This document shows positions 1 through 64,000 of a DNA stretch of 64,000 bases, piece after piece. Position numbers and translations under genes: made by a program. Location: assembly GCA_048940445.1 (NCBI GenBank), contig JBHLON010000012.1, positions 1 to 64,000 of the forward strand. The letters run 5' to 3'. A model generated the notes under the pieces. That model ran no database searches. It had not been told where the DNA came from and was given only the letters and a program-made list of their open reading frames with translations. The stretch comes from Promethearchaeota archaeon. Lineage in GTDB: Archaea; Asgardarchaeota; Lokiarchaeia; Sigyniarchaeales; SOKP01. Within the stretch, counting starts at the first letter, position 1. Each line of letters begins with the position of its first letter.

Positions 1-2
1 AC

Positions 3-1544
3 TCGATGAATCATTACTGGACGATGCTTTTGACCATCCTCACCAATATAAGTTATATTGAACCTTTTAGGGATATTAAAATCAACCTGTATGGTAGCCA
101 GTTGCCACATTCGACCAATTGCATCCTTCAAATCAACATCTATTTTTGGACCATAAAATGCACCTTCTCCCTTTTTTATTTTATACTTTATGTCACGTTT
201 TTCTAATGCTTCAATGAGGGAATTCGTAGCATGATTCCATATAAGATCATCACCTATGGCCTTAATTGGTTTAGTGCTTATATGATATACCCATTTTTTA
301 AATCCAAAAGTTTTATAAAAAAATTCTACCATGTCGATAACGTTAATAATTTCATCAACCAATTGTTCAGGTAGCATAAAAATATGTGCATCATCTTGAG
401 TAAATCCTCTAACACGAAATAATCCGTGAAGTGCACCAGACATCTCATATCGATAAACAGTTCCATATTCAGCAAGTCGTAGGGGCAATTCCTTATATGA
501 GTAGGTTTTTCGATTATAAATCATCATATGACCAGGACAATTCATAGGCTTTACATACCATTTTTCTCCTTTGATATCTACAGGATACATATTTTCTTTA
601 TAATATTGTATGTGTCCACTCGTTATCCATACATTTTCTCGATATATGTGAGGAGTTTTTACTATAGAATACCCAGCTTTTTTGTGTTGTTTCCTCCAGA
701 AATTTTCAAGTATATCCCAAAGTATCGTACCTTTTGGATAATAAATTGGCATTCCAGGACCAAATTCTTCAGCAGTACCGAATAAATCTAACTTTGAGCC
801 TAAAATTCTATGATCTCTTTTGATCGCTTCTTTTAGCATCCGAAGATGATCTTTTAAGTCTTTTTTATTAAAAAATGCAACCCCGTAAATTCTTTGTAAA
901 GATTCACGCTCAGCATCCCCCCTCCAATAGACTGAAGAAACACTTATTAGTTTCACCGCTTTTACTTTTCCCGTAGATGAAATGTGTGGCCCTTTGCAGA
1001 GATCAGTAAAACCATTTATTCCTAAATAATAAAAAGACACTAATTTTTCTTCCATTTCGTTTAATATCTCAACTTTAAACCTATTTTTTTCATGTTTTTC
1101 GTAATATTCAACTGCTTTAGATTTGCTTATTTCAGTACGTATGAATGGAATGTCTTTTCGAATCAACTCTTGGATTTTCTTTTCAATTTGTATTAAATCA
1201 TCTTCAGCAAAGGATTTCTCAATATAAAAGTCATAATAAAAACCTATTGGATCGATTACGGGCCCAATAGTAGGTTTTGCATTTGGAAATAACTCTATAA
1301 CAGAAGATGCCATTATATGCGCTGCGCTGTGATTTAAAACACGTAAAGCATCATCAGAATTAGAAGTTAGTATCTGAAGAAAACAATTTTCCTCTATTTT
1401 ATAGTTTAAATCAACTATTCTTTCATTAATTTTTCCAACAATTGCCGCATCAGCTAATCCTTGGTTAACTATTTTAGCAATTTCAAATACTTTTTTCCCT
1501 TTTTCAACCTTGATCCTTTTATTATTTGGCAAATCAATTAGCAC
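3..1544 (-). CDS. thrS: Threonyl-tRNA synthetase, bacterial/eukaryotic type with TGS and N2 editing domains; runs off the window start (3' truncated)
   Basis: Not in the ORF track; translated by hand from GTG at 1544 (GAAAGGTGA RBS upstream): MLIDLPNNKRIKVEKG...NHSAAHIMA...DLCKGPH...YWRGD..LQRIYG...KPMNCPGH...YRYEMSGALHGLFRVRGFTQDDAHIF...GAFYGPKID...TIQVDF...RPVMIHR. Confidence 0.96.
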   Translation of the reverse strand, partial: MLIDLPNNKRIKVEKGKKVFEIAKIVNQGLADAAIVGKINERIVDLNYKIEENCFLQILTSNSDDALRVLNHSAAHIMASSVIELFPNAKPTIGPVIDPIGFYYDFYIEKSFAEDDLIQIEKKIQELIRKDIPFIRTEISKSKAVEYYEKHEKNRFKVEILNEMEEKLVSFYYLGINGFTDLCKGPHISSTGKVKAVKLISVSSVYWRGDAERESLQRIYGVAFFNKKDLKDHLRMLKEAIKRDHRILGSKLDLFGTAEEFGPGMPIYYPKGTILWDILENFWRKQHKKAGYSIVKTPHIYRENVWITSGHIQYYKENMYPVDIKGEKWYVKPMNCPGHMMIYNRKTYSYKELPLRLAEYGTVYRYEMSGALHGLFRVRGFTQDDAHIFMLPEQLVDEIINVIDMVEFFYKTFGFKKWVYHISTKPIKAIGDDLIWNHATNSLIEALEKRDIKYKIKKGEGAFYGPKIDVDLKDAIGRMWQLATIQVDFNIPKRFNITYIGEDGQKHRPVMIHR

Positions 1545-1746
1545 AGAAGAATCACCTTTCTATAGAAGTAAAAAATAATTACAGAAACCAGAATACTAAA
1601 GTGAAATAAGGGTAAAAAACAAGACTTATCTCTTTGTTTCACATTCACCTAGCATTTCGATCATAACATATAATCATTATAGACTAAAAAATATTGCTAT
1701 ACTTGTGAGACTTTAGAATATAAAATTAGCACTTGAAAATAATATG

Positions 1747-2607
1747 TTATAATAAAATATTTAAAATAGTTTGTACTCCTCCCACTTCCTCGAGATATTG
1801 GGTTGGATTCTTACCGATAATAAATCTATTTTTATATTCTTCAAATGTTATTTTAAGATATTCTTGAATATGGAGTGGATCAAAAGTATAGATTGGATAA
1901 CAACTTGTTGGATGGGCTCCAAACGGAGATCTTACTACAGCTGTAGTAGTTTGCATCGGAAGTTGAGCTTTCCCTGGTAAATATCGGATATCTTCAGTTT
2001 CAACAAGCTTTTCACATATAATTATGGTTTTTTTAGCCGTCTTTGCCATATCATCATCCATCCATACAGCTCCTGCTATATTTCCGTTTCCATACACATC
2101 AGCATAGGGTACATGTAAAATTGCAACATCTAAGTCGATTTTAGGAACAGCCATAATTTGAGTCCCTGAACCCAGTGGGTCTTCAATTTGCTTTATATCT
2201 TTTCTTACTTTAGGAAAATCAGTACCAATGAGCCCTTTTAGCGGCATAAAAGGTACTTTTAAGTATGATGCTCTTAATCCTAAAGCAATGGTCGCTTCAC
2301 TTTCTTCAGAAATTTCAACAGAACCTGATTCTACTGCCTTCTTATAGTTAGGTGCCATGCCGAATATTTCGACTGAGGTGAAACATGATTTAACTTGAGA
2401 CACACAATTGGCTCCAATTAACATATCTACTTCAATTCCACCTACAAAGGTACATATTGTTAACTTCTTTTTATTTTGTTTGATGATTTCTCGACAGGCA
2501 CTAATTGGTTTTCTCCAAAAACTCAATCCTCCGAATCCAACAAGATCATCATCTTGAATGAACGTTGATATGGCATCACTTAATGACATTAATTTACTTC
2601 TTCTCAT
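1747..2607 (-). CDS. Family I CoA-transferase alpha subunit (glutaconate/3-oxoadipate CoA-transferase A-like)
   Basis: SKLMSLSDAI, GFGG, DMLIGA, LRASYLKVPFMP, DVAILHVPYADVYGN, PFGAHPTSC. Confidence 0.88.
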   Translation of the reverse strand: MRRSKLMSLSDAISTFIQDDDLVGFGGLSFWRKPISACREIIKQNKKKLTICTFVGGIEVDMLIGANCVSQVKSCFTSVEIFGMAPNYKKAVESGSVEISEESEATIALGLRASYLKVPFMPLKGLIGTDFPKVRKDIKQIEDPLGSGTQIMAVPKIDLDVAILHVPYADVYGNGNIAGAVWMDDDMAKTAKKTIIICEKLVETEDIRYLPGKAQLPMQTTTAVVRSPFGAHPTSCYPIYTFDPLHIQEYLKITFEEYKNRFIIGKNPTQYLEEVGGVQTILNILL

Positions 2608-2729
2608 GATAAATCTCTCGATACAAAAATAGCTATAATTAAGTAGTTTACAATTATAATTTTTTATCTAATTAAAATTGATATGATTGATTTTAATCTA
2701 AATTTGAATTGTGAAAGTATTAAGTGAAA

Positions 2730-3497
2730 TTAGTCCTTTTTCACTTTTTCTAATTGTTCTTTTAATTTTATAAAATATTCGGGAGTTGCCAATTGAAAAG
2801 GAATGGGATAACGTGTTCCAGATTTGTGAGTTTCTTCCATTCCATGAACTATCTCACTAATCAACCTATATGGGATGGAAGCAATTAAATCTGAATCTTT
2901 TGCCATTCCATAACGACGATCACCTAAGCATGGAAAGGCAATCTGCAAATCATCTGTTAATACAGCATTTGAAATTGTATCAGCACACACACCATCACAA
3001 AATGTTGTCATTGAAATTCTACCCCCTCTTTTCCATAAATATCCCTGGATAATACGCATAATTTGGGCTGAATTTCCCCAAATTAGTATTAAATCTGGCT
3101 TGAATTCTATTCGATGCAAAGCTCCAGCGACAATAGCATTATAATTACCAAACGGAATTTTAGGAATACTAGAAGTAGTTTTTATAGCAGCTTCTTTTGT
3201 TTCATTATATCTTCCAATAAAAAAAGCCCCTTCTTCAAAAAGCTTATGTGATTCTTCAAATCCAAGCGATATTCCAGCGAGAGGACATAAGTTATCATCT
3301 CTTGTACACCCCATCGTCCATCCATAATATCTTGCATAGCTAAAAATTTGACAAACAGCTACTTTTTCTTGAAGTTTCTTTAGAAAGTTAATTGTATCAA
3401 GTTCTTTTGAATCCTGGAGTAATTTTATTCCTATTGGAAATGTACTTAATCGTAAGTATTTATTTAATTTGGTATTTATTTGCTTTAAGTCTTCCAT
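2730..3497 (-). CDS. DUF169 family protein
   Basis: L.L.TFPIGIK, AVCQ..SYAR, CP...ISLG, PDLILIWGN..QIMR, FPCLGDRRYG..DSDL. Confidence 0.85.
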   Translation of the reverse strand: MEDLKQINTKLNKYLRLSTFPIGIKLLQDSKELDTINFLKKLQEKVAVCQIFSYARYYGWTMGCTRDDNLCPLAGISLGFEESHKLFEEGAFFIGRYNETKEAAIKTTSSIPKIPFGNYNAIVAGALHRIEFKPDLILIWGNSAQIMRIIQGYLWKRGGRISMTTFCDGVCADTISNAVLTDDLQIAFPCLGDRRYGMAKDSDLIASIPYRLISEIVHGMEETHKSGTRYPIPFQLATPEYFIKLKEQLEKVKKD

Positions 3498-3513
3498 AAA
3501 ATGTTCTCCATTA

Positions 3514-4635
3514 TCATGTTTTTAGGATATTATTCTTTCTTTGTTTTATTCTGTCAAATAGATCATCCATAGTTGGAAATGGAGTAAATTGTTTGCCTTT
3601 CTTTTTTAATTCAATTGCTTCTGAAGGACATTTTACAACGCAATTTCCACATCCAATACATCGTTTTTGAATTATTAAGGACAGGTCATTTTCCAAAATT
3701 ATTGCTTTCATTGGGCATATTTCTCTACAAGTCCCGCAACTTGTACAGAGCTCAGGATTTACTTCAGCATAATAATTTGAAATTGTTAGGTGTCCTGGAT
3801 TTGGAAACTTTACAATTCGAGATAGTGATTCACAGCAACAACTACAGCAACTACAAATAAAGGTTAATTGTTGAGAATTATCTGGTTGAAGGACTAATCC
3901 ATCTTCTTGATTTTGTATTAAAATCTGTAATGATTCTTCTCGAGTTATTTCACGTCCCCAACCCTGTTCTATATAAAGTTTGGCTCCAAAACCGAACCCA
4001 AGGCAAAGTTCTCTCCGTGAAGTAACTTTACATGGTTTTTCCATAATATCTTTCATTTGCTTACAAATACAATTAGTAACCATAAAAGGACCTTCAGTAG
4101 TTTCTATAAGTTTTATTAAGTCATCATAAAAGCTGACATTTTGTTCAATGTTGACACTTTTTTCAACTGGTATTGTTCTTAATTGAGCACCCTTTACCCT
4201 AAATGCTTCTTTTAGCCATCCTTCATCAAAATAATCATGAAAATCTTTAATGAACTCTTTAGGAAATTTATCCAATTTATTTACTTGGAATTCAAAGATT
4301 CCAACCATTAATAGAGCATTTCCGTAGAACTTAATACCATTTTCTTTTTTGAATATAATCAAACCTTTTTTAGCCATGTTATCAAGCTTCTGCTTTAAAT
4401 CTTCCTTTGAAATTTCTTTGCTATTTACGCGTTCGAATATTTTATCCAACGTTTCAAGATCACGGTTCCACCCAAATTTTAATAACATAGCAGTTTCAGC
4501 TTCTTCAGGATTAAATAGATGTTTTAAAAGTCGTATATCTGATCCTGATTTTGTTCGTGGAAACCCAATAGGCATTTTATCAAAATGTACTTGAAGTCTT
4601 CTATAGACGTCTATTTCATCTGTATTTGAACTCAT
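3514..4635 (-). CDS. Multi-Fe-S protein: N-terminal helical/wHTH-like region, Cys-rich core, C-terminal 2x[4Fe-4S] ferredoxin domain
   Basis: CICK, CLGFG, CSCCSCCC, CTSCGTCREICP, CIGCGNCVVKCP. Confidence 0.85.
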   Translation of the reverse strand: MSSNTDEIDVYRRLQVHFDKMPIGFPRTKSGSDIRLLKHLFNPEEAETAMLLKFGWNRDLETLDKIFERVNSKEISKEDLKQKLDNMAKKGLIIFKKENGIKFYGNALLMVGIFEFQVNKLDKFPKEFIKDFHDYFDEGWLKEAFRVKGAQLRTIPVEKSVNIEQNVSFYDDLIKLIETTEGPFMVTNCICKQMKDIMEKPCKVTSRRELCLGFGFGAKLYIEQGWGREITREESLQILIQNQEDGLVLQPDNSQQLTFICSCCSCCCESLSRIVKFPNPGHLTISNYYAEVNPELCTSCGTCREICPMKAIILENDLSLIIQKRCIGCGNCVVKCPSEAIELKKKGKQFTPFPTMDDLFDRIKQRKNNILKT

Positions 4636-4946
4636 ATTTAGGTTCTTAATTCTTTTTTATGTAATAAATAATTGAATGATGAAATATTTCCAAACTTAAA
4701 TTCATTTTTCATTCTTTTGAACCACTCAAGCTTTATTAAAAATTATAAAATGTCATTTCTAGAAATATTAGATATTGGATAGGTTTATGAAAAGATAAAG
4801 ATCAAGAGATAAAAAATATAATTTCAATGTTTAAATCTTTGATAAAGGTAATAAAATATCGTTATTGAACGAATAAAAAAAAAATTTAAAATTTTTTTGA
4901 ATTATACATATAATTTTTTGTTCTATCCTTTTTTCCTGGGAATTGA

Positions 4947-5633
4947 TTATCCTGTAGAATTAGATACCTTTGAAGGCGTTATAGTTGTCCTTCTTTTTCT
5001 TCTTCTGACGACTACAATTATTATCGTAACTACCACTATTACTGCTACTACACCAATTACAATTCCTATGATCATGAATATAAACATAGGATCCCAATCA
5101 AAATTTGCTGTCGTGCTATAAGAATCAATCACATCAAATTCTGAACTGGTTAAATGGTAATCAAATTCAATATTCATAGAAACAGGAAATAAATCCTTAT
5201 GTACGTAGAATTCAAAAATTTCGAATTCATAAATTACATCACCTGTTTGCATGAAACTACTGGTATCAGCATCAGATCCTGAATCCATAGTATTAAAACC
5301 CGAAGCAGAAATTGTTATATCATAACTTAAAGAGGCACTTAGTGACGTAACATAATATTCATTCAGTGTTATAACAAAAACATCTATCGTGAATCTTTTG
5401 TAAGTATCGTTGTATTTTTCGAACATACCGCCAAAATACACCGCATATTGAATTGATTGATTATTAAAAGTAAAAGAAAACGCCTCCATCTGATCATAAA
5501 TTCCTTGGCCTGCGTTTTTATAATCATCGCGGCTTTTATATGCCATACAAACCATCGCTCCATTTATTTGAACAAGAAAAATAAATAAAACAATCAGGAG
5601 AATTTTCGCTTTTTTTTTCATACTCCACATCAT
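4947..5633 (-). CDS. Hypothetical cell-surface protein (signal peptide, beta-rich domain, C-terminal TM anchor, basic tail)
   Basis: Hydrophobic N-terminus; IFMIIGIVIGVVAVIVVVTIIIVVV followed by RRRKRR. Confidence 0.7.
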   Translation of the reverse strand: MMWSMKKKAKILLIVLFIFLVQINGAMVCMAYKSRDDYKNAGQGIYDQMEAFSFTFNNQSIQYAVYFGGMFEKYNDTYKRFTIDVFVITLNEYYVTSLSASLSYDITISASGFNTMDSGSDADTSSFMQTGDVIYEFEIFEFYVHKDLFPVSMNIEFDYHLTSSEFDVIDSYSTTANFDWDPMFIFMIIGIVIGVVAVIVVVTIIIVVVRRRKRRTTITPSKVSNSTG

Positions 5634-5862
5634 ACTATCAAATAATTAAAAATTTCATAAAGTAAACATTTGTTACTAAATTTCAAAAATTTATAATTGA
5701 AACTTTGATTCTTAATGCTTAAATATTTTTACTAAAAAGTAAGAATGTATGGGGAGATTTTATTTTAAAAATCAATTTAATATCATTAGAAATTAGAATA
5801 TTTAAATTTCATTCAATTTTAACTCACTTTTATAAATTAAAGATTTAATTTGGTGATTAAAA

Positions 5863-6399
5863 ATAACACGAAAAAGACTGAAAATTGGTCTGGTACAAGT
5901 TTATTTTGGAAGAGGTAAGGGAAAGACTACGGCTGCATTAGGTCAAGGTTTTCGTGCCACCGGGCATGGTTTCAGAGTTTTCATGATTCAATTCATGAAA
6001 GGTTGGGATAAGTATGGAGAAGTGAAAGCAATCAAAAGTATAGCAAATTTCGAGCTCAAACAGTTTGGAACACCTGAACTAATCTCTGAACCTAGAGAAA
6101 TCGATTATAAGGAAGCTAAAAAGGCATTAAAATTTGCTGAGGAAATTATTATGAGTGATGAATATGATATTGTAATTTTAGATGAGATTGGTGTTGCTAT
6201 TGAATATAAATTGATTGAGGTTGAAGATGTATTAAGATTAATAAATCAAAAACCTGAAAAGGTTGAATTAATATTAACAGGAGGTCCTAACATGCATCCA
6301 TTGATTAAAGAAAGATCTGATCTATTAACTGAAATGAGGATGATTAAACATTATTACTCTTCAAAAGGTATCACTGCTAGGTTAGGGATTGAATATTAA
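5863..6399 (+). CDS. cobO: Cob(I)alamin adenosyltransferase, CobA/CobO/BtuR family; start extended to ATA 5863
   Basis: In-frame sequence upstream of ATG 5983 encodes GLVQVYFGRGKGKTTAALG (P-loop); then IQFMKG, YDIVILDEI, ELILTG, GIEY; GGTGA RBS before ATA. Confidence 0.9.
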   Translation: MTRKRLKIGLVQVYFGRGKGKTTAALGQGFRATGHGFRVFMIQFMKGWDKYGEVKAIKSIANFELKQFGTPELISEPREIDYKEAKKALKFAEEIIMSDEYDIVILDEIGVAIEYKLIEVEDVLRLINQKPEKVELILTGGPNMHPLIKERSDLLTEMRMIKHYYSSKGITARLGIEY

Positions 6400-7192
6400 T
6401 AAAAATATATTGAAAAAAATGAATATTGATAATCTATATAGGGAAATTACGAGTGATCTAGAAAAGGAAGCAGTAGGTAAGTTCGAATCAAAGGAAGAAT
6501 ATTTAAGTTGGAATCAAAAAGTATTTGATGAACATGGATATAGAGCTTACAACTTAAGTGTACCTGAAATAGATAATATTGTTACCAAATATTGCAACCA
6601 ATTCAAAATGCTTCCTTTTGATGAAAGATTAGAATTATCACATAAATTTTACAAATCAGGATATATCGGACAAACAAGTTTTGGACTACAACTTCTAAGA
6701 AGTAGTATACAACAATTAACCCCTAAAAATTTCGATTATCTTGATGAAATTATTAGCAATTTTACTGGTTGGGGTCCAACAGATTCGTTTTCACTCTATA
6801 TAATGCAACCTTTATTAATGAAATATCCTAATGAAGTAAAAAAATTATTAGAGAAATGGAATAAATCTCAACATAAATGGAAAAAGCGGGCAAGTGTCGT
6901 TGTCTTTACAAGGAAAGTAGGAGCTAGTGGTGAATATGCAGATTATCTCCTAAAGTTGTGTGATAATTTAATATGGGATAAGGAGGATTTAGTAAGAAAA
7001 GCAGTTGGTTGGGCACTTAAAGATAATATGGTTGGCATAAATAAAGAAAAAATTTTAAATTATATAAAAAAATTGAGAGAAATGGGTGTATCATCAACCA
7101 TTACCCTTTATGCAATTCGAAAATTAAAAGGAAAGGAAAGAGAAGAAATCTTAAAAGTAAAACCAAAAAGTAAATCAAAAAAAAAATTATAG
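6389..7192 (+). CDS. DNA alkylation repair protein (AlkD-like HEAT-repeat family)
   Basis: W..TD, W..S...WKKRA, DKEDLVRKAVGWALK. Confidence 0.8.
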   Translation: MNINKNILKKMNIDNLYREITSDLEKEAVGKFESKEEYLSWNQKVFDEHGYRAYNLSVPEIDNIVTKYCNQFKMLPFDERLELSHKFYKSGYIGQTSFGLQLLRSSIQQLTPKNFDYLDEIISNFTGWGPTDSFSLYIMQPLLMKYPNEVKKLLEKWNKSQHKWKKRASVVVFTRKVGASGEYADYLLKLCDNLIWDKEDLVRKAVGWALKDNMVGINKEKILNYIKKLREMGVSSTITLYAIRKLKGKEREEILKVKPKSKSKKKL

Positions 7193-7213
7193 AAATATAA
7201 CTTATCTAATAAT

Positions 7214-7579
7214 ATGAAAGAAAAAGTTGAAGATATATTAATTGCCTATTGTGGTATTGATTGTGGAAGTTGTGATATTTACCTTGCTCCCTCTAATCCT
7301 AAAATTGCTAAACAATTAGCAAGAGCATTTGAAGGAGCATGGGAAAATGTTAGACCAGGCGATTTTTCTTGTAAAACATGTAGAGGCCCGATTAATGATT
7401 GTTGGAGTACAGAGTGTTGGATTCGAGACTGTTGCTCCAAGACAAAAAATTTGAACTATTGTTACGAATGTACAGAGTTCCCTTGCGCCAATCTAGAGAA
7501 ATGGGCTTCAAAAAGTAAAGGTTACAGAAAAGCTTTTAATAGACTCCAGAAAATGAAAGAATCGACTTCTAAATCATAG
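7214..7579 (+). CDS. DUF3795 family Cys-rich protein
   Basis: AYCGIDCGSC, CKTCR, C.IRDCC, YCYECTEFPC. Confidence 0.85.
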   Translation: MKEKVEDILIAYCGIDCGSCDIYLAPSNPKIAKQLARAFEGAWENVRPGDFSCKTCRGPINDCWSTECWIRDCCSKTKNLNYCYECTEFPCANLEKWASKSKGYRKAFNRLQKMKESTSKS

Positions 7580-8003
7580 AAGTCTTATCAGATAAAAAAA
7601 CGATTAAATATTAAGATTCCACCCATATTAAGTAGAATTAAGGTAATACTTCGATTAACATTATGTCAGAAATACCACCAACTAAATTGTTTATGAGTCC
7701 GATTATGACTATAATAATTCCTACTAAAATCCATTGTATTCTTATTTGAGTTTTAGAAAAACGTACAAAAAATTCATGAGTTAATTATTAAAAATTGCGA
7801 AGAAAAAGGACTTTAATATAAAATAACGTTGAATCTATAAAAGGCCTCTACTGCTAATATTTTTATAAGCTTTATTGAAATTCCTAACTCTCATTTGGAT
7901 GATATATCAGTTTTAAGTATGAATAATAAAAAATAAAAAAATTCGACAATTCAATTTAATTAATTCTAAATTAATTCATAAACATTAAGAATGTGAGAAA
8001 TAA

Positions 8004-9263
8004 ATGGGAAAATTAGCTAGAAAAGTCGCTATGGTTGGAGCAGGGATGAGTAAGTTTGGGGCACATTTTCCTCTTAAAAGAAATCCAGATTTATGGATTG
8101 ATGCGTGGTTAGATGCATCAAGTAGAGTTGATAATGGTATAGAGCCCAAAGATATTGATGCGTGTTATGTGGGTAATTATTCTTCAGATTTATTTAATCA
8201 TCAAGGACATCTCGGACCACAAATGGCAGACTTGGTAGGATTAACTCCAAAACCGGCTGGTCGTTTCGAAGGTGCTTGTGCTAGTAGTGGCATTGCACTT
8301 CGCCAAGCAATTTTAGCGATTGCTTCGGGAGTTCATGATGTTATTGCAGTAAGTGGTGTCGAATGTATGACAGAACAACCTACTGTAAATGTAACTGATG
8401 TATTAGCAACAGCGTCAGATAGTTTATTCGAATATCCTGCAGGAGCTACATTTCCGGGATTATATGCAACTATTGCATCAGCACATTTCCATAAATATGG
8501 AACGACCGTAGAAGATTTAATGAGAGTTGGAATAAAGAACCATGAAAATGGAAAGGAAAATCCATATGCTCAAATGCAGAGCTCAATAGCTGATATGATG
8601 AAAAGCAAAATGCAAAAGATTGAGAAATCTGGTGGAGAAGTTCCGGATTGGAAGGATGAATTTGACTATCTCAAAAGTAGCTCAAATCCAATAATCGCAT
8701 ATCCTTTAAGGTTGTTTGATTGCAGTTTAATCACGGATGGAGCTGCATGTGTATTTTTAGCAGCTGAAAATGTTGCCAAAAATTTCACTGATACGCCAAT
8801 TTGGATTACTGGCACTGGTCAAGGCAGTGCAGCTTTATCTTTACATGATCGAAATGATTTAACTAGTTTTCTTGCCTCTAAAGAAGCCGCACGACAAGCT
8901 TATGAAATGTCAGGGCTAAAACCTAAAGATATTCAGATAGCTGAAGTTCATGATTGTTTTACTATTGCTGAAATTGTAGCATTAGAAGACTTGGGTTTTT
9001 ATGAAAAAGGTAAAGCTGTTGAAGCAATAAGAAACGGAGAAACTAAGCGAGATGGGGCTTTGCCAATAAATACCAGCGGAGGACTAAAAAGTAAAGGTCA
9101 TCCGGTGGGTGCTACTGGTGCAGCATTCTGTGTAGAGGTATTTAAGCAAATGAGAGGTATAGCTGAAAGAAATAGACAAGTTAAATTCGATGTAGAGAGA
9201 ATGATGGCACATAATTTGGGTGGTTCAGGAGCCACATGTGTAGTAACGATATTTGAAAAGTAG
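8004..9263 (+). CDS. Thiolase (archaeal/SCPx-type acetyl-CoA acyltransferase)
   Basis: EGACASSG, DCSLITDGAA, AEVHDCFT, NTSGGLKSKGHPVGATG, HNLGG. Confidence 0.93.
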   Translation: MGKLARKVAMVGAGMSKFGAHFPLKRNPDLWIDAWLDASSRVDNGIEPKDIDACYVGNYSSDLFNHQGHLGPQMADLVGLTPKPAGRFEGACASSGIALRQAILAIASGVHDVIAVSGVECMTEQPTVNVTDVLATASDSLFEYPAGATFPGLYATIASAHFHKYGTTVEDLMRVGIKNHENGKENPYAQMQSSIADMMKSKMQKIEKSGGEVPDWKDEFDYLKSSSNPIIAYPLRLFDCSLITDGAACVFLAAENVAKNFTDTPIWITGTGQGSAALSLHDRNDLTSFLASKEAARQAYEMSGLKPKDIQIAEVHDCFTIAEIVALEDLGFYEKGKAVEAIRNGETKRDGALPINTSGGLKSKGHPVGATGAAFCVEVFKQMRGIAERNRQVKFDVERMMAHNLGGSGATCVVTIFEK

Positions 9264-9265
9264 AG

Positions 9266-9697
9266 GTGAAAAAAATGTCTGAAAGTGAAAGAGATTTTAC
9301 AATAAAAAGTTATCTAGATTATTTATCTGAAAAGAAATTAATGGGTTCAAAATGTAAAGAATGTGGCACTACATATGTACCTGTAAGGAAATTATGCACT
9401 AAATGCAATAAAGCGAATATGGAATGGGTTGAAATGTCAGGAAATGGAGAAGTTGCGGCTTTTACAAGTATTACTGTAGGAACTCCATTTTTTGTGGAAA
9501 GGGGATATAATAGAAATAAACCTTATTGTTTTTCAGTAATAAAACTAGACGAAGGTCCCATGGTAAGCGGACAATTAATCGGTGTGGATGAAAGTAAACC
9601 CGAAACAATTAATATTGGAATGCCTGTCAAAGCGACTTTTATTGAGACAGAGCTCAAAGGTGAAACAAGAGTTGATTTAGGTTTTCAACCTAAATAA
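9266..9697 (+). CDS. DUF35 Zn-ribbon/OB-fold thiolase partner (true start probably ATG 9275)
   Basis: CKECG..YVP.RKLCTKC, WVEMSG.G, GMPVKATF; directly downstream of the thiolase. Confidence 0.9.
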   Translation: MKKMSESERDFTIKSYLDYLSEKKLMGSKCKECGTTYVPVRKLCTKCNKANMEWVEMSGNGEVAAFTSITVGTPFFVERGYNRNKPYCFSVIKLDEGPMVSGQLIGVDESKPETINIGMPVKATFIETELKGETRVDLGFQPK

Positions 9698-9761
9698 ATT
9701 AATTTTTTATTTTCTTAATTTACAATTATTATTATAATTTGTATATTTTTTTTAAGAGAAG

Positions 9762-10934
9762 GTGATCTTAATAAAAAAGACATATAAGATTATTTCTATA
9801 ATTTTACTAATCTTTATAATAGCCAGCGGCTTTTTGTTACCTTTAATCTTGGTTAAAAGTAACAATATTAAAAACATTGATATAAATTTAAATTTTGAGG
9901 GAGATAATGCTTTTCTTTATGTAAAAGATCAACTAGAAATAAACCAAACTTATTATAGGATTCCTGGTACTCAAGGTAGAGAGAAATGTGCTCAATACTT
10001 TATTGCTAAATTCCGAGAAATTGATGTTAATGTGACCTACTTGTTACACAATTTTACAGTTCATTCAGTTGATTGTCAAAATGTTTTATTCAAGTTCAAT
10101 GAGAATTATGCTAACATAATTATTTTAGCATCACATTACGACTCTAGAGCCAAGGCAACAAAGGATCCTGTTATAGGAAATCGAACAAAACCCGTTCCAG
10201 GAGCGAATGATGGTGCTAGTGGTTGCGGAGTATTAATTGAATTAGCCCAACTTCTATATTCTAGAAAAATCAATTTAAGCTGCCAAATCTGGTTTTTATT
10301 TCTCGATGCCGAAGATCAAGGTATCGATAACGCTGCCGGGATAGAAGGTTGGGATTGGTGCGAAGGATCAAAAGCCTTTGTAAACTCAATTAACTATTTT
10401 TATGATTCTTCAAAAGAGCATTTTGATTGTATGATCTTATTAGACATGGTTGGAGGGGAAAATCTCCAATTTATTAATGAACAGTATTCTACATCATCAC
10501 TTTTAAGTGAATTATTCGAAATTGGGAGGCAATTAGGATATACTACTCAATTTCCTACTAATGCATATTCAGCAAGTATTATTGACGATCATGTTGTTTT
10601 TGTAAACTATGGTATTCCCTCCGCAGATTTAATTATAAAATTCTGGAATAATCCTGATTGGCCATATCATCATACTACTAAAGATAATTTATCTAAGATA
10701 TCAAATATGAGTCTTGATATCACAGGAAAAACAATTGAGCAGTTTATTTATAACAATTATTATAATATTCCTTTTAATAACTATGAGGGTAATTACCCAT
10801 GGAAAGAAGATATTAATCAATTAGATACTGATCTCTTAATTTTTATAATAATTGTAATCGCTTCAATTGGAATACCAATTGTATTAATATTTTCAATAAA
10901 CTTGTTATATCGGAAAAAGAGGTTAAACAAGTAA
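9762..10934 (+). CDS. M28 family metallopeptidase/glutaminyl-cyclase-like protein with N- and C-terminal membrane segments
   Basis: SHYDSR, GANDGASG, DAEDQG, LLDMVG, DDH, YHHT..D. Confidence 0.88.
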   Translation: MILIKKTYKIISIILLIFIIASGFLLPLILVKSNNIKNIDINLNFEGDNAFLYVKDQLEINQTYYRIPGTQGREKCAQYFIAKFREIDVNVTYLLHNFTVHSVDCQNVLFKFNENYANIIILASHYDSRAKATKDPVIGNRTKPVPGANDGASGCGVLIELAQLLYSRKINLSCQIWFLFLDAEDQGIDNAAGIEGWDWCEGSKAFVNSINYFYDSSKEHFDCMILLDMVGGENLQFINEQYSTSSLLSELFEIGRQLGYTTQFPTNAYSASIIDDHVVFVNYGIPSADLIIKFWNNPDWPYHHTTKDNLSKISNMSLDITGKTIEQFIYNNYYNIPFNNYEGNYPWKEDINQLDTDLLIFIIIVIASIGIPIVLIFSINLLYRKKRLNK

Positions 10935-10943
10935 TTTATGTTT

Positions 10944-11762
10944 TTATATAAAAATAGCAAAAGCAAACAAAATCAAAATTATTGCAACAATTAATTGAAG
11001 ATATAATGTTGGAATTTTTTTTGAAAACTTGGCTCCGACAAGTCCCCCAAAAATAGAACCTATACCCATCAGTAGACCTAATTGTAATTCAATTACCCCA
11101 AAAATGAATTTAGTTAAAGAGTTATAAATTGCAGTGAAAAATACAATTGAGGTTGAGATTCCTGTAGCATAGTGAATCGGGAAACCTAAAATTAAATTTA
11201 AAGCTGGAGCTGCTATAACTCCTCCTCCTAGCCCCAATAAGTTTGAAACAAACCCTGCTAATAAAAAAAGTGGTAACGCCTTCTTTAGATTTGTCTTATA
11301 TTTATATTCCTTGAGAAAAGTATTCTCAATATCTAAACTATTCTTTACATTACTTTCAGGAGTGCGTATTGATACACTTTTATAAGCCATAAATACTCCA
11401 ATAATTACTAATGTGGTACCAAATAAAAATCTTAAAAGAATGTTATCAAATTGGATTAAAAGTACAAGTAAAGTGCTTATGAAGCATCCTATTATCGAGA
11501 ATCCACTGTATATTAAAGAAAGTTTCAAACTTGTACGTTTATCTTTTAAATATATGAAGAACCCTGCGGCAGAAGTTAATAGGATTATAAAATTAGATGT
11601 ATCAATTGAAGTTTTAATATGAATTAAAATAAATATAGTCATAAAACTCACGTAAAAAAGACCTCCTCCTTGACCACTAATAGTACTAAGTAAACCGAAT
11701 AGAAAACCAACGATTAATAAAATAATTATAATATCCCATGTAAAATTCATTATACATTCCAA
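10944..11762 (-). CDS. TauE/SafE (TSUP) family transporter
   Basis: Repeated G.GGG motifs (SGQGGG, LLGLGGG); about 8 TM segments. Confidence 0.88.
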   Translation of the reverse strand: MECIMNFTWDIIIILLIVGFLFGLLSTISGQGGGLFYVSFMTIFILIHIKTSIDTSNFIILLTSAAGFFIYLKDKRTSLKLSLIYSGFSIIGCFISTLLVLLIQFDNILLRFLFGTTLVIIGVFMAYKSVSIRTPESNVKNSLDIENTFLKEYKYKTNLKKALPLFLLAGFVSNLLGLGGGVIAAPALNLILGFPIHYATGISTSIVFFTAIYNSLTKFIFGVIELQLGLLMGIGSIFGGLVGAKFSKKIPTLYLQLIVAIILILFAFAIFI

Positions 11763-11805
11763 ATTATAAAATAAATTTGAATCTTCCGAAAAATGGTGAT
11801 TAGAT

Positions 11806-12012
11806 GTGGTGAAATATAAAGATTTATTGAAAATTAGTCACAACCTTATTTTTGATTTTTGCAAGGCAATAAATGATAATGATGAGTATCGTTAAGCAGC
11901 AAAAGGTTGGGAAGTAGGATTTGATGGATCCTTACTGTTGTTGATGGAAGCTTGTGGTGAGATTCAAGACGATGTTAAAATATACCTTGATCTTAAGTAT
12001 GGTAAACACTAA
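11806..12012 (+). pseudogene. Disrupted, truncated SCP2 (sterol carrier protein 2)-family gene
   Basis: GGTGA RBS, GTG start, ...FCKAINDNDEYR*AAKGWEVGFDGSLLLLMEACGEIQDDVKIYLDLKYGKH*; in-frame TAA at 11893 and no C-terminal half; resembles the archaeal SCP2 pattern N...Y..AAKGW...LYLDL..G. Confidence 0.65.
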
Positions 12013-12072
12013 TGTATAAAATTTTAGGAAATTACTTACTGAATATAAATTAGATTAAAAAAGCAATAATTA

Positions 12073-12696
12073 TTATTTTTTTAATCCTAAAATAGCACGA
12101 TGTTTTGTTTTATCGATATACACTTTTAATATCTCAAAAGATTTAAAAATTTCATAAATTTCTTCTATTGTGAAGAAATGATGATACAACCCTTTTTCTG
12201 GGCCAGATAAAGGAATAAACGTTCCTTTCTCTATTTCCTTTAATTCCCACTTATCAATTTTAGTTCCACCATTTAATATGGGAAAGGTAACAAATATGAA
12301 TCCTCCTTTTCTTAAAATCCTCTCAATTTCTTTTACCGTAAATAAGATATCTTTCATGAGATTATGATGAATTACTTGAGTAGAAATAATGGCGTCAAAG
12401 AAGTCATTTTCAAAAGGTAAGGACTTTTCTATACTATGTTGAATTAATTTTGCAGTTAATTTTTCCTCACTCAACCACTGGTGAGCAATTTCCAAACCCT
12501 TAGGTGAAGCATCTAACCCATAAACATCAAAACCATGTTTAGAGAAGTAAATTACATGTCTTCCCGTGCCACATCCAAGATCAAGTATTTTCTTGCAATT
12601 GTTTTTATAAAAAAGGGTTCTTATTTCTTCCATATCTGGATGTGGCTCTAAGAATGTTTTGCCATTCTTAGTAAAAATAGAGTTCCAAATGTTCAT
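12073..12696 (-). CDS. Class I SAM-dependent methyltransferase
   Basis: ILDLGCGTGRH, LPFENDFFDAIIS..VIHH, RILRKGG. Confidence 0.9.
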   Translation of the reverse strand: MNIWNSIFTKNGKTFLEPHPDMEEIRTLFYKNNCKKILDLGCGTGRHVIYFSKHGFDVYGLDASPKGLEIAHQWLSEEKLTAKLIQHSIEKSLPFENDFFDAIISTQVIHHNLMKDILFTVKEIERILRKGGFIFVTFPILNGGTKIDKWELKEIEKGTFIPLSGPEKGLYHHFFTIEEIYEIFKSFEILKVYIDKTKHRAILGLKK

Positions 12697-12747
12697 AATG
12701 ATTTACCTTTTATAATTATACATTATAATTTAGTCAAAATTTAACTA

Positions 12748-13740
12748 CTATTTGGTTTTACGATTTTTTAGTTCGTCCCAACATTCCCACATATAGTGTC
12801 CATACTTTAATTTGAATTCTTCAGCAAATTCATTTGTTCTTGGTCTAATAAATTCATAGCCATTCTGAATGCATTCATATGTTACTGGAAGTGGTCCTAA
12901 TATTTCACCATCTACCTGACTGAAGTACGAGTCACCTTGGTGAGTTCTCATTTCAACTCTCACTTTCTGGCTCCGAAATTCTTTCACATTTGGATGTGGA
13001 AGAAGAGAAGCAGAATACATCTTCCTAAATTGTCTAGCTAATTGAATTTTATCAATATTAACTATGCTTATATCAAAAAGGCCATCATTAACGTTAGCTC
13101 TTTGGCAGATAAACATTCCTCCTCCATATGCTCCAGAAAGTCCTACAGCTGCTAGATTTGCTTCTCCTTCATAAGTGTCATTGTCCATTGTAACAATTAT
13201 TTCTTTATTTTCCCATGATTTTAATGCACTCAGAATTATCATATTATAGTCTTTTTCTTTATTTTCATTTGATAATCTTGCAACCTCAGAGTCAAATCCC
13301 TGAGATCCTATTCCAAGGAAGTATCTTTCTACTCCAGCATCAGTTCTGGCAAATCCGATATCACATTTACTTGAATGACCTTCTGCAATAATTTCGCATG
13401 CCCTTTTAATATCTGCTTTATATCCTACTCCCGCGGCAATATCATTTCCTGAACCCATTGGAATAAATCCACATAGAGCTCCTGAATTTGAACTTATTGT
13501 TCCATGCAGTACTTCATTTGCTGTTCCATCTCCACCTGCTGCAATTACTCTAAAACCATCTTTAGCAAGACTTCTAGCTAACTCGATTGCATGACCTTGA
13601 TATGCCGTTGCATACAGCTTATATGAAACATTTAAAGCATCTAAATACTGAGTCACCAGTTCAATATCCTTTGCCACTTTTCCCTTATTTGCGATGGGAT
13701 TATAAATAATTGCGTGATCTTCTTCCATAAAAGATTTCAA
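12748..13740 (-). CDS. Diacylglycerol/lipid kinase family protein (YegS/DagK-like)
   Basis: IYNP, AAGGDGT.NEV, IPMGSGND, YGGG, DGLFD, QVDGE. Confidence 0.92.
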   Translation of the reverse strand: MKSFMEEDHAIIYNPIANKGKVAKDIELVTQYLDALNVSYKLYATAYQGHAIELARSLAKDGFRVIAAGGDGTANEVLHGTISSNSGALCGFIPMGSGNDIAAGVGYKADIKRACEIIAEGHSSKCDIGFARTDAGVERYFLGIGSQGFDSEVARLSNENKEKDYNMIILSALKSWENKEIIVTMDNDTYEGEANLAAVGLSGAYGGGMFICQRANVNDGLFDISIVNIDKIQLARQFRKMYSASLLPHPNVKEFRSQKVRVEMRTHQGDSYFSQVDGEILGPLPVTYECIQNGYEFIRPRTNEFAEEFKLKYGHYMWECWDELKNRKTK

Positions 13741-13858
13741 TATTTAATGTTTAGAGATTATGAATTTAAATTGTAATATACTTTTAAATATCCAGCTATT
13801 TAAAATTTTATTCAAAATAAGTTAAGATAATAGATCCTGATAATTTAATATGGATACC

Positions 13859-14386
13859 TTATTCCTCTCTCCATTGACAACCACAGCCGCTGCATGAGTA
13901 CTTTTTCCCATAGACACGCGGATAATGACTTATAATATAGTTTTTATCTATAGTTTCATGAATCTTGAACCAACTTTCATCACCACAAATAGGACAAATT
14001 CGACGTCCATTCGGTTTAGGGAGTCTAAGAACTTCTCCAGAATACTTAAGCATCGGCTTATGTGTTATTGATTTTATGACATTTTTTTTTTGTATAAAGT
14101 TTTTAATGACTGGTTCCATCTGTTCAGAAACAGATTTCTCTTTCTTGGATGGTTCTTGAATATGTTCTTCTTTGGTATCTTCAATAACTTTGATATAACT
14201 TTTAGCAATAGCATTTATTTCATTCTTTTCAGGTAACCGATGATACTCTTCCTGAAAATTTTCAATGAAATGTTCTACATATACCTTATCGATATCAAAA
14301 CCTCTATCTTCTACTTCTTTAATGATATTATTAATAATATAATCCTTTAAAACAGGATTCTCTAATAGCAAACTATTCGACCTCAA
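13859..14386 (-). CDS. Hypothetical protein with C-terminal Zn ribbon
   Basis: CPICG...CSGCGCQW at the C-terminus. Confidence 0.65.
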   Translation of the reverse strand: MRSNSLLLENPVLKDYIINNIIKEVEDRGFDIDKVYVEHFIENFQEEYHRLPEKNEINAIAKSYIKVIEDTKEEHIQEPSKKEKSVSEQMEPVIKNFIQKKNVIKSITHKPMLKYSGEVLRLPKPNGRRICPICGDESWFKIHETIDKNYIISHYPRVYGKKYSCSGCGCQWREE

Positions 14387-14617
14387 CCTAAGAGAGTATT
14401 AATCTAATCGATCTATTAATATCTTAAGATTAAGATGTTATTATATAAAACATTTTCTTCCTTTGATCAAACAACTTTTTGATCTTTTTTATATTCAAAT
14501 AAATATATAACTCAATAATTGCTATGAATTAAATTTAAGTCAGAATGGATTCTTTTAAACAAAATTTATATTTCAAAGTTTATTTATTTAGACAAAAGAA
14601 AAGAAGATATTTGCAAT

Positions 14618-15241
14618 ATGAAAGAGAATGGTCCAAAACTGAGTTCTGAGAAAGAAAAGAAAAAAGTATCCAAGAAAAAAGTTATAATCGCTATAAGTAT
14701 GATTGCTCTTGCTTTTTTCGGCTCATTTTTACTTTATTTCATATTGCAAATTTCTTTAAATACTGAGACTCCTGTTGTTGTTGTAGTATCTGGCTCAATG
14801 AAACCAACTTTAAATGAAGGGGATTTGCTTTTTGTAAAAGGAGTAGATCCCTCAGCTATTAGAAATGGAACAGCTGAAGATAAAAATGGAGATATTATTG
14901 TATTTGACGCTCACGGTGTTTGGCCTTTTCCTCCTAGTGATCCGGTTGTTCACCGCGTTATTAACAAAAATTATACACAGGGTCATTGGGAATTTCTAAC
15001 AAAAGGAGATAATAATGCTATGCCGGATTGTTGTTGGGTTCCTGATTATAAAGTTTATGGAATTGTAGTTGGGGGCATACCTTATATTGGGTGGATAAAG
15101 ATAATACTTGCAGACTCAGGTTTATTAATTCCGCTACTTGTTATTATTTCTGCCATATTAATTGTAAGCATAATATGGGACTTAGTAAAAGAAGGTAAGG
15201 AGAAAGAGAAAAAAGAGAATCACATAGAAAATTTAGAGTAA
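14618..15241 (+). CDS. sec11: Signal peptidase I, archaeal/ER type (S26B)
   Basis: TM, VVSGSM.PTL..GDL, GDIIVF, VVHRV, TKGDNN. Confidence 0.93.
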   Translation: MKENGPKLSSEKEKKKVSKKKVIIAISMIALAFFGSFLLYFILQISLNTETPVVVVVSGSMKPTLNEGDLLFVKGVDPSAIRNGTAEDKNGDIIVFDAHGVWPFPPSDPVVHRVINKNYTQGHWEFLTKGDNNAMPDCCWVPDYKVYGIVVGGIPYIGWIKIILADSGLLIPLLVIISAILIVSIIWDLVKEGKEKEKKENHIENLE

Positions 15242-15434
15242 GATGACCTCCAAAGTTCTTTTTTTATTTTATTTAAATTTCTAGTTATCTGTATTAAAGG
15301 CATAATAAGATTTTTATGAAATCAAATATTCAAAAAAAATGTTATTACTCGTAATTGTATTTATTACGATAGTACATGAGAACATACAAACAAAAAAACA
15401 AGTTATATAACAAAAAAACATAGAGGTTTTAAAC

Positions 15435-15716
15435 ATGTCTAAAAAAGAAGAAAACGCTGTGTTCGTGGGCCGTCGCCCTACCATGAACTATGTAATGGCG
15501 ACTATGATGATCCTTAACAAAGGTGAGGAATGCACCGTTAAGGCCCGTGGAAGAGCAATCTCTCATGCAGTAGATGTGTGTGAGATTTTAAGAAACAGAT
15601 TTCTAAAAGGCACAATATACAAAGATATTAAGCTCTCCACTGAACAATTAGAAGGTGAAAATGGTCAAAATAATAATGTCTCAAGTATTGAGATCGTTTT
15701 AGCACCTCCAAAGTAA
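15435..15716 (+). CDS. albA: Alba chromatin/RNA-binding protein
   Basis: VFVGRRPTMNYV, VKARGRAISHAVDV.EI.RNRF, VSSIEIVL. Confidence 0.96.
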   Translation: MSKKEENAVFVGRRPTMNYVMATMMILNKGEECTVKARGRAISHAVDVCEILRNRFLKGTIYKDIKLSTEQLEGENGQNNNVSSIEIVLAPPK

Positions 15717-15987
15717 ACCTATAGAGAAAAAATTTCTCTTCAGTAATACTAAGAAACATCAATCTCTCTTTTTTTTATTTTTTGTCTTAAGACTTTTGTT
15801 GAAGTTTAATCTCTTCTTGAGAATAGAGAATGTAAATTTTAAAACTTCAATACTCTTATTTCTTTAAAAATGAGAGTAATGATATATTATTAAGAAAATA
15901 ATATACAAATTTAAAGATTTTAAACAGATCTTATTGTATACGGAATTAAAAGATGATTAGAAAATTATAGAATTTTAAAATTTTAAA

Positions 15988-17118
15988 ATGAAAAAGACTG
16001 AAAATTTATCAGCACTTCTGGAATGTGTAAATTTTATTCAAAATAATAAAAAAGATATTAAAAATGAAGACTCTGCTTTAACTATTGAAGAAGGTGAAGC
16101 CTCTTTTGTTATCTCAGATGACAATATATTTCCAATTCCTGAAATTGAAAAAAACAGAAACTTAGGATTTGTGGATGGTGGAACTGAACCAATTATAATA
16201 GGTTCTGATTTTAGTATTAGTATTTGTAGAGTAGCAGGGATTATTATAAACACTGAAAACGTTATAACCCCTAAAAAAATTCCTTTAGTTATTGAGTTTT
16301 ATTCTGCTACTATTTCAGAAAAAAAAAATAATGGTTTAACCTTTAGAACTCGAATTTTTTCAAGAGAAAATAATCATAAAACCTATTTACCTCAAAAGGA
16401 TATAGAAATCTCTTATAAGGATCCTTCAATTAGAATGCAAGGGAAGTTTTTAATGCCAATAGAAAATCACGGTGGAATTGCTATGCGTTTTGCTGAATGG
16501 ACGTATGCAAAGCATTTTATCCTAAATGAACTAAGTAATGAGGATATTTTTATTCGTGATGGATCATTACAAACTGGTTATCCCGATGAGATTGAATTAG
16601 CTAAAAGTGTTTATTCTACAGGATTGAAAAAAAATGTCTATATTACAGGGTTATCAAAATCATGTAGATTATATCTAAAAAAAAGTGGTGGTTCATTAAA
16701 TTCATATGTTAATTCAATTGGTAATTCTAAATATCCTAAAATTAATTGGTATTATTATCCTACCATGAAATTGACCAAAGTTGATAATCAAGCAGATCTT
16801 TTTTTTGTAAGATTAAATAAAGATTCACCTTATTCTTTTCGATTTGATATTTATATAGAACAGTCAAATACATTAAATAAACAAAAAAGAGAAGATATTA
16901 TCTCAAATATAGCTAATAATTCAAACGATCCTTTATTCTTAGGATATCCTTATGGATTGATTAAGGCTGATCAACTAGCAAGAATCTCAAAAAAAGAAAT
17001 AGAATCTTACAAAATTCAATTATTAGCAGAATTTGATAAAGAAATATATAATAAATTTATTTTACCGCGTCTATGGTCTGTAGATGCTCATGATATATTA
17101 AATAAAATAAGAAAATAA
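15988..17118 (+). CDS. nurA: NurA 5'-3' nuclease
   Basis: [34 protein letters not shown]; adjacent to herA/mre11/rad50. Confidence 0.88.
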
Positions 17119-17122
17119 AAAA

Positions 17123-18700
17123 GTGGATAATATGACAAAATTGGGGAAAAAAATAGGAAGTTTTGTTTCTGGATCTTTCGTTAAGCTTATCTTAAGGCAA
17201 AAATCTAATGAAGAATTTGAATTAGGCCAACTATTTGTAGCTGGTAGAGATATAAGCGATTATTCTATATATCAGATAAAGGATCTTTACTATGGAAGCC
17301 AGATACCAGATAATTCTCTTGAATTAATTGCAGGATATGGTTTAGAAAGAGAAGATATCGATTTAAAAATTTACGAACCTGAATTAAGAAATTATGTTCT
17401 AGCTCAGGCAAAACCACTTATAAAAGTGAAAAATCTCCAACTATTTTTACCAAAAAAACTCCCACAATTTTTTGGAAATCTTTTTGAGATTGAAGAAAAA
17501 CATTTACAATTTTTTAAAGAGAAAAAATTTGATGATCCCATTACTTTAGGGAAGGTTCGTTCAGGTTCTAAAATACTAGATATAGATGTCAATGTTAGTG
17601 CTTCTGAAGTAATACGCCATCATGTGTTAATTCCTGCTACTACTGGAAGAGGTAAATCGAACTTAGTGAAAGTCATTTTATATAACATAGTAGAGAACTT
17701 ATCTTGCGGAAAATTAGTGTTTGATCCTCATAATGAGTATTATGGCACACCAAAAATAAAAGGTCTTAAGGACCATCCTAAAAGCTCTGATTATGTTATA
17801 TATTATACTTTGAGAGATATTCAAAGAAAATTAGATTTAAAATTTAATGTTCAATATCTGTATCCAAGTCATGTTTTAGGTAGTATTGATTTATCCCAAC
17901 CGCAAAGCGATGCTTTAATAACTTACTTTAGAAAATTTAAGAAAGAATGGATTCAAAAGATTTTTGACGAGAACATTGAGTATAATAAATTTGGCATAAA
18001 AGACACTACAATCGACGTTCTAAGAAGAAAATTGACTCTTTTATTAGATTTAGATTTTGATGATGAAGGAAATATTATTGAAAAAGGCATATTTTCTCTA
18101 AGCGGTTATGAATCTACAATAGAAGATATTATTAATTTCTTGATTAATGGAAAAACAGTGATTATTGATAGTTCATTGTTTTCTGGAAATGAAGAAATTT
18201 TTATTGCTACAATTATAGTTGAGAGCATTTTCAATCGATATAAACACTATAAATTTAAAGATGAGTTAGAGGATAAGCCTGTTATAGCTATAATACTTGA
18301 AGAGGCTCCTCGAGTCATAGGAATTAAAGCATTAGAAGTTAGAGAGAACGTTTTTGGAAAAATAGCAAGGGAAGGGAGAAAGTTTAAGATAGGTTTAGTT
18401 GGAATTACTCAACTACCCAGTTTAATTCCTCGTGAAATTCTTGCCAATATGAATACAAAAATAATTTTAGGTAATGAAATGGGTCCAGAGAGGCGGGTAT
18501 TAATAGAAGGTTCAGCTCAAGATTTATCTGATGACAGTCAAACAATCGCAAGTTTAGATATTGGTGAAGCAATCGTGACTTCTAACTTTACAAAGTTTGC
18601 AATTCCTATAAAAATCCCTCTATTTGATGACTTGATAAAGAATACTTTACATTCTGAAAAGAAAATAAAGAAAGTATCTCCAGGATTTTCATTAGAATAA
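17123..18700 (+). CDS. herA: HerA helicase/translocase
   Basis: [41 protein letters not shown]. Confidence 0.92.
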
Positions 18701-18702
18701 TT

Positions 18703-20010
18703 TTGAAAAAAGGTGTAATAAGTATGAAAGTTAAATTTGCTCATTTATCTGATTGCCATTTAGGTGCTTGGAGAAATGAGAGACTTAATGTGCTTGGATA
18801 TAAAGCTTTTGAAGAAGCAACTAGTATAATAATCAAAGAAAAAGTTGATTTTGTGATAATTAGTGGAGATTTATTTGATGTTAGCAATCCAAAAGTTGAC
18901 GTTATAGACTTAGCCGTTAGGGAATTAAAAAAGTTAAAAGACAATGACATACCTGTTTACGGCATCATGGGTTCACATGACTATTCACCCTCAAATAAAT
19001 CTATGATTCGGCCTTTAATAACCGCTGGCCTTTTTATAAATGTATTTGATGGAAAAGCATTTGATGATAAATTAAAATTATTTTTTACACAAGATCCAAA
19101 AACTAAAATAAAGTTAACAGGATTGAGAGCGAGAAAGAGAAGCTTAGAAATTGAAGATTATGAAAGGTTAGATAAGCAAAATTTAGAAAATGAACCTGGA
19201 ATTAAGATTTTTGTTTTTCATACAATGTTAAATGAATTAAAACCAATCGAATTTAAGCAGATGGAATCTACTCCTAAATCTGGTTTGCCTAAAAATTTTC
19301 ATTATTATGCTGGTGGGCATCTTCATAAAACTGTACCGCATAAGTTAAGAGAAAATGATAATATAATTAAAATTTCTGATAAAAACAACATAGTTTATCC
19401 AGGTGCCCTAAGTTTGACTGATTTTAGAGAAATTGAGAAATATAAATATGGTGGATTTTGTATAATTTCGGGAGAAATAGATCATGATGTGTGTAACTTT
19501 AATGTTAGATTTATCCCTTTAAAAATAAAAGAAGTGATTACACTTGATCTTAATTGTGAGAATAAGACTTCTTTACAAGTTCAAAATATTCTTAAAGAGA
19601 AGCTTGAGACCCTTAATGTTCAAGACAAAATTGTAACCTTACGAATTCATGGAGCTTTATCTTCTGGAAAAAGCTATGAAGTTAAGACTAATAGTTTTAT
19701 TCGTTATTTAAGACAAAAAGGCGCTTATGAAATTTTAATTAATAAATTCTCACTCTCCTCAAAAGAATATACGTCAATAAAGGTTCCAACGGGAAAAACA
19801 AATGAAGAGATTGAGGAAGTCTTTATTCACGAACATGCTCAAACCACAAATATTAAAAATATCAGGAAAAAAGACCTTGAGAATAGGATTCATCAACTCC
19901 TAACTGCAATTGGAGAAGAAAGAGAAGAAGGCATGAAAGTAAAAGATTATAATGAACTTTTGATAACTAACTTTAAAAGAATTTTTCAGATAAATGAAAA
20001 AAAGGAATGA
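18703..20010 (+). CDS. mre11: Mre11 nuclease (start probably ATG 18724)
   Basis: HLSDCHLG, SGDLFD, GSHD, FH, YAGGHLH, YPG. Confidence 0.93.
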   Translation: MKKGVISMKVKFAHLSDCHLGAWRNERLNVLGYKAFEEATSIIIKEKVDFVIISGDLFDVSNPKVDVIDLAVRELKKLKDNDIPVYGIMGSHDYSPSNKSMIRPLITAGLFINVFDGKAFDDKLKLFFTQDPKTKIKLTGLRARKRSLEIEDYERLDKQNLENEPGIKIFVFHTMLNELKPIEFKQMESTPKSGLPKNFHYYAGGHLHKTVPHKLRENDNIIKISDKNNIVYPGALSLTDFREIEKYKYGGFCIISGEIDHDVCNFNVRFIPLKIKEVITLDLNCENKTSLQVQNILKEKLETLNVQDKIVTLRIHGALSSGKSYEVKTNSFIRYLRQKGAYEILINKFSLSSKEYTSIKVPTGKTNEEIEEVFIHEHAQTTNIKNIRKKDLENRIHQLLTAIGEEREEGMKVKDYNELLITNFKRIFQINEKKE

Positions 20011-22117
20011 GAAAATGATTATCGAATCAGTGAAAATAAAGAACATTAGAAGTATAGTAAAATTAAATAAAGATTTCCCTTCTTCTACAATTCTATTTTA
20101 TGGAGATATTGGGAGTGGTAAATCATCAGTTTTAAAAGCAATAGAATTTGGATTATTTGGAACTTTAACCGCAGCAGATTTAAGTGGTGATTCTCTATTA
20201 AGAAGAGGCGAAAATAGAGGTTCAGTGGAATTAACCTTTCTAATAGATGATAAGAAATATACAGTCAAGCGGAATTTGAAGAGAGTCATCAAGGACAAAA
20301 AATCAACTGTAAATCAAGAAGAAGGCTCATTTATTGAATATATAAATAGTACTCCCTCAGAAATTTCTTATGCAGCTACAGACCTAAGAAAAAAAGTATT
20401 AAACCTCCTAAATTATTCAATAACTCGTTATGAGAAGGCTCAAAAGATTCCTATTTTTCGTTATACAGTCTATACTCCACAAGAACAAGTTAAAGAAATA
20501 TTACAGGCAAAACCAGAAGAAAGATTTGAAATCTTAAAAGAAGTTTTTGGGATTGAAAAGTATGAAATTGCTCTTAAAAATGTAAGCGTTCTTAATGATT
20601 ATTTACATAATGAGGGAAAAGAAACGAAAATCAAGCTAGATATAATAGGGCAACCTGAGCTTTTAGTCCCTAAGAAACAGCAGGAAATTGAAGAAAAAAA
20701 AGAAAAAATTGAAAAATTCCGAATCTCTTTAAAAGAAAAAGAAAAAGAATTAGAAAGGGAAGAACTGAAAGATGAAAAAATACAGTCGGATTTAGATGAA
20801 TGCTCTAAAAAGTTAATTCAAATAGACAATTATCAAAAATTAGTTACAAATTCAGCAGATTCTAAGCAAAAAAGTGAGAACTCATTGGATATATTAATAA
20901 AAGAAATTTCAAATTCGGAAAAAATAATAAATGACTTGCCTCAAATAGAAATTGAAACAATTTTAACTGAAGAACAATTTGAAGCTCAGATTAAAAAGGC
21001 TCGTAAGGAATATTCTAAAATAGAGAAAGAGAAAGCAATTTTGGAGAAAAAAGTGGAAGATATTAACATTCTTTTAAAAGAAGGTAAGTGTTCTTTATGT
21101 GGACAAGAGATACATGAGCAAGAAAGATTTGATAAAGAATTAAAAGAGATAAATAAAAAAATTAAAAACTATTTAAAAGAGACTCAGGATTTGGAAGCTC
21201 AAATACTTAAATCCGAAATAAATTTAAAAAACTTAAGAGAATATAGCAAGGTTAGAACAAAGAAGGAAGCTCTATTGACTTTAATTGAGGAAAAAAGGAA
21301 AAGAGAAGGCGAACTAAAAAAAATCATTGATCAATGTAGTGAAACAATCGAAAAAAACCAAAAATTAATAGATGATGTTCTAAAGAAATATGATATAAAA
21401 AATTTAGAGAAGTTAAAAGAATTAGAAGCGAAATTAAAATCTAATATTGTAACCCAGAAGAATTTTATTAAAAAAATTAGGGCAGAAAAGACTGAATTTG
21501 AAAAAGGATTAGTTATTGAACAAACTAGTCTAAAATCACTAAATTCAGAATTAATCATATTAAAGGATAATCTTAAAAGTAAGGACATACTTCGAGAAAA
21601 ACTTGAGTATGTGACAGATTTAAAAAATTGGATTACAGATAAATTCCATATCCTTATAAGAGATATTGAGAGAGAGATAATATCTTCTAGTGCCCGCCAA
21701 TTTAATGAATATTTTAAAGAATGGTTTATAACTTTAGTAGAGGACCCAAATATTGAAGTAGAAATTCGATTAGATGATTTTGAGCCAATAATAACGGTGA
21801 ATGGATATGATTCACCATTTAATGATTTATCTGGTGGAGAAAAAAGTGCTTTATCTTTAGCATATAGACTCGCATTAAATAAGATAATCAATGAGAGATA
21901 TCAAGAGGTAAAAACCAAAGATTTATTAATTCTAGATGAACCTACTGATGGATTTAGCCAAGAGCAAATTAATAAAATGCAGGAAGTATTTGAGAAACTT
22001 GCTACTTCCCAAATGTTTATTATTTCTCATGATAGAAATCTTGATTCTTTTGTAACCGATATTTTCAATTTTACAAAAGAAAGACATCAAACCAGAGTTA
22101 CACAAGAACAAGTATGA
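19994..22117 (+). CDS. rad50: Rad50 ATPase (start probably ATG 20015)
   Basis: NIRS, Walker A GDIGSGKS, Q-loop YTPQ, central hook CSLC, LSGGE, LILDEPT, ISHD. Confidence 0.93.
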   Translation: MKKRNEKMIIESVKIKNIRSIVKLNKDFPSSTILFYGDIGSGKSSVLKAIEFGLFGTLTAADLSGDSLLRRGENRGSVELTFLIDDKKYTVKRNLKRVIKDKKSTVNQEEGSFIEYINSTPSEISYAATDLRKKVLNLLNYSITRYEKAQKIPIFRYTVYTPQEQVKEILQAKPEERFEILKEVFGIEKYEIALKNVSVLNDYLHNEGKETKIKLDIIGQPELLVPKKQQEIEEKKEKIEKFRISLKEKEKELEREELKDEKIQSDLDECSKKLIQIDNYQKLVTNSADSKQKSENSLDILIKEISNSEKIINDLPQIEIETILTEEQFEAQIKKARKEYSKIEKEKAILEKKVEDINILLKEGKCSLCGQEIHEQERFDKELKEINKKIKNYLKETQDLEAQILKSEINLKNLREYSKVRTKKEALLTLIEEKRKREGELKKIIDQCSETIEKNQKLIDDVLKKYDIKNLEKLKELEAKLKSNIVTQKNFIKKIRAEKTEFEKGLVIEQTSLKSLNSELIILKDNLKSKDILREKLEYVTDLKNWITDKFHILIRDIEREIISSSARQFNEYFKEWFITLVEDPNIEVEIRLDDFEPIITVNGYDSPFNDLSGGEKSALSLAYRLALNKIINERYQEVKTKDLLILDEPTDGFSQEQINKMQEVFEKLATSQMFIISHDRNLDSFVTDIFNFTKERHQTRVTQEQV

Positions 22118-22251
22118 TTTTCTATTAATTTTTAAATTACTTTATTTTTAAAGATATTTTCACAAATCTTTTACTCATTATATTTAAATACCCGAAGACT
22201 ATGATCTCCATAGAAATCTTTTGAAATTCAAAAATTGGGGATAATAAAAAT

Positions 22252-22773
22252 TTGAATGAATTTTGGGCTTATTTTATTTTTGTCGGGCTATTAGTGGCGG
22301 GAATATTTTTTTTAATTTATTTTCGTAAGAAAATATTTAAAAAGAAAAAAAAGGGTCAAGAAGAAAGAGTCTCAAATTATAAATGTCTAGATGGTCATTT
22401 TGTTAAATCTAGGGGTGAAATAATTATTGATAACTATCTATATATTTTAGGAATTAAGCATGAATATGAAAAGAAAATAAAAATTTTTAACCAAAAAGTT
22501 AAATCTGACTGGTTTTTACCCGATTTAGATGTTTACATAGAATATTGGGGTTTTCATGGAAAAAATTATTTAAAAAGAAAGAAAGAGAAAATTAAATTCT
22601 ATAAAAAAGCGAAGTTAAAACTGATCTCTATTGAAAATTATATGTTTTCGGATATATATTTTTATTTAAATAAAAAGCTGAAGCCTTTCATTGATATAGA
22701 GAAAATAGAACCCTTATTATTTACAAAAAAGTACTGTTCAAATTGTGGAATTGCTCTAGATGAAAGATTTTAA
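22252..22773 (+). CDS. Membrane-anchored PD-(D/E)XK-type nuclease domain protein
   Basis: N-terminal TM plus basic run; DGHFVKSRGEIIIDNYL, YE, SDWFL, YIEYWG. Confidence 0.7.
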   Translation: MNEFWAYFIFVGLLVAGIFFLIYFRKKIFKKKKKGQEERVSNYKCLDGHFVKSRGEIIIDNYLYILGIKHEYEKKIKIFNQKVKSDWFLPDLDVYIEYWGFHGKNYLKRKKEKIKFYKKAKLKLISIENYMFSDIYFYLNKKLKPFIDIEKIEPLLFTKKYCSNCGIALDERF

Positions 22774-22777
22774 GTTA

Positions 22778-23962
22778 TTATTTTAAGAATTCCTCTAAAT
22801 AATTAAATGTTTTTTCAAGCATTTCTAGATTAGGTAGGAAAGTTAATCTAATATGTCCTTTACCATATTCTCCAAATCCAGAACCAAAAACAGTGCATAC
22901 GCCCTTTTCCTTAAGAAAATTAATCGCAAAATCTTTATCATCTTTCCATTTGGAGAATTCTTGAAATTCTATTTTCGGAAATAAGTAAAAGGCCCCACTA
23001 GCATTTACGCAACTAATTCCTTCAATTTGTTTTAATCGCTTATAAGAATAATCACGTCTTTCTCTTAACTTTTTTACCATTTCTTTTGTATGGTCGCTTT
23101 TAGTTTTAAAAATTTCAACTGCTGCATATTGAGCAATGGTACTAGCAGATAGACGAGCTCTGGCCATTTTTGCAATACTTTCTTTTAATTCTGTTAATTT
23201 CTGTTCTGGATCATGGTAATATAAATAACCAAGCCTCCACCCTGTCATTAGATGTGCTTTTGAAAACCCATTCATCCCAATAATTGGTACATCCTTACTA
23301 AGACTTGCTGGAGATACAAAATCTCTTTCGTAAGTAATTTGATCATAAATCTCATCTGATAATATTGGTAAGTTATACTCTCCTGCTAAGTTAATGATTT
23401 GTTTGATTTTCTTTTCACTATATAACACGCCCGTAGGATTATTTGGAGAACAAATTAAAATACCTTTAGTTTTTACCGTGATTTTTTTTCTCAAATCATC
23501 GATATTAGGATCCCAATCATCATTCTCGTTTAATTCATATTCTACTGGAATTCCATCATAAAATCGTGTATTATTAATATAGAGCGGATAAGTAGGACCA
23601 GGGATAAGAAATTCATCACTTTTTTCAACAAGTGCTGCTAAAAGGAAATAAATTGCTTCAGTTACACCAGTTGTAATTATAATATCTCTAGAATTTACAT
23701 TTAGTTTATATCTTTCTTTCATAAAATTACTAAGTTCTTCTCTTAACTCTAGAATTCCTAAAGAATCAGCATAATAATTCTTTCCACTAAGGCTAGCATT
23801 TGCTAGTGCTTTAGAAATAAATTCAGGTGTTTGAAAATCAAATATGGCAGGATCTCCAATATTCAAAGAAATGACCTCTTTTCCAGACTTTTTAACTTCA
23901 TCTGCGATAATTGCAATATCTCTTATTGCATATTCTATATCCTTAACTCTACGTGAGACCAT
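22778..23962 (-). CDS. Class I/II PLP aminotransferase (alanine aminotransferase-like)
   Basis: YAIRD, LNIGDP, PNNPTG, SDEIY, NGFSK...TGWRLG. Confidence 0.92.
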   Translation of the reverse strand: MVSRRVKDIEYAIRDIAIIADEVKKSGKEVISLNIGDPAIFDFQTPEFISKALANASLSGKNYYADSLGILELREELSNFMKERYKLNVNSRDIIITTGVTEAIYFLLAALVEKSDEFLIPGPTYPLYINNTRFYDGIPVEYELNENDDWDPNIDDLRKKITVKTKGILICSPNNPTGVLYSEKKIKQIINLAGEYNLPILSDEIYDQITYERDFVSPASLSKDVPIIGMNGFSKAHLMTGWRLGYLYYHDPEQKLTELKESIAKMARARLSASTIAQYAAVEIFKTKSDHTKEMVKKLRERRDYSYKRLKQIEGISCVNASGAFYLFPKIEFQEFSKWKDDKDFAINFLKEKGVCTVFGSGFGEYGKGHIRLTFLPNLEMLEKTFNYLEEFLK

Positions 23963-24057
23963 CGAATATCACTTAATATAATAAAAACTACTTTACAGTT
24001 AATATTTTCTAAAACTAAATAAGTTTATTATTAGAAAAAAGAGAGATTAAAAATTAA

Positions 24058-24342
24058 TTAATGAAGCTCTAATTTAAGATTATCTATTAGAGATGCTAAA
24101 TATTGAGCCTTGAATGATTCTTTATCTTCTATTTCATCATAAACTCTCATATATTCATTTAGTTCTTCTTGTTTTTCAATAAATTCTAATTCAAGATATC
24201 CTGTGGATAATTCAATAAAAAATTGTTCGCAAGAATCATCCAAATCTTTTTGTTCAACTTTATCTAAACTCTTTACAACAATTTCCATTAAAATCACATC
24301 CATTTTAGAAAGTAATTTTGTTTTATCCAAGTAAATAACCAT
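24058..24342 (-). CDS. Small acidic helical-hairpin protein homologous to part of the 28572-29189 protein
   Basis: GYLELEFIEKQEELNEYMRVYDEIEDKESFKAQYLASLIDNL aligns without gaps to GYLYQEIVEKQQLQTELFEEYEKMNDKESYKGLSLKNWIDML. Confidence 0.75.
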   Translation of the reverse strand: MVIYLDKTKLLSKMDVILMEIVVKSLDKVEQKDLDDSCEQFFIELSTGYLELEFIEKQEELNEYMRVYDEIEDKESFKAQYLASLIDNLKLELH

Positions 24343-24451
24343 TCTCTCTAAATTTAAAAAATTTGATAAGAAGATTTTTTATTATTTTGATAAATTTTTT
24401 TATCAAAATTAGTTCTTAATAATTTTTTTTAAAAGTAAAATAAGAACAGTA

Positions 24452-26761
<2,310 letters not shown>

Positions 26762-26789
26762 TTAATTGTTTTAAATTATAATTTTGACT

Positions 26790-27785
26790 TTACTTTTTAA
26801 GTATCTCTGTAGCTATTTTAAAAGCATAATTATAATCAAATACCTTTAATCCCTTTGTTTTTGAGGCTTCTTTTAAGATTTGGCTCTCTGAATTTGCTTT
26901 CAAGGCGCCTAATGCCAGCGCACCTATACAAAATATTCCAGGATAAACCTCATCGTTTTTATGTTTAGGCCTTACACCTTCAATACCATAAGGAGGAACT
27001 AAATTAATATCAACTACAATTTTTTTACCAGATAATTTTTGCATCAAATCTGCATTTAATATTTCAACACCAGCAGCAGCAAGAGACCAAATAACAAGGG
27101 CATCTTTCGCCGCTTCAAATCTTTGTTCTGGTTCTGGTGCAAACACTCCATGAATTTTTGTTGCTTCTTTCCCAGCTTCTGCAGTAAGTTCGTTTGCTAG
27201 CGTATTCACAAAATCCTTATTTGATTTTTCCCACGTTTCTACTATGTATGTTTTACAGCCTATCTTGGCTGCTAAAATTGCTGCAATTCTTCCAACTGGT
27301 CCTGCCCCAAAAATCACTATTTTTTTATCTTTTAAACTTTTTATTCCATGTTTTCTATTAGCGATATCTATGGTCATAGCCACAACCGCGGAAGCTGTAG
27401 TATGAGAACCTCTAGGATCAATAATAATTGGGCATTCAAAAGGAGGCACTAATGAGTCTTTTACAGTTTTAGCAATTTTTTCCCCTTCTTTAACATCTGA
27501 CCCTCCAATAAAGAAAGCGGTGGGAGCATTGGGTTTTCTAGAAAATATTGCATCCTGTACAAGCTTGGGAACATAATCTGCTTTCATTTTACTCAACGGT
27601 ATAACAATATCAAAACCAGCATCGTATGCCATATTTATATCAAAAGGAGAAGCATTCTCATCTGTATCGAAAAAATAGCATATTTTATCAGATGTATCTT
27701 GTTTTTTAATAATAATTGGAGCTAATTCTATAATAGATTTTTTTCCTAAAATACTTTCAGCACTTCTATCAACCATTTTCATCAA
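26790..27785 (-). CDS. NAD(P)-dependent methylene-H4MPT/H4F dehydrogenase, MtdA/MtdB family
   Basis: SPFDINMAYDAG, QDAIFSR, FIGG, DP.GS.TTA.A, GAGPVG, DINLVPPYGIEGV, GALALG.LK. Confidence 0.85.
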   Translation of the reverse strand: MMKMVDRSAESILGKKSIIELAPIIIKKQDTSDKICYFFDTDENASPFDINMAYDAGFDIVIPLSKMKADYVPKLVQDAIFSRKPNAPTAFFIGGSDVKEGEKIAKTVKDSLVPPFECPIIIDPRGSHTTASAVVAMTIDIANRKHGIKSLKDKKIVIFGAGPVGRIAAILAAKIGCKTYIVETWEKSNKDFVNTLANELTAEAGKEATKIHGVFAPEPEQRFEAAKDALVIWSLAAAGVEILNADLMQKLSGKKIVVDINLVPPYGIEGVRPKHKNDEVYPGIFCIGALALGALKANSESQILKEASKTKGLKVFDYNYAFKIATEILKK

Positions 27786-27822
27786 CTTTTTCTTATTAAT
27801 TTAAAATAAATCTTAAAAAAAT

Positions 27823-28554
27823 TTATTTAGAGATGTCAATTTCAACATCTTTTTCGAGATCTTTTTCAATTTCTTCAGTTCTAATGGTTCTCTTGATCTT
27901 AATTTGTTCCGTTTCAATACCTAATTCTTCTGATAATTTTTCAATCCCATTAAAGTGTCGAAGATCACAGATAAACATCCCTTTCAATTTTTTACCACTT
28001 TTTTCCTTTGCAAGATTTAATACATTCATCATCATCCAGGCTTCTCTTACTTTATACCTTATATCATCCTCTTGATTATCATAATCCTTCTGTAAATATT
28101 CTTTCCATAATATTAACTGTTGAAATAATTCATCATTTTCAGGAACTTTTCCTTGTTTTTTAATTATTTCTCTAATTTTTAATTCAAGATTTTTAATTGT
28201 AGATCTATGTTCGTCTAAGGCTGAAGAAAGATATAATTCAGCATTTTCTGCTATATCAGCACGTTTGAAAGAAATATTTCGTTTCTCAAATAGTTTTTTC
28301 AAAGGATCATTTGGGTCATTTACATTATTCCAAAAATTTGGTCTCTCTTCTACTGCAAAATCTGGTTTATACTTCTCAATCAATGAATCAACTAATTGAA
28401 GATATTCTTTTGAAATTAAGTGAAGATTCCATATAAGATCTTCTTTAATCTCATTAGGTACTTCAAACCACCAGTCTATTGGGAATTCACTTTCAATCAT
28501 TACTAATTTTAAATATTTTTCTTTTAAAGGTTTTAATTCTAACACTTCTGGCAT
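27823..28554 (-). CDS. Hypothetical protein, probable TraB/Tiki(EreA)-like alpha/beta fold with helical-hairpin insert
   Basis: KPDFAVEE, ADI, VREAWM...KGMFICDLRHFNGIEKL echoes the TraB R..xM...VVGAGH..GI pattern; paralogue of the upstream gene. Confidence 0.6.
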   Translation of the reverse strand: MPEVLELKPLKEKYLKLVMIESEFPIDWWFEVPNEIKEDLIWNLHLISKEYLQLVDSLIEKYKPDFAVEERPNFWNNVNDPNDPLKKLFEKRNISFKRADIAENAELYLSSALDEHRSTIKNLELKIREIIKKQGKVPENDELFQQLILWKEYLQKDYDNQEDDIRYKVREAWMMMNVLNLAKEKSGKKLKGMFICDLRHFNGIEKLSEELGIETEQIKIKRTIRTEEIEKDLEKDVEIDISK

Positions 28555-28571
28555 TTATTATCTCCTCTTTC

Positions 28572-29189
28572 TTAAAATATTATATTTTGTATTGTATGTT
28601 TTTTATTATAGGAAATTACTTTTACACCTAATTCCCTCAAATTACTGGTAACTTCAGGGCAAATATCTTCACAAATATCTTCTTGAACAAAATGCACAAA
28701 CACAATTATATTTTTTTCGTAGTTGGATACTAAATCTAACATTTTCTTAACAATCCATTGAGGTCTCAATTTTAGACTTAGAAATATTTCTTTTTCCTGA
28801 ATCTCTTCTCCTAACATGTCAATCCAATTCTTTAAACTGAGTCCTTTATAGGATTCTTTGTCGTTCATTTTTTCATATTCTTCAAATAATTCTGTTTGTA
28901 ATTGTTGTTTTTCAACAATTTCTTGATATAGATAACCCATCGCATAATCTGGAATATCAACTTGAAAATAGGGGATTTTTAGTTCATTTAATGTTAGAGC
29001 AAATGGTGTTTTACTAAATTCTTTCATATTAACCTGAAAATCTACCGTTACAAAATCAACGTTGTTCTTTTTTAAAAATTCTCTTAACTTAGACGTGTCT
29101 TTATTTTGAAAATACTTCGCATTTTCTTTTGAGGAAATATAGGCAACAATTTTTCTATTTTTTATAGGCTTTAATTCCAAAACTTCCAC
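28572..29189 (-). CDS. Hypothetical protein, degenerate paralogue of 27823-28554; start revised to GTG 29189
   Basis: GAGGTG RBS 9 nt before GTG; N-terminus MEVLELKPIK matches MPEVLELKPLK; shared DF, P...L....I.....DI...A..YL, K.R..W, ELG. Confidence 0.65.
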   Translation of the reverse strand: MEVLELKPIKNRKIVAYISSKENAKYFQNKDTSKLREFLKKNNVDFVTVDFQVNMKEFSKTPFALTLNELKIPYFQVDIPDYAMGYLYQEIVEKQQLQTELFEEYEKMNDKESYKGLSLKNWIDMLGEEIQEKEIFLSLKLRPQWIVKKMLDLVSNYEKNIIVFVHFVQEDICEDICPEVTSNLRELGVKVISYNKKHTIQNIIF

Positions 29190-29257
29190 TTTATGAAACA
29201 CCTCTTCATAAACCATATCGTAGTAATCTAAGATCTTAATCAAATTGTTAGAATAAA

Positions 29258-29345
29258 AAGAGTTTGACAAGAAAATTTTCTTATAATTTGATAATTTTTT
29301 TAGTCAAGAACTCTTCAAACAAAATTTTTGTTGTTATATATAAAA
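29258..29345. promoter_or_regulatory. Part of a divergent promoter region with palindromes and a TATA-like box
   Basis: AAGAAAATTTTCTT (29269-29282) and AACAAAA-T-TTTTGTT (29318-29332) palindromes, the second beside TTATATATAAAA; the AT-rich background lowers significance. Confidence 0.35.
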
Positions 29346-29516
29346 TCGATAATTCTATGACTAATATCGCCATTTTATATAATGAAGAGGAAAAGTCTAA
29401 TGATCAAATCCTAACAAAGTTTAAATAGATCGATAACTATCATTATCATGAAGAGAAATAAAATTGTCAAATTTGAAAATTAACAAAAATAATAATCAAA
29501 TAAAGAGGGGAAGTAA

Positions 29517-32063
29517 ATAGATATATACAACATCTTATCCCATCCTGTCCGAAGGAAAATTTTATTATTATTAGAAAAAGAAGGGTTTATCCCATATACA
29601 GAGCTAATGGAAAAAATGGGGATAGATCAAACGGGTCAATTAAATTTCCATCTAAAGAAGTTAGGGTCCTTAATAAATAAAGATAAAAAATCTTACTTTT
29701 TAACTGAAGATGGCAAAAGAATTTTAAGGATTATGAATGTAAGTAAACGCATCTTAGCAGGTGAAGAGATAGAATACTTAGATAAAAAAGGAAGCGAAAT
29801 CAATCGCGTAGGAGTGATCTTATGCAGTTGTAACACTGAAATTTCTAATATAATAAATATTAATGCCTTGGAAAGTCAAATTGAGAATTTAGATGGTGTA
29901 GTTTCAGTAAAGGTTTTTGATAATTTATGTCAAGAAAAAAATTTGAATAAAATAACAAATTGGATAAAGGAGAACTTTTTAAACAAAGTAGTTATAGCAG
30001 CTTGTTCACCTAAAACACATCAGCACATTTTTGAGCGGATTTTTAAAAATGTAATTGATAGTGCTAATATTGAAATAGCCAATATTAGAGAGCAATGTTG
30101 TTGGGTTCATCATTCAAATAATCAGCAATTTGATCCTTTATTGGCGTTAAAAAAGGCGAATTTGTTAATTGAAGCTGCAGTCGAACGCGTGAGACTTCAA
30201 AAAGAAGTTAAAATAAAAACAGTAGAAGTTGAAAAAAGTTGTGCTATTTTAGGAGGCGGTATTGCCGGTATGACATTAGCCTTAAATCTTTCCCGGGCAG
30301 GGATTAAAGTATATTTAATTGAAAAATCACCTACACTAGGCGGGAAAGTAGCCAGATGGCATCGTATTTCTAACATGGGTGACTGTTCTATATGCTTTAT
30401 TTCTGAATTAATTGGTGAAATAGTAAAAGAAAAAAATATCGAAATTTTAACTAATACTGAAATAGAAACGGTTTCTGGAGAGGTAGGAAATTTTACTTTA
30501 GATTTAATCAAGAAACCGAGATTTGTAGATGAGAAAAAATGTACCGGCTGTAAACAATGTATAAATGTATGTGGGAAAGAAAAAAGAAATCAATACGAAT
30601 TTGATTTAACCTCTCGAAAAATAATATATATCCCCTTCCAGAATTCATATCCATATGTTCCTCTAATTGACGAGGAAGATATTAATGATTGTTTAAATTG
30701 TAGAATATGTGAACGAGTTTGTATTAATAAAGCAATAAACCTAAACGAAAAAGTTGAAAAAATTCGAATTAAAGTTGGAGCGAAAGTTATTGCAATAGGT
30801 GCTGACCTTTATTCGAATTTAACAAAATATTTATATAATCCTCAAAAAGATATTATCACTTCCTCTGAATTTGAGAGAATTTTATCTTCAGATGGTATTA
30901 CAGAAGGAAAATTAGTGAGATTATCTGATAAGAAACTGATAAATTCCGTTTCAATTGTTCAAGAAGTTGGTCCATCTAAATATCTAGCAGAATATTCAGA
31001 AATTTTAGCGCAAAAATATATAGAGGATATTAAAATAAGAAGCCCTGACTGTGAAGTAAACGTTTTTTATGATTTAAGTAAATTAAAAAATAAAAATGAA
31101 ATTTTACTGCGATCAACTAATCCAAGATTTCTCTATGCTAATAATGTTACCATTGAAACTAATGGTACAATGAACTATGTTGTTGCCGATAATATTGAAT
31201 TTCCGAGCGATCTGATAGTTTTAAATCTTAAGTATATTCCTAATAAAGATCTAAAAGTTTTACGGAGGTTCATGGATTTTACATTGAACGATTTCGGTTT
31301 TATGAGCGAGGAAACACTAGCATCAGGTATTTATGGAATTGGAACAATATTTGGCCCTTTAAACTACCAATCGACTCTTTCTACTGCAAATATCGTAGCG
31401 CTAAAAGTCATTTCTCTCCTCTCAAATGATTATTTATTAGCTGAATTTACTGGAATTGAAATTAATGAAGAAAAATGTGGTTTATGCGGTTTATGTGAAA
31501 AAGCATGTCCTTATAATGCGATAACGATTGAATCAAATAAGATTAATATTGATAAATTTAAATGTAAAGGTTGTGGTACATGCGCAAGTGTATGTTCTAC
31601 TAACGCTATTGAAATGAATATAGATACTTCAGAAAAGATTTTAAAAACTATCGAGGTTTATTCAAAATTTAGTAAAAGTCCTAAAATTATCGCTTTTTGT
31701 TGTTATTCTTGCGGTTATGCTGCTGCTGATGATGCAGGTCTTAAAAAGGAGTTATATCAACCAAATATTTTCGTTATACGTATTCCATGTACGGGAAGAT
31801 TGGATACTGAATTCATATTTAAATCATTTGAAGCAGGATTTGATGGAGTAATGGTGATAGGATGCAGGAAAGATGCTTGTAGATATATTGATGGAATTGA
31901 AAAGGCACAAAAAAAAATATCACTCATTAAAAAGATATTAAATCCAAAATATAGCAACCGAATTATATTTAAAAACTTAAATGCTGTAGAGGGTCATAAA
32001 TTTGCAGAAATTGCGAATAAATTTTATAATATTTTAAAGGAGGGGGCTATAAATCAAACTTAA
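29517..32063 (+). CDS. hdrA: Fusion protein: ArsR-type winged HTH + degenerate HdrA + MvhD; start extended to ATA 29517
   Basis: MDIYNILSHPVRRKILLLL...YTELMEKMGI.QTGQLNFHLKKL...YFLTEDGK (wHTH); VGVILCSC, AACSP, ANIREQCCWVH, GGGIAG, four CxxCxxC...C motifs, FER; C-terminal FCCYSCGYAAAD..G, PCTGR, GFDGV...GC...C.Y (MvhD). Confidence 0.9.
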   Translation: MDIYNILSHPVRRKILLLLEKEGFIPYTELMEKMGIDQTGQLNFHLKKLGSLINKDKKSYFLTEDGKRILRIMNVSKRILAGEEIEYLDKKGSEINRVGVILCSCNTEISNIININALESQIENLDGVVSVKVFDNLCQEKNLNKITNWIKENFLNKVVIAACSPKTHQHIFERIFKNVIDSANIEIANIREQCCWVHHSNNQQFDPLLALKKANLLIEAAVERVRLQKEVKIKTVEVEKSCAILGGGIAGMTLALNLSRAGIKVYLIEKSPTLGGKVARWHRISNMGDCSICFISELIGEIVKEKNIEILTNTEIETVSGEVGNFTLDLIKKPRFVDEKKCTGCKQCINVCGKEKRNQYEFDLTSRKIIYIPFQNSYPYVPLIDEEDINDCLNCRICERVCINKAINLNEKVEKIRIKVGAKVIAIGADLYSNLTKYLYNPQKDIITSSEFERILSSDGITEGKLVRLSDKKLINSVSIVQEVGPSKYLAEYSEILAQKYIEDIKIRSPDCEVNVFYDLSKLKNKNEILLRSTNPRFLYANNVTIETNGTMNYVVADNIEFPSDLIVLNLKYIPNKDLKVLRRFMDFTLNDFGFMSEETLASGIYGIGTIFGPLNYQSTLSTANIVALKVISLLSNDYLLAEFTGIEINEEKCGLCGLCEKACPYNAITIESNKINIDKFKCKGCGTCASVCSTNAIEMNIDTSEKILKTIEVYSKFSKSPKIIAFCCYSCGYAAADDAGLKKELYQPNIFVIRIPCTGRLDTEFIFKSFEAGFDGVMVIGCRKDACRYIDGIEKAQKKISLIKKILNPKYSNRIIFKNLNAVEGHKFAEIANKFYNILKEGAINQT

Positions 32064-32799
32064 GTTTATTATTGCTTCGTTAACCTCATGCAGTGGATGT
32101 ATATCAACATTAATTTCATTGGATATGTTTTCTCAATTTCTAGAAAAAATTGAAATCTCTTTTTTTCCATTTATTTCAGATCAAAATGAATTAATTGACT
32201 CTGATGTCGCATTAATAGAGGGTTGTATTTCAGAAGCTAATCAAATAGAAATATTGAAAAATATTAGAAAACATTCAAAAAAAGTTTATGCTTTAGGCAC
32301 TTGTGCTGCTTTTGGGGGGATTTTAGGGTTATCTAAAAGAAAAGATTCTGATCCAATCTTAAAATTTATAGAAATTGATGGATTTATCCCTGGATGTCCT
32401 CCTCCAACAAACTTATTAGGAAATTCCTTAATGAGACTAATAGAAAATAAAAGTATAATTCTTTCTGAAAAAAATATGTGCGCCTCTTGTCCACGTAAAG
32501 GAGAAATGCATCTTAATTCTCAAATAACAAAGCTTAATCCTTCTAATTCTGAAATAATGTCTAATAAACGAGAATGTTTTTTAAATAATGGGATCTTATG
32601 TTTAGGGCCAATTACTCGAGAAGGATGTGATAATAAATGTATAGAACTGGGATTACCATGCGAAGGATGTTTAGGTCCTCCTTCAAAGCAGTACACATCA
32701 AATCTTATAAATTTCTTGAGTCTGGTTCCTCTTTCTAATAAATTAAAGAAATATCCAGGAATCTTTTATAGATTTTCAAAGCCGACATTAAAAAGGTGA
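32053..32799 (+). CDS. mvhG: [NiFe]-hydrogenase small subunit, MvhG-like; start extended to ATC 32053
   Basis: Upstream in-frame MKLKFIIASLTSCSGC; EG, GTCAAFGG, PGCPP, CASCPR, CFL..G.LCLGPITREGC...C....PCEGC.GP. Confidence 0.85.
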   Translation: MKLKFIIASLTSCSGCISTLISLDMFSQFLEKIEISFFPFISDQNELIDSDVALIEGCISEANQIEILKNIRKHSKKVYALGTCAAFGGILGLSKRKDSDPILKFIEIDGFIPGCPPPTNLLGNSLMRLIENKSIILSEKNMCASCPRKGEMHLNSQITKLNPSNSEIMSNKRECFLNNGILCLGPITREGCDNKCIELGLPCEGCLGPPSKQYTSNLINFLSLVPLSNKLKKYPGIFYRFSKPTLKR

Positions 32800-34103
32800 G
32801 AATAATTCAAAAGGTAATAAATGTATGTTCCAGAGTTGAGGGCCACGGTAAAGTTAGTTATTTCATACAAAATGATAATATTGATCATGTTGAATTTGAA
32901 ATTTCTGCATTTAGAGGATTCGAAAACATTTTGGTAGGTAAGAATTTAAAAGATATACCTAGAATTGTCTCGAGAATTTGTGGTTTGTGTCATGCTTCTC
33001 AAACAATTGCTAGTTGTAAAGCTATTGAAAAAATCTATGATATTCAACCCAGCTCTCAAGCTATTCTACTTAGAAAATTATTAATGACGGGGGAATTAAT
33101 CAAGTCTCATATTATGCATTTTTTCTTTCAATCACTACCTGATCTCTTAGAAATTTTTCAAATCTATAAAAGTGGGAGTAATTCATACAATTTGGTTAAG
33201 TTTGACCCACAATTGAGCAGTAATGTTTTTGACCTAATTAAAACAGGATCTGAATTAAACAATATTTTTGGAGGAAGAATAATCCATTTGATTACTCCTG
33301 TTCCAGGAGGAATTATCTATTATCCTTCAAAAAAGAATATTCTGCTCGCTCAAAAATATTTACAGAAATCCATATCTCATATTCAATACATTATTGATCG
33401 ATTTGTTGAATTATTCGCTTCTAAAATCCCTCCATATGAATTTAATCTAAATAAAACATCGTATTTAGGAATGCTAAATAAAGGAAAATATGATAGGTAT
33501 AATGGAACTCTAAATATATTACCGGTTAATATGAACAAATTAAATTTTGAAGTGAATGATTATAAAAACTATTTTGAAAAAGATTCTAATTTGTTTGGAA
33601 TTAAATTTTTATCAGATATAAAAAGCATTTTAACGGGACCGATTGCAAGATTCTATCTCATAAATAAAGATAATGAAATTAGAAGAAATGCTGTAATAGA
33701 TAACTTTGACACAGAGTGGAAAGAGAACATTTTATTTATGAACATTTTACAACTTGTCGAAGTCTTTAAAGAAGTAAATAATAGTATAGAGATATTAAAT
33801 AAACATAGTTTAGAAAATAAAGATACCCTCCCCTCTCTTAATACTATCATAAATCAGGAAGGTTTTGGGATTGTAGAAGCCCCACGTGGAACCCTTATAC
33901 ATCATTATCATCTAAATAAATCTAAAATAATTGATTGCGTTAAACTTTTTATAGCAACTGAAATAAATTTTCCTCTTTTAAATGAAAAAATTAAAAATTA
34001 TGCTCAAGAGTTATACAAAAAAGAAGACTTAGAATCAGTCAATAGAAAAGTTCAAATTTTGATAAGAGCTTTTGATCCATGTATCTCTTGTGCTACACAT
34101 TAG
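32796..34103 (+). CDS. mvhA: [NiFe]-hydrogenase large subunit, group 3/MvhA-like, with no C-terminal maturation extension
   Basis: RVEGHG, RGFE, SRICGLC..S, GP.AR, EAPRGTLIHHY, RAFDPCISCATH-stop. Confidence 0.9.
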   Translation: MRIIQKVINVCSRVEGHGKVSYFIQNDNIDHVEFEISAFRGFENILVGKNLKDIPRIVSRICGLCHASQTIASCKAIEKIYDIQPSSQAILLRKLLMTGELIKSHIMHFFFQSLPDLLEIFQIYKSGSNSYNLVKFDPQLSSNVFDLIKTGSELNNIFGGRIIHLITPVPGGIIYYPSKKNILLAQKYLQKSISHIQYIIDRFVELFASKIPPYEFNLNKTSYLGMLNKGKYDRYNGTLNILPVNMNKLNFEVNDYKNYFEKDSNLFGIKFLSDIKSILTGPIARFYLINKDNEIRRNAVIDNFDTEWKENILFMNILQLVEVFKEVNNSIEILNKHSLENKDTLPSLNTIINQEGFGIVEAPRGTLIHHYHLNKSKIIDCVKLFIATEINFPLLNEKIKNYAQELYKKEDLESVNRKVQILIRAFDPCISCATH

Positions 34104-34122
34104 AAAATATGGTGTTTAATAA

Positions 34123-35145
34123 ATGGATGATTTCAACCTGAATAAGCCAAAAGATGCTGTAGAGCCCGAACAACTATGTGAAATATTTCTACTCTACTTT
34201 GATGAAGAATATGGACCAATGCCTCTTCTTATCACTCCTGATGAGTCTCTAAAAGATGATGTTGATGTTATGCGTTTAATTAGAATTCATTCCATTTGGT
34301 TTCTTGATATAAGCGATCAAACATCTCCAGATCGTATGGATTTAGAGTATCAAAAAAAAATATATTTTGCAAAGAAATTTTTAGTACCATCCAAAAGAGA
34401 AAAAAGGCGTTCAGGTTCTGAAGGAGAAAGTTTCGAAACTCTTGTTTTAATCTTAGCTTTACCAGTTGATATGGATATCTTTGGAGGAGCACTTCTAAAA
34501 AGAATGGCAGAAAGAATAACAAAGCATTTTTCTTTTAAAATATCTCATCTAATAGATTCTGAAATAGCAAAAATGAAAGCGATAAAAATCCATACCACGA
34601 TACCACTACTTCAGATTGGAGATGCTATTAAAAAGCGAATAAAAGTTTTAATTAAAAACACATGTGTACAGTATTTCGATTCTGTCATTAAGAAAACTGA
34701 TTCTACAACTTTCAAACTTCAGAAAGCTATATCATACTTATCATTAAAGGGAGTTCCAATTAACTATATTGTTAGTGAAAAGGGAAATTTAGGTTTTTCA
34801 AACGTTAAACTGTTTGAATCAAAAGTTTTAGTAAATGATAAATATAAATTTGAAAAAAATTTTAAAATTATAAGCACAGATATAGATTCAGATACTCAAG
34901 AAGTTGAGATTTTAATTAAAAATCTTTCAATTAATGAATTTAGTAATCTCTATGTTAAAGTAATCTCTATTCAAGAATTCTTTGAAAGTGAAGTATTACG
35001 TGAAAAAATAGAAAAATGGCTTCCTGAAGAAGAGTTAATTATAATACTACCTTATGTACTCACAAACTTTGAATACTTCTTTTATATCTTTGATAGTCAC
35101 TCTAATCAGACTTTATTTAAGCAGAAGTTGCAACTACTAAATTAA
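34123..35145 (+). CDS. Longin/uDENN-like N-terminal domain protein with beta-rich C-terminal domain
   Basis: IFLLYFDEEYGP.PLL..P opening motif typical of uDENN/NPRL2/FLCN-type longins; YFAKKF..P and LVLILALP strands. Confidence 0.55.
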   Translation: MDDFNLNKPKDAVEPEQLCEIFLLYFDEEYGPMPLLITPDESLKDDVDVMRLIRIHSIWFLDISDQTSPDRMDLEYQKKIYFAKKFLVPSKREKRRSGSEGESFETLVLILALPVDMDIFGGALLKRMAERITKHFSFKISHLIDSEIAKMKAIKIHTTIPLLQIGDAIKKRIKVLIKNTCVQYFDSVIKKTDSTTFKLQKAISYLSLKGVPINYIVSEKGNLGFSNVKLFESKVLVNDKYKFEKNFKIISTDIDSDTQEVEILIKNLSINEFSNLYVKVISIQEFFESEVLREKIEKWLPEEELIIILPYVLTNFEYFFYIFDSHSNQTLFKQKLQLLN

Positions 35146-35161
35146 ATTATTTAAAAATTGC

Positions 35162-35530
35162 TTAAAATTGAAATTCTCGATTCCTTAATTTTGAGACTAG
35201 ATGCCCCCTACTAAGAAGTTGTATTCCAAATTGATTAGAGTAATCACGAGCAAAATCAGTTGCGATATTACATACCATTATACCCCCTTCAATATCAGGA
35301 ACATCAAGACATGCCTTGTGAAGTTGTCGTAATTGAGTTATAGAAATCTCTCTCTTCCAATCTCGAATGAAAATTCCATACTTCCCATACTTTCCATCAT
35401 CCACTATAGCATTAAAATCCCATAACTTTCCGGACTTTCCCTTTAATTTCTGCGGATTATTATTATATTGAAATTTTTCGGAAAAAACTTTTTTAGCTAA
35501 TTCAGCTAAAGGGGTCTCTCTAAATGACAT
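35162..35530 (-). CDS. Mrr-like restriction endonuclease fold protein
   Basis: GKSG..WDF, DWKR.I...QL, GIMVCN...DFARDY....GIQLL. Confidence 0.6.
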   Translation of the reverse strand: MSFRETPLAELAKKVFSEKFQYNNNPQKLKGKSGKLWDFNAIVDDGKYGKYGIFIRDWKREISITQLRQLHKACLDVPDIEGGIMVCNIATDFARDYSNQFGIQLLSRGHLVSKLRNREFQF

Positions 35531-35718
35531 GAAATCACGAGTTTTTTATTTAAATATATCGATTACGTATTATTTAAATGTTAGTTGTATAATTCCTACT
35601 AATCATCATAAAAATATGTAATATGTACATAATATGACCCCCATTAAAAAAATCGTGTTGAATATGTATTGTTTAACTTACCGACAAAAAAACTTAATAA
35701 ATGTTTATAAAATTCTGT

Positions 35719-36564
35719 TCAAACTATAACATGATTAAATAGTTTATGTAGCGGATATTCACCATAAACATCTAATCCATTCCGCTTTATAAAATTAATT
35801 AGATGTTGTTTTAAAAATAAAATTAAATGATTAGTAATTTTACTACATACATTTTTGCATTTAAAAAAATCGTTTGGGAGAAGAGGACAAGCACTATTAT
35901 ATTCTAAGCAGAACTTTTTCATTTGTAGAGATAAACCATCTGCTAAAAGGACATCAAAGTTGTCCCATTTATCAATAAAACCTGCTAAACTGCTTGGTGC
36001 AATCCTCATTATTGAATTTTTTAATACCATCGTATTATTACAGTTTTTTGGTGAAAAATTTAAACCTAATCGATATTTTATTTTTTTCATTTCAGATTTT
36101 GCTTCTAATAAGCATAAAAAGTTATATTTATCCAGTAGTTTTTCAGCTTCAAGAGTTTTATCGTGATCAATAATCTCCCAACCTGATACTTTTTTACAAT
36201 CAATCAATCCTTTTGAGTTTGGAAAGTCGTAAAATGGATACAACCAACATTGAGGTGGCTTTATACCAGAATGATGAACCTTACATCCATTTAATTTACT
36301 ATCAAATAGAAAACATTTTCCAATTTTATTATCAAACCTTAATTCAAATGTAAATACATTACCTCTATTAAAGTCTTCCTTAGTAGCATACTTTCTGCGT
36401 ATATATTCTTCGGCCAACACTTTAGGGACATCAATTTTGATAGAGCAACAACCACCTCTACAGTTATTAGGATTAGTACAGTCTGGTCCCTTTATAGCAG
36501 ATTTCATTAAACTATTGAACTTTTTAATAATAAACCAAAAGTAATTATTATTTTGATGCACCAA
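35719..36564 (-). CDS. YkgJ-like CxxCxxCC metal-binding protein
   Basis: C....CRGGCC, CFLFD....C.VH...KPPQCWLYPF. Confidence 0.7.
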   Translation of the reverse strand: MVHQNNNYFWFIIKKFNSLMKSAIKGPDCTNPNNCRGGCCSIKIDVPKVLAEEYIRRKYATKEDFNRGNVFTFELRFDNKIGKCFLFDSKLNGCKVHHSGIKPPQCWLYPFYDFPNSKGLIDCKKVSGWEIIDHDKTLEAEKLLDKYNFLCLLEAKSEMKKIKYRLGLNFSPKNCNNTMVLKNSIMRIAPSSLAGFIDKWDNFDVLLADGLSLQMKKFCLEYNSACPLLPNDFFKCKNVCSKITNHLILFLKQHLINFIKRNGLDVYGEYPLHKLFNHVIV

Positions 36565-36624
36565 ATTAATATAATAATCTTAAAAGAATAATATATTTTT
36601 TACTATCTCCATTAATTTACTATT

Positions 36625-37563
36625 ATGCCTAACTTAATTATTGTTGATATAACAGAAACAGAACAAACAAAATTGGATAGTAATGGAAATCTAAAAGAAA
36701 TAAATGGTTATGGAACTTTAACAATAAAAAATCCTTCTAATAAAAGCAAACTCTGGGACTTGAATTGTGATTTGAAAGAAATAGTAAACACAACCATGGA
36801 CTCCAGGGAAATAGCTCTAGATTCATTAAATCCTTCTCAAGAAACTAGTAAAAGTTATCAAATTAAGAATTTGAAAAAACCTTCCTTAGTTGTAACCGAA
36901 TTATTTAATCTATCTAATCAGTATAATAAATATTCCATAAAAATTAAGGTAACCAATGCAATAGACCATCTAATTTCAAATATTAAAATTAGTAGGGAAC
37001 TTCCTGACAAATTCAAAAATATTGAATATGAAACACCAGAGATGGGAAAGATGAAAATAAATACCGTAGATGGTGTTAGTATGTTAGAATGGGATATACT
37101 TGAATTAATCGCTAGGAATTCAACTGAAGTGTTAGTTAAGTTTAATATGGATGAAGTCAAAATAAAAAATTCAATTGGATCATTAAACGTGTCGTATGAT
37201 GTTAATAAGTATCAATTATCTAGGTTGAAGCCAGAAATTCTTAGCAATACTAATATTTCAACGAAAATTCATAAACAGAGCCAAACCGAAGAGATCTGGG
37301 ATTGCAGAATTGAATTTCTAAACGCATCTGAGTTTCAAGTAAAATTAGAGAATGTTAAGGTGATAAACAAAGAAAGTACAGGGAGTAAAGTAATTATTTC
37401 TCAAGCACCTAATAAAGTATTAAATCCTTTACAATCTTGGATACACAATTTTCAAATTAAATCGCTAAAAAATCCAAAATTAAATTCTATTATAGAGTAC
37501 TTTCCATTATTTGTTGTTATAAACCACGTGATTGGAGATATAGAAAAAGAATCAAATGTATAA
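36625..37563 (+). CDS. All-beta hypothetical protein resembling a mu-homology domain (AP mu/delta-COP C-terminal)
   Basis: IIVDITETEQTKLDSNGNLKEINGYGTLTI and ISNIKISRELP...G......LEWDI.EL patterns; the CDS is certain, the fold is tentative. Confidence 0.5.
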   Translation: MPNLIIVDITETEQTKLDSNGNLKEINGYGTLTIKNPSNKSKLWDLNCDLKEIVNTTMDSREIALDSLNPSQETSKSYQIKNLKKPSLVVTELFNLSNQYNKYSIKIKVTNAIDHLISNIKISRELPDKFKNIEYETPEMGKMKINTVDGVSMLEWDILELIARNSTEVLVKFNMDEVKIKNSIGSLNVSYDVNKYQLSRLKPEILSNTNISTKIHKQSQTEEIWDCRIEFLNASEFQVKLENVKVINKESTGSKVIISQAPNKVLNPLQSWIHNFQIKSLKNPKLNSIIEYFPLFVVINHVIGDIEKESNV

Positions 37564-37575
37564 GAGACTAAAACC

Positions 37576-38217
37576 ATGTTTGCTTTGACAATTATCTTTG
37601 AAATATTATTCACAATTAATTTTGTACTATATTGGTCAATAATTTTAAAGGTACAAAACCTAAAAATTAAAAATTACTATAAAAAGGCTTTTCCAATAAT
37701 TTGGGCCTGTTGCGGAGTGCTTATCTTAGTTCCTACATCTAATATTATCCAGTTTATTTTTAATAAGAATTTCAGTTATTTTCAAGACTTATGGACATGG
37801 TTTTTAGTTTTAGGAGTCATATTTATTATAGCTGGTTTTAAGATTATCTCTATGGTAAAAAAACTATATAAAAAGAAAACGATTAACATAAAAGGATCCA
37901 AATTAGTAGAAAAAGGGATATATTCAATAATTAGACATCCTCTCTATTTATCTTGGTTCTTAATATTTATTGGTTTTAGCTTTATTTTTGATTCAACTTT
38001 AACGATTATCTTTTTACCTATTTTCATTATTCTATTAGAAATTCAGACTTTCTTGGAAGAAAAGTTTATTCTTATTCCAATTTTTGGAAAAAAATACCAA
38101 GAATATAAAAAAAAGACGCCCTTTCGCCTTATACCACGGCCATATATTTATATTTTTGTGATACTTGCTGTAATTGTGGTTTATATTGGATTTTATAATT
38201 TCGTTTTAAAAAGTTAA
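37576..38217 (+). CDS. Isoprenylcysteine carboxyl methyltransferase/PEMT family membrane protein
   Basis: LVEKGIYSIIRHPLY, EE..L...FG..Y.EYKK.TP.R.IP. Confidence 0.88.
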   Translation: MFALTIIFEILFTINFVLYWSIILKVQNLKIKNYYKKAFPIIWACCGVLILVPTSNIIQFIFNKNFSYFQDLWTWFLVLGVIFIIAGFKIISMVKKLYKKKTINIKGSKLVEKGIYSIIRHPLYLSWFLIFIGFSFIFDSTLTIIFLPIFIILLEIQTFLEEKFILIPIFGKKYQEYKKKTPFRLIPRPYIYIFVILAVIVVYIGFYNFVLKS

Positions 38218-38331
38218 TTTATTTCCATTTTCAAGGGTTTAGAATTTTGTTTTAATAATTTATAACCCAAATTATAAAATATTTACTTACAGTCTGATTA
38301 ATAATTATTAAATATCGGAGGATCCGAAAAA

Positions 38332-38853
38332 ATGACTCAAAAGATAGCTATTTTAGCAACTGATGGTTTTGAAGATGCTGAACTGTTATATCCAAAAATA
38401 AGGTTGAAGGAAGAAGGAATCAATACAGAATTGATTAGTTTGCATAGAAGGGAAATTATAGGAAAACATGGTTATCCAATAAAACCAGATAAATTGATAA
38501 GAGAAGCACATGCTGATGATTATGATGGGGTGATCATCCCCGGTGGAACAGTCAATCCTGATCATCTTAGACGAGAAAGTGAAGTATTAGAATTTGTAGC
38601 AAAACTGAATCAACAGAAAAAGTTAGTGAGTAGTATTTGTCATGGCGGATGGGTTTTAATTTCTGCAAAAGTTATAAAAGGTCGTAAAGCTACAAGTTAT
38701 TTTGCAATAAAGGATGATATGATAAATGCTGGTGCAAAATTTGAAGATAAGTCAGTTGTAGTCGATGGAAATTTAATAACATCTAGACAACCAGATGATC
38801 TACCGGATTTCATGAAAAAAATTATAGAATTCTTAAAAAAAGTTGCAAATTAA
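38332..38853 (+). CDS. pfpI: PfpI/DJ-1 family protease/deglycase
   Basis: GFEDAE..YP, IPGG, SICHG, VVVDGNLITSR.P.DLP.F. Confidence 0.93.
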   Translation: MTQKIAILATDGFEDAELLYPKIRLKEEGINTELISLHRREIIGKHGYPIKPDKLIREAHADDYDGVIIPGGTVNPDHLRRESEVLEFVAKLNQQKKLVSSICHGGWVLISAKVIKGRKATSYFAIKDDMINAGAKFEDKSVVVDGNLITSRQPDDLPDFMKKIIEFLKKVAN

Positions 38854-38862
38854 ATTTAACTT

Positions 38863-40074
38863 TTACTTAGTCTTAATCTTATTAATTTCAATTTCGATAT
38901 ATTCTTGAAGTTTTTCTATTTCTTTCATTTGCTTTTGAAATAAATCAATTTCCCTATCTAATATTTCTTTTTCTAAATTCTTTTTATCTAATTCGATATT
39001 TTTTGCTACCAAAAGATAAGACTTAATTTTATTTAACGAAAGCTCTATATTTGTTACATTTACTTTAATTCCTTTTTTATATTTCTTAAAAATTTCAATT
39101 AATGTTCTGAAATTCTCAATAAAATTCATCCACTGTTCTAGATTGTGGGTATTTTTCAATATTTTTATTGAATCATCCATATTTTCTAGTAAGGCTAAAA
39201 ATATATTTCTAGGGCGTATTTCCGTAGAGATTTCTTTTAGTTTTGGTTCCAAATTTATATCTTCTATAATATCTTTTGTATAAGTAATTGAAATTTGATT
39301 CAAATCTTTTTTAGATTCACTTTTATTATTGTTAAATTCTTCAATTTCGTCAATATCAGTGATCAATCGCAGTTCATCAACTTCAATCTGGGTAATTAAT
39401 GGGGTAAATCTTACAGATAGATGTTTTTTCCCATAATAATTATTATTTGACCTTAAGATTTGAGTATAGACTTGTATGAAATCCTCACCAATAGGAGCAA
39501 ATAACACACCATAATTTTGATCGAGCTGATCAAGCAATCGATAAATCTTTTCTTGCCTAATAGCTCCTGTTACTAAAATTTTTTTCCAAGGTCCCATCTC
39601 TGGCAAACCCTTCAAAGGGTTCTTTACTAGAATTTTAATTTCATCGCTCAATCCAAGGCGGTCTATATTTTTTTGAGTAATCTTTGCGATTCTAGCATTT
39701 GCTTCTAAAATCACAATTTTTCCTTTTGGTGCTAATTTGTGAGCTAAAGCTGCAATATATCCACTCTTTGCTCCCAAGATCAATAAGTCGTCATTTTCAT
39801 TTAAAATTAAATTTTGTAGCATTATTGTAATCATATGTGGTGCTGATACAGTTCTCAAATTCTCAGGACGTTCCTTCTCATAATAAAAGAGAACAGGAGC
39901 GTCATCATAGATTCTTACAGATGGTAAAATTTCCTTTGGTATGAAATTATCTAACTTCACATCTAAAAACGCTTTGAATAACCGGATGTCTTTTAGATAA
40001 CCATTATATAATAATGACAATAATAATTGTATTTTTGAATAAAAATTATTTGTACTTTCCATAATATCTAACAA
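38863..40074 (-). CDS. Protein-L-isoaspartate O-methyltransferase-like domain plus long C-terminal helical region
   Basis: TVSAPHM, LILGAKSGY.AAL, GP...I.VTGA, L.QL...G.L.APIG, VRFTPL. Confidence 0.75.
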   Translation of the reverse strand: MLDIMESTNNFYSKIQLLLSLLYNGYLKDIRLFKAFLDVKLDNFIPKEILPSVRIYDDAPVLFYYEKERPENLRTVSAPHMITIMLQNLILNENDDLLILGAKSGYIAALAHKLAPKGKIVILEANARIAKITQKNIDRLGLSDEIKILVKNPLKGLPEMGPWKKILVTGAIRQEKIYRLLDQLDQNYGVLFAPIGEDFIQVYTQILRSNNNYYGKKHLSVRFTPLITQIEVDELRLITDIDEIEEFNNNKSESKKDLNQISITYTKDIIEDINLEPKLKEISTEIRPRNIFLALLENMDDSIKILKNTHNLEQWMNFIENFRTLIEIFKKYKKGIKVNVTNIELSLNKIKSYLLVAKNIELDKKNLEKEILDREIDLFQKQMKEIEKLQEYIEIEINKIKTK

Positions 40075-40171
40075 AATTAAGATAACTCTTATTGTTATTA
40101 TATCTTTTTATAATAATATATTTATAAAGTTATTTTACATAACATTTCAAAAAATTCACACACATTAAATT

Positions 40172-40750
40172 ATGTATGTATTATCAGCTGAAGGTTTTAA
40201 AGGAGCAAGAGTCACTTTACTTTTAATCACTGCCAATATTATCTTTTTTATATCGTTTAATCCTGCTTTTGATCAAAATATATTCTATTTATTTGTACAA
40301 AATAATGATAGAATCATCAATCATTTTGAATATTGGCGATTATTTACAGCAATGTTTCTCCACTATGATATTTTACATATTTTTTCCAATATGTTTGCAT
40401 TATTGTTTTTCGGAACTTTTATTGAGTATAATTTTTCCAAATTGGCTTTTATTGGTTTGTATTTTATTTCAGGTTTAATTGGAAATATATTTTCATTAAT
40501 TTTTCTCCCACTAAACATAAATAGCTTAGGAGCATCTGGTTGTATTTTTGGATTAATTGGAGCAGCGTTAGTAATTATAATAAAACAAAAGAATAGAATT
40601 TTATTAATGCTAGCTGGTGCATATGTAGTCTACTTTGTGGTATCATCATTTTTACCTGGAGTAAATTTCTATGCCCATATTTTTGGATTACTTGGAGGTT
40701 TTATTTTTGGATATTTGTTAAAAAGAAAAGAAGAGATAGCAAGATACTAA
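40172..40750 (+). CDS. Rhomboid intramembrane serine protease
   Basis: WRLFTAMFLH...HI.SN, GASG, AH..GL.GG. Confidence 0.93.
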   Translation: MYVLSAEGFKGARVTLLLITANIIFFISFNPAFDQNIFYLFVQNNDRIINHFEYWRLFTAMFLHYDILHIFSNMFALLFFGTFIEYNFSKLAFIGLYFISGLIGNIFSLIFLPLNINSLGASGCIFGLIGAALVIIIKQKNRILLMLAGAYVVYFVVSSFLPGVNFYAHIFGLLGGFIFGYLLKRKEEIARY

Positions 40751-40767
40751 TAGGTTATAAAAAATCA

Positions 40768-41427
40768 TCATTTCCTTTTTTCCTTTTGAATCTGTTCCAT
40801 AGAAAAATCTTTGGGGCAAAATTTATCTAATGGACATATATTACACTTAGGACTAGTAGGTAAACATGTTTCTTGTCCAAATCTTACGAGTAGCCGATTA
40901 ATGCGAATCCAATCCTTTTTTGGAATTAAATCTTTTAACTTATTCTCTGTTTCTTTAGTATTTTTCGATTTGACCCAACCTAGCCTATTACTTATTCTAT
41001 GTACATGAGTGTCAACAGGGATAGCTGGAATTTTGAATGCATAGACTAAAACACAATTAGCAGTTTTAGCACCAACACCTGGAAGGTTTAATAATTCTTT
41101 AAATTTATTTGGGACTTTTCCATTAAATTTTTCTAATAATAATTTGGAAACTTCTTTTATACGAGCCGCTTTAACTTTATAAAATCCAGATTTATAAATA
41201 AGCTGTTCAATGTCTTCAACATCAGCATTAGCAATTTCATTCGGAGTTTGATATTTTTCAAATAACCTTTCTGTCGCTTCTTTAGTGTTGGCATCTCTAG
41301 TTCTTGCAGATAATATAGTTGATATTAATATCTTAAATGGGTCTTGTTTTTTATTCGCTAATTCATCTAAATGAGCTTCTCCTTTAAGAGTGTTTTCTAT
41401 TTCGTCCAACATCTGTACAATATCCAT
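40768..41427 (-). CDS. nth: Endonuclease III
   Basis: LSARTRD, LPGVGAKTAN, VDTHVHRI.NR, C.P..PKC..CPL...C. Confidence 0.95.
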   Translation of the reverse strand: MDIVQMLDEIENTLKGEAHLDELANKKQDPFKILISTILSARTRDANTKEATERLFEKYQTPNEIANADVEDIEQLIYKSGFYKVKAARIKEVSKLLLEKFNGKVPNKFKELLNLPGVGAKTANCVLVYAFKIPAIPVDTHVHRISNRLGWVKSKNTKETENKLKDLIPKKDWIRINRLLVRFGQETCLPTSPKCNICPLDKFCPKDFSMEQIQKEKRK

Positions 41428-41439
41428 ACAAATCTCTTA

Positions 41440-42843
41440 CTATTTTCCCTTTTCAAATAAATATAACTTCCTTTTAATAATCTGTCCTTTTTTAACATCA
41501 ATCATCGCTCTTACTTGACTTTTCTGGAACTGTAGCTTTCGATTGGACTTATTAATAATCCGATCTGTGTCTAATAATGGAATAAGTTTAAAATTGTTCG
41601 CATTTGCGATTTGTTCAATATTTATTTGAATGTCACCTCCATCTAAGGTTTCAAAAATAGGAGAAATTATACAAATTCGCCCTTTTTCTTTAAGAACTTT
41701 ATAACTTTCTCTAAAAGTACTTTCAAAGATTGATTTTAATTTAGATTCAATTAATTCCTTAACTTCAGTATAATATGGTTTTTCTGTGTAAAAAGGACCT
41801 AATTCTGGCTCAGTGCATATTCCATCGAAAAAATTCTCTTTGAAAAATGCTGATAAATTACCTATATCTGTCTGAATTATTTTATCTTTTAGTGATAACG
41901 GTGTTGGCTCTTCAAGTTCCGTGAATAGCCAATTGACATTTCTAATTGTATTATTAACTTTTTCTTTATCTATATCCGAACCATAAATTTGAAAATCTTG
42001 AATTAAAGCAAACAATAAAATAGTGCCGTTTCCAGCAAAAGGATCAAGAATAATTTTTTGGTGTCGGTTATCAAAGAGATTTAAGAAATTCAACATAATA
42101 ATTGACAATTTTGGTGAAATACTACTCTTAAATTCCTTAAATGGTCTCTCTTCATCAATTTTTTTCTTAAAGTTGGGGTCATCACATGTAAAAGTTCTTG
42201 CAATATAGACTCCTTCTTCAGTAAAACCAAAAACGATTTCTGCACGGTCCTGGTTAAATAGCCCATATTTTATGATATGGTGAGGAAAAATAGGATTCAG
42301 AGTTCCCTTCTTAATATATTCTTCCGGATATTGATAATATAATGCTTTTTTAACACCTTTTTCCTTCAAAATGTTCAAAATTTCTTTATTTAGAAAAGGT
42401 AAATAGTGTTTTACCAGAACATTAGAATAGTATTCTTCTTCATAAAGATTTGGATAAATTGAAACTGCATAAAATATATTTTCATTCTTTATTTTTAAAA
42501 AGATTTTCTCTAAACTTGTGCTTAAAATAGATATAATTTTTTTACGCATTTTTTGAATTTTTTTAAAATTATCAATCTTTAAAGGAAAGCCATCAAAAAT
42601 ATCATTAATGTGAATGAAATCAAATATTTTTGCTACTTTTTGAGTGCCACCTAATATATATTGAAATTCCATCAGTTCATTAATGTAATGCTTATGCTCA
42701 TGTAATTTCTCAAACTCAACAATCGCTATATTAGCTGAATAGTCAGTAATTCTCCCTTTAAATTTAGAATATTTTAAAACATTATCTAATTCTGCCAAGG
42801 AAAGTTGCCAATTTGATCCTAATACTATTAAATATTTTTCCAT
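41440..42843 (-). CDS. Trm11/TrmG10-like tRNA N2-methylguanosine methyltransferase
   Basis: LAEL at N-terminus, RPF....SISPKL, ILDPFAG.GT, GSDID, DGICTEP.LG. Confidence 0.7.
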   Translation of the reverse strand: MEKYLIVLGSNWQLSLAELDNVLKYSKFKGRITDYSANIAIVEFEKLHEHKHYINELMEFQYILGGTQKVAKIFDFIHINDIFDGFPLKIDNFKKIQKMRKKIISILSTSLEKIFLKIKNENIFYAVSIYPNLYEEEYYSNVLVKHYLPFLNKEILNILKEKGVKKALYYQYPEEYIKKGTLNPIFPHHIIKYGLFNQDRAEIVFGFTEEGVYIARTFTCDDPNFKKKIDEERPFKEFKSSISPKLSIIMLNFLNLFDNRHQKIILDPFAGNGTILLFALIQDFQIYGSDIDKEKVNNTIRNVNWLFTELEEPTPLSLKDKIIQTDIGNLSAFFKENFFDGICTEPELGPFYTEKPYYTEVKELIESKLKSIFESTFRESYKVLKEKGRICIISPIFETLDGGDIQINIEQIANANNFKLIPLLDTDRIINKSNRKLQFQKSQVRAMIDVKKGQIIKRKLYLFEKGK

Positions 42844-42922
42844 CTTAAATGAATAAAGCTTGCTTAAAATTGGAAAATAAGGATAAAATTTCTATTTTAT
42901 TGTTTTTAATTAAAAAGGGTTT

Positions 42923-44182
42923 TTATAGATCAAAAACATATTTAATGACAGAAATTATATCAGCTTTCCTAGCATTAGAGGGCAATTCAATATCATATTC
43001 ATTGCAAAATTTCTTTAATTCCCTTACCGTCCAATCATTTAAATCATCAGGCAATTCAGCTAATCCTTGTTTCATTTTTTCTTCTTTTTCTAAATCAATT
43101 GTCCGTTCCAGTTTTTCTCCAGTCAATTCTTCAATTGCTCCTAAAATATCTTCTAAGGCCTCTTTTTTCCTCTCCGGGATCGCTTCTAATAATTCTTCTT
43201 CCGGTTTTTCTTGATCCTTTAAAGCTTTTTTAATGGCTTCTAGGTGTTCTTTTTTCTTTTCTAATCTGTCTTTTTTAACTTTTTCAATTTCCCCCAAAAT
43301 TTCATTATAGTGATCTTTAAAATATTTAAGAGCTCCATTTATTAGATCAGAAAAATTCTCCCAACCTCCTTTACTTATAATAGAGTCACCCCAATGAAAC
43401 AAATCTAATTGAAGATCAATTGTGATTGCTTTTCCTTCCATTCCAATATCTGTAGTTAACCATCTTAAAATATTTGCAATAATTAGATCATTATCAAATG
43501 CTGAAAAGCCGTATTCTCGCCCTAATGAAGATAAAATCGATAAAGTGCCAAAAGCAACAACCTTGCCCTTAAAATATTCAACAGCAACCATTAATGGAAT
43601 CTTAGGACAGTCCTCCTCAATCCACTCTTTCCCATCGAATCTATTTCTCCAACAATTTAAACCTCCTTTTACAATTATTTCAATATTAATATTTTCTTCT
43701 TCTAAAAAATCTAGAACTTCAATAGAGCATGGATTTGAGAGAACTAATTTTTTTATTTGCTCAGTTATAAAGTGAGGTTTAAGGTCTTGCAATAGAGGTC
43801 TCTTCTGCAGATTAACATAAGTAACAGAATCAGAAATTTCATCAGATGCGAATTGAAATCCAATTTTGCGCGTTAATTCATTTAAATTGGTACGATTTAA
43901 ATAATCTCCCCCTCTAGCTCCCATAATTAACATACTTCCGCCATTTTTTATGTATTCTTCCAGCGTCTCCAGTTCTTTTGGGCTCAGATTAATGTTTTTG
44001 GGAGTTGACATAATAACCACATCGTAATTTCCTAATTTTTCTGAAGAGAAACCAGCTTCAATTTTACCTAATTTATATCCTGAATTAAATAGAAATTGGG
44101 TGAAATCAGCATAACTGGGTGCTTCTAAGCTTAGCATATTATTATGCGAATAATCTAACCCAATTGTGATATCATTTTTCAT
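42923..44182 (-). CDS. GIFT (GldG/IFT52-like) domain + RHH + coiled coil + C-terminal SAP/HeH-like domain
   Basis: D.SHN, YDVVI..P, Y...GGS.L.MG, LNEL...G..F..D...D, GKVVAFG, DN....N...WL; ITIDL..DL....D.....G.W...SD.I..AL; DWTVRELK.FC....I.....RKADII. Confidence 0.7.
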   Translation of the reverse strand: MKNDITIGLDYSHNNMLSLEAPSYADFTQFLFNSGYKLGKIEAGFSSEKLGNYDVVIMSTPKNINLSPKELETLEEYIKNGGSMLIMGARGGDYLNRTNLNELTRKIGFQFASDEISDSVTYVNLQKRPLLQDLKPHFITEQIKKLVLSNPCSIEVLDFLEEENINIEIIVKGGLNCWRNRFDGKEWIEEDCPKIPLMVAVEYFKGKVVAFGTLSILSSLGREYGFSAFDNDLIIANILRWLTTDIGMEGKAITIDLQLDLFHWGDSIISKGGWENFSDLINGALKYFKDHYNEILGEIEKVKKDRLEKKKEHLEAIKKALKDQEKPEEELLEAIPERKKEALEDILGAIEELTGEKLERTIDLEKEEKMKQGLAELPDDLNDWTVRELKKFCNEYDIELPSNARKADIISVIKYVFDL

Positions 44183-44333
44183 AAGCAGTGATCATTCCTT
44201 TTTATTCTGTTTAATAATAATAATCCTTATTTTTAAATTTCTTTTTAGCTCATTTTAAATCTTTTAATTCATCTATTTTTAAGAACCTAATAGAAACACA
44301 ATTTAATGAGTTTTTTGATTTATAGAACTGAAT

Positions 44334-45191
44334 TTAAGCCTTTAAGGTTAATATATCTATAACTGTATGATATAAATTAGGTCCATAGCTTTTAACAAAT
44401 CGTTTCCCTAAAAGTTCACAGTTTATTTTTTCTGCATTGGCTATTTCTTTGAATTCCTCAAATAACATCATATAATCTTCTTTATTTATCACACCTTCAT
44501 AATGATATATAGTACCATTTTCATTTACAAGAGCCAAAGCATTCTTTATATATTTTTTAGGAGCTGGGAGTACCCCCATAATGACTCTATCAACTGAAAT
44601 CGTCAATTTACTTAATTTAATTACTTCTTGCTTACAATCACCTTGAATTGGAATAATAATTCCTTCAAGATGGTTAAGTTTAATATTTTCTACTAAATAT
44701 CTATAGGCATCTGGGTTCAATTCAATACTATAAATTTTGCTTGGTTTTGCATTTTTAGCAATTGGAAGAGAAAAATAACCTATACCTGCGAACATATCTA
44801 CAATTATTTCACCTTGCTTCACCAAGCTTGCTAAATATTTTCTCTCATTAACATTTCCCTTGCTAAACATCAATTTTGTAATATCAAACTTATATATAAC
44901 ATTATGTTCCTTATGTTCAACTATGGGGTTATCTTCACCAGCAATCAATTCCATTTTTTCTGGGATTCTAAATTTTCCAATTATTTTACCAGAATTAAGA
45001 TATACGGACCTGAAATTATGATAAATTTCTAAACATGTTGTCCCAATTAAAAACCTACTTTCATATAGTTTCGAGTTCAGTCGTAATATCATAATTTTTC
45101 CTAAATTTTGAAATCCGCTAGGAAGGTAAGAAAATTCTTGTTCTGTTAATACTGATTTAAGTTTTTCCTTAAGGATGTCTTTAAAACCCAT
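44334..45191 (-). CDS. taw2: Taw2/TYW2 (Trm5 family) tRNA wyosine aminocarboxypropyltransferase
   Basis: D.TKLMFSKGNVNER, VDMFAGIGYFSLP.A, ELNP, DRVIMG, HYE, VKSY.P. Confidence 0.78.
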   Translation of the reverse strand: MGFKDILKEKLKSVLTEQEFSYLPSGFQNLGKIMILRLNSKLYESRFLIGTTCLEIYHNFRSVYLNSGKIIGKFRIPEKMELIAGEDNPIVEHKEHNVIYKFDITKLMFSKGNVNERKYLASLVKQGEIIVDMFAGIGYFSLPIAKNAKPSKIYSIELNPDAYRYLVENIKLNHLEGIIIPIQGDCKQEVIKLSKLTISVDRVIMGVLPAPKKYIKNALALVNENGTIYHYEGVINKEDYMMLFEEFKEIANAEKINCELLGKRFVKSYGPNLYHTVIDILTLKA

Positions 45192-45333
45192 GAATTCTCA
45201 TTCAGATGATTTAATTAATAATAAAATTATAAAAACGTCAAGTTAAATTATTATATTATCATAAATCATTCATATTATTATAAGATATGAAAATTATTCT
45301 AAATTTTAAAAAATAAAAAATATATGATCTATT

Positions 45334-47193
45334 ATGCCAAGCATAGAAGATAAAGAATTTTTAGTTGATGAAAATAAAGTATGGTTTACCGGGGGTTATT
45401 GGCCAGAAGGGGTTCCACACCAATTAAAGGATGTAGAAGATGTTGATGTTTTGCCATTATGGGAGTACTTTATAGATGCAGCTAACAGATATGAAACATG
45501 GGATGAAAACATTTGTATTTTTGTATATGGTTCATATATCGAACGAGTGAAATTAAGAACTCTATTTGACTATGCCAAACAATTCGGAACATTCCTCTAT
45601 GATAACTTAGGTATTAGAAAAGGGGATGTAGTAGCAATAGATCTCCCTAATTCTATAAATTTTGTCGTAGCTTATATGGGATGCCAATATATAGGAGCAA
45701 TAGTTCAAGGTATCAATCCTACTTATAGACCAATGGAACTTTTACATTCCTTAACTATGACTAACGCTAAAGTCTTTGTAATGATGGATATGTTGTATAT
45801 CGCTGGACCAAAAGATATCTTGCCTAAAACAAGTGTGAAATTTGTAATACCTTCGAATTTTGTTGACTTTCTTACTGCTGATGAGACAATCATAGAGAAA
45901 TTAGGAATTCCAAATGCAAAAGATAGGATTCCAAACGAAACAGAACATTATAAGGTATATTGGATGGATAAAATTATTAAAGATACAAAACCGGTTGAAA
46001 TAGAAACAAGAATTGATCCCTGGGTGGATCCCGCTGTCTATCTGATGACAGGAGGGACTACCGGATTACCAAAGGTTGCGATGCTCTCCCACGCCAATCT
46101 CACATGTGATCTTAATATGGGAAAAGATTGGACAAATTTAAAAGCAGGGATGATAACTATTGGCTCTATTCCATTTTTCCATAGCTTCGGTCTAACATGT
46201 GTCATGAATGCAGCTCTTGGCTTAGGAATGGTTATGCTCCTATTCCCAAAGCCACCCTCAGATGAAGACTTATGCGAAGCAATAAATAAGATTGATGCTC
46301 CTGAGGGAATTATGTATACCGGAGTTGAAATGTTATTTAAAAGGCTTACTGATTTCGTAACTGGTATGGGTGAAGATGGATTCAAGGAAAAATATGATTT
46401 TTGGAAAAAATTGAAATATGCAACACAAGGTGCGGGACCTCTCCATGACTATGTTCGATTACCTTTTGAAGAGATATTCTGTCCGATACGTTCTGGTTAT
46501 GGATTGACTGAGACTTCTCCTATGCAGAGTATTGCTCCATTTTGGGGCCCAACTAAAACTGGAAAGTTAGGTTTACCCCTTCCTGGTGCTGATTGGGCTA
46601 TATTTCCTTCAGATAATTTTGAAGCAGGACCGATTTGTGATGGGACTAAAGAGAAAGGAGGATTTGGAATTGAAAATACAGGAGAAATTTGTCTAGCTGG
46701 ACCACATATAATGTTAGGATATTTGGGAGAACAAGCTGAGCAGGAAGATAATTTAAAATATTGGGGCGGAAAACGATGGCTTCTCAGTGGTGATATTGGA
46801 TTCATGGATGAGCATGGATGGGTTGAGATACGTGACCGTAAGAAGTCTTTAATAAAGGTTTCTGGTCATTCTGTGTTTCCCAAAGAGGTTGAGGAGCTCA
46901 TGGGAAATCATGAAATGATAGATGAGGTTGCCATAGCAGGAATTCCAGATGAATATAGCGGAGAAGCGGTGAAAGCATGGGTTACCTTGAAAAAGGGATA
47001 TAAAGCTGATAGGGACATAACTGTTGATGACCTAAAGGCATGGTGTTTAGAGAATATGGCCAAATGGAAGTCTCCTAAATATATTGAGTTCATACGTAAA
47101 ATGCCTGTAAGTATGACTGGTAAAGTGCAACGGAGAGAACTTCAAGAGAAAGATTTAGGAAAATTAAAAGAAGGTAAGGAAATAAAAGGTTAA
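45334..47193 (+). CDS. Long-chain acyl-CoA synthetase (AMP-forming)
   Basis: TGGTTGLPK, PFFH, GYGLTE, GEI...GP..MLGY, SGD, DRKK.LIK.SG..V.P.EVE, GK. Confidence 0.93.
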   Translation: MPSIEDKEFLVDENKVWFTGGYWPEGVPHQLKDVEDVDVLPLWEYFIDAANRYETWDENICIFVYGSYIERVKLRTLFDYAKQFGTFLYDNLGIRKGDVVAIDLPNSINFVVAYMGCQYIGAIVQGINPTYRPMELLHSLTMTNAKVFVMMDMLYIAGPKDILPKTSVKFVIPSNFVDFLTADETIIEKLGIPNAKDRIPNETEHYKVYWMDKIIKDTKPVEIETRIDPWVDPAVYLMTGGTTGLPKVAMLSHANLTCDLNMGKDWTNLKAGMITIGSIPFFHSFGLTCVMNAALGLGMVMLLFPKPPSDEDLCEAINKIDAPEGIMYTGVEMLFKRLTDFVTGMGEDGFKEKYDFWKKLKYATQGAGPLHDYVRLPFEEIFCPIRSGYGLTETSPMQSIAPFWGPTKTGKLGLPLPGADWAIFPSDNFEAGPICDGTKEKGGFGIENTGEICLAGPHIMLGYLGEQAEQEDNLKYWGGKRWLLSGDIGFMDEHGWVEIRDRKKSLIKVSGHSVFPKEVEELMGNHEMIDEVAIAGIPDEYSGEAVKAWVTLKKGYKADRDITVDDLKAWCLENMAKWKSPKYIEFIRKMPVSMTGKVQRRELQEKDLGKLKEGKEIKG

Positions 47194-47358
47194 TCTCTTT
47201 TTTTTTAATTTATCTTATTTTTTTGACATAATTTTTAATACTAGTTCTTTTATTATACTTTTAATATAGATCTCGAGAGTTTTAAAGTTCTATAATTTTA
47301 TTTTTTAATATTTAAACCTTAAGAATATATTTCATCTATATTAGTTGGTGGGGTTGAA

Positions 47359-48210
47359 ATGGAACAGGCTGTTAAAGAGTTAGAAATAGCATGTCCCGCT
47401 TGTGGGACAATAAAAAGTTTAAGAATTCCACTCAAGGTTTTTTCTCAAAAAAAGTATGGTTTCATAAAGATTCAAGTACCTCAAGGAGCTGTATGTGAAG
47501 ATCGTTTTATGATTTTAGCGGATCCAAATGGTAAAATTTTAGGTTATGAAACCATTGACATGTTCATTTCGAAATTAAAACCAGATGATGAGGTTAACGT
47601 TGAACAACCAAAAGGAATATCAATTAAAGATTACATTCATGAATTTGGTTTTAATTGTCTTGCTGGAATAATTCACGCTAGTTTATTTGGTTATCCTGCC
47701 TTTATTATAACTAAAATGGATGAGAATGTAGATGTAAAACCTTTAAATGAAATGATAGATGGATTGATACCTGAAAACTATCGGAATAACCATGTATTAG
47801 AAAAAATTGAGTATGATCCCGAAATTTACCCTAATCCTGGTTTTTACTACGCTTTAGTGGCAGATCAACAAAAATTTGATTTTCTAATAAATACTTACAA
47901 GCATGTTATACAAGATCCTTTTGAGACAGATATTAAATATGAACAAGTAATTTTAAGAAATGCTTTAAAAGAAAAAAATGAAAATGGAATTCCCTTTAAG
48001 ACGATAGCAGATTATATTTTGCGCTTTATAAGAGATGTAGAATTTGCGGCTTCAATTCTTAGTGCTAGTGAGAAAATCTCCGAAAAAGATTTAATGAAAG
48101 AAATGAATGATCGATTAACGTTATCATCAATTAATAAAACACGTATGAAATATATCAAGGAATTTATAAATCGAAGAGTTTCAGCTGATTTGGTTTCAAA
48201 AATAAAATAA
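47359..48210 (+). CDS. Hypothetical protein with N-terminal Zn-ribbon-like motif
   Basis: CPACG...VC; long clean ORF with a GGTGG RBS. Confidence 0.7.
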   Translation: MEQAVKELEIACPACGTIKSLRIPLKVFSQKKYGFIKIQVPQGAVCEDRFMILADPNGKILGYETIDMFISKLKPDDEVNVEQPKGISIKDYIHEFGFNCLAGIIHASLFGYPAFIITKMDENVDVKPLNEMIDGLIPENYRNNHVLEKIEYDPEIYPNPGFYYALVADQQKFDFLINTYKHVIQDPFETDIKYEQVILRNALKEKNENGIPFKTIADYILRFIRDVEFAASILSASEKISEKDLMKEMNDRLTLSSINKTRMKYIKEFINRRVSADLVSKIK

Positions 48211-48241
48211 TAATAAATAGAAAAAATAATTTTGTTTAAGT

Positions 48242-49870
48242 TTAAGAGGAATTAAGTTTTTTATACGTTTTTCCCATAACTTTATAGATATTCAAATATT
48301 CCTTGAAAAGTTTATCATAAATAGATCTATTTTCTAGATTTGGTTTGAAGATACCTGAATATTGGATATAATTTGGAATCTGATCCCATGTAATATACCC
48401 AAGACCTACTGATGCTATAAAAGCCGCTCCACGAGCGTTTGCTTGTATAGGATCCTTTACTTTTTTTATTGTCCTATTTAGAACATCTGCAAATATCTGA
48501 CACCATATATTACTATTTGCTCCCCCCCCAATCATATTTAACTCTGGTATTACAACTTCACTTTTTGGAATACTTATTCCCTCCTTTTTCTTAAGTTTTT
48601 TTACATATTGTTCTACAATTAGAAATAGCCATTTAACATTATATGCAACTCCTTCAAAGATTGCTCTAATCAAATGCTCTCTTGACATTTCTAAAGAAAT
48701 ATTATATAACCCTCCTCTAACGGTATGATCATCAACAGGAGTTCTCTCTCCTATGAGCCATGGAGTAAAGATCAGACTATTTGCTCCTGGAGGCGTTTTT
48801 TCTACAATCTTATCAAAAATTTTATAAACATCAGGGACAGCTTCTTCTTTTAAAAGCTCATCTTTGTGATAGAGAATTTTATCTCTAAGGAATGATAAGG
48901 ATCCTCCAGCTATCTCTTGTTCATTGATTATCATGTATCTACCAGGAATTCCTGAAGCAATAGAGCCTATATTATGAAATATGTCTGCCTTTTTATATGG
49001 TACGTGGCAAATAAGCCAATCGCTGGTCCCAATATAGATATGGCTTTCATAATCTCGAACTGCACCAGAACCTATGGCAGCTGATGGAATATCAGGAGCT
49101 CCAGCAATCACTTTAGTGGTTTTTTCTAATCCTAATTCATCTGCTACTTCATTTTTTATAGATCCTAAAACATCCGTAGAATTAATTAATTCAGAAGGAA
49201 ATTTGCTTTTATCTATTTTTACCATTTTAATTAATTTTTTTGACCACTGGATATTATTAATATCTCTTATGTCAGTTAACCAATGTATTCCTAACGTTGT
49301 AAAAGAAGAAGCAAATTTACCTGATAGTCTCAGATTAATATAATCTTGAGGTTCTAAAAACATAAAAGTTTTTTCGTAAATCTCTGGGAGTTCATTTTTA
49401 AGCCATAATATATGTGCAACAGGGTCTTTACCGCTTAAAGTCGGAGCTCCACCAGTTCTTTTAACAAATTTTAAAGCTTTGATAATATTTAATCCTCCAA
49501 ATTGAAGTAAGCCTTTGTAAAACTTTTGAATATATGGTGCTCCTCGAGTATCCATCCAAATTATTGCATTCATCAAATGATTACCATCTTTATCTAAAGG
49601 TACGGTACCACTCCATTGACTTGTATTACACACTCCTACAATATCTTCTACATGTATGGAAGTATTATCAATAACTTGTTTAGCTGTCTTTAATATAGCA
49701 TTCCACCATTCCTCTGGATCTTGTTCTGCTCCTCCTCCTTTCTGTACGTATAATGGGACTTCTTGGAAAGCCCATTCAACAACCTCTCCGTGTGTGGAAA
49801 CGATTGCACTTTTAGGGCCTCCAGTTCCATGATCTATAGCAAGTATATATTTTTTTTCAGAATTTATCAT
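48242..49870 (-). CDS. FGGY family carbohydrate kinase (xylulokinase-like)
   Basis: LAIDHGT, EQDP..WW, I.W.D.R, GTS, GERTP, EGVAY, GGGA.S..W.QI.ADV. Confidence 0.92.
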   Translation of the reverse strand: MINSEKKYILAIDHGTGGPKSAIVSTHGEVVEWAFQEVPLYVQKGGGAEQDPEEWWNAILKTAKQVIDNTSIHVEDIVGVCNTSQWSGTVPLDKDGNHLMNAIIWMDTRGAPYIQKFYKGLLQFGGLNIIKALKFVKRTGGAPTLSGKDPVAHILWLKNELPEIYEKTFMFLEPQDYINLRLSGKFASSFTTLGIHWLTDIRDINNIQWSKKLIKMVKIDKSKFPSELINSTDVLGSIKNEVADELGLEKTTKVIAGAPDIPSAAIGSGAVRDYESHIYIGTSDWLICHVPYKKADIFHNIGSIASGIPGRYMIINEQEIAGGSLSFLRDKILYHKDELLKEEAVPDVYKIFDKIVEKTPPGANSLIFTPWLIGERTPVDDHTVRGGLYNISLEMSREHLIRAIFEGVAYNVKWLFLIVEQYVKKLKKKEGISIPKSEVVIPELNMIGGGANSNIWCQIFADVLNRTIKKVKDPIQANARGAAFIASVGLGYITWDQIPNYIQYSGIFKPNLENRSIYDKLFKEYLNIYKVMGKTYKKLNSS

Positions 49871-49992
49871 AATTTAATTAAATGTTATAAGACTAAATAA
49901 AGATTCTTTACCTTGAAGTATTTATTTTACTCTCAAAAAATAAACTTATTTTTCGATGAAATTCTTTTATTATTTAATTTAGTAGATAAAAT

Positions 49993-51423
49993 TTGAAACC
50001 GGTTTTTATACAAATGTGTAGTATGAAATATGAAGAACAAATTGCTAAGATTGATAATATTGTAAGCCAACCTTTAAAGAAATTTAAACCCGAAGAATTA
50101 AGAGGGATCATAGAAAGATATGAAAAAAATCATCGTAAATCGAAAGAAGCTTTTGAGAGGGCAAAGAAGGTTATCCCAGGGGGAGTGGAGCATAATCTTG
50201 CTTTCAATTTTCCGTTCCCTTTAACAAGTAAACGCGTTTATGATTGTTATATGCAAACTATAGATGATATAATACTCTTCGACTATTTAATGTGTGGGGG
50301 ACCTATAATATTAGGACATAACTATAAACCATTAACCGAAAAGATGGTCGAAGTTATTAAAGAGGTAGGATCTTGCCACGGAATAACCAATGAGTATGAG
50401 TATTTAGCAGCAGAACAACTACAGAAACATTTCCCTTCTTGTGAATCCATAAGATGGCTCCAAAGTGGGACTGAAGCAGATATGTTAGCCATTCGAGTAG
50501 CACGTGTCTTTACTGGGAAAAAATATATAATAAAAGTGGGTGGTAGTTATCATGGTTGGTCTGATCAACTTGTTTATGATTTACATATCCCAGGTACAAA
50601 AAGGATGGAATCTCATGGAATTCCAAAAGAAATTTTCAAAAATATTGAGTCAATTCCTCCAAACGATATTGAAGCATTAAAAGAGCAATTTAAAGAAAAG
50701 AAAAAAATTGCTGCTGTTATATTAGAGCCAATGGGAGGAGAAAGTGGAGCAATTCCAGTGAGACCAGAATTTAATAAAGAAGTAGAGGAGGTTTGTCGCG
50801 AAAATGGAACTCTTCTCATTAGTGATGAGGTTGTGTGTGCTTTTAGGTTAGATATGGGTGGAGGTCAAGGTTATTTTGATTACACGCCAGATCTCTCTGT
50901 ATTCGGAAAGATTGTTGGTCACGGCTATCCTTCTGCTGCTGCTTTAGGTGGAAGAGCTGATATCATGGCTACTGTAGCAGCAGGAATTGGAGGAGGTGCT
51001 AAAAGAGCTTACTGTGGAGGAACTCTGGCAGCAAATCCTCTTACATGCGCCGCAGCTTATTGGGCGATTAAATTTGTAGAAGAAACTCATGCCACTGAAA
51101 TTGCAGGAAAGATAGCAATGAAAATTTCAAATGGTTTAAATGATGTATTTAAAAAATACAATTTACCTTGGTTTTCATACAATTATGGTGGAACAGTACA
51201 TTTTCACACTTCTTGTGTTTTTGGTATAGATATAACAGATCCCAATCAAGCACCACAAATTAAAGAAAGAAAAGAGTTTATGGACCAGATGGGTGCGGCT
51301 CTTGTTGATCAAGAAATTATTTCTGTTGCAGGAAGTCGCTTTTATACCTGTATACTCCATACTGATGAAATGGTAGATGAAACTCTTCAAAAGATCGAAA
51401 ATATTTGCAAGAAAATAGAATAA
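49993..51423 (+). CDS. Class III PLP aminotransferase (GSA aminomutase-like); true start probably a nearby ATG
   Basis: IPGGV, ILGH, SGTEA, GSYHG, AAVILEP, LISDEV...FR, FGK, GGT..ANP. Confidence 0.88.
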   Translation: MKPVFIQMCSMKYEEQIAKIDNIVSQPLKKFKPEELRGIIERYEKNHRKSKEAFERAKKVIPGGVEHNLAFNFPFPLTSKRVYDCYMQTIDDIILFDYLMCGGPIILGHNYKPLTEKMVEVIKEVGSCHGITNEYEYLAAEQLQKHFPSCESIRWLQSGTEADMLAIRVARVFTGKKYIIKVGGSYHGWSDQLVYDLHIPGTKRMESHGIPKEIFKNIESIPPNDIEALKEQFKEKKKIAAVILEPMGGESGAIPVRPEFNKEVEEVCRENGTLLISDEVVCAFRLDMGGGQGYFDYTPDLSVFGKIVGHGYPSAAALGGRADIMATVAAGIGGGAKRAYCGGTLAANPLTCAAAYWAIKFVEETHATEIAGKIAMKISNGLNDVFKKYNLPWFSYNYGGTVHFHTSCVFGIDITDPNQAPQIKERKEFMDQMGAALVDQEIISVAGSRFYTCILHTDEMVDETLQKIENICKKIE

Positions 51424-51576
51424 CTTCTCAATTTTACTTTTAATTAAGCACAGTCTACAAGTCAAATAAATTTGGGTATCTATACAATAAAAATAACTTT
51501 TTTAAAAATAAGTATAGATATTTATTTTTCCATAAATTAAGTCCATTAAGTTTATACTAGATTAAATTTTTAATCA

Positions 51577-53529
51577 ATGAATATAAATAAACCAAGTATC
51601 TATTCTATAGCAAAAAATATATCGTATGAAATTCTCGTAGAAGAACAATTACAACTACAAAGTAAAGCAATAAATACGTTATTTGAGAGATATAATAAAA
51701 AGAGAATTTCGCTTAAATTAAAATTCCTCTCATATAAGATCATTAATGGGATTATTTTTGCATTATTACCGTTATTTCCAATCATAGCATATTTAGATAT
51801 TACTACCTCCCTCACAAATTTGGATGCCCATGTCCAAATTATCATGCTTATCCAAAGTCTAGTTCTCCAAACTTTTATTATATTACAATTTTTTGATTTC
51901 CTTTTAATGGGAGTATTTAATTTGGTTAACATTATGTCAGGAGAGATTTTTGAATGGTTTAAAACGCTACCTTTTTCTAGGAAGGAATTAAAAAGATTAG
52001 CTTTACTCACAATTTTTCATAATTTCGACATAGCCATTATTGCAAATCTTTTTGCATTCCCTATTATGATATTTATAGTCACTCAAAATGTTTTTGTTCT
52101 TCTAATTTCTTTAGGATGTTCAGCTTTAAATATAATGTTTTCAATTTCCATTTTAATAATCCTTGGACAAAAAATTGGAAAATTAATAAAGGAAAGGAAT
52201 AAAAAAGTAAAAAGATCATTAATCTTCCAATTTTTAAACGCGTTTAGTTATGTAATAATTATTTTTGGTAGTATTTTTGCTGCTCAAATAATTTTGAGTT
52301 CTATGATCACTTTTATTATCTCTTCTGCTGATTTAAGCTTTTCTCCGCTTTATAACCTTATCTTAAGCTTTATTTCTTTTCCTTTTAGCCCTGTTTATTT
52401 AATTATTTATATTATCCATATTCCAGAGATGATAATTAATTTTTGGCTTAGTCCTTTATTTGGTATGGCCTTATATGCGATTTATATCTACTTTTTTATT
52501 AGGAAAGCAATGAAATCAATTAATGAAATTTTATCATTAAAACAAAACCTCAATGATTCAATGTTATTAGATAAGGATTATATATTAAGAATTCATAGAA
52601 CCTCACCGATTAAAGCTTTTATTAGGAAAGATTTGCTAATAGCATCAAGAAATCTACAGACTTTTATGTATTTCATAATGCCAATCATCATGTCATTTGT
52701 TTTTATAATTTTTTTCAATATTAGTTATGCAGGAGCAGGTGCTTTATTGGGAGGTGATTTATTCTATAATTGGATAGTGATGGTAGGATTTAGCCCCATT
52801 ATTTCTGGAACAATTGTTTATAACATTTTGAGTATAGAAAGTACGGGGAAAACTATAACAGGAGCGCTCCCAATTGTTATTCGTGATCAAGCTAAAGCAA
52901 AATTAGGAATAATGATTTTAATTCAAGTTATTGCTTTACTAGCTCCATCTTTAATTTATCTTCTTAACTCTAGGTTCATTGATTTATTAATAACTTCTCT
53001 TGCTGCGTTACCATTTACACTCATCTTTCTATTGTTAATTTTTATCCAACGAGTGTTATTCTTTGGGAAAAGAAAAAGCAAATATGTTCTTGATGAAATT
53101 GCCCCTAAAAATAAGATGAGCAAGTGGATATTTATATTTTTCATAAATTATTTTTTATATATTCTACTTGTTTCAATTATCTATTTCTTATATTTTTCCT
53201 TTGACTTTTTTATACTTCTATTAAACTTGATAATAATAATTTTAATTTTAATAGTTGTTGTAAAAGGTCTTTTCGATATATTGTTTCCAAAATTCAAAAT
53301 TGATGTAAATTTAAAGAAACAAACTCGTCAGAAACTAAAAGTAGTTAAATGGCCAATAATCATAACATCAATTGTAATTATTTATTATTTAATTTCTATA
53401 TTATTCTTAGTTGGACCAACATTTATTTTATTTAACCCTCAATTATCTACGGGACTATTCCTTATAATAATCGCTATAATAATGGTAATTTTATCTTTAA
53501 CAATTCCAAAAAAAAGAAGAGGCAAGTAA
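51577..53529 (+). CDS. Large polytopic membrane protein (ABC-2-type exporter permease-like)
   Basis: Many TM segments; two halves with KTLPF/GALPI motifs and KD....R. Confidence 0.65.
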   Translation: MNINKPSIYSIAKNISYEILVEEQLQLQSKAINTLFERYNKKRISLKLKFLSYKIINGIIFALLPLFPIIAYLDITTSLTNLDAHVQIIMLIQSLVLQTFIILQFFDFLLMGVFNLVNIMSGEIFEWFKTLPFSRKELKRLALLTIFHNFDIAIIANLFAFPIMIFIVTQNVFVLLISLGCSALNIMFSISILIILGQKIGKLIKERNKKVKRSLIFQFLNAFSYVIIIFGSIFAAQIILSSMITFIISSADLSFSPLYNLILSFISFPFSPVYLIIYIIHIPEMIINFWLSPLFGMALYAIYIYFFIRKAMKSINEILSLKQNLNDSMLLDKDYILRIHRTSPIKAFIRKDLLIASRNLQTFMYFIMPIIMSFVFIIFFNISYAGAGALLGGDLFYNWIVMVGFSPIISGTIVYNILSIESTGKTITGALPIVIRDQAKAKLGIMILIQVIALLAPSLIYLLNSRFIDLLITSLAALPFTLIFLLLIFIQRVLFFGKRKSKYVLDEIAPKNKMSKWIFIFFINYFLYILLVSIIYFLYFSFDFFILLLNLIIIILILIVVVKGLFDILFPKFKIDVNLKKQTRQKLKVVKWPIIITSIVIIYYLISILFLVGPTFILFNPQLSTGLFLIIIAIIMVILSLTIPKKRRGK

Positions 53530-53634
53530 ATAAAAATTAAAACTTCTAATTTTCCGAATTTTATTAAGAACTGGAACCACTTGTATTCTTTAATAATAAT
53601 CATGAAAAATCAATTAATCGAGTAGGGATAATAA

Positions 53635-54660
53635 TTGAGAAAACAAAAAAAAATAACTAATCCCTCTAATTTATTAAATGAGAATGGGAGTCTTCTACAA
53701 AGAGGTTGGGCAACAAAACCGATATTGAAATATAATAAAGAAAATATCGGTAAAGGTTGGATACGAATTAAAGAATGGGATCATTTTTCTGTTTTAAATG
53801 AGCAGTTTGGAATTCAATTAACGATAGGAGATATTGGATACTTAACACAGATGAGTTATGTGTGGTTTGATTTTGTTGAGAAGAAAAGATATGATAAAGC
53901 AGTAATGAAATTTTTTACTAAGTCGAAACTTTTACCTCTAAGTTCTATTGAAGATTTTTTTATAGAGGTTCCTACTCTGAAATTTAGAGCTACTATTGAA
54001 AGGAGGGGGAATAATAGAATTCTTACAATCGATGATAAACACTTCTTAAATAAGGGTATAAATGGAACTATTTCACTTTTTGATAATCCTAAATGGGATA
54101 ATACAGTGGTAGTCACTGGTTATAAGGAAAAACCAAAATTATTTTATTATAACCATAAAATAAATATGATGCCTGCTGAGGGAAAAATAACCATCGGAGA
54201 AAAAGTATATAACTTTGAACCGGAATCATCCTTTGGATTGATGGATTGGGGAAGAGGGATTTGGCCATATAAAACTCATTGGTTATGGGGATCTGCATGT
54301 GGAATTGTTGGTGGGGTTCCTGTTGCGTTTAATATTGGTTATGGATTTGGAGATCTTTCGACTCATACAGAAAATATTCTTTTTTATGACGGTGAGGCTC
54401 ATAAAATTGATGAAGTTTATTTTCACCATGAGAATCGAGACCCTGAAAAACCATGGAGCTTTAGTAGCAATGACAACCGTTTTAATATGACATTGTACCC
54501 GTTAATCCCTCACCGTGAAAAAATTAATTTTGGATTAATTTATTTAGATTCTTCTTTATTACATGGAGTTTATACCGGAAAATTAGTTTTAGATAATGGA
54601 GAGAAGATCTATATAAAAGATTTGCTAGGTCATGCTGAGGATATCTACTGGCGTTGGTAA
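53635..54660 (+). CDS. DUF2804 family protein
   Basis: LL...G.L...GWA, RIKEWD, FYYN.KIN...AEG, DWGRG.W, TENI.FYDG..HK, GHAE...RW. Confidence 0.85.
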   Translation: MRKQKKITNPSNLLNENGSLLQRGWATKPILKYNKENIGKGWIRIKEWDHFSVLNEQFGIQLTIGDIGYLTQMSYVWFDFVEKKRYDKAVMKFFTKSKLLPLSSIEDFFIEVPTLKFRATIERRGNNRILTIDDKHFLNKGINGTISLFDNPKWDNTVVVTGYKEKPKLFYYNHKINMMPAEGKITIGEKVYNFEPESSFGLMDWGRGIWPYKTHWLWGSACGIVGGVPVAFNIGYGFGDLSTHTENILFYDGEAHKIDEVYFHHENRDPEKPWSFSSNDNRFNMTLYPLIPHREKINFGLIYLDSSLLHGVYTGKLVLDNGEKIYIKDLLGHAEDIYWRW

Positions 54661-54711
54661 ATCTTACTCATCACACCTTTTTTATTAAAATCGTTTCCTT
54701 TAGATAAAAAA

Positions 54712-56067
54712 TCATTTCAATTCTTGACCTTTTTTACCTTTCCCTTTTTTTCTTTGAATTTCTTCTTCTAAACTCTTCTTGACTCTCATTACATAATCGT
54801 ACACATTTTTGTTAAATTTTTTTAAATCTTCAGAACTCCAAATTTCCGAATTCCGGAATGGAAATTCCATTCCAAATTCTCTACTAATATTTATCTCGAG
54901 CTCTCTGGCTTTTTCTTTTAACTGTTCCCAATTCATATTCGCCCCTAAAATAGGCATAATGTTTATATTGTGCCTAAATGCTAATTTTAATTCATTGATA
55001 CAATCTTTTGAATAAGCGGAATTTTCTGTGAAAAAGATAATTAAAAGTTGACTTCGTGGAACTCTTGTCTCCATCCAATCATCGATATTTCCAACCATCC
55101 CTTCCTCACAATAATCTACTTTATAAATCCCTTTCTGTTTTTGTAAATATTTAGCAAGATTACTAATTTGATATTCATCATAATCTGTAATAGCATGACT
55201 GATAAATACTCGGATCCCTCTTTGTTTTACTTTCTTTCGTATAGCAAGTGAAATAGCCGCTATAATTGTTAATACAACGACACCTATTATAATAGCAGTT
55301 ACTACAATTTGCCAATCATTAGGTTGAGCCGTAAATTGTTTCACTATTTGCAATTCTTTCCAACTCATATTACCATCGGTATCGTTTGCATAAAAGTTGA
55401 TTTTAAACATTCCTAGAGGTATACTCTCCCAGATCACATAGTCTAAATATTCAGCTGTATCATTCTGGAGAAATTCCTTGAATGAAAGGGCACCAGATAC
55501 ATTATACCATATTTTATCTAAATTTTCATCGAATACAATTACCTTTATTAAAGGAGGTTCATCCCAATAAGTACTCGCCAGAGGTAACTGAATAATGATA
55601 TTAGGAAAAATATCCAAAACATTCACTGTTATAATAACTAAGATTGAAGTATAATTTGTTTTTTGAGCAGAAATGTTTAAATTGTTAATTCCTAAATTCA
55701 AACTGGCTGTGTTTATTAATACATAATAACTATTAAGCCCTTCTGTAAGTAAATCATTAATTGTTTCACCGGTTAATCCAACCGTAGCCCCGCTAATAAA
55801 GTTTCCAGTTAAAATCTCTGAATAAATAATTGTTATATTTAAAATCTCATTATAATCAATTTCGATATATTTTGTTTGAGTCTCATTTTGACTGTTTAGA
55901 AATATTGTTGTAATATCAGCTTCTGTAAAGGATGATTGGGGGTCTTCTATCGCTTTGTTAGATTTTTCCTGATTTATATTATTTAAGGGAAAAAACTTTA
56001 ATAGACTTAAAAGCAACACTAGACTTAATAAAGTTAAGAAGAATACTATAATTTCCTTTTTCTCCAT
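54712..56067 (-). CDS. Single-pass receptor-like protein: signal peptide, Ig-like ectodomain, TM, cytoplasmic TIR domain
   Basis: FYANDTDGN Ig-like motif and many N-x-S/T sequons; TM IVVTAIIIGVVVLTIIAAISLAI-RKK; RVFISH...S..C..EL..A...I.PI. Confidence 0.8.
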   Translation of the reverse strand: MEKKEIIVFFLTLLSLVLLLSLLKFFPLNNINQEKSNKAIEDPQSSFTEADITTIFLNSQNETQTKYIEIDYNEILNITIIYSEILTGNFISGATVGLTGETINDLLTEGLNSYYVLINTASLNLGINNLNISAQKTNYTSILVIITVNVLDIFPNIIIQLPLASTYWDEPPLIKVIVFDENLDKIWYNVSGALSFKEFLQNDTAEYLDYVIWESIPLGMFKINFYANDTDGNMSWKELQIVKQFTAQPNDWQIVVTAIIIGVVVLTIIAAISLAIRKKVKQRGIRVFISHAITDYDEYQISNLAKYLQKQKGIYKVDYCEEGMVGNIDDWMETRVPRSQLLIIFFTENSAYSKDCINELKLAFRHNINIMPILGANMNWEQLKEKARELEINISREFGMEFPFRNSEIWSSEDLKKFNKNVYDYVMRVKKSLEEEIQRKKGKGKKGQELK

Positions 56068-56173
56068 TGAATTTCGTGTTTATCTTGTATAATTCTCTAT
56101 AAATACACTTTATATCTAACTATTATTTAAGTCTTTTTAATCAAGTATTTCAGGATTAAGACTCTTTTTATTT

Positions 56174-56836
56174 TTAAAATTGTTTTCTTTGAAAATTAAT
56201 AATTGCAATTATAAGGAACGCTAATGTTAAGCTTATTCCAACTAATGATGTTAATAATATCGGATTTATAATTTGAATGAAAAGTATTGCTATAACTGAA
56301 AGTGCAGATAATTGATTTCCAACATAAACTGATAATATTGCTGCTGCTGCTACAGAACGAATTAATGTCCCGAAAAATACTCCTATTGAACAAGATATTG
56401 CCATTGCTGCCATAGTAGTTATAAGAGATTGAATAGTTATATCAGCAAAGGATTGAGAAGGAATACCAATTGTGAAATAATCGATGATTAAGCCAGCTAT
56501 TAAAGAAATTATAGTCGCTATGAATAAACATAAGTAAACCGCAAAAAATTTTGCTAATATAAGGTTATATCTTTTAACAGGTCTGATGAGGAATAGTTCA
56601 TATACATGTGAACTCATTTCATTTGCCATAGAGGTTCCTAGCATAGCTGATCCTAACGTTCCTCCTATTGATGCTGTAACTATGGCAACTAAAGTACTAA
56701 ATGGAAATCCTCCAGTATCTGATTGAAAGAAATGCATTATTATTGTCACTAAAGGCATTCCAATCCATAATATTATCATTACTTTTGATTTGTAAAAACC
56801 TTTTAACTCATCAAAAAACAGAATTTTCAAGCTCAT
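56174..56836 (-). CDS. ABC-2 type permease
   Basis: 6 TM; E.......LFLIRPV.R..LILAKF. Confidence 0.85.
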   Translation of the reverse strand: MSLKILFFDELKGFYKSKVMIILWIGMPLVTIIMHFFQSDTGGFPFSTLVAIVTASIGGTLGSAMLGTSMANEMSSHVYELFLIRPVKRYNLILAKFFAVYLCLFIATIISLIAGLIIDYFTIGIPSQSFADITIQSLITTMAAMAISCSIGVFFGTLIRSVAAAAILSVYVGNQLSALSVIAILFIQIINPILLTSLVGISLTLAFLIIAIINFQRKQF

Positions 56837-56838
56837 TT

Positions 56839-57780
56839 CTAACGTCCTCCAACATAGTGTAAATAAACTTCTTCTAAACTGGGGGTTACTAATGAAATAT
56901 TTCTTAATTTACAGTTATTATTCACAATTTCTTTCAAAATTTGATGTATACATAGATCAACATCAAAATTATGTTTTAAGTAGACTTTTTGAATATGTTG
57001 ATTTAAAATTTCAAGCTTTTCTACAAATTCAAAACGATCTATCTTGTTACACATATTTGTATCCATGGCATAGCCAATTTGAATTATATTTCCTATTTGG
57101 AAGTCTAATTGTAGCTCTTTGGGCGTTCCAATCTTTTTAATTTTACCTTGATTTAAAATCCCAATCTTATTGGCAACATCTTGCACATCACTTAAAATAT
57201 GTGAAGAAAATAGAATGGTCTTTCCTTCAGATCCTAACTGTTTAACCAAATTTTTAAATTGATATCTACTCATAGGATCTAATCCCGTAAGTGGCTCATC
57301 TAATATGAGTATTTCAGGATTACTTAATAAAGCTTGTGCTAACCTTAGTTTTTGGACCATACCTCCTGATAAATGTACAATCTTCTTATTTTGAAATTCT
57401 TTTAAGCTTACAAATTCTAATATCTCATCAATTCTAGATTTTAAAAATTCACTCTCTAAACCAGAGAGCTTCCCAAAAGTTATCAGAGCTTGATTAACAG
57501 TTCTCCATGATTGAAATCCTGCTTCTTGGGGGTGATATCCTAAAACTCTAGAGAGTTCATTATAATTAAGTCTTAGGTCATTTCCATTTATCAAAACATC
57601 TCCTGTATAATTTCTTATTAGTCCAACTAATATCTTAATTGTTGTTGTTTTACCAGCTCCATTAGGTCCGATATATCCAAAAATATCTCCTTTATTTATC
57701 GTAAATGATATTTTATCTAGCGCAAGTAATTCTTTATATTTTTTAGAAACATCACGAAATTGGATAAAGATTTCTGTCAT
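56839..57780 (-). CDS. ABC transporter ATP-binding subunit
   Basis: GPNGAGKTT, LSGG, ILDEP.TGLDP, SSH, SLEEVY. Confidence 0.95.
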   Translation of the reverse strand: MTEIFIQFRDVSKKYKELLALDKISFTINKGDIFGYIGPNGAGKTTTIKILVGLIRNYTGDVLINGNDLRLNYNELSRVLGYHPQEAGFQSWRTVNQALITFGKLSGLESEFLKSRIDEILEFVSLKEFQNKKIVHLSGGMVQKLRLAQALLSNPEILILDEPLTGLDPMSRYQFKNLVKQLGSEGKTILFSSHILSDVQDVANKIGILNQGKIKKIGTPKELQLDFQIGNIIQIGYAMDTNMCNKIDRFEFVEKLEILNQHIQKVYLKHNFDVDLCIHQILKEIVNNNCKLRNISLVTPSLEEVYLHYVGGR

Positions 57781-58273
57781 ATTTAGTTACCATGAATCAA
57801 TAGATAAATAAATTATGAAAGATAAGAATGTTTTGTATTCTAATGAGAGAAAATATTAAAACTTTAAGAACATACCCAACTCAAGAATATATCCCATTTT
57901 AATTAAGTTACAAAAAATATATGTGTAAATCTTCAAGATTATAGCAATGTGTAGATATCTATACCTAGTTAAGGAGAGAGAGAAAAATAGATAACAATAT
58001 CGACAGAAGGAAAAACATTCAAGAATCTTCTTTTTTTTGAACATCATAAATGCCTTTTAACAAAATAAAAATATTTAAATATGAAATATCACTCTCAAAT
58101 TGGGATTCTAATTCATTAAGTAGATGCATTGAATCAATAATATCAAGATTATTTAGGATTTTAAATGGTCTTAATCTGTTTTTAGGACTCTTTTATGCGT
58201 TATACTATATAGATGTTTTGATATAGGGGCCCTTAAGTTAGAATAATAAAGCAAAAGAAACTTATATCTAAAA

Positions 58274-59245
58274 ATGGCAGAGATAGGTATATTTATTTTA
58301 GCTATTTTCATGCTAATAGGAGGGTTAGTTTTAATAATCTACAGTAGTATCAAAGCTGTTAAACATTCAGCTATACTTGCGGCAACACTGGGTATTTCTC
58401 CATTAGTAATTGGAGTGGCGCTAGTTTCAATTGGAACTGATGTCTCAGAGATTTTTAATTCAATTATATCATGTGCGCTTGGTCATGGTGACATTGATGT
58501 GGGAGATAGTGTAGGTTCAGATTTAACTCAACTCACACTGGTTTTTGGTTTATTACCATTAGTCTCTGGTGTTTTTTACGTTCATAGAAAAGATATTATA
58601 ATTCTAGGGGTATGTGAAGTTCTATCGTTAATTTTAATATTTACCGTTGTTGAAAAGGGTTATTTCACTAGAATCGATGCAATACTTATGATTGCTTGTT
58701 TGGGTATATATATTTGGTTAATATACAATACCAATAAGGAAAGTATTCTCGAAAGAGTGGGAATGATTCAGAAAATAAGATCTCCCAAAAGTAAAAAATT
58801 TCATCTCTTTATCGCTTCATTAGGTTTTGGAGGAGTTACAATTAGTTCTTACATGATCGTTAATTCAGTTATTATTATATCTAATGCATTAAATATTCAT
58901 GAATACATTATTAGTTTCGTCATAGTTTCTGTAGGTACTTCATTACCTGAATTGGCAGTAGACATTAACGCCTTAAGACTAAAGCAACACGAAATAGCTA
59001 TAGGGGATATAATAGGTTCTTGTATTGTAGATTCTACGCTCTCAATTGCGATTGGGCAAGCTCTTTTTCCACAGCGTGTTACAGCAAGACTAATTACTCC
59101 AACTGTCCTATATACATTATTGGCGAGTTTTATTGTAATTACAATAGTGGCAGTTAGAAAAAAAGTGGATCGAAGAGCTGGGGCAATATTTGTTTCAATT
59201 TATGTGTTTTCTTTTCTGTTTCTATTTCTTTTAGGATTTTGGTAA
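58274..59245 (+). CDS. Na+/Ca2+ (CaCA, YrbG-like) antiporter
   Basis: Alpha repeats SIGTDVSE/GDSVGS and SVGTSLPE/GDIIGS. Confidence 0.88.
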   Translation: MAEIGIFILAIFMLIGGLVLIIYSSIKAVKHSAILAATLGISPLVIGVALVSIGTDVSEIFNSIISCALGHGDIDVGDSVGSDLTQLTLVFGLLPLVSGVFYVHRKDIIILGVCEVLSLILIFTVVEKGYFTRIDAILMIACLGIYIWLIYNTNKESILERVGMIQKIRSPKSKKFHLFIASLGFGGVTISSYMIVNSVIIISNALNIHEYIISFVIVSVGTSLPELAVDINALRLKQHEIAIGDIIGSCIVDSTLSIAIGQALFPQRVTARLITPTVLYTLLASFIVITIVAVRKKVDRRAGAIFVSIYVFSFLFLFLLGFW

Positions 59246-59277
59246 TATAATTATTCAAATAAGAGTCCAATAATTGG

Positions 59278-59625
59278 TTATATTGGCATATAGAATTTAC
59301 ATAAACTACATTGTTTTACTTTTAAGCGTCTATCCGGACCTAAAATAATATATTTGGATTGCATTGAACCACCACATTTAGGACAGTTTTTGGCAAAATT
59401 TTCCTTTATAGAATCTAATACTTTCTGAATATTTTTTTCTAATTTGAGGAGCTCATTAGCATTTTCAATAATTTTTCTTGCTGAAATCAAACCAATTCCC
59501 TTTATCCATGCCAATTCTTCAGGTTTAGCATTTGCGATATCTTGTATAGAACTAACACCTGCTTTATTTAATTTAATTGCAGCTACTGGACCAATTCCCC
59601 TTATTCGTTCAAGCTCATTCGACAT
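59278..59625 (-). CDS. Helix-hairpin-helix protein with C-terminal Zn ribbon; start revised to ATG 59625
   Basis: LERIRGIGP..A.KL..AG, IKGIG...A.KII, CPKCG...CSLC. Confidence 0.75.
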   Translation of the reverse strand: MSNELERIRGIGPVAAIKLNKAGVSSIQDIANAKPEELAWIKGIGLISARKIIENANELLKLEKNIQKVLDSIKENFAKNCPKCGGSMQSKYIILGPDRRLKVKQCSLCKFYMPI

Positions 59626-59808
59626 AACATAAATACTTAAGCTTTTGTTTTTAAATGTCCCTTTCTGAAGTTCTATTGAAGAATTACTATGAATTCTTCT
59701 CAATTAATCAGATAATATGAATTTAATTGAATATGATTATGATATTATTTAATTTAATCAATTAAGAAAAAAAAAATTTTAGATTTAATTATTTCTTTAA
59801 TTAAAAAT

Positions 59809-60525
59809 TTATTTTTCTATTTGACGCCCTACACCAAAGTACATTAAATATCCACCTGCTAATCCTAAGATTACTCCTATTGCACTTATAATGATTCTGA
59901 ATGTTTGATCATTAAGAGTATTCGATAGAAAAATTCCGTACATAAAAATACATAGAGCGCAAAATCCAAATATAAAAAATTTCCACTTTTTTTTTAAATT
60001 TATATCTTCGAATCTACTATATATTTGAATTGAGAAATAGAGTAGAGGTACAATTATCACGGTTTCAACTATGAATACATATATAAAGAATCCAATACTC
60101 CAAACAGGAGAATAATTTGGATTCAGAGAAACTCCGGGTATAGGAGTGAATAAAAAGATAATCATAGCAAACATTGCAATACCATAGACAATAATAATAA
60201 TCAATTGTTTGCTTGTTGTAATCACTTTCTCAGACTTCAAAAGTATTAAATTAAACACCAGAAGGAATACAGGTGCATAAAATATACAAAAATTTGTAAT
60301 AAAGTTTAAAATGAGAATGGTAGACACATCAGTAAGAAATACATAAATGAAGTTTATGAATGAGCCAATTACAGCGGATATATAAAATGATGCGAAGATT
60401 ATATTCAATCGTTTTGTGTCTCGCTTTAGGGTCTTAATTGCTAAATAAAGAAAGAAGGCAAAAACCAATCCTTGTGCAACGAATACAGTAAGAATTCTCG
60501 TTGTCTCTAATTGTAATAATACCAT
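59809..60525 (-). CDS. Stand-alone 7TM membrane protein (HisKA_7TM-like), paralogue 1
   Basis: Seven hydrophobic segments; K.LKR...LN, PVWS..FFIY, LKKKWK.F..G. Confidence 0.75.
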   Translation of the reverse strand: MVLLQLETTRILTVFVAQGLVFAFFLYLAIKTLKRDTKRLNIIFASFYISAVIGSFINFIYVFLTDVSTILILNFITNFCIFYAPVFLLVFNLILLKSEKVITTSKQLIIIIVYGIAMFAMIIFLFTPIPGVSLNPNYSPVWSIGFFIYVFIVETVIIVPLLYFSIQIYSRFEDINLKKKWKFFIFGFCALCIFMYGIFLSNTLNDQTFRIIISAIGVILGLAGGYLMYFGVGRQIEK

Positions 60526-60641
60526 AAATTAATCACGGTTTTTTAATTTTTATTTGAATTTTGAATTTAATATTGTTATTTAATAATTTAAATGCATTTA
60601 ACATTTGCTAATGTTTTAAAAATAGAACATTTCTATAGCAT

Positions 60642-61352
60642 CTATAATTGCTTAGCAACACCATAATATATGAAATAAAAAGCAATTAATGTGGGTAATG
60701 AAATGATCGACCAAATTAACCTAAATCCAGGATCCGCCAATGTATTTGAGAAGGATGTACCGTAATATAGGAAAAAACAAGCAAATATTCCAATTAAAAA
60801 ATATTTCCATTTCTTTTTTAGTTCTTGATGTTCTAATTTAAGATAAATTCTTAATGCAAAATATATTGTAGGAACAATTGCAAAGAGACTACAAACTATC
60901 GTACTATAAATAAAAAATGGCCAGCTCCAAACAGGTTTCCAACTAGTTTTGGAGTTTATTGTGATTCCACCTGGAATAAATATTAATCCAAGTACAGCGA
61001 TCCCATAAAAAATAATAATTAATATTTGCGTAAGAAGTGTAATCACTTTATCAGATTTCCATAAAATTAATACAAATATAAGTAAAAATACAAGAGAAAT
61101 ACATAATAAGTAGTAAGTAATAAAGTGAAGGATAAATACTATAACTTCAATAAATATAAACGCATAGATTATATTTATGATAGCTCCAATTGCAGCAGTG
61201 AAATAAAATAAGCTCAAAATTAAATTTAAACCTTTAGATTCTCTTTTTAAAATTTTATAAGTCATAAATATGAAGAAGAAACCAAAAAAACCTTGTACTA
61301 TGAAGATTTGTATAAATCGGGGTAAATCTATTATTTGTAAGATAATTAACAA
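60642..61352 (-). CDS. Stand-alone 7TM membrane protein, paralogue 2
   Basis: Same motifs as its neighbour (QG, KILKR..K.LN, KS.KVIT, PVWS, LKKKWK, SNTL.D..FR). Confidence 0.75.
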   Translation of the reverse strand: MLIILQIIDLPRFIQIFIVQGFFGFFFIFMTYKILKRESKGLNLILSLFYFTAAIGAIINIIYAFIFIEVIVFILHFITYYLLCISLVFLLIFVLILWKSDKVITLLTQILIIIFYGIAVLGLIFIPGGITINSKTSWKPVWSWPFFIYSTIVCSLFAIVPTIYFALRIYLKLEHQELKKKWKYFLIGIFACFFLYYGTSFSNTLADPGFRLIWSIISLPTLIAFYFIYYGVAKQL

Positions 61353-61571
61353 GGTTATTTCTCTGAAATTTTATCTTTAATAACTCGATAATTATGTTTC
61401 TTTTTTGTTTTTAATCTATAATAAATCTTTTGCAATTGGTATTTTTAGCATTAATAACAAAATTCTCTTAAATAAGTTCAAATTAATTAATTTTAAATAA
61501 TTCGATTCAATATTATCTTAAATCTCAATTTAATTAGGAATTAGTTCAAATCAAAATTTCTGGTAGTTATT

Positions 61572-63044
61572 TTGAAAAAGTATGACATTATTTTTATTCA
61601 CCCGCCCAGACTATTAAAATTTAAATATGGCAGGATAATGAAGTTCATAAGAGGAGCCTTTATTTTCATTCCAATGGGAATGTTTGCAATAGGGGATAAA
61701 CTAAAAAAAGAGGGTTTTGGGGTTAAAATTATTAATTATCCCTTGGAACAATATTTAGAAGAAGATTGGGATCTGAAAACATATCTCAAAAGTATTGATT
61801 TCGATGTATGCGCAATAGACTTACATTGGATTCATAATGCTAATGGAGTTATTGAAGTCGCGAAAATCATCAAAGAGGTAAATCCTAATGCTAAAGTTGT
61901 ACTTGGAGGTTTTAGTGCTTCATATTACCATAGAGAAATACTTAAATATTATCCCCAAATTGATGCTATAATCCGAGGTGAGGGTGAGATTCCACTTTTA
62001 AAATATCTTCAAAAAATTAAAAACAATAATTTCGATTCTGTGCCTAATTTATCTTATCGAGACTCTAATAAGCACATTAATGTTAATTCTTTATCCTATG
62101 TGGCAAAAAATTTGGATGATTTAGATTTTACGAATGTATCACTCCTTAAAAATGCAAGAAAATATCTTGAATGTAGTAGAAAGCTCATGGGTATTTCCTT
62201 TAATCTTCCAATTGGGAGAGGATGTCCTTTTAATTGTCCTCTTTGTGGAGGTGGTCAAAGGGCTCAACGAAATTATATGGGTAGAGAATCAGTAATTCTT
62301 AGAAAACCAGAAAATGTAGTAAATGATATACATACCATAAGTTCTAAGTATAAAATTCCTAGTGTGTTTTTCGGACATGGATCTTATAGAAGTAATTTAA
62401 AGTATTGGAAAAAATTATTCGGATTAATCCAAAAAGAAAATTTTGATCTTGGAGGAGATTTAGAGATATGGCGTTTACCTTTCCCTAAAGAGATGTGGAA
62501 AATATTCTATAAAACCTTTACAAGAAGATATTCATCAATTAGTATTTCTCCAAGGACAATTTCATCAAAAGTTCATCAAAAAGTAGCAGAAATCTGCGAT
62601 CCAACTTTCAAATTCCCCGAAAATCAAATTAATGATTTGATAAAAAATGCTAACCTTTTTAGGGTGATACTAAGAATTTGGTTAACAATTGGTTATCCTT
62701 TCCAGACACGCCTTGACTTTGTTAAAGACTTTAAGTTTGCTATGAAATGCCTTTATAAATATGGTAAGTCAAATTCTAAACCTATTACTATAATGAATGA
62801 ACCCTACTATGCGTTCCCTGGATCTCCAGCTTTTGAATCTCCTGAAAAGTTTGGGATAAAATTCAAGTATCATTCATTTCCCCAGACCGTTTATGCGTAT
62901 AAACAAGCCAAGATATCTTCTATGAATAATGTTATCAATTATAGCACAAATTATTTCTCTGGTATGGATATTCATAGTCTTAATAGGTTATTTTTTCTAA
63001 GCACCGCACCTATGTTTCTCACAACGGGTTCTAAAAAGGCTTAA
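61572..63044 (+). CDS. Cobalamin-binding radical SAM protein
   Basis: N-terminal B12-binding domain (AIDLHW, VVLGG, IRGEGE); GRGCPFNCPLC. Confidence 0.9.
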   Translation: MKKYDIIFIHPPRLLKFKYGRIMKFIRGAFIFIPMGMFAIGDKLKKEGFGVKIINYPLEQYLEEDWDLKTYLKSIDFDVCAIDLHWIHNANGVIEVAKIIKEVNPNAKVVLGGFSASYYHREILKYYPQIDAIIRGEGEIPLLKYLQKIKNNNFDSVPNLSYRDSNKHINVNSLSYVAKNLDDLDFTNVSLLKNARKYLECSRKLMGISFNLPIGRGCPFNCPLCGGGQRAQRNYMGRESVILRKPENVVNDIHTISSKYKIPSVFFGHGSYRSNLKYWKKLFGLIQKENFDLGGDLEIWRLPFPKEMWKIFYKTFTRRYSSISISPRTISSKVHQKVAEICDPTFKFPENQINDLIKNANLFRVILRIWLTIGYPFQTRLDFVKDFKFAMKCLYKYGKSNSKPITIMNEPYYAFPGSPAFESPEKFGIKFKYHSFPQTVYAYKQAKISSMNNVINYSTNYFSGMDIHSLNRLFFLSTAPMFLTTGSKKA

Positions 63045-63211
63045 ATCGATTTAATCAAATAAAAAAGGTAGGTTTAGATTTTCGAATAATTTGTAAAATG
63101 TTATTTCAACACACCGTAATTTTTAAATATAATTTAACGTAATTAAAATAAATTCTATGAAAAAATTCTTGAAATAGAGATAAAAAAATTTTAAATTGAA
63201 TTACAAAAAAG

Positions 63212-64000
63212 GTGAAATTAATTTTTTTCCATGTTGCCACGAATTGGGATTTCAAACTAATTGATGAATTAAAAAAATATCCTGTTGTTGATTTATATGG
63301 GGTTGCAGATCATACTATTGTAGGAGGTGGACGCCCATCTTTCTTACTACCCAAAATTTCAGAAGAAAAAATAGCCAATTACATTCAAAAAGTCCATGAG
63401 GAAGGTATGGAATTTTCTTATTTGTTAAATGCACCTTGTATGAATAATCTCGAATATGACCCTCATTATCATAAGGAGCTTCTTAAATATCTTCAATGGA
63501 TTAATGATATTGATGCAGATAATGTAATAGTCACTACTCCCTTTTTGGTTCAATTAATTAAAGAACAATTTCCGGGACTTAAAATCCGATTATCTACTAT
63601 AGCACACGTTAATAGTGTCAATAGAGCAAAGTTGTATGAACAATTAGGAGTAGAGGAAATAACTCCCGATGTCATGATTAACAGAGACTTCAAAACTTTA
63701 GAACAAATTAGAAAAGCTGTAAAATGTAAGATAGTATTACTCTTAACAGATGGATGTTTATATCAATGTCCTTTTAGATATTATCATTATAACATTTTAG
63801 GTCACGCCTCTCAGTCTTTTCAACAATTTGAACGCAACTATATTGATACTTGCATTTTAAACTGTAGTGTAATTAAATTCTCAAATCCTACAGAAGTGGT
63901 TAAAGCACGTTGGGTTCGACCTGAAGATTTAAAGTATTATAAGGCTATAGGAATTGATCATTTTAAAATTGCTGGTCGTAGAATGTCCACAGATTGGATC
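63212..64000 (+). CDS. U32 family protein, truncated by the window end
   Basis: Not in the ORF track; hand translation FHVATNWD...GGGRP...FSYLLNAPCMNN...STIA.V...NRDF..L...GCLYQCP...H...C...WVRPEDL...GIDHFKIAGR. Confidence 0.85.
   Translation, partial: MKLIFFHVATNWDFKLIDELKKYPVVDLYGVADHTIVGGGRPSFLLPKISEEKIANYIQKVHEEGMEFSYLLNAPCMNNLEYDPHYHKELLKYLQWINDIDADNVIVTTPFLVQLIKEQFPGLKIRLSTIAHVNSVNRAKLYEQLGVEEITPDVMINRDFKTLEQIRKAVKCKIVLLLTDGCLYQCPFRYYHYNILGHASQSFQQFERNYIDTCILNCSVIKFSNPTEVVKARWVRPEDLKYYKAIGIDHFKIAGRRMSTDWI

Follow-up and report, generated by a model that had tools for sequence, protein, structure and literature searches.

A winged-helix HdrA-MvhD fusion hydrogenase of Asgard archaea that probably switches its own genes and a carbon-metabolism operon by H2 or redox state

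Described relatives of the fusion operon

The MvhAGD-HdrABC complexes of methanogens (group 3c; PDB 5ODC, 8RVU and 9SW2) share most of their subunits with the operon analyzed here; in these complexes the HA4 cluster of HdrA is the exit to HdrB, and a mobile arm takes in the HdrA N-terminal domain (PMC12350162, PMC13580544). The bacterial H2 sensors HoxBC/HupUV (group 2b), which turn over slowly, stall in Ni-C, and are insensitive to O2, act with the kinase HoxJ. The regulatory HoxC carries a Gln (Q67) that, in this regulatory hydrogenase (RH), "seems not to be involved in H2 sensing" (PMC5665086). The sensory classes of HydDB are only kinase-, cyclase-, chemotaxis-, or phosphatase-linked. DNA binding by PutA is under redox control. 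PutA is a flavoenzyme that represses its own operon, and such trigger enzymes, like the fusion complex, combine an N-terminal DNA-binding domain with operators in their own divergent promoter region (PMC6978683), but the folds are unrelated and the input of the fusion complex would be H2, read through a NiFe site and relayed along an Fe-S wire.

The same three-gene cluster was described in a passage of Seitz 2019 as a "possible energy-transferring complex" of Helarchaeota (PMC6478937), and genes 29-31 of NODE_1033 in that study, on the contig of locus L022, are the same three genes. The Loki/Hel clade was termed "divergent group 3b" in a passage of Zhao and Biddle 2021 (PMC9723726). Passages and supplements from these two papers make no mention of the winged helix, the HA4 loss, the Gln, or the operator. 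Nothing relevant to a winged-helix HdrA fusion was found in the literature outside subscription journals, and no description of an H2 sensor for Asgard archaea was found. A 2024 bioRxiv preprint reportedly names group 3 subgroups 3e-3l, of which the Loki/Hel hydrogenase clade may be one.

The hydrogenase operon and its fusion protein

The window, a stretch of 64,000 nucleotides that was analyzed as a whole, carries on its plus strand a gene for a winged-helix-HdrA-MvhD fusion of 848 amino acids (29517..32063), followed by genes for an MvhG-like small subunit (32053..32799) and a group-3 [NiFe] large subunit, MvhA (32805..34103, start approximate). The start of the fusion is placed at the ATA at 29517 because an in-frame TAA lies at 29514-16 and a Shine-Dalgarno sequence at 29505-10; the ATC start of mvhG is equally certain, and mvhA begins either at ATT 32805, which aligns with the ATG of its homologues, or at GTG 32796. 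The weak ATN starts pointed out in an earlier note on this DNA are therefore real but not special, since ATN codons behind a Shine-Dalgarno sequence are common across this Lokiarchaeial genome. Most homologues use ATG or TTG (ATG stands at the start codon position of the fusion in 36 of 48), and ATN starts were discarded as evidence for a sensor.

In the fusion, a DUF7347/HTH_20 winged helix at residues 2-72 precedes HdrA (96-713) and MvhD (720-842) in the same frame, as the earlier note had proposed for an ArsR-like domain. This domain (29520..29756, plus strand) has its recognition helix at residues 39-52, followed by a flexible linker at 82-94; a winged-helix fold with a conserved recognition helix is a hallmark of ArsR-like one-component repressors. 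Residues G40, H45, K55, and Y60 are invariant, those of the recognition helix are near invariant, and selection constrains the winged helix (dN/dS 0.081) to the same degree as the FAD domain (0.083). A homodimer prediction for residues 1-230 scored 0.30, against a mark of 0.42, and is given no weight here. The fusion was found in about 119 of 400 Asgard genomes and in a Bathyarchaeon, the small and large subunits always follow it wherever the contig extends far enough, and its HdrA part is monophyletic (FastTree). Judged from sequence, the fusion is ancient, intact, and probably translated; it is neither unique to this assembly nor decaying, and an assembly artefact or gene decay was rejected on its retention in 32 GTDB loci and the winged-helix dN/dS of 0.08.

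The subunit set of a group 3c complex, MvhA, MvhG, MvhD, and an FAD-binding HdrA, is present with intact ligands. In common with MvhAGD-HdrABC, the HdrA part has the FAD motif, the Cys290/293 pair, Glu453, and Lys500, its FAD pocket residues are kept, and its predicted fold matches HdrA with a TM of 0.8; the Cys of the MvhD [2Fe-2S] domain (31674..32042, plus strand) are conserved, the ligands of three [4Fe-4S] clusters in the small subunit are invariant, and the large subunit keeps all four Ni/Fe Cys, the proton-transfer Glu, and the canopy Arg. Compared to MvhAGD-HdrABC, however, the complex has the N-terminal winged helix, an invariant Trp281, and Gln instead of His in L1, and lacks HA4, hdrBC in the operon, and the C-terminal tail of MvhA. 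The conserved HdrA cluster motif that the earlier note reported as lacking is indeed gone: none of the four Cys of canonical HdrA is found in the HA4 segment (residues 478-503; 30948..31025, plus strand), which retains Lys500, and the four are also absent in most Lokiarchaeia. In bifurcating group 3c complexes, HA4 hands the high-potential electron on to HdrBC. Its statement that the window has neither hdrB/hdrC nor a maturation protease extends to the entire contig, where no HdrB-type (CCG) gene or HycI protease was found; both occur elsewhere in the genome. Also encoded elsewhere are canonical Sec-type VhuA/U, VhuG, and HdrCB together with hypDEF, and the ordinary Vhu-HdrBC is separate from the fusion operon.

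The stop codon of mvhA directly follows the L2 His, confirming the lack of a cleavable tail, and all 120 close homologues of the large subunit are tail-less. Tail loss alone was nevertheless rejected as evidence for a sensor, since tail-less large subunits are also known in the catalytic groups 4c, 4e, and 4g (PMC7294309) and 19 His-type representatives likewise end at the C-terminal motif. At L1 Cys+4 (33000..33002, plus strand), where standard enzymes have His, the large subunit has the Gln of the HoxC Q67 position, as do 117 of 118 homologues. In FastTree analysis it belongs to a clade of its own (support 97-99), apart from the long-tailed 3c enzymes and the VhuA of the same genome, and it thus differs from canonical 3c enzymes in clade, L1 residue, and tail. 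With HoxBC/HupUV it shares the missing C-terminal extension, the Gln, and a proposed sensory role, but neither group-2 ancestry nor a linked kinase, and the output would be a fused DNA-binding domain; the likeness to group 2b is convergent, because the large subunit is only 20% identical to HoxC and clusters with group 3. No histidine kinase is conserved beside the operon across the family loci, and none of the NAD(P)-binding gamma and beta subunits of group 3b sulfhydrogenases is present in the operon, which has HdrA-MvhD in their place.

The operator and the divergent genes

The palindrome GAYAA-N6-TTRTC occurs as 28 perfect sites with a spacer of 6, compared to 0.2 expected from shuffles and 0-2 at other spacers. 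It lies 3-4 bp behind a TATA box, with a second, tandem site 21 bp on, an arrangement conserved in homologues. In front of the hydrogenase operon, a predicted TATA box (29420..29427, plus strand) precedes candidate operator 1, a perfect palindrome between the TATA box and the predicted start site (29432..29447), and candidate operator 2, which has one mismatch (29453..29468). A further candidate (29290..29305) lies downstream of the TATA box predicted for the divergent operon (about 29337-29344, minus strand), and the top-scoring non-coding site of the genome (24389..24404) precedes a gene for a short up1-like hairpin protein (24058..24375, minus strand). Three of the best five non-coding sites in this genome are at the hydrogenase locus. 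In 11 loci outside the training set, all 22 sites scoring at least 14 fell within the 7% of the DNA ahead of the fusion or up/mtd genes, despite rearranged gene order, and in genome G278 a fusion pseudogene is located behind an operator site. No clear upstream sites were found in one family (L076-L079) or in L038. Genomes with the system have 3.5 perfect sites compared to 2.2 without it (controls 1.1 and 1.3), a weak comparison because many residual matches are coding coincidences. One-component repressors typically have a palindromic operator in their own promoter; we infer that the palindrome is the operator of the fusion, overlapping the start-site region of its own and the up1/up2-mtd operons.

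The divergent operon begins on the minus strand with up1 (28572..29189), an Mtd-associated protein with alpha/beta and helical-hairpin parts that gave no clear PDB match (its likeness to TraB reaches just TM 0.50), followed by its paralogue up2 (27823..28554), fused to Mtd in many relatives, and an MtdA-like NAD(P)-dependent methylene-H4MPT dehydrogenase (26790..27782). Both up1 and mtd are predicted targets, and up1 is co-inherited with the hydrogenase, being strongly detected in 88 of 94 family genomes with the system and 2 of 41 without it, although kin are not independent. Control of a divergent mtd/cdc48 operon, as suggested earlier, is likely for the conserved up1/up2-mtd core with its candidate operator, whereas cdc48 (24452..26746, minus strand), co-directional with mtd, adjoins it in part of the family only and was rejected as a core target, as it is a clade-level neighbor that is not found beside deep members. 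Sites at the vhu, hyp, and hdr promoters of this genome score at most 8, and a genome-wide H2 regulon over them was rejected; unlike those of bacterial H2 sensors, the predicted targets do not include the catalytic hydrogenase or hyp genes of the genome.

Proposed mechanism and alternatives

We consider it fairly probable that the MvhAG-(MvhD-HdrA) dimer acts as a transcriptional repressor and that H2 or redox state governs its DNA binding; the signal may be the redox state of ferredoxin or F420 instead of H2, and the complex may double as an enzyme. The fusion hydrogenase probably switches its own genes and the carbon-metabolism operon directly, because a matching site lies just behind the TATA boxes of both, and the complex would probably be a one-component repressor-hydrogenase, with DNA binding and redox gating that we infer from sequence. 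The sensor reading of the earlier note draws strength from the conserved fusion, the co-travelling operator in a repressor position, the sensor-type Gln, and the separate Vhu-Hdr, while ATN starts and tail loss are not diagnostic. H2 would be oxidized at the NiFe site, with electrons passing from MvhG to MvhD, Cys290/293, and FAD. Without HA4 the exit to HdrBC would be closed, and the complex would therefore equilibrate slowly with ferredoxin through its retained ferredoxin domains. The winged helix is attached by a 13-residue linker to the HdrA N-terminal domain, part of the mobile arm in the solved complexes. If the arm shifted with redox state, this would alter whether both winged helices can hold the palindrome. 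We lean slightly toward an oxidized form that binds and represses and is released at high H2, which would induce Mtd and, in one genus, an FrhB-like gene and HdrA genes with selenocysteine to serve as electron sinks.

The complex could instead be a mainly metabolic trigger enzyme, oxidizing H2 with ferredoxin or F420 as partner (in basal members, as a normal bifurcating HdrA), that represses its own genes when in excess or unassembled, with no H2 gating, which we regard as rather unlikely. The inserted ferredoxin domain shows full conservation, therefore turnover continues, and together with the relay clusters it is under purifying selection; in one genus the same operators also precede an inserted FrhB-like gene; and the Bathyarchaeial copy retains HA4 and sits opposite hdrCB. 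Against this, the Lokiarchaeial form lacks HA4 and has the RH-type Gln, catalytic Vhu-Hdr is separate in the genome, and the predicted operator would also govern separate Mtd-linked genes. Basal members retain HA4, the L1 His, and short tails, and have the look of active HdrA enzymes with an added regulatory role. Co-occurrence of the fusion with a tail-less MvhA and no hdrBC does not extend to deep members, which are short-tailed, one of them opposite hdrCB. HA4 loss, the Gln, and tail loss are, on the sequence evidence, derived rather than general features, and the Lokiarchaeial enzyme would have drifted through them toward a dedicated sensor.

That a different regulator binds the palindrome, the winged helix being a structural or protein-binding module, is quite unlikely. 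In genome G257 (99% complete, 320 contigs), strong sites precede up1 and an FrhB/HdrA divergon although no fusion was found there, and the present genome has seven further DUF7347-like matches. The sites nevertheless track the fusion operon from one Asgard family to another and as far as Bathyarchaeia, and the near-invariant recognition helix belongs to a winged helix to which the other such proteins are at most 39% identical. The membrane-associated, energy-transferring complex of Seitz 2019 is extremely improbable: transmembrane predictions are given in passages of that paper (PMC6478937), but the 19-mers that rank highest in hydrophobicity fall on the GxGxxG FAD strand-helix and a CxxC segment, no higher than in soluble paralogues, on which grounds a transmembrane complex was rejected; the predicted structure matches soluble HdrA; Zhao and Biddle 2021, in a passage, also thought the proteins probably not membrane-bound (PMC9723726); and the winged helix and operator would be left unexplained.

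The repressor-hydrogenase reading casts in a new light the "divergent group 3b" enzyme of Loki- and Helarchaeota, a hydrogenase that genome papers have entered under metabolic capacity; with the protein named, a proposed operator of 16 bp, and a regulon that is small, the question is open to EMSA. It is possible, though we put this forward tentatively, that the Lokiarchaeial complex is the first [NiFe] hydrogenase in archaea to sense H2 and also the first H2 sensor of the one-component type, in which the conformational gate of a bifurcating machine was turned into a transcription switch, converging on the hallmarks of bacterial group 2b sensors. Intermediates that lead from an intact HdrA-regulator toward a streamlined sensor survive in the family. 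Exchange of H2 with partners has a central place in Asgard physiology and in models of how eukaryotes arose; if our reading is true, a syntrophic Asgard archaeon could read the H2 uptake of its partner and retune its C1 metabolism.

Architecture and conservation of the fusion

The earlier note had described an ArsR-like winged helix (wHTH) fused in frame to HdrA-MvhD, and domain matches confirmed that one 848-aa ORF (29517-32063, forward strand) contains DUF7347/HTH_20 (residues 2-72), HdrA (96-713) and FlpD/MvhD (724-841). In the AlphaFold model, the N-terminus forms a winged helix of four helices; after a linker of low confidence (82-94) comes an HdrA part of normal fold (TM ~0.8 against solved HdrA). 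The HdrA N-terminal domain that carries the wHTH is part of the mobile arm in solved complexes. As noticed before, a conserved cluster motif is missing: the segment of HA4, the cluster through which electrons exit to HdrB(C), has none of its four cysteines. No variation was seen in the FAD motif, Cys290/293, Glu453, Lys500, the N-terminal cluster or either ferredoxin domain. Trp281 (30357-30359), beside the flavin-binding segment, is also invariant across fusions, is Leu or Phe in ordinary HdrA, and may tune the flavin. The cluster cysteines of MvhG (32053-32799, forward strand) are all kept in 47/47 homologues. MvhA has its four metal cysteines, proton-transfer Glu and canopy Arg intact and stops at the L2 His, tail-less as claimed. 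Also as claimed, neither an hdrB-type gene nor the protease HycI was found on the window contig; both are present elsewhere in the genome.

The host is a Lokiarchaeial Promethearchaeota genome (3.64 Mb, 93% complete), and the nearest loci belong to Promethearchaeota MAGs. In 32 species-level loci, the genes of the fusion, small subunit and large subunit lie side by side. We found the wHTH-HdrA junction in 119 of 400 Asgard genomes (90/134 in the window's own family, and in seven other families) and in one Bathyarchaeon, with the HdrA cores of all fusions forming one FastTree clade separate from ordinary HdrA. The dN/dS of the wHTH (0.081) equals that of the FAD domain, the most relaxed part being the half that lost HA4 (0.157), and the codon aligned with the window's ATA is ATG in 36 of 48 homologues. 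The fusion is thus neither unique to this assembly nor decaying; these sequences speak for an ancient, undamaged and translated gene. The weak ATN starts, previously taken as a sign of a sensor, are common in this genome (~94/406 SD-preceded candidates, a rough count that includes false positives). Many host genes appear to begin at ATA, ATT or ATC with a good SD in front, and annotation pipelines will therefore truncate them.

A palindromic candidate operator

The palindrome GAYAA-N6-TTRTC had 28 perfect matches upstream in 28 representative regions; shuffled sequence gave 0.2, and each other spacer length 0-2. Candidate operators lie at 29432 and 29453 in the fusion promoter, 4 bp behind the TATA box; a third, at 29290, follows the TATA of the divergent operon, and a fourth is at 24389. 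Different genera share the TATA-to-site distance and the 21-bp tandem spacing, and the TATA-to-site geometry suggests repression. We also scanned 11 loci belonging to two further Asgard families and to Bathyarchaeia, which had been excluded from matrix building, with windows set knowing the gene positions. Despite different gene order, 22/22 sites scoring at least 14 fell in the 7% of the DNA that precedes the fusion or the up/mtd genes. When the window's clade was kept out of matrix training, 3 of the 5 best non-coding sites genome-wide sit at the window locus; none was found in promoters of the catalytic hydrogenase, hyp or other hdr genes of the host genome, and the predicted regulon is small. 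The wHTH very probably binds this palindrome.

Insertion of an FrhB-like gene in front of the fusion is accompanied by a shift of the sites, which then precede the inserted gene. In one genus (L008, L011, L013 and L016, about 4300-7930), operators lie between this FrhB/FpoF-like gene and a divergent HdrA whose in-frame TGA codons probably encode selenocysteine. One copy (L147:5610-11770) is surrounded by V-ATPase genes; sites resembling the operator occur both close to the start of the fusion and between two ATP synthase K genes that diverge from each other. One Asgard family (L076-L079, L038) lacks clear operators and, in the large subunit, the terminal L2 His, with HA4 intact.

The earlier note had proposed the divergent mtd/cdc48 operon as target. 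A candidate operator does precede up1, up2 and the MtdA-like gene, which accompany the hydrogenase operon in other orders and classes, but cdc48, like a 340-aa gene (34123-35145) that belongs to no Pfam family and lies 19 bp 3' of mvhA, is a neighbour in only part of the family. Among family genomes, strong up1 matches occurred in 88/94 of those carrying the system vs 2/41 of those lacking it, these being related and not independent genomes. up1 and up2 have a domain in common (TM 0.83), which many archaea carry as a fusion with Mtd. Distant up1 paralogues (L008:12975-15208, L013:13507-17516, L107) are the first genes of operons that include a dihydrolipoamide-dehydrogenase-like gene; these operons lie close to glutamate dehydrogenase and have no strong operator. 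Genome G257, a 320-contig assembly, is an exception: it has strong sites and no fusion was found in it. In G278, a remnant (L135, C663:938-1212) retains only the wHTH before frame loss behind a perfect operator, and recent loss of the system is therefore suggested.

Placement, order of evolution and proposed mechanism

Four positions beyond its second L1 cysteine, the large subunit has Gln in 117/118 homologues, aligned with HoxC Q67; HoxG and the host's VhuA carry His there. This Gln is characteristic of regulatory hydrogenases, yet seems uninvolved in sensing itself (PMC5665086). The large subunits form a clade separate from long-tailed 3c enzymes and from the host's VhuA (FastTree only). 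For catalysis, the host's needs are covered by a tailed selenocysteine VhuA/VhuU together with VhuG and HdrCB; hypDEF lies close by. At this locus (C47 25244-26584 plus the next short ORF, L149), a split VhuA precedes a small VhuU with in-frame TGA in the L2 motif and a cleavable tail; hdrC and hdrB lie directly 3'.

Tail loss, also advanced as a sensor sign, occurs in groups 4c, 4e and 4g (PMC7294309). The earlier reading is also weakened by deep members of the family, which keep HA4, the His and tails of 3-11 residues. Opposite the Bathyarchaeial copy (L146:3273-5508), on the other side of its operator, lie genes for DUF2096_N, DUF2096_N-HdrC and HdrB. DUF2096_N genes likewise lie opposite the copy at L090. 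Because of these deep members, we place the wHTH and operator first in the unrooted FastTree trees, with HA4 loss, Gln and tail loss apparently later and largely Lokiarchaeial.

Seitz et al. 2019 reported this three-gene set in Helarchaeota (NODE_1033, the L022 contig) as a possible membrane energy-transfer complex (PMC6478937), and Zhao and Biddle 2021 placed the large subunit in a divergent Loki/Hel group 3b, cultured MK-D1 having only a 3c enzyme (PMC9723726). The searched text and supplements of both leave a DNA-binding domain unmentioned, and our literature search for a wHTH-HdrA fusion returned no paper.

We propose that H2 would reduce the relay and FAD, that HA4 loss would leave only slow exchange via the ferredoxin domains, and that the state of the arm would decide whether two wHTHs bind the palindrome. 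Gating of operator binding by H2/redox through the complex is rather likely; that the complex is a dedicated low-turnover sensor is a tentative reading. The main rival to the proposed mechanism is a metabolic trigger enzyme that simply represses its own genes. In its workings, the system would combine traits of group 2b sensors with those of PutA-type trigger enzymes while belonging to neither, nor to canonical group 3c. The wHTH-hydrogenase system is conserved and probably regulatory, and if high H2 frees the operator, Mtd and further electron-sink genes would be induced, the sign being a guess that leans slightly this way.

What the first reader, a model, noticed from the sequence alone, without database searches (positions are those of the whole stretch)
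54712..56067. IL-1R/Toll-like architecture: Ig-like ectodomain, TM, TIR
Seen: signal peptide, about two beta-sandwich domains with at least 8 N-glycosylation sequons, one TM, then a TIR domain retaining the glutamate in S..C..EL. Known: that glutamate is catalytic in NADase TIRs, and animal IL-1 receptors share this topology. Inference: a surface receptor that signals or triggers defence by TIR clustering, likely convergent with the animal receptors. It is co-oriented behind an ABC exporter that might secrete its ligand.
Basis: partly seen in the sequence, partly recalled or inferred. Interest (0 to 1): 0.75.

Follow-up and report, generated by a model that had tools for sequence, protein, structure and literature searches.

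The report
Membrane TIR receptor-like protein, Lokiarchaeia
A Loki-type Asgard archaeon encodes a surface protein with two sequon-rich (probably glycosylated) beta-sandwich domains outside, one membrane helix and an enzyme-type TIR domain inside; this is the layout of animal IL-1/Toll receptors and it belongs to a Loki-restricted TIR family with swappable sensor parts, but the gene sits next to the ABC exporter only in this genome and its function is untested.

Summary

The genome is a Lokiarchaeia (Promethearchaeota) MAG. The TIR belongs to a subfamily found almost only in that lineage: 50 of 301 Asgard genomes sampled, often several copies per genome, some in tandem. It comes in two forms: about 30% membrane proteins with varied ectodomains, and soluble LRR-TIR proteins.

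The ectodomain is PKD/FN3-like, not animal Ig, and is built from modules reused in other surface proteins of this genome. The ABC-exporter link is not supported: the closest relative keeps the ABC pair with no TIR gene between it and DUF2804.

The best reading is an outside-in sensor whose clustering switches on a TIR NADase. That reading is untested, the usual Trp at E-4 is Asp, and neighbourhoods show no defence-island signal. The scan had noted this family before on other Lokiarchaeia DNA.

The parts
54712..56067 (-). Whole gene, 451 aa: membrane TIR protein (P0001)
   Evidence: Intact ORF. Orthologue-like proteins share 92% and 69% identity.
56098..56103 (-). TATA-like box (TTTATA) 31-36 nt upstream of the ATG: a likely own archaeal promoter
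   Evidence: Read directly from the sequence. Inference only; no archaeal promoter tool was available.
55987..56067 (-). N-terminal segment aa 1-27: MEKKE followed by an 18-residue hydrophobic core (signal peptide or signal anchor)
   Evidence: Hydropathy peak 2.71 at aa 5-23. Present in relatives with complete N-termini.
55612..55950 (-). Ectodomain module D1, aa 40-152: all-beta, 4 sequons
55318..55611 (-). Ectodomain module D2, aa 153-250: membrane-proximal 'stalk' beta-sandwich (NLD..WY...FYANDT.GN), 4 sequons
55231..55317 (-). Transmembrane helix with its basic cytoplasmic flank (aa 251-279; core 254-277, then RKKVKQR)
   Evidence: Hydropathy 3.15 and the positive-inside flank. Only about 8 residues separate the helix from the first TIR strand.
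54769..55218 (-). TIR domain, aa 284-433
54991..54993 (-). Codon of E359, the glutamate of S..C..EL (candidate catalytic residue)
   Evidence: Translation. Invariant in 158/158 subfamily members. Aligns with the NE(L) of a canonical TIR_2 in the same genome, though that alignment is weak (hhalign E 0.12).
54715..54768 (-). C-terminal Lys-rich tail, the end of a long helix (aa 412-446)
   Evidence: Secondary structure in the model. The tail is conserved in kind across the membrane clade.
54706..54711 (-). T6 run directly after the stop codon: a likely archaeal terminator
   Evidence: Read directly from the sequence. Inference.

Best explanation
The gene encodes a single-pass (type I-like) surface protein of a Lokiarchaeia archaeon, probably a glycoprotein. 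Two beta-sandwich modules face outward. One helix crosses the membrane, and a TIR domain of the enzymatic structural type sits about 8 residues below it in the cytoplasm. It belongs to a Lokiarchaeia-restricted TIR subfamily in which one conserved TIR is joined to interchangeable sensor parts: LRRs in soluble members, and beta-propellers, TSP3 repeats or Ig-like modules outside the cell in membrane members. The most likely mechanism is inferred, not shown. A multivalent external ligand or particle (a virus, a partner cell surface or a polymer) crowds the ectodomains. That brings the membrane-held TIRs together so that they form the composite active site seen in SARM1, plant and bacterial TIRs. 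E359 then cleaves NAD+, either depleting it or producing an ADP-ribose-derived signal. In this genome the gene is a lone accessory copy with its own promoter, inserted between DUF2804 and an ABC-2 exporter pair to which it has no conserved link.
Against: There is no biochemical evidence. The glutamate alone does not prove NADase activity; the survey PMC7075850 notes that its frequency does not track reported activity. The aromatic residue usually found 4 residues before the glutamate (W in SARM1, AbTir, plants and TLRs; from memory) is Asp here (D in 122/158). The family profile finds no solved TIR by sequence, even at E<=1, so the chemistry could differ. No defence context: P0001 has no PADLOC hit, and of 101 genes within 3.5 kb of family members in 20 loci few match a defence model (no model matched more than 3 genes), the most frequent being generic ABC-ATPase-type models. 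No conserved partner gene was found across the loci. Both ectodomain modules are generic surface-protein modules reused in non-TIR proteins, so specific ligand binding is not evident. The D1 model is poor.
Confidence: 0.55

Rival explanations
1. Scaffold-type TIR signalling, as in TLR and IL-1R. The TIR does not cleave NAD+; on clustering it recruits other TIR proteins by TIR-TIR contacts.
For: The Trp at E-4 is missing. The genome encodes other TIR proteins that could be partners: a Ras/Roc GTPase-TIR on C89 and a TIR/ThsB/SLOG island on C71. In other genomes the same TIR subfamily also occurs in soluble LRR-TIR proteins.
Against: This genome has no second member of the same TIR subfamily (1 match at E<=1e-5). 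An invariant Glu in 158/158 members is easier to explain by catalysis. All the nearest structures are enzymes; MAL ranks only 35th in Foldseek and no TLR or IL-1R chain is in the top 50. No non-enzymatic TIR adaptor pathway is known in prokaryotes (my knowledge).
Confidence: 0.2
2. A surface or adhesion protein whose TIR is a constitutive or housekeeping cytoplasmic module (an anchor or a nucleotide-processing enzyme), with no outside-in signalling.
Against: The same TIR is fused to classical sensor domains (LRR, WD40, LVIVD propellers) in more than 100 relatives. That is the pattern of a sensor-output pair, not of an anchor. The TIR is under the tightest constraint of any part of the protein.
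Confidence: 0.17
3. A decaying accessory gene or an annotation artefact with no function.
For: It is a lone copy, inserted at a variable slot, and absent from the closest relative.
Against: The ORF is intact with promoter-like and terminator-like signals. Two orthologue-like proteins from other samples share 92% and 69% identity, with the TIR best conserved. All subfamily-invariant residues are kept.
Confidence: 0.05

Closest known systems
Enzymatic TIR domains: human SARM1, plant RUN1/RPV1/RPS4/L6, SPARTA TIR-APAZ, Acinetobacter AbTir
   Different: No detectable sequence similarity to any solved TIR, even with a family profile. Asp replaces the Trp at E-4. The first strand reads FISH(A). Extra invariant Cys320-Glu321. 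A long C-terminal helix with a Lys-rich tail. It is tethered to the membrane behind an ectodomain.
Animal IL-1 receptor family and Toll/Toll-like receptors
   Same: The overall layout: an extracellular binding part, one TM helix and a cytoplasmic TIR. A sequon-rich (likely glycosylated) ectodomain. Family-level expansion with varied ectodomains.
   Different: The ectodomain is PKD/FN3/Big-like, with no cysteines, no Pfam Ig or LRR hit. The juxtamembrane linker is about 8 residues. The TIR is structurally nearest to enzyme-type TIRs, not to TLR or IL-1R TIRs. No MyD88-like adaptor is known here. There is no evidence of common descent of the architecture.
Soluble LRR-TIR proteins of Lokiarchaeia (same TIR subfamily), including one in cultured Promethearchaeum syntrophicum MK-D1 (NZ_CP042905.2; L152:1160-3049)
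   Same: The same TIR subfamily with the same invariant residues and the same lineage restriction.
   Different: They are cytosolic, with LRRs as the sensor and a C-terminal extension of about 70 residues. Their TIRs form the sister grouping to the membrane clade.
Thoeris ThsB and other bacterial TIR sensors
   Same: A TIR with a conserved Glu joined to a variable sensing part. The expected output is an NAD-derived signal or NAD depletion.
   Different: P0001 has no ThsB_TIR or PADLOC hit. No adjacent SLOG, Macro or SIR2 effector; the neighbours are an ABC exporter and DUF2804. Sensing would be extracellular. A separate Thoeris-like island does exist elsewhere in this genome.
Membrane-tethered TIR NADases: Dictyostelium TirC (PMC13142454) and bacterial Rst_2TM_1TM_TIR
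   Same: A TIR held at a membrane by one helix. In TirC the tether restrains an active NADase.
   Different: Those proteins have no sizeable ectodomain. P0001 matches no model in PADLOC-DB v2.0.0; I did not check whether that release holds Rst_2TM_1TM_TIR models.

Membership tests
TIR domain superfamily (Pfam TIR_2, PF13676) | HMM score above the curated gathering cut-off | tested here: met
   32.7 bits against a cut-off of 28, E 1.2e-7, aa 287-376. 39 of 43 membrane relatives also match.
TIR domain superfamily (Pfam TIR_2, PF13676) | Flavodoxin-like alpha/beta TIR fold | tested here: met
NAD+-cleaving (enzymatic) TIRs | Glutamate at the start of helix C | tested here: met
   E359 lies in SKDCINEL and is invariant in 158/158. 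Its equivalence to the known catalytic Glu rests on the motif, its position after strand C in the model and a weak hhalign alignment.
NAD+-cleaving (enzymatic) TIRs | Aromatic residue (Trp) four residues before the glutamate | tested here: not met
   Position 355 is Asp (D in 122/158; the others are A, P, G, N or E). That a Trp is usual at this position is from my own knowledge.
NAD+-cleaving (enzymatic) TIRs | NADase activity dependent on oligomerisation | not testable with these tools
   Needs biochemistry or at least multimer modelling.
IL-1 receptor family | Immunoglobulin-superfamily ectodomains with intradomain disulfides | tested here: not met
   No Cys in aa 28-252. No Pfam Ig family at E<=0.1. 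The best fold matches are PKD, FN3, CBM and GOLD.
IL-1 receptor family | TIR of the IL-1R/TLR scaffold type | tested here: inconclusive
   No TLR or IL-1R chain among the top 50 structural matches. No sequence match to any solved TIR. Absence from a list does not exclude the family.
Toll-like receptors | Leucine-rich-repeat ectodomain | tested here: not met
   No LRR family in P0001. In this TIR subfamily LRRs occur only in the soluble members.
Thoeris (ThsB plus effector) | ThsB-type TIR next to an effector that reads the signal (SLOG, Macro, SIR2 and others) | tested here: not met
   No ThsB_TIR or PADLOC hit. The neighbours are an ABC-2 exporter and DUF2804, and neither gene is linked to the TIR gene in the relatives searched.
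Lokiarchaeial 'FISH-TIR' subfamily (membrane clade) | TM helix directly before a TIR with FISHA...YCE..(L/M).GNID..M...S..S.DC..EL | tested here: met
   Alignments A1 and A5. Starred clade of 30 rows, 29 of them membrane forms.

The most novel reading that the evidence does not exclude
Lokiarchaeia, among the closest archaeal relatives of eukaryotes, possess a lineage-specific germline repertoire of TIR receptors. Membrane forms have swappable ectodomains and cytosolic forms have LRRs. In the membrane forms, this gene included, an external ligand is transduced across the membrane into TIR activation. That would be an outside-in TIR signalling or immune pathway in a prokaryote, convergent with or conceivably antecedent to Toll/IL-1R signalling.
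Probability: 0.3. Interest if true: 0.85.

Novelty: new variant of a known kind. Interest (0 to 1): 0.62.

Why it matters
TIR domains link bacterial, plant and animal immunity. All characterised prokaryotic TIR sensors that I know of detect events inside the cell. A membrane receptor that senses outside and fires a TIR inside would be a new input mode for prokaryotic TIR signalling. It would sit in the archaeal lineage most relevant to the origin of eukaryotes. In four full-text searches for Asgard or other archaeal TIR proteins I found no description of this family. The family is large, at 161 clusters of 50% identity, and modular. A soluble relative exists in the cultured strain MK-D1, so the TIR chemistry can be tested directly. 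The practical corrections for this locus are that the ABC exporter is an accidental neighbour and that the 'Ig-like' domains are ordinary archaeal surface modules.

Tried and rejected
1. ABC exporter as a functional partner: rejected on synteny.
2. Sequence link to solved TIRs: phmmer with the protein gave only chance-level UHRF1 hits. A 23-sequence family profile gave none at E<=1.
3. Known defence systems: P0001 and DUF2804 have no PADLOC hit, and the ABC ATPase matches only generic ATPase models. P0001 has no NCBIfam hit.
4. Defence-island context: of 101 neighbours of family members few hit any PADLOC model (no model matched more than 3 of them), the most frequent being generic ABC-ATPase-type models; one gene also matched DNA methyltransferase models.
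5. A conserved partner gene across 20 loci: none was found beyond local synteny. In this genome it is split over two contig ends, with no TIR gene beside it in the assembled parts.
6. Ectodomain homologues: a search of the 5.8-billion-protein set with aa 28-250 found only P0002, P0003 and the D2 repeats of P0164. The JGI metagenome scan found nothing.
7. Full-length AlphaFold left aa 25-167 below pLDDT 30. The ectodomain-only run improved D2 but D1 stayed weak, so the GOLD-like match for D1 is only a lead.
9. Rfam found nothing in the window.
10. A membrane-type member in cultured MK-D1: of the 4 TIR matches, the best is the soluble LRR-TIR, one is TIR-LRR-Zn-ribbon and one is soluble and rich in coiled coil; the fourth (159-aa frame, L160) was not inspected, and no membrane-type member was seen in the three inspected.

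Full report
What is there.
Window 54712-56067 (-) is an intact ORF of 451 aa, P0001. Hydropathy shows an N-terminal hydrophobic core at aa 5-23 and one strong TM helix at aa 254-272. The helix is followed by RKKVKQR: 5 basic residues in the 15 residues after the helix, against 1 before it. By the positive-inside rule the C-terminal part is therefore cytoplasmic.

The stretch between the two hydrophobic segments has 8 N-x-S/T sequons, against 3.8 +/- 1.7 in shuffles (p about 0.02), and no cysteine. The cytoplasmic part has one sequon. Across 16 relatives with the same layout the sequon density is 2.23 per 100 aa outside and 0.55 inside. This independently supports the topology, because archaeal N-glycosylation uses the same sequon.

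Pfam finds TIR_2 at aa 287-376, above the curated cut-off. The one open point is whether the N-terminal segment is cleaved.

Organism and range.
Named relatives are MAGs labelled Promethearchaeota (Lokiarchaeia), plus one labelled Odinarchaeota. The window is contig C104 of a 3.64-Mb, 93%-complete assembly.

The TM-TIR module (aa 250-451) finds matches in 50 of 301 genomes sampled across the phylum. All lie in the window's own family (44/68), a sister family (3/7) and two further families of the same class; the other 26 families gave none. Several genomes have five to ten or more matches, some of them in tandem.

A pattern scan of one genome for each of 185,579 species returned 79 loci. Nearly all are titled Promethearchaeota or Promethearchaeia; a few carry other Asgard labels, and two contigs are binned as bacteria. 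The cultured Promethearchaeum syntrophicum MK-D1 is among them. An exhaustive phmmer search of 1.84 billion representatives gave 291 hits at E<=1e-3 and 161 at E<=1e-10.

The family.
Of 162 members, 48 have a TM helix immediately before the TIR. Their outer parts vary: LVIVD propellers (14 of 43), bacterial TSP3 repeats (11), WD40/PQQ propellers (5), or, as here, beta-sandwich modules only. Of 70 soluble members, 66 are LRR-TIR proteins.

On a TIR-only tree the membrane/soluble label needs only 5 changes, against 40.6 when shuffled. P0001 sits in a well-supported clade of 29 membrane rows and 1 soluble row. One TM-TIR chassis has therefore been combined with many ectodomains.

E359 is invariant in 158/158. 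F288, S290, H291, C320, E321, S350, S353 and C356 are near-invariant. The residue 4 before the glutamate is Asp in most members.

The TIR.

By sequence the subfamily is remote. Neither the protein nor a 23-member profile matches any solved TIR. A profile alignment to a canonical TIR_2 of the same genome is weak (E 0.12) but places E359 on that domain's NE(L) glutamate.

From general knowledge, that glutamate is catalytic in SARM1, plant and bacterial TIRs, and the Cys at E-3 is shared with plant and TLR TIRs. The usual Trp at E-4 is missing here. The survey PMC7075850 warns that presence of the glutamate does not by itself predict NADase activity.

The ectodomain.

The ectodomain is thus 'Ig-like' in fold class only. 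It is assembled from generic surface modules. Outside this genome, D1 has recognisable relatives only in the two orthologue-like proteins P0002 and P0003.

Genomic context.
In the closest relative, G201 (neighbouring proteins 70-91% identical), the order is aminotransferase, 12-TM protein, DUF2804, ABC-2 permease, ABC ATPase, Na/Ca exchanger, HhH protein and 7TM pair. That order is kept, but DUF2804 and the permease are about 30 bp apart with no TIR gene between them. Four other species carry an MFS transporter, a PIG-L deacetylase, a sirtuin or other genes in that slot.

The TIR gene is therefore a lineage-specific insertion of about 1.5 kb at a variable spot. It has a TATA-like box 31-36 nt before its ATG and a T6 run after its stop. 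The ABC pair is a generic DrrA/ABC-2 type.

Among 20 loci of family members I found no conserved non-TIR neighbour. Few of 101 neighbouring genes match a PADLOC model (no model matched more than 3 of them), the most frequent being generic ABC-ATPase-type models.

Earlier notes of this scan on other Lokiarchaeia genomes pointed to a partner gene beside membrane-TIR arrays. I found a 575-aa membrane protein with a C-terminal NUDIX domain next to membrane TIR genes in 6 of 20 membrane-type loci and 0 of 56 others. These genomes are close kin, so the count is not independent. In this genome that gene is split across two contig ends (C65 and C55), with a P-type ATPase on each side and no TIR gene in the assembled parts.

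This genome has no second member of the subfamily. It does have other TIRs: a Ras/Roc GTPase-TIR fusion, and an island with two ThsB-type TIRs, a SLOG-cluster-3 protein and a 390-aa TIR_2 protein.

Mechanism.
The architecture is shown; the mechanism is inferred. The TIR is the most conserved part: 98% identity against 86-92% for the ectodomain versus P0002, and 83% against 65-69% versus P0003. The same TIR is fused to classical recognition domains in more than 100 relatives. It lies about 8 residues from the membrane.

The reading that fits best is a sensor whose ectodomain is crowded by a multivalent external ligand or particle, so that the TIRs associate and E359 cleaves NAD+. The outcome would be NAD+ depletion or an ADPR-type signal. 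Membrane tethering as a restraint on an active TIR NADase has a precedent in Dictyostelium TirC (PMC13142454). I put this reading at about 0.55.

The main rivals are non-enzymatic scaffold signalling (0.2), a surface protein with a constitutive TIR module (0.17) and a non-functional gene (0.05). Whether the biological role is antiviral defence, partner-cell sensing or something else is open, and the neighbourhoods give no defence signal.

Comparison and novelty.
The protein works, at most, like an IL-1R or TLR in layout. It is not a member of either family: it has no Ig-superfamily or LRR ectodomain, and its TIR is nearer to the enzyme type. It is a TIR_2-class TIR and a member of a Lokiarchaeia-restricted subfamily. 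Four full-text searches found no paper that describes Asgard or other archaeal membrane or LRR TIR proteins. The Asgard defence survey PMC11291487 mentions TIR only within DefenseFinder system names.

The scan had already noted the same family on other Lokiarchaeia DNA. I class it as a new variant of a known kind.

Noticed in passing
G000 contig C71:7197-11609 (L004:1486-1878, L005:1375-1794, L005:1852-2487, L002:1012-2184): A Thoeris-like island outside the window. It holds two small ThsB_TIR proteins (130 and 139 aa), a SLOG-cluster-3 protein (211 aa), a 390-aa TIR_2 protein and two unannotated genes between them.
   Followed up: partly
L001:1321-3057 (G000 contig C89): A 578-aa fusion of a Ras/Roc-type small GTPase (aa 7-166) with a C-terminal canonical TIR_2 domain (aa 433-556).
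   Followed up: partly
window 54661-58273, compared with L048-L052: The slot between DUF2804 and the Na/Ca exchanger varies within the genus. It holds the ABC-2 pair only (G201); ABC pair plus TIR gene (this genome); an MFS-like transporter (G057); PIG-L plus sirtuin (G264); MFS, PIG-L and sirtuin (G065); or a 6.5-kb block of metabolic genes (G109).
   Followed up: yes
L053:4213-5940; L076:3-1589; G000 C55:1-1094 and C65:8376-8651: A 575-aa protein with a TM helix near aa 412 and a C-terminal NUDIX domain lies beside membrane-TIR genes in 6 of 20 membrane-type loci, in both convergent and divergent orientation. In this genome it is broken across two contig ends and has no TIR neighbour in the assembled parts.
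   Followed up: partly
L055:3100-16417 and L056:6004-13595: Relatives of the same genus carry tandem arrays of 3-4 different TIR genes. These are a multi-TM TIR (548 aa), propeller-TM-TIR (about 545 aa), LVIVD+TSP3-TM-TIR (about 1070 aa) and a soluble 1221-aa WD40-TIR.
   Followed up: partly
L152:1160-3049 (Promethearchaeum syntrophicum MK-D1, NZ_CP042905.2): The cultured Asgard strain encodes a 629-aa soluble LRR-TIR of the same TIR subfamily. It also has a TIR-LRR-Zn-ribbon protein (L158:1513-2664). These are handles for experiments.
   Followed up: partly
L141 (DATKTW010000024.1) and L147 (JAAKFN010000113.1): Two contigs carrying family members are binned as bacteria (Nanopelagicaceae and Anoxychlamydiales MAGs). 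Mis-binning or horizontal transfer was not examined.
   Followed up: no
G000 C20:36807-42122; C104:70938-72317 (beyond the window's end); C84:42069-49513: The D2 'FYANDT' stalk module forms arrays of 5-8 copies in large surface proteins. Two tandem 1234- and 1250-aa surface paralogues on C84 carry D1-like modules and have no significant Pfam match (only a faint, sub-threshold Big_1 hit).
   Followed up: partly
window 59809-61352 and L048:8779-10320: The tandem 7TM paralogue pair downstream is kept in order in three relatives (84%, 79% and 60% identity for the first copy; about 40% between the copies).
   Followed up: no
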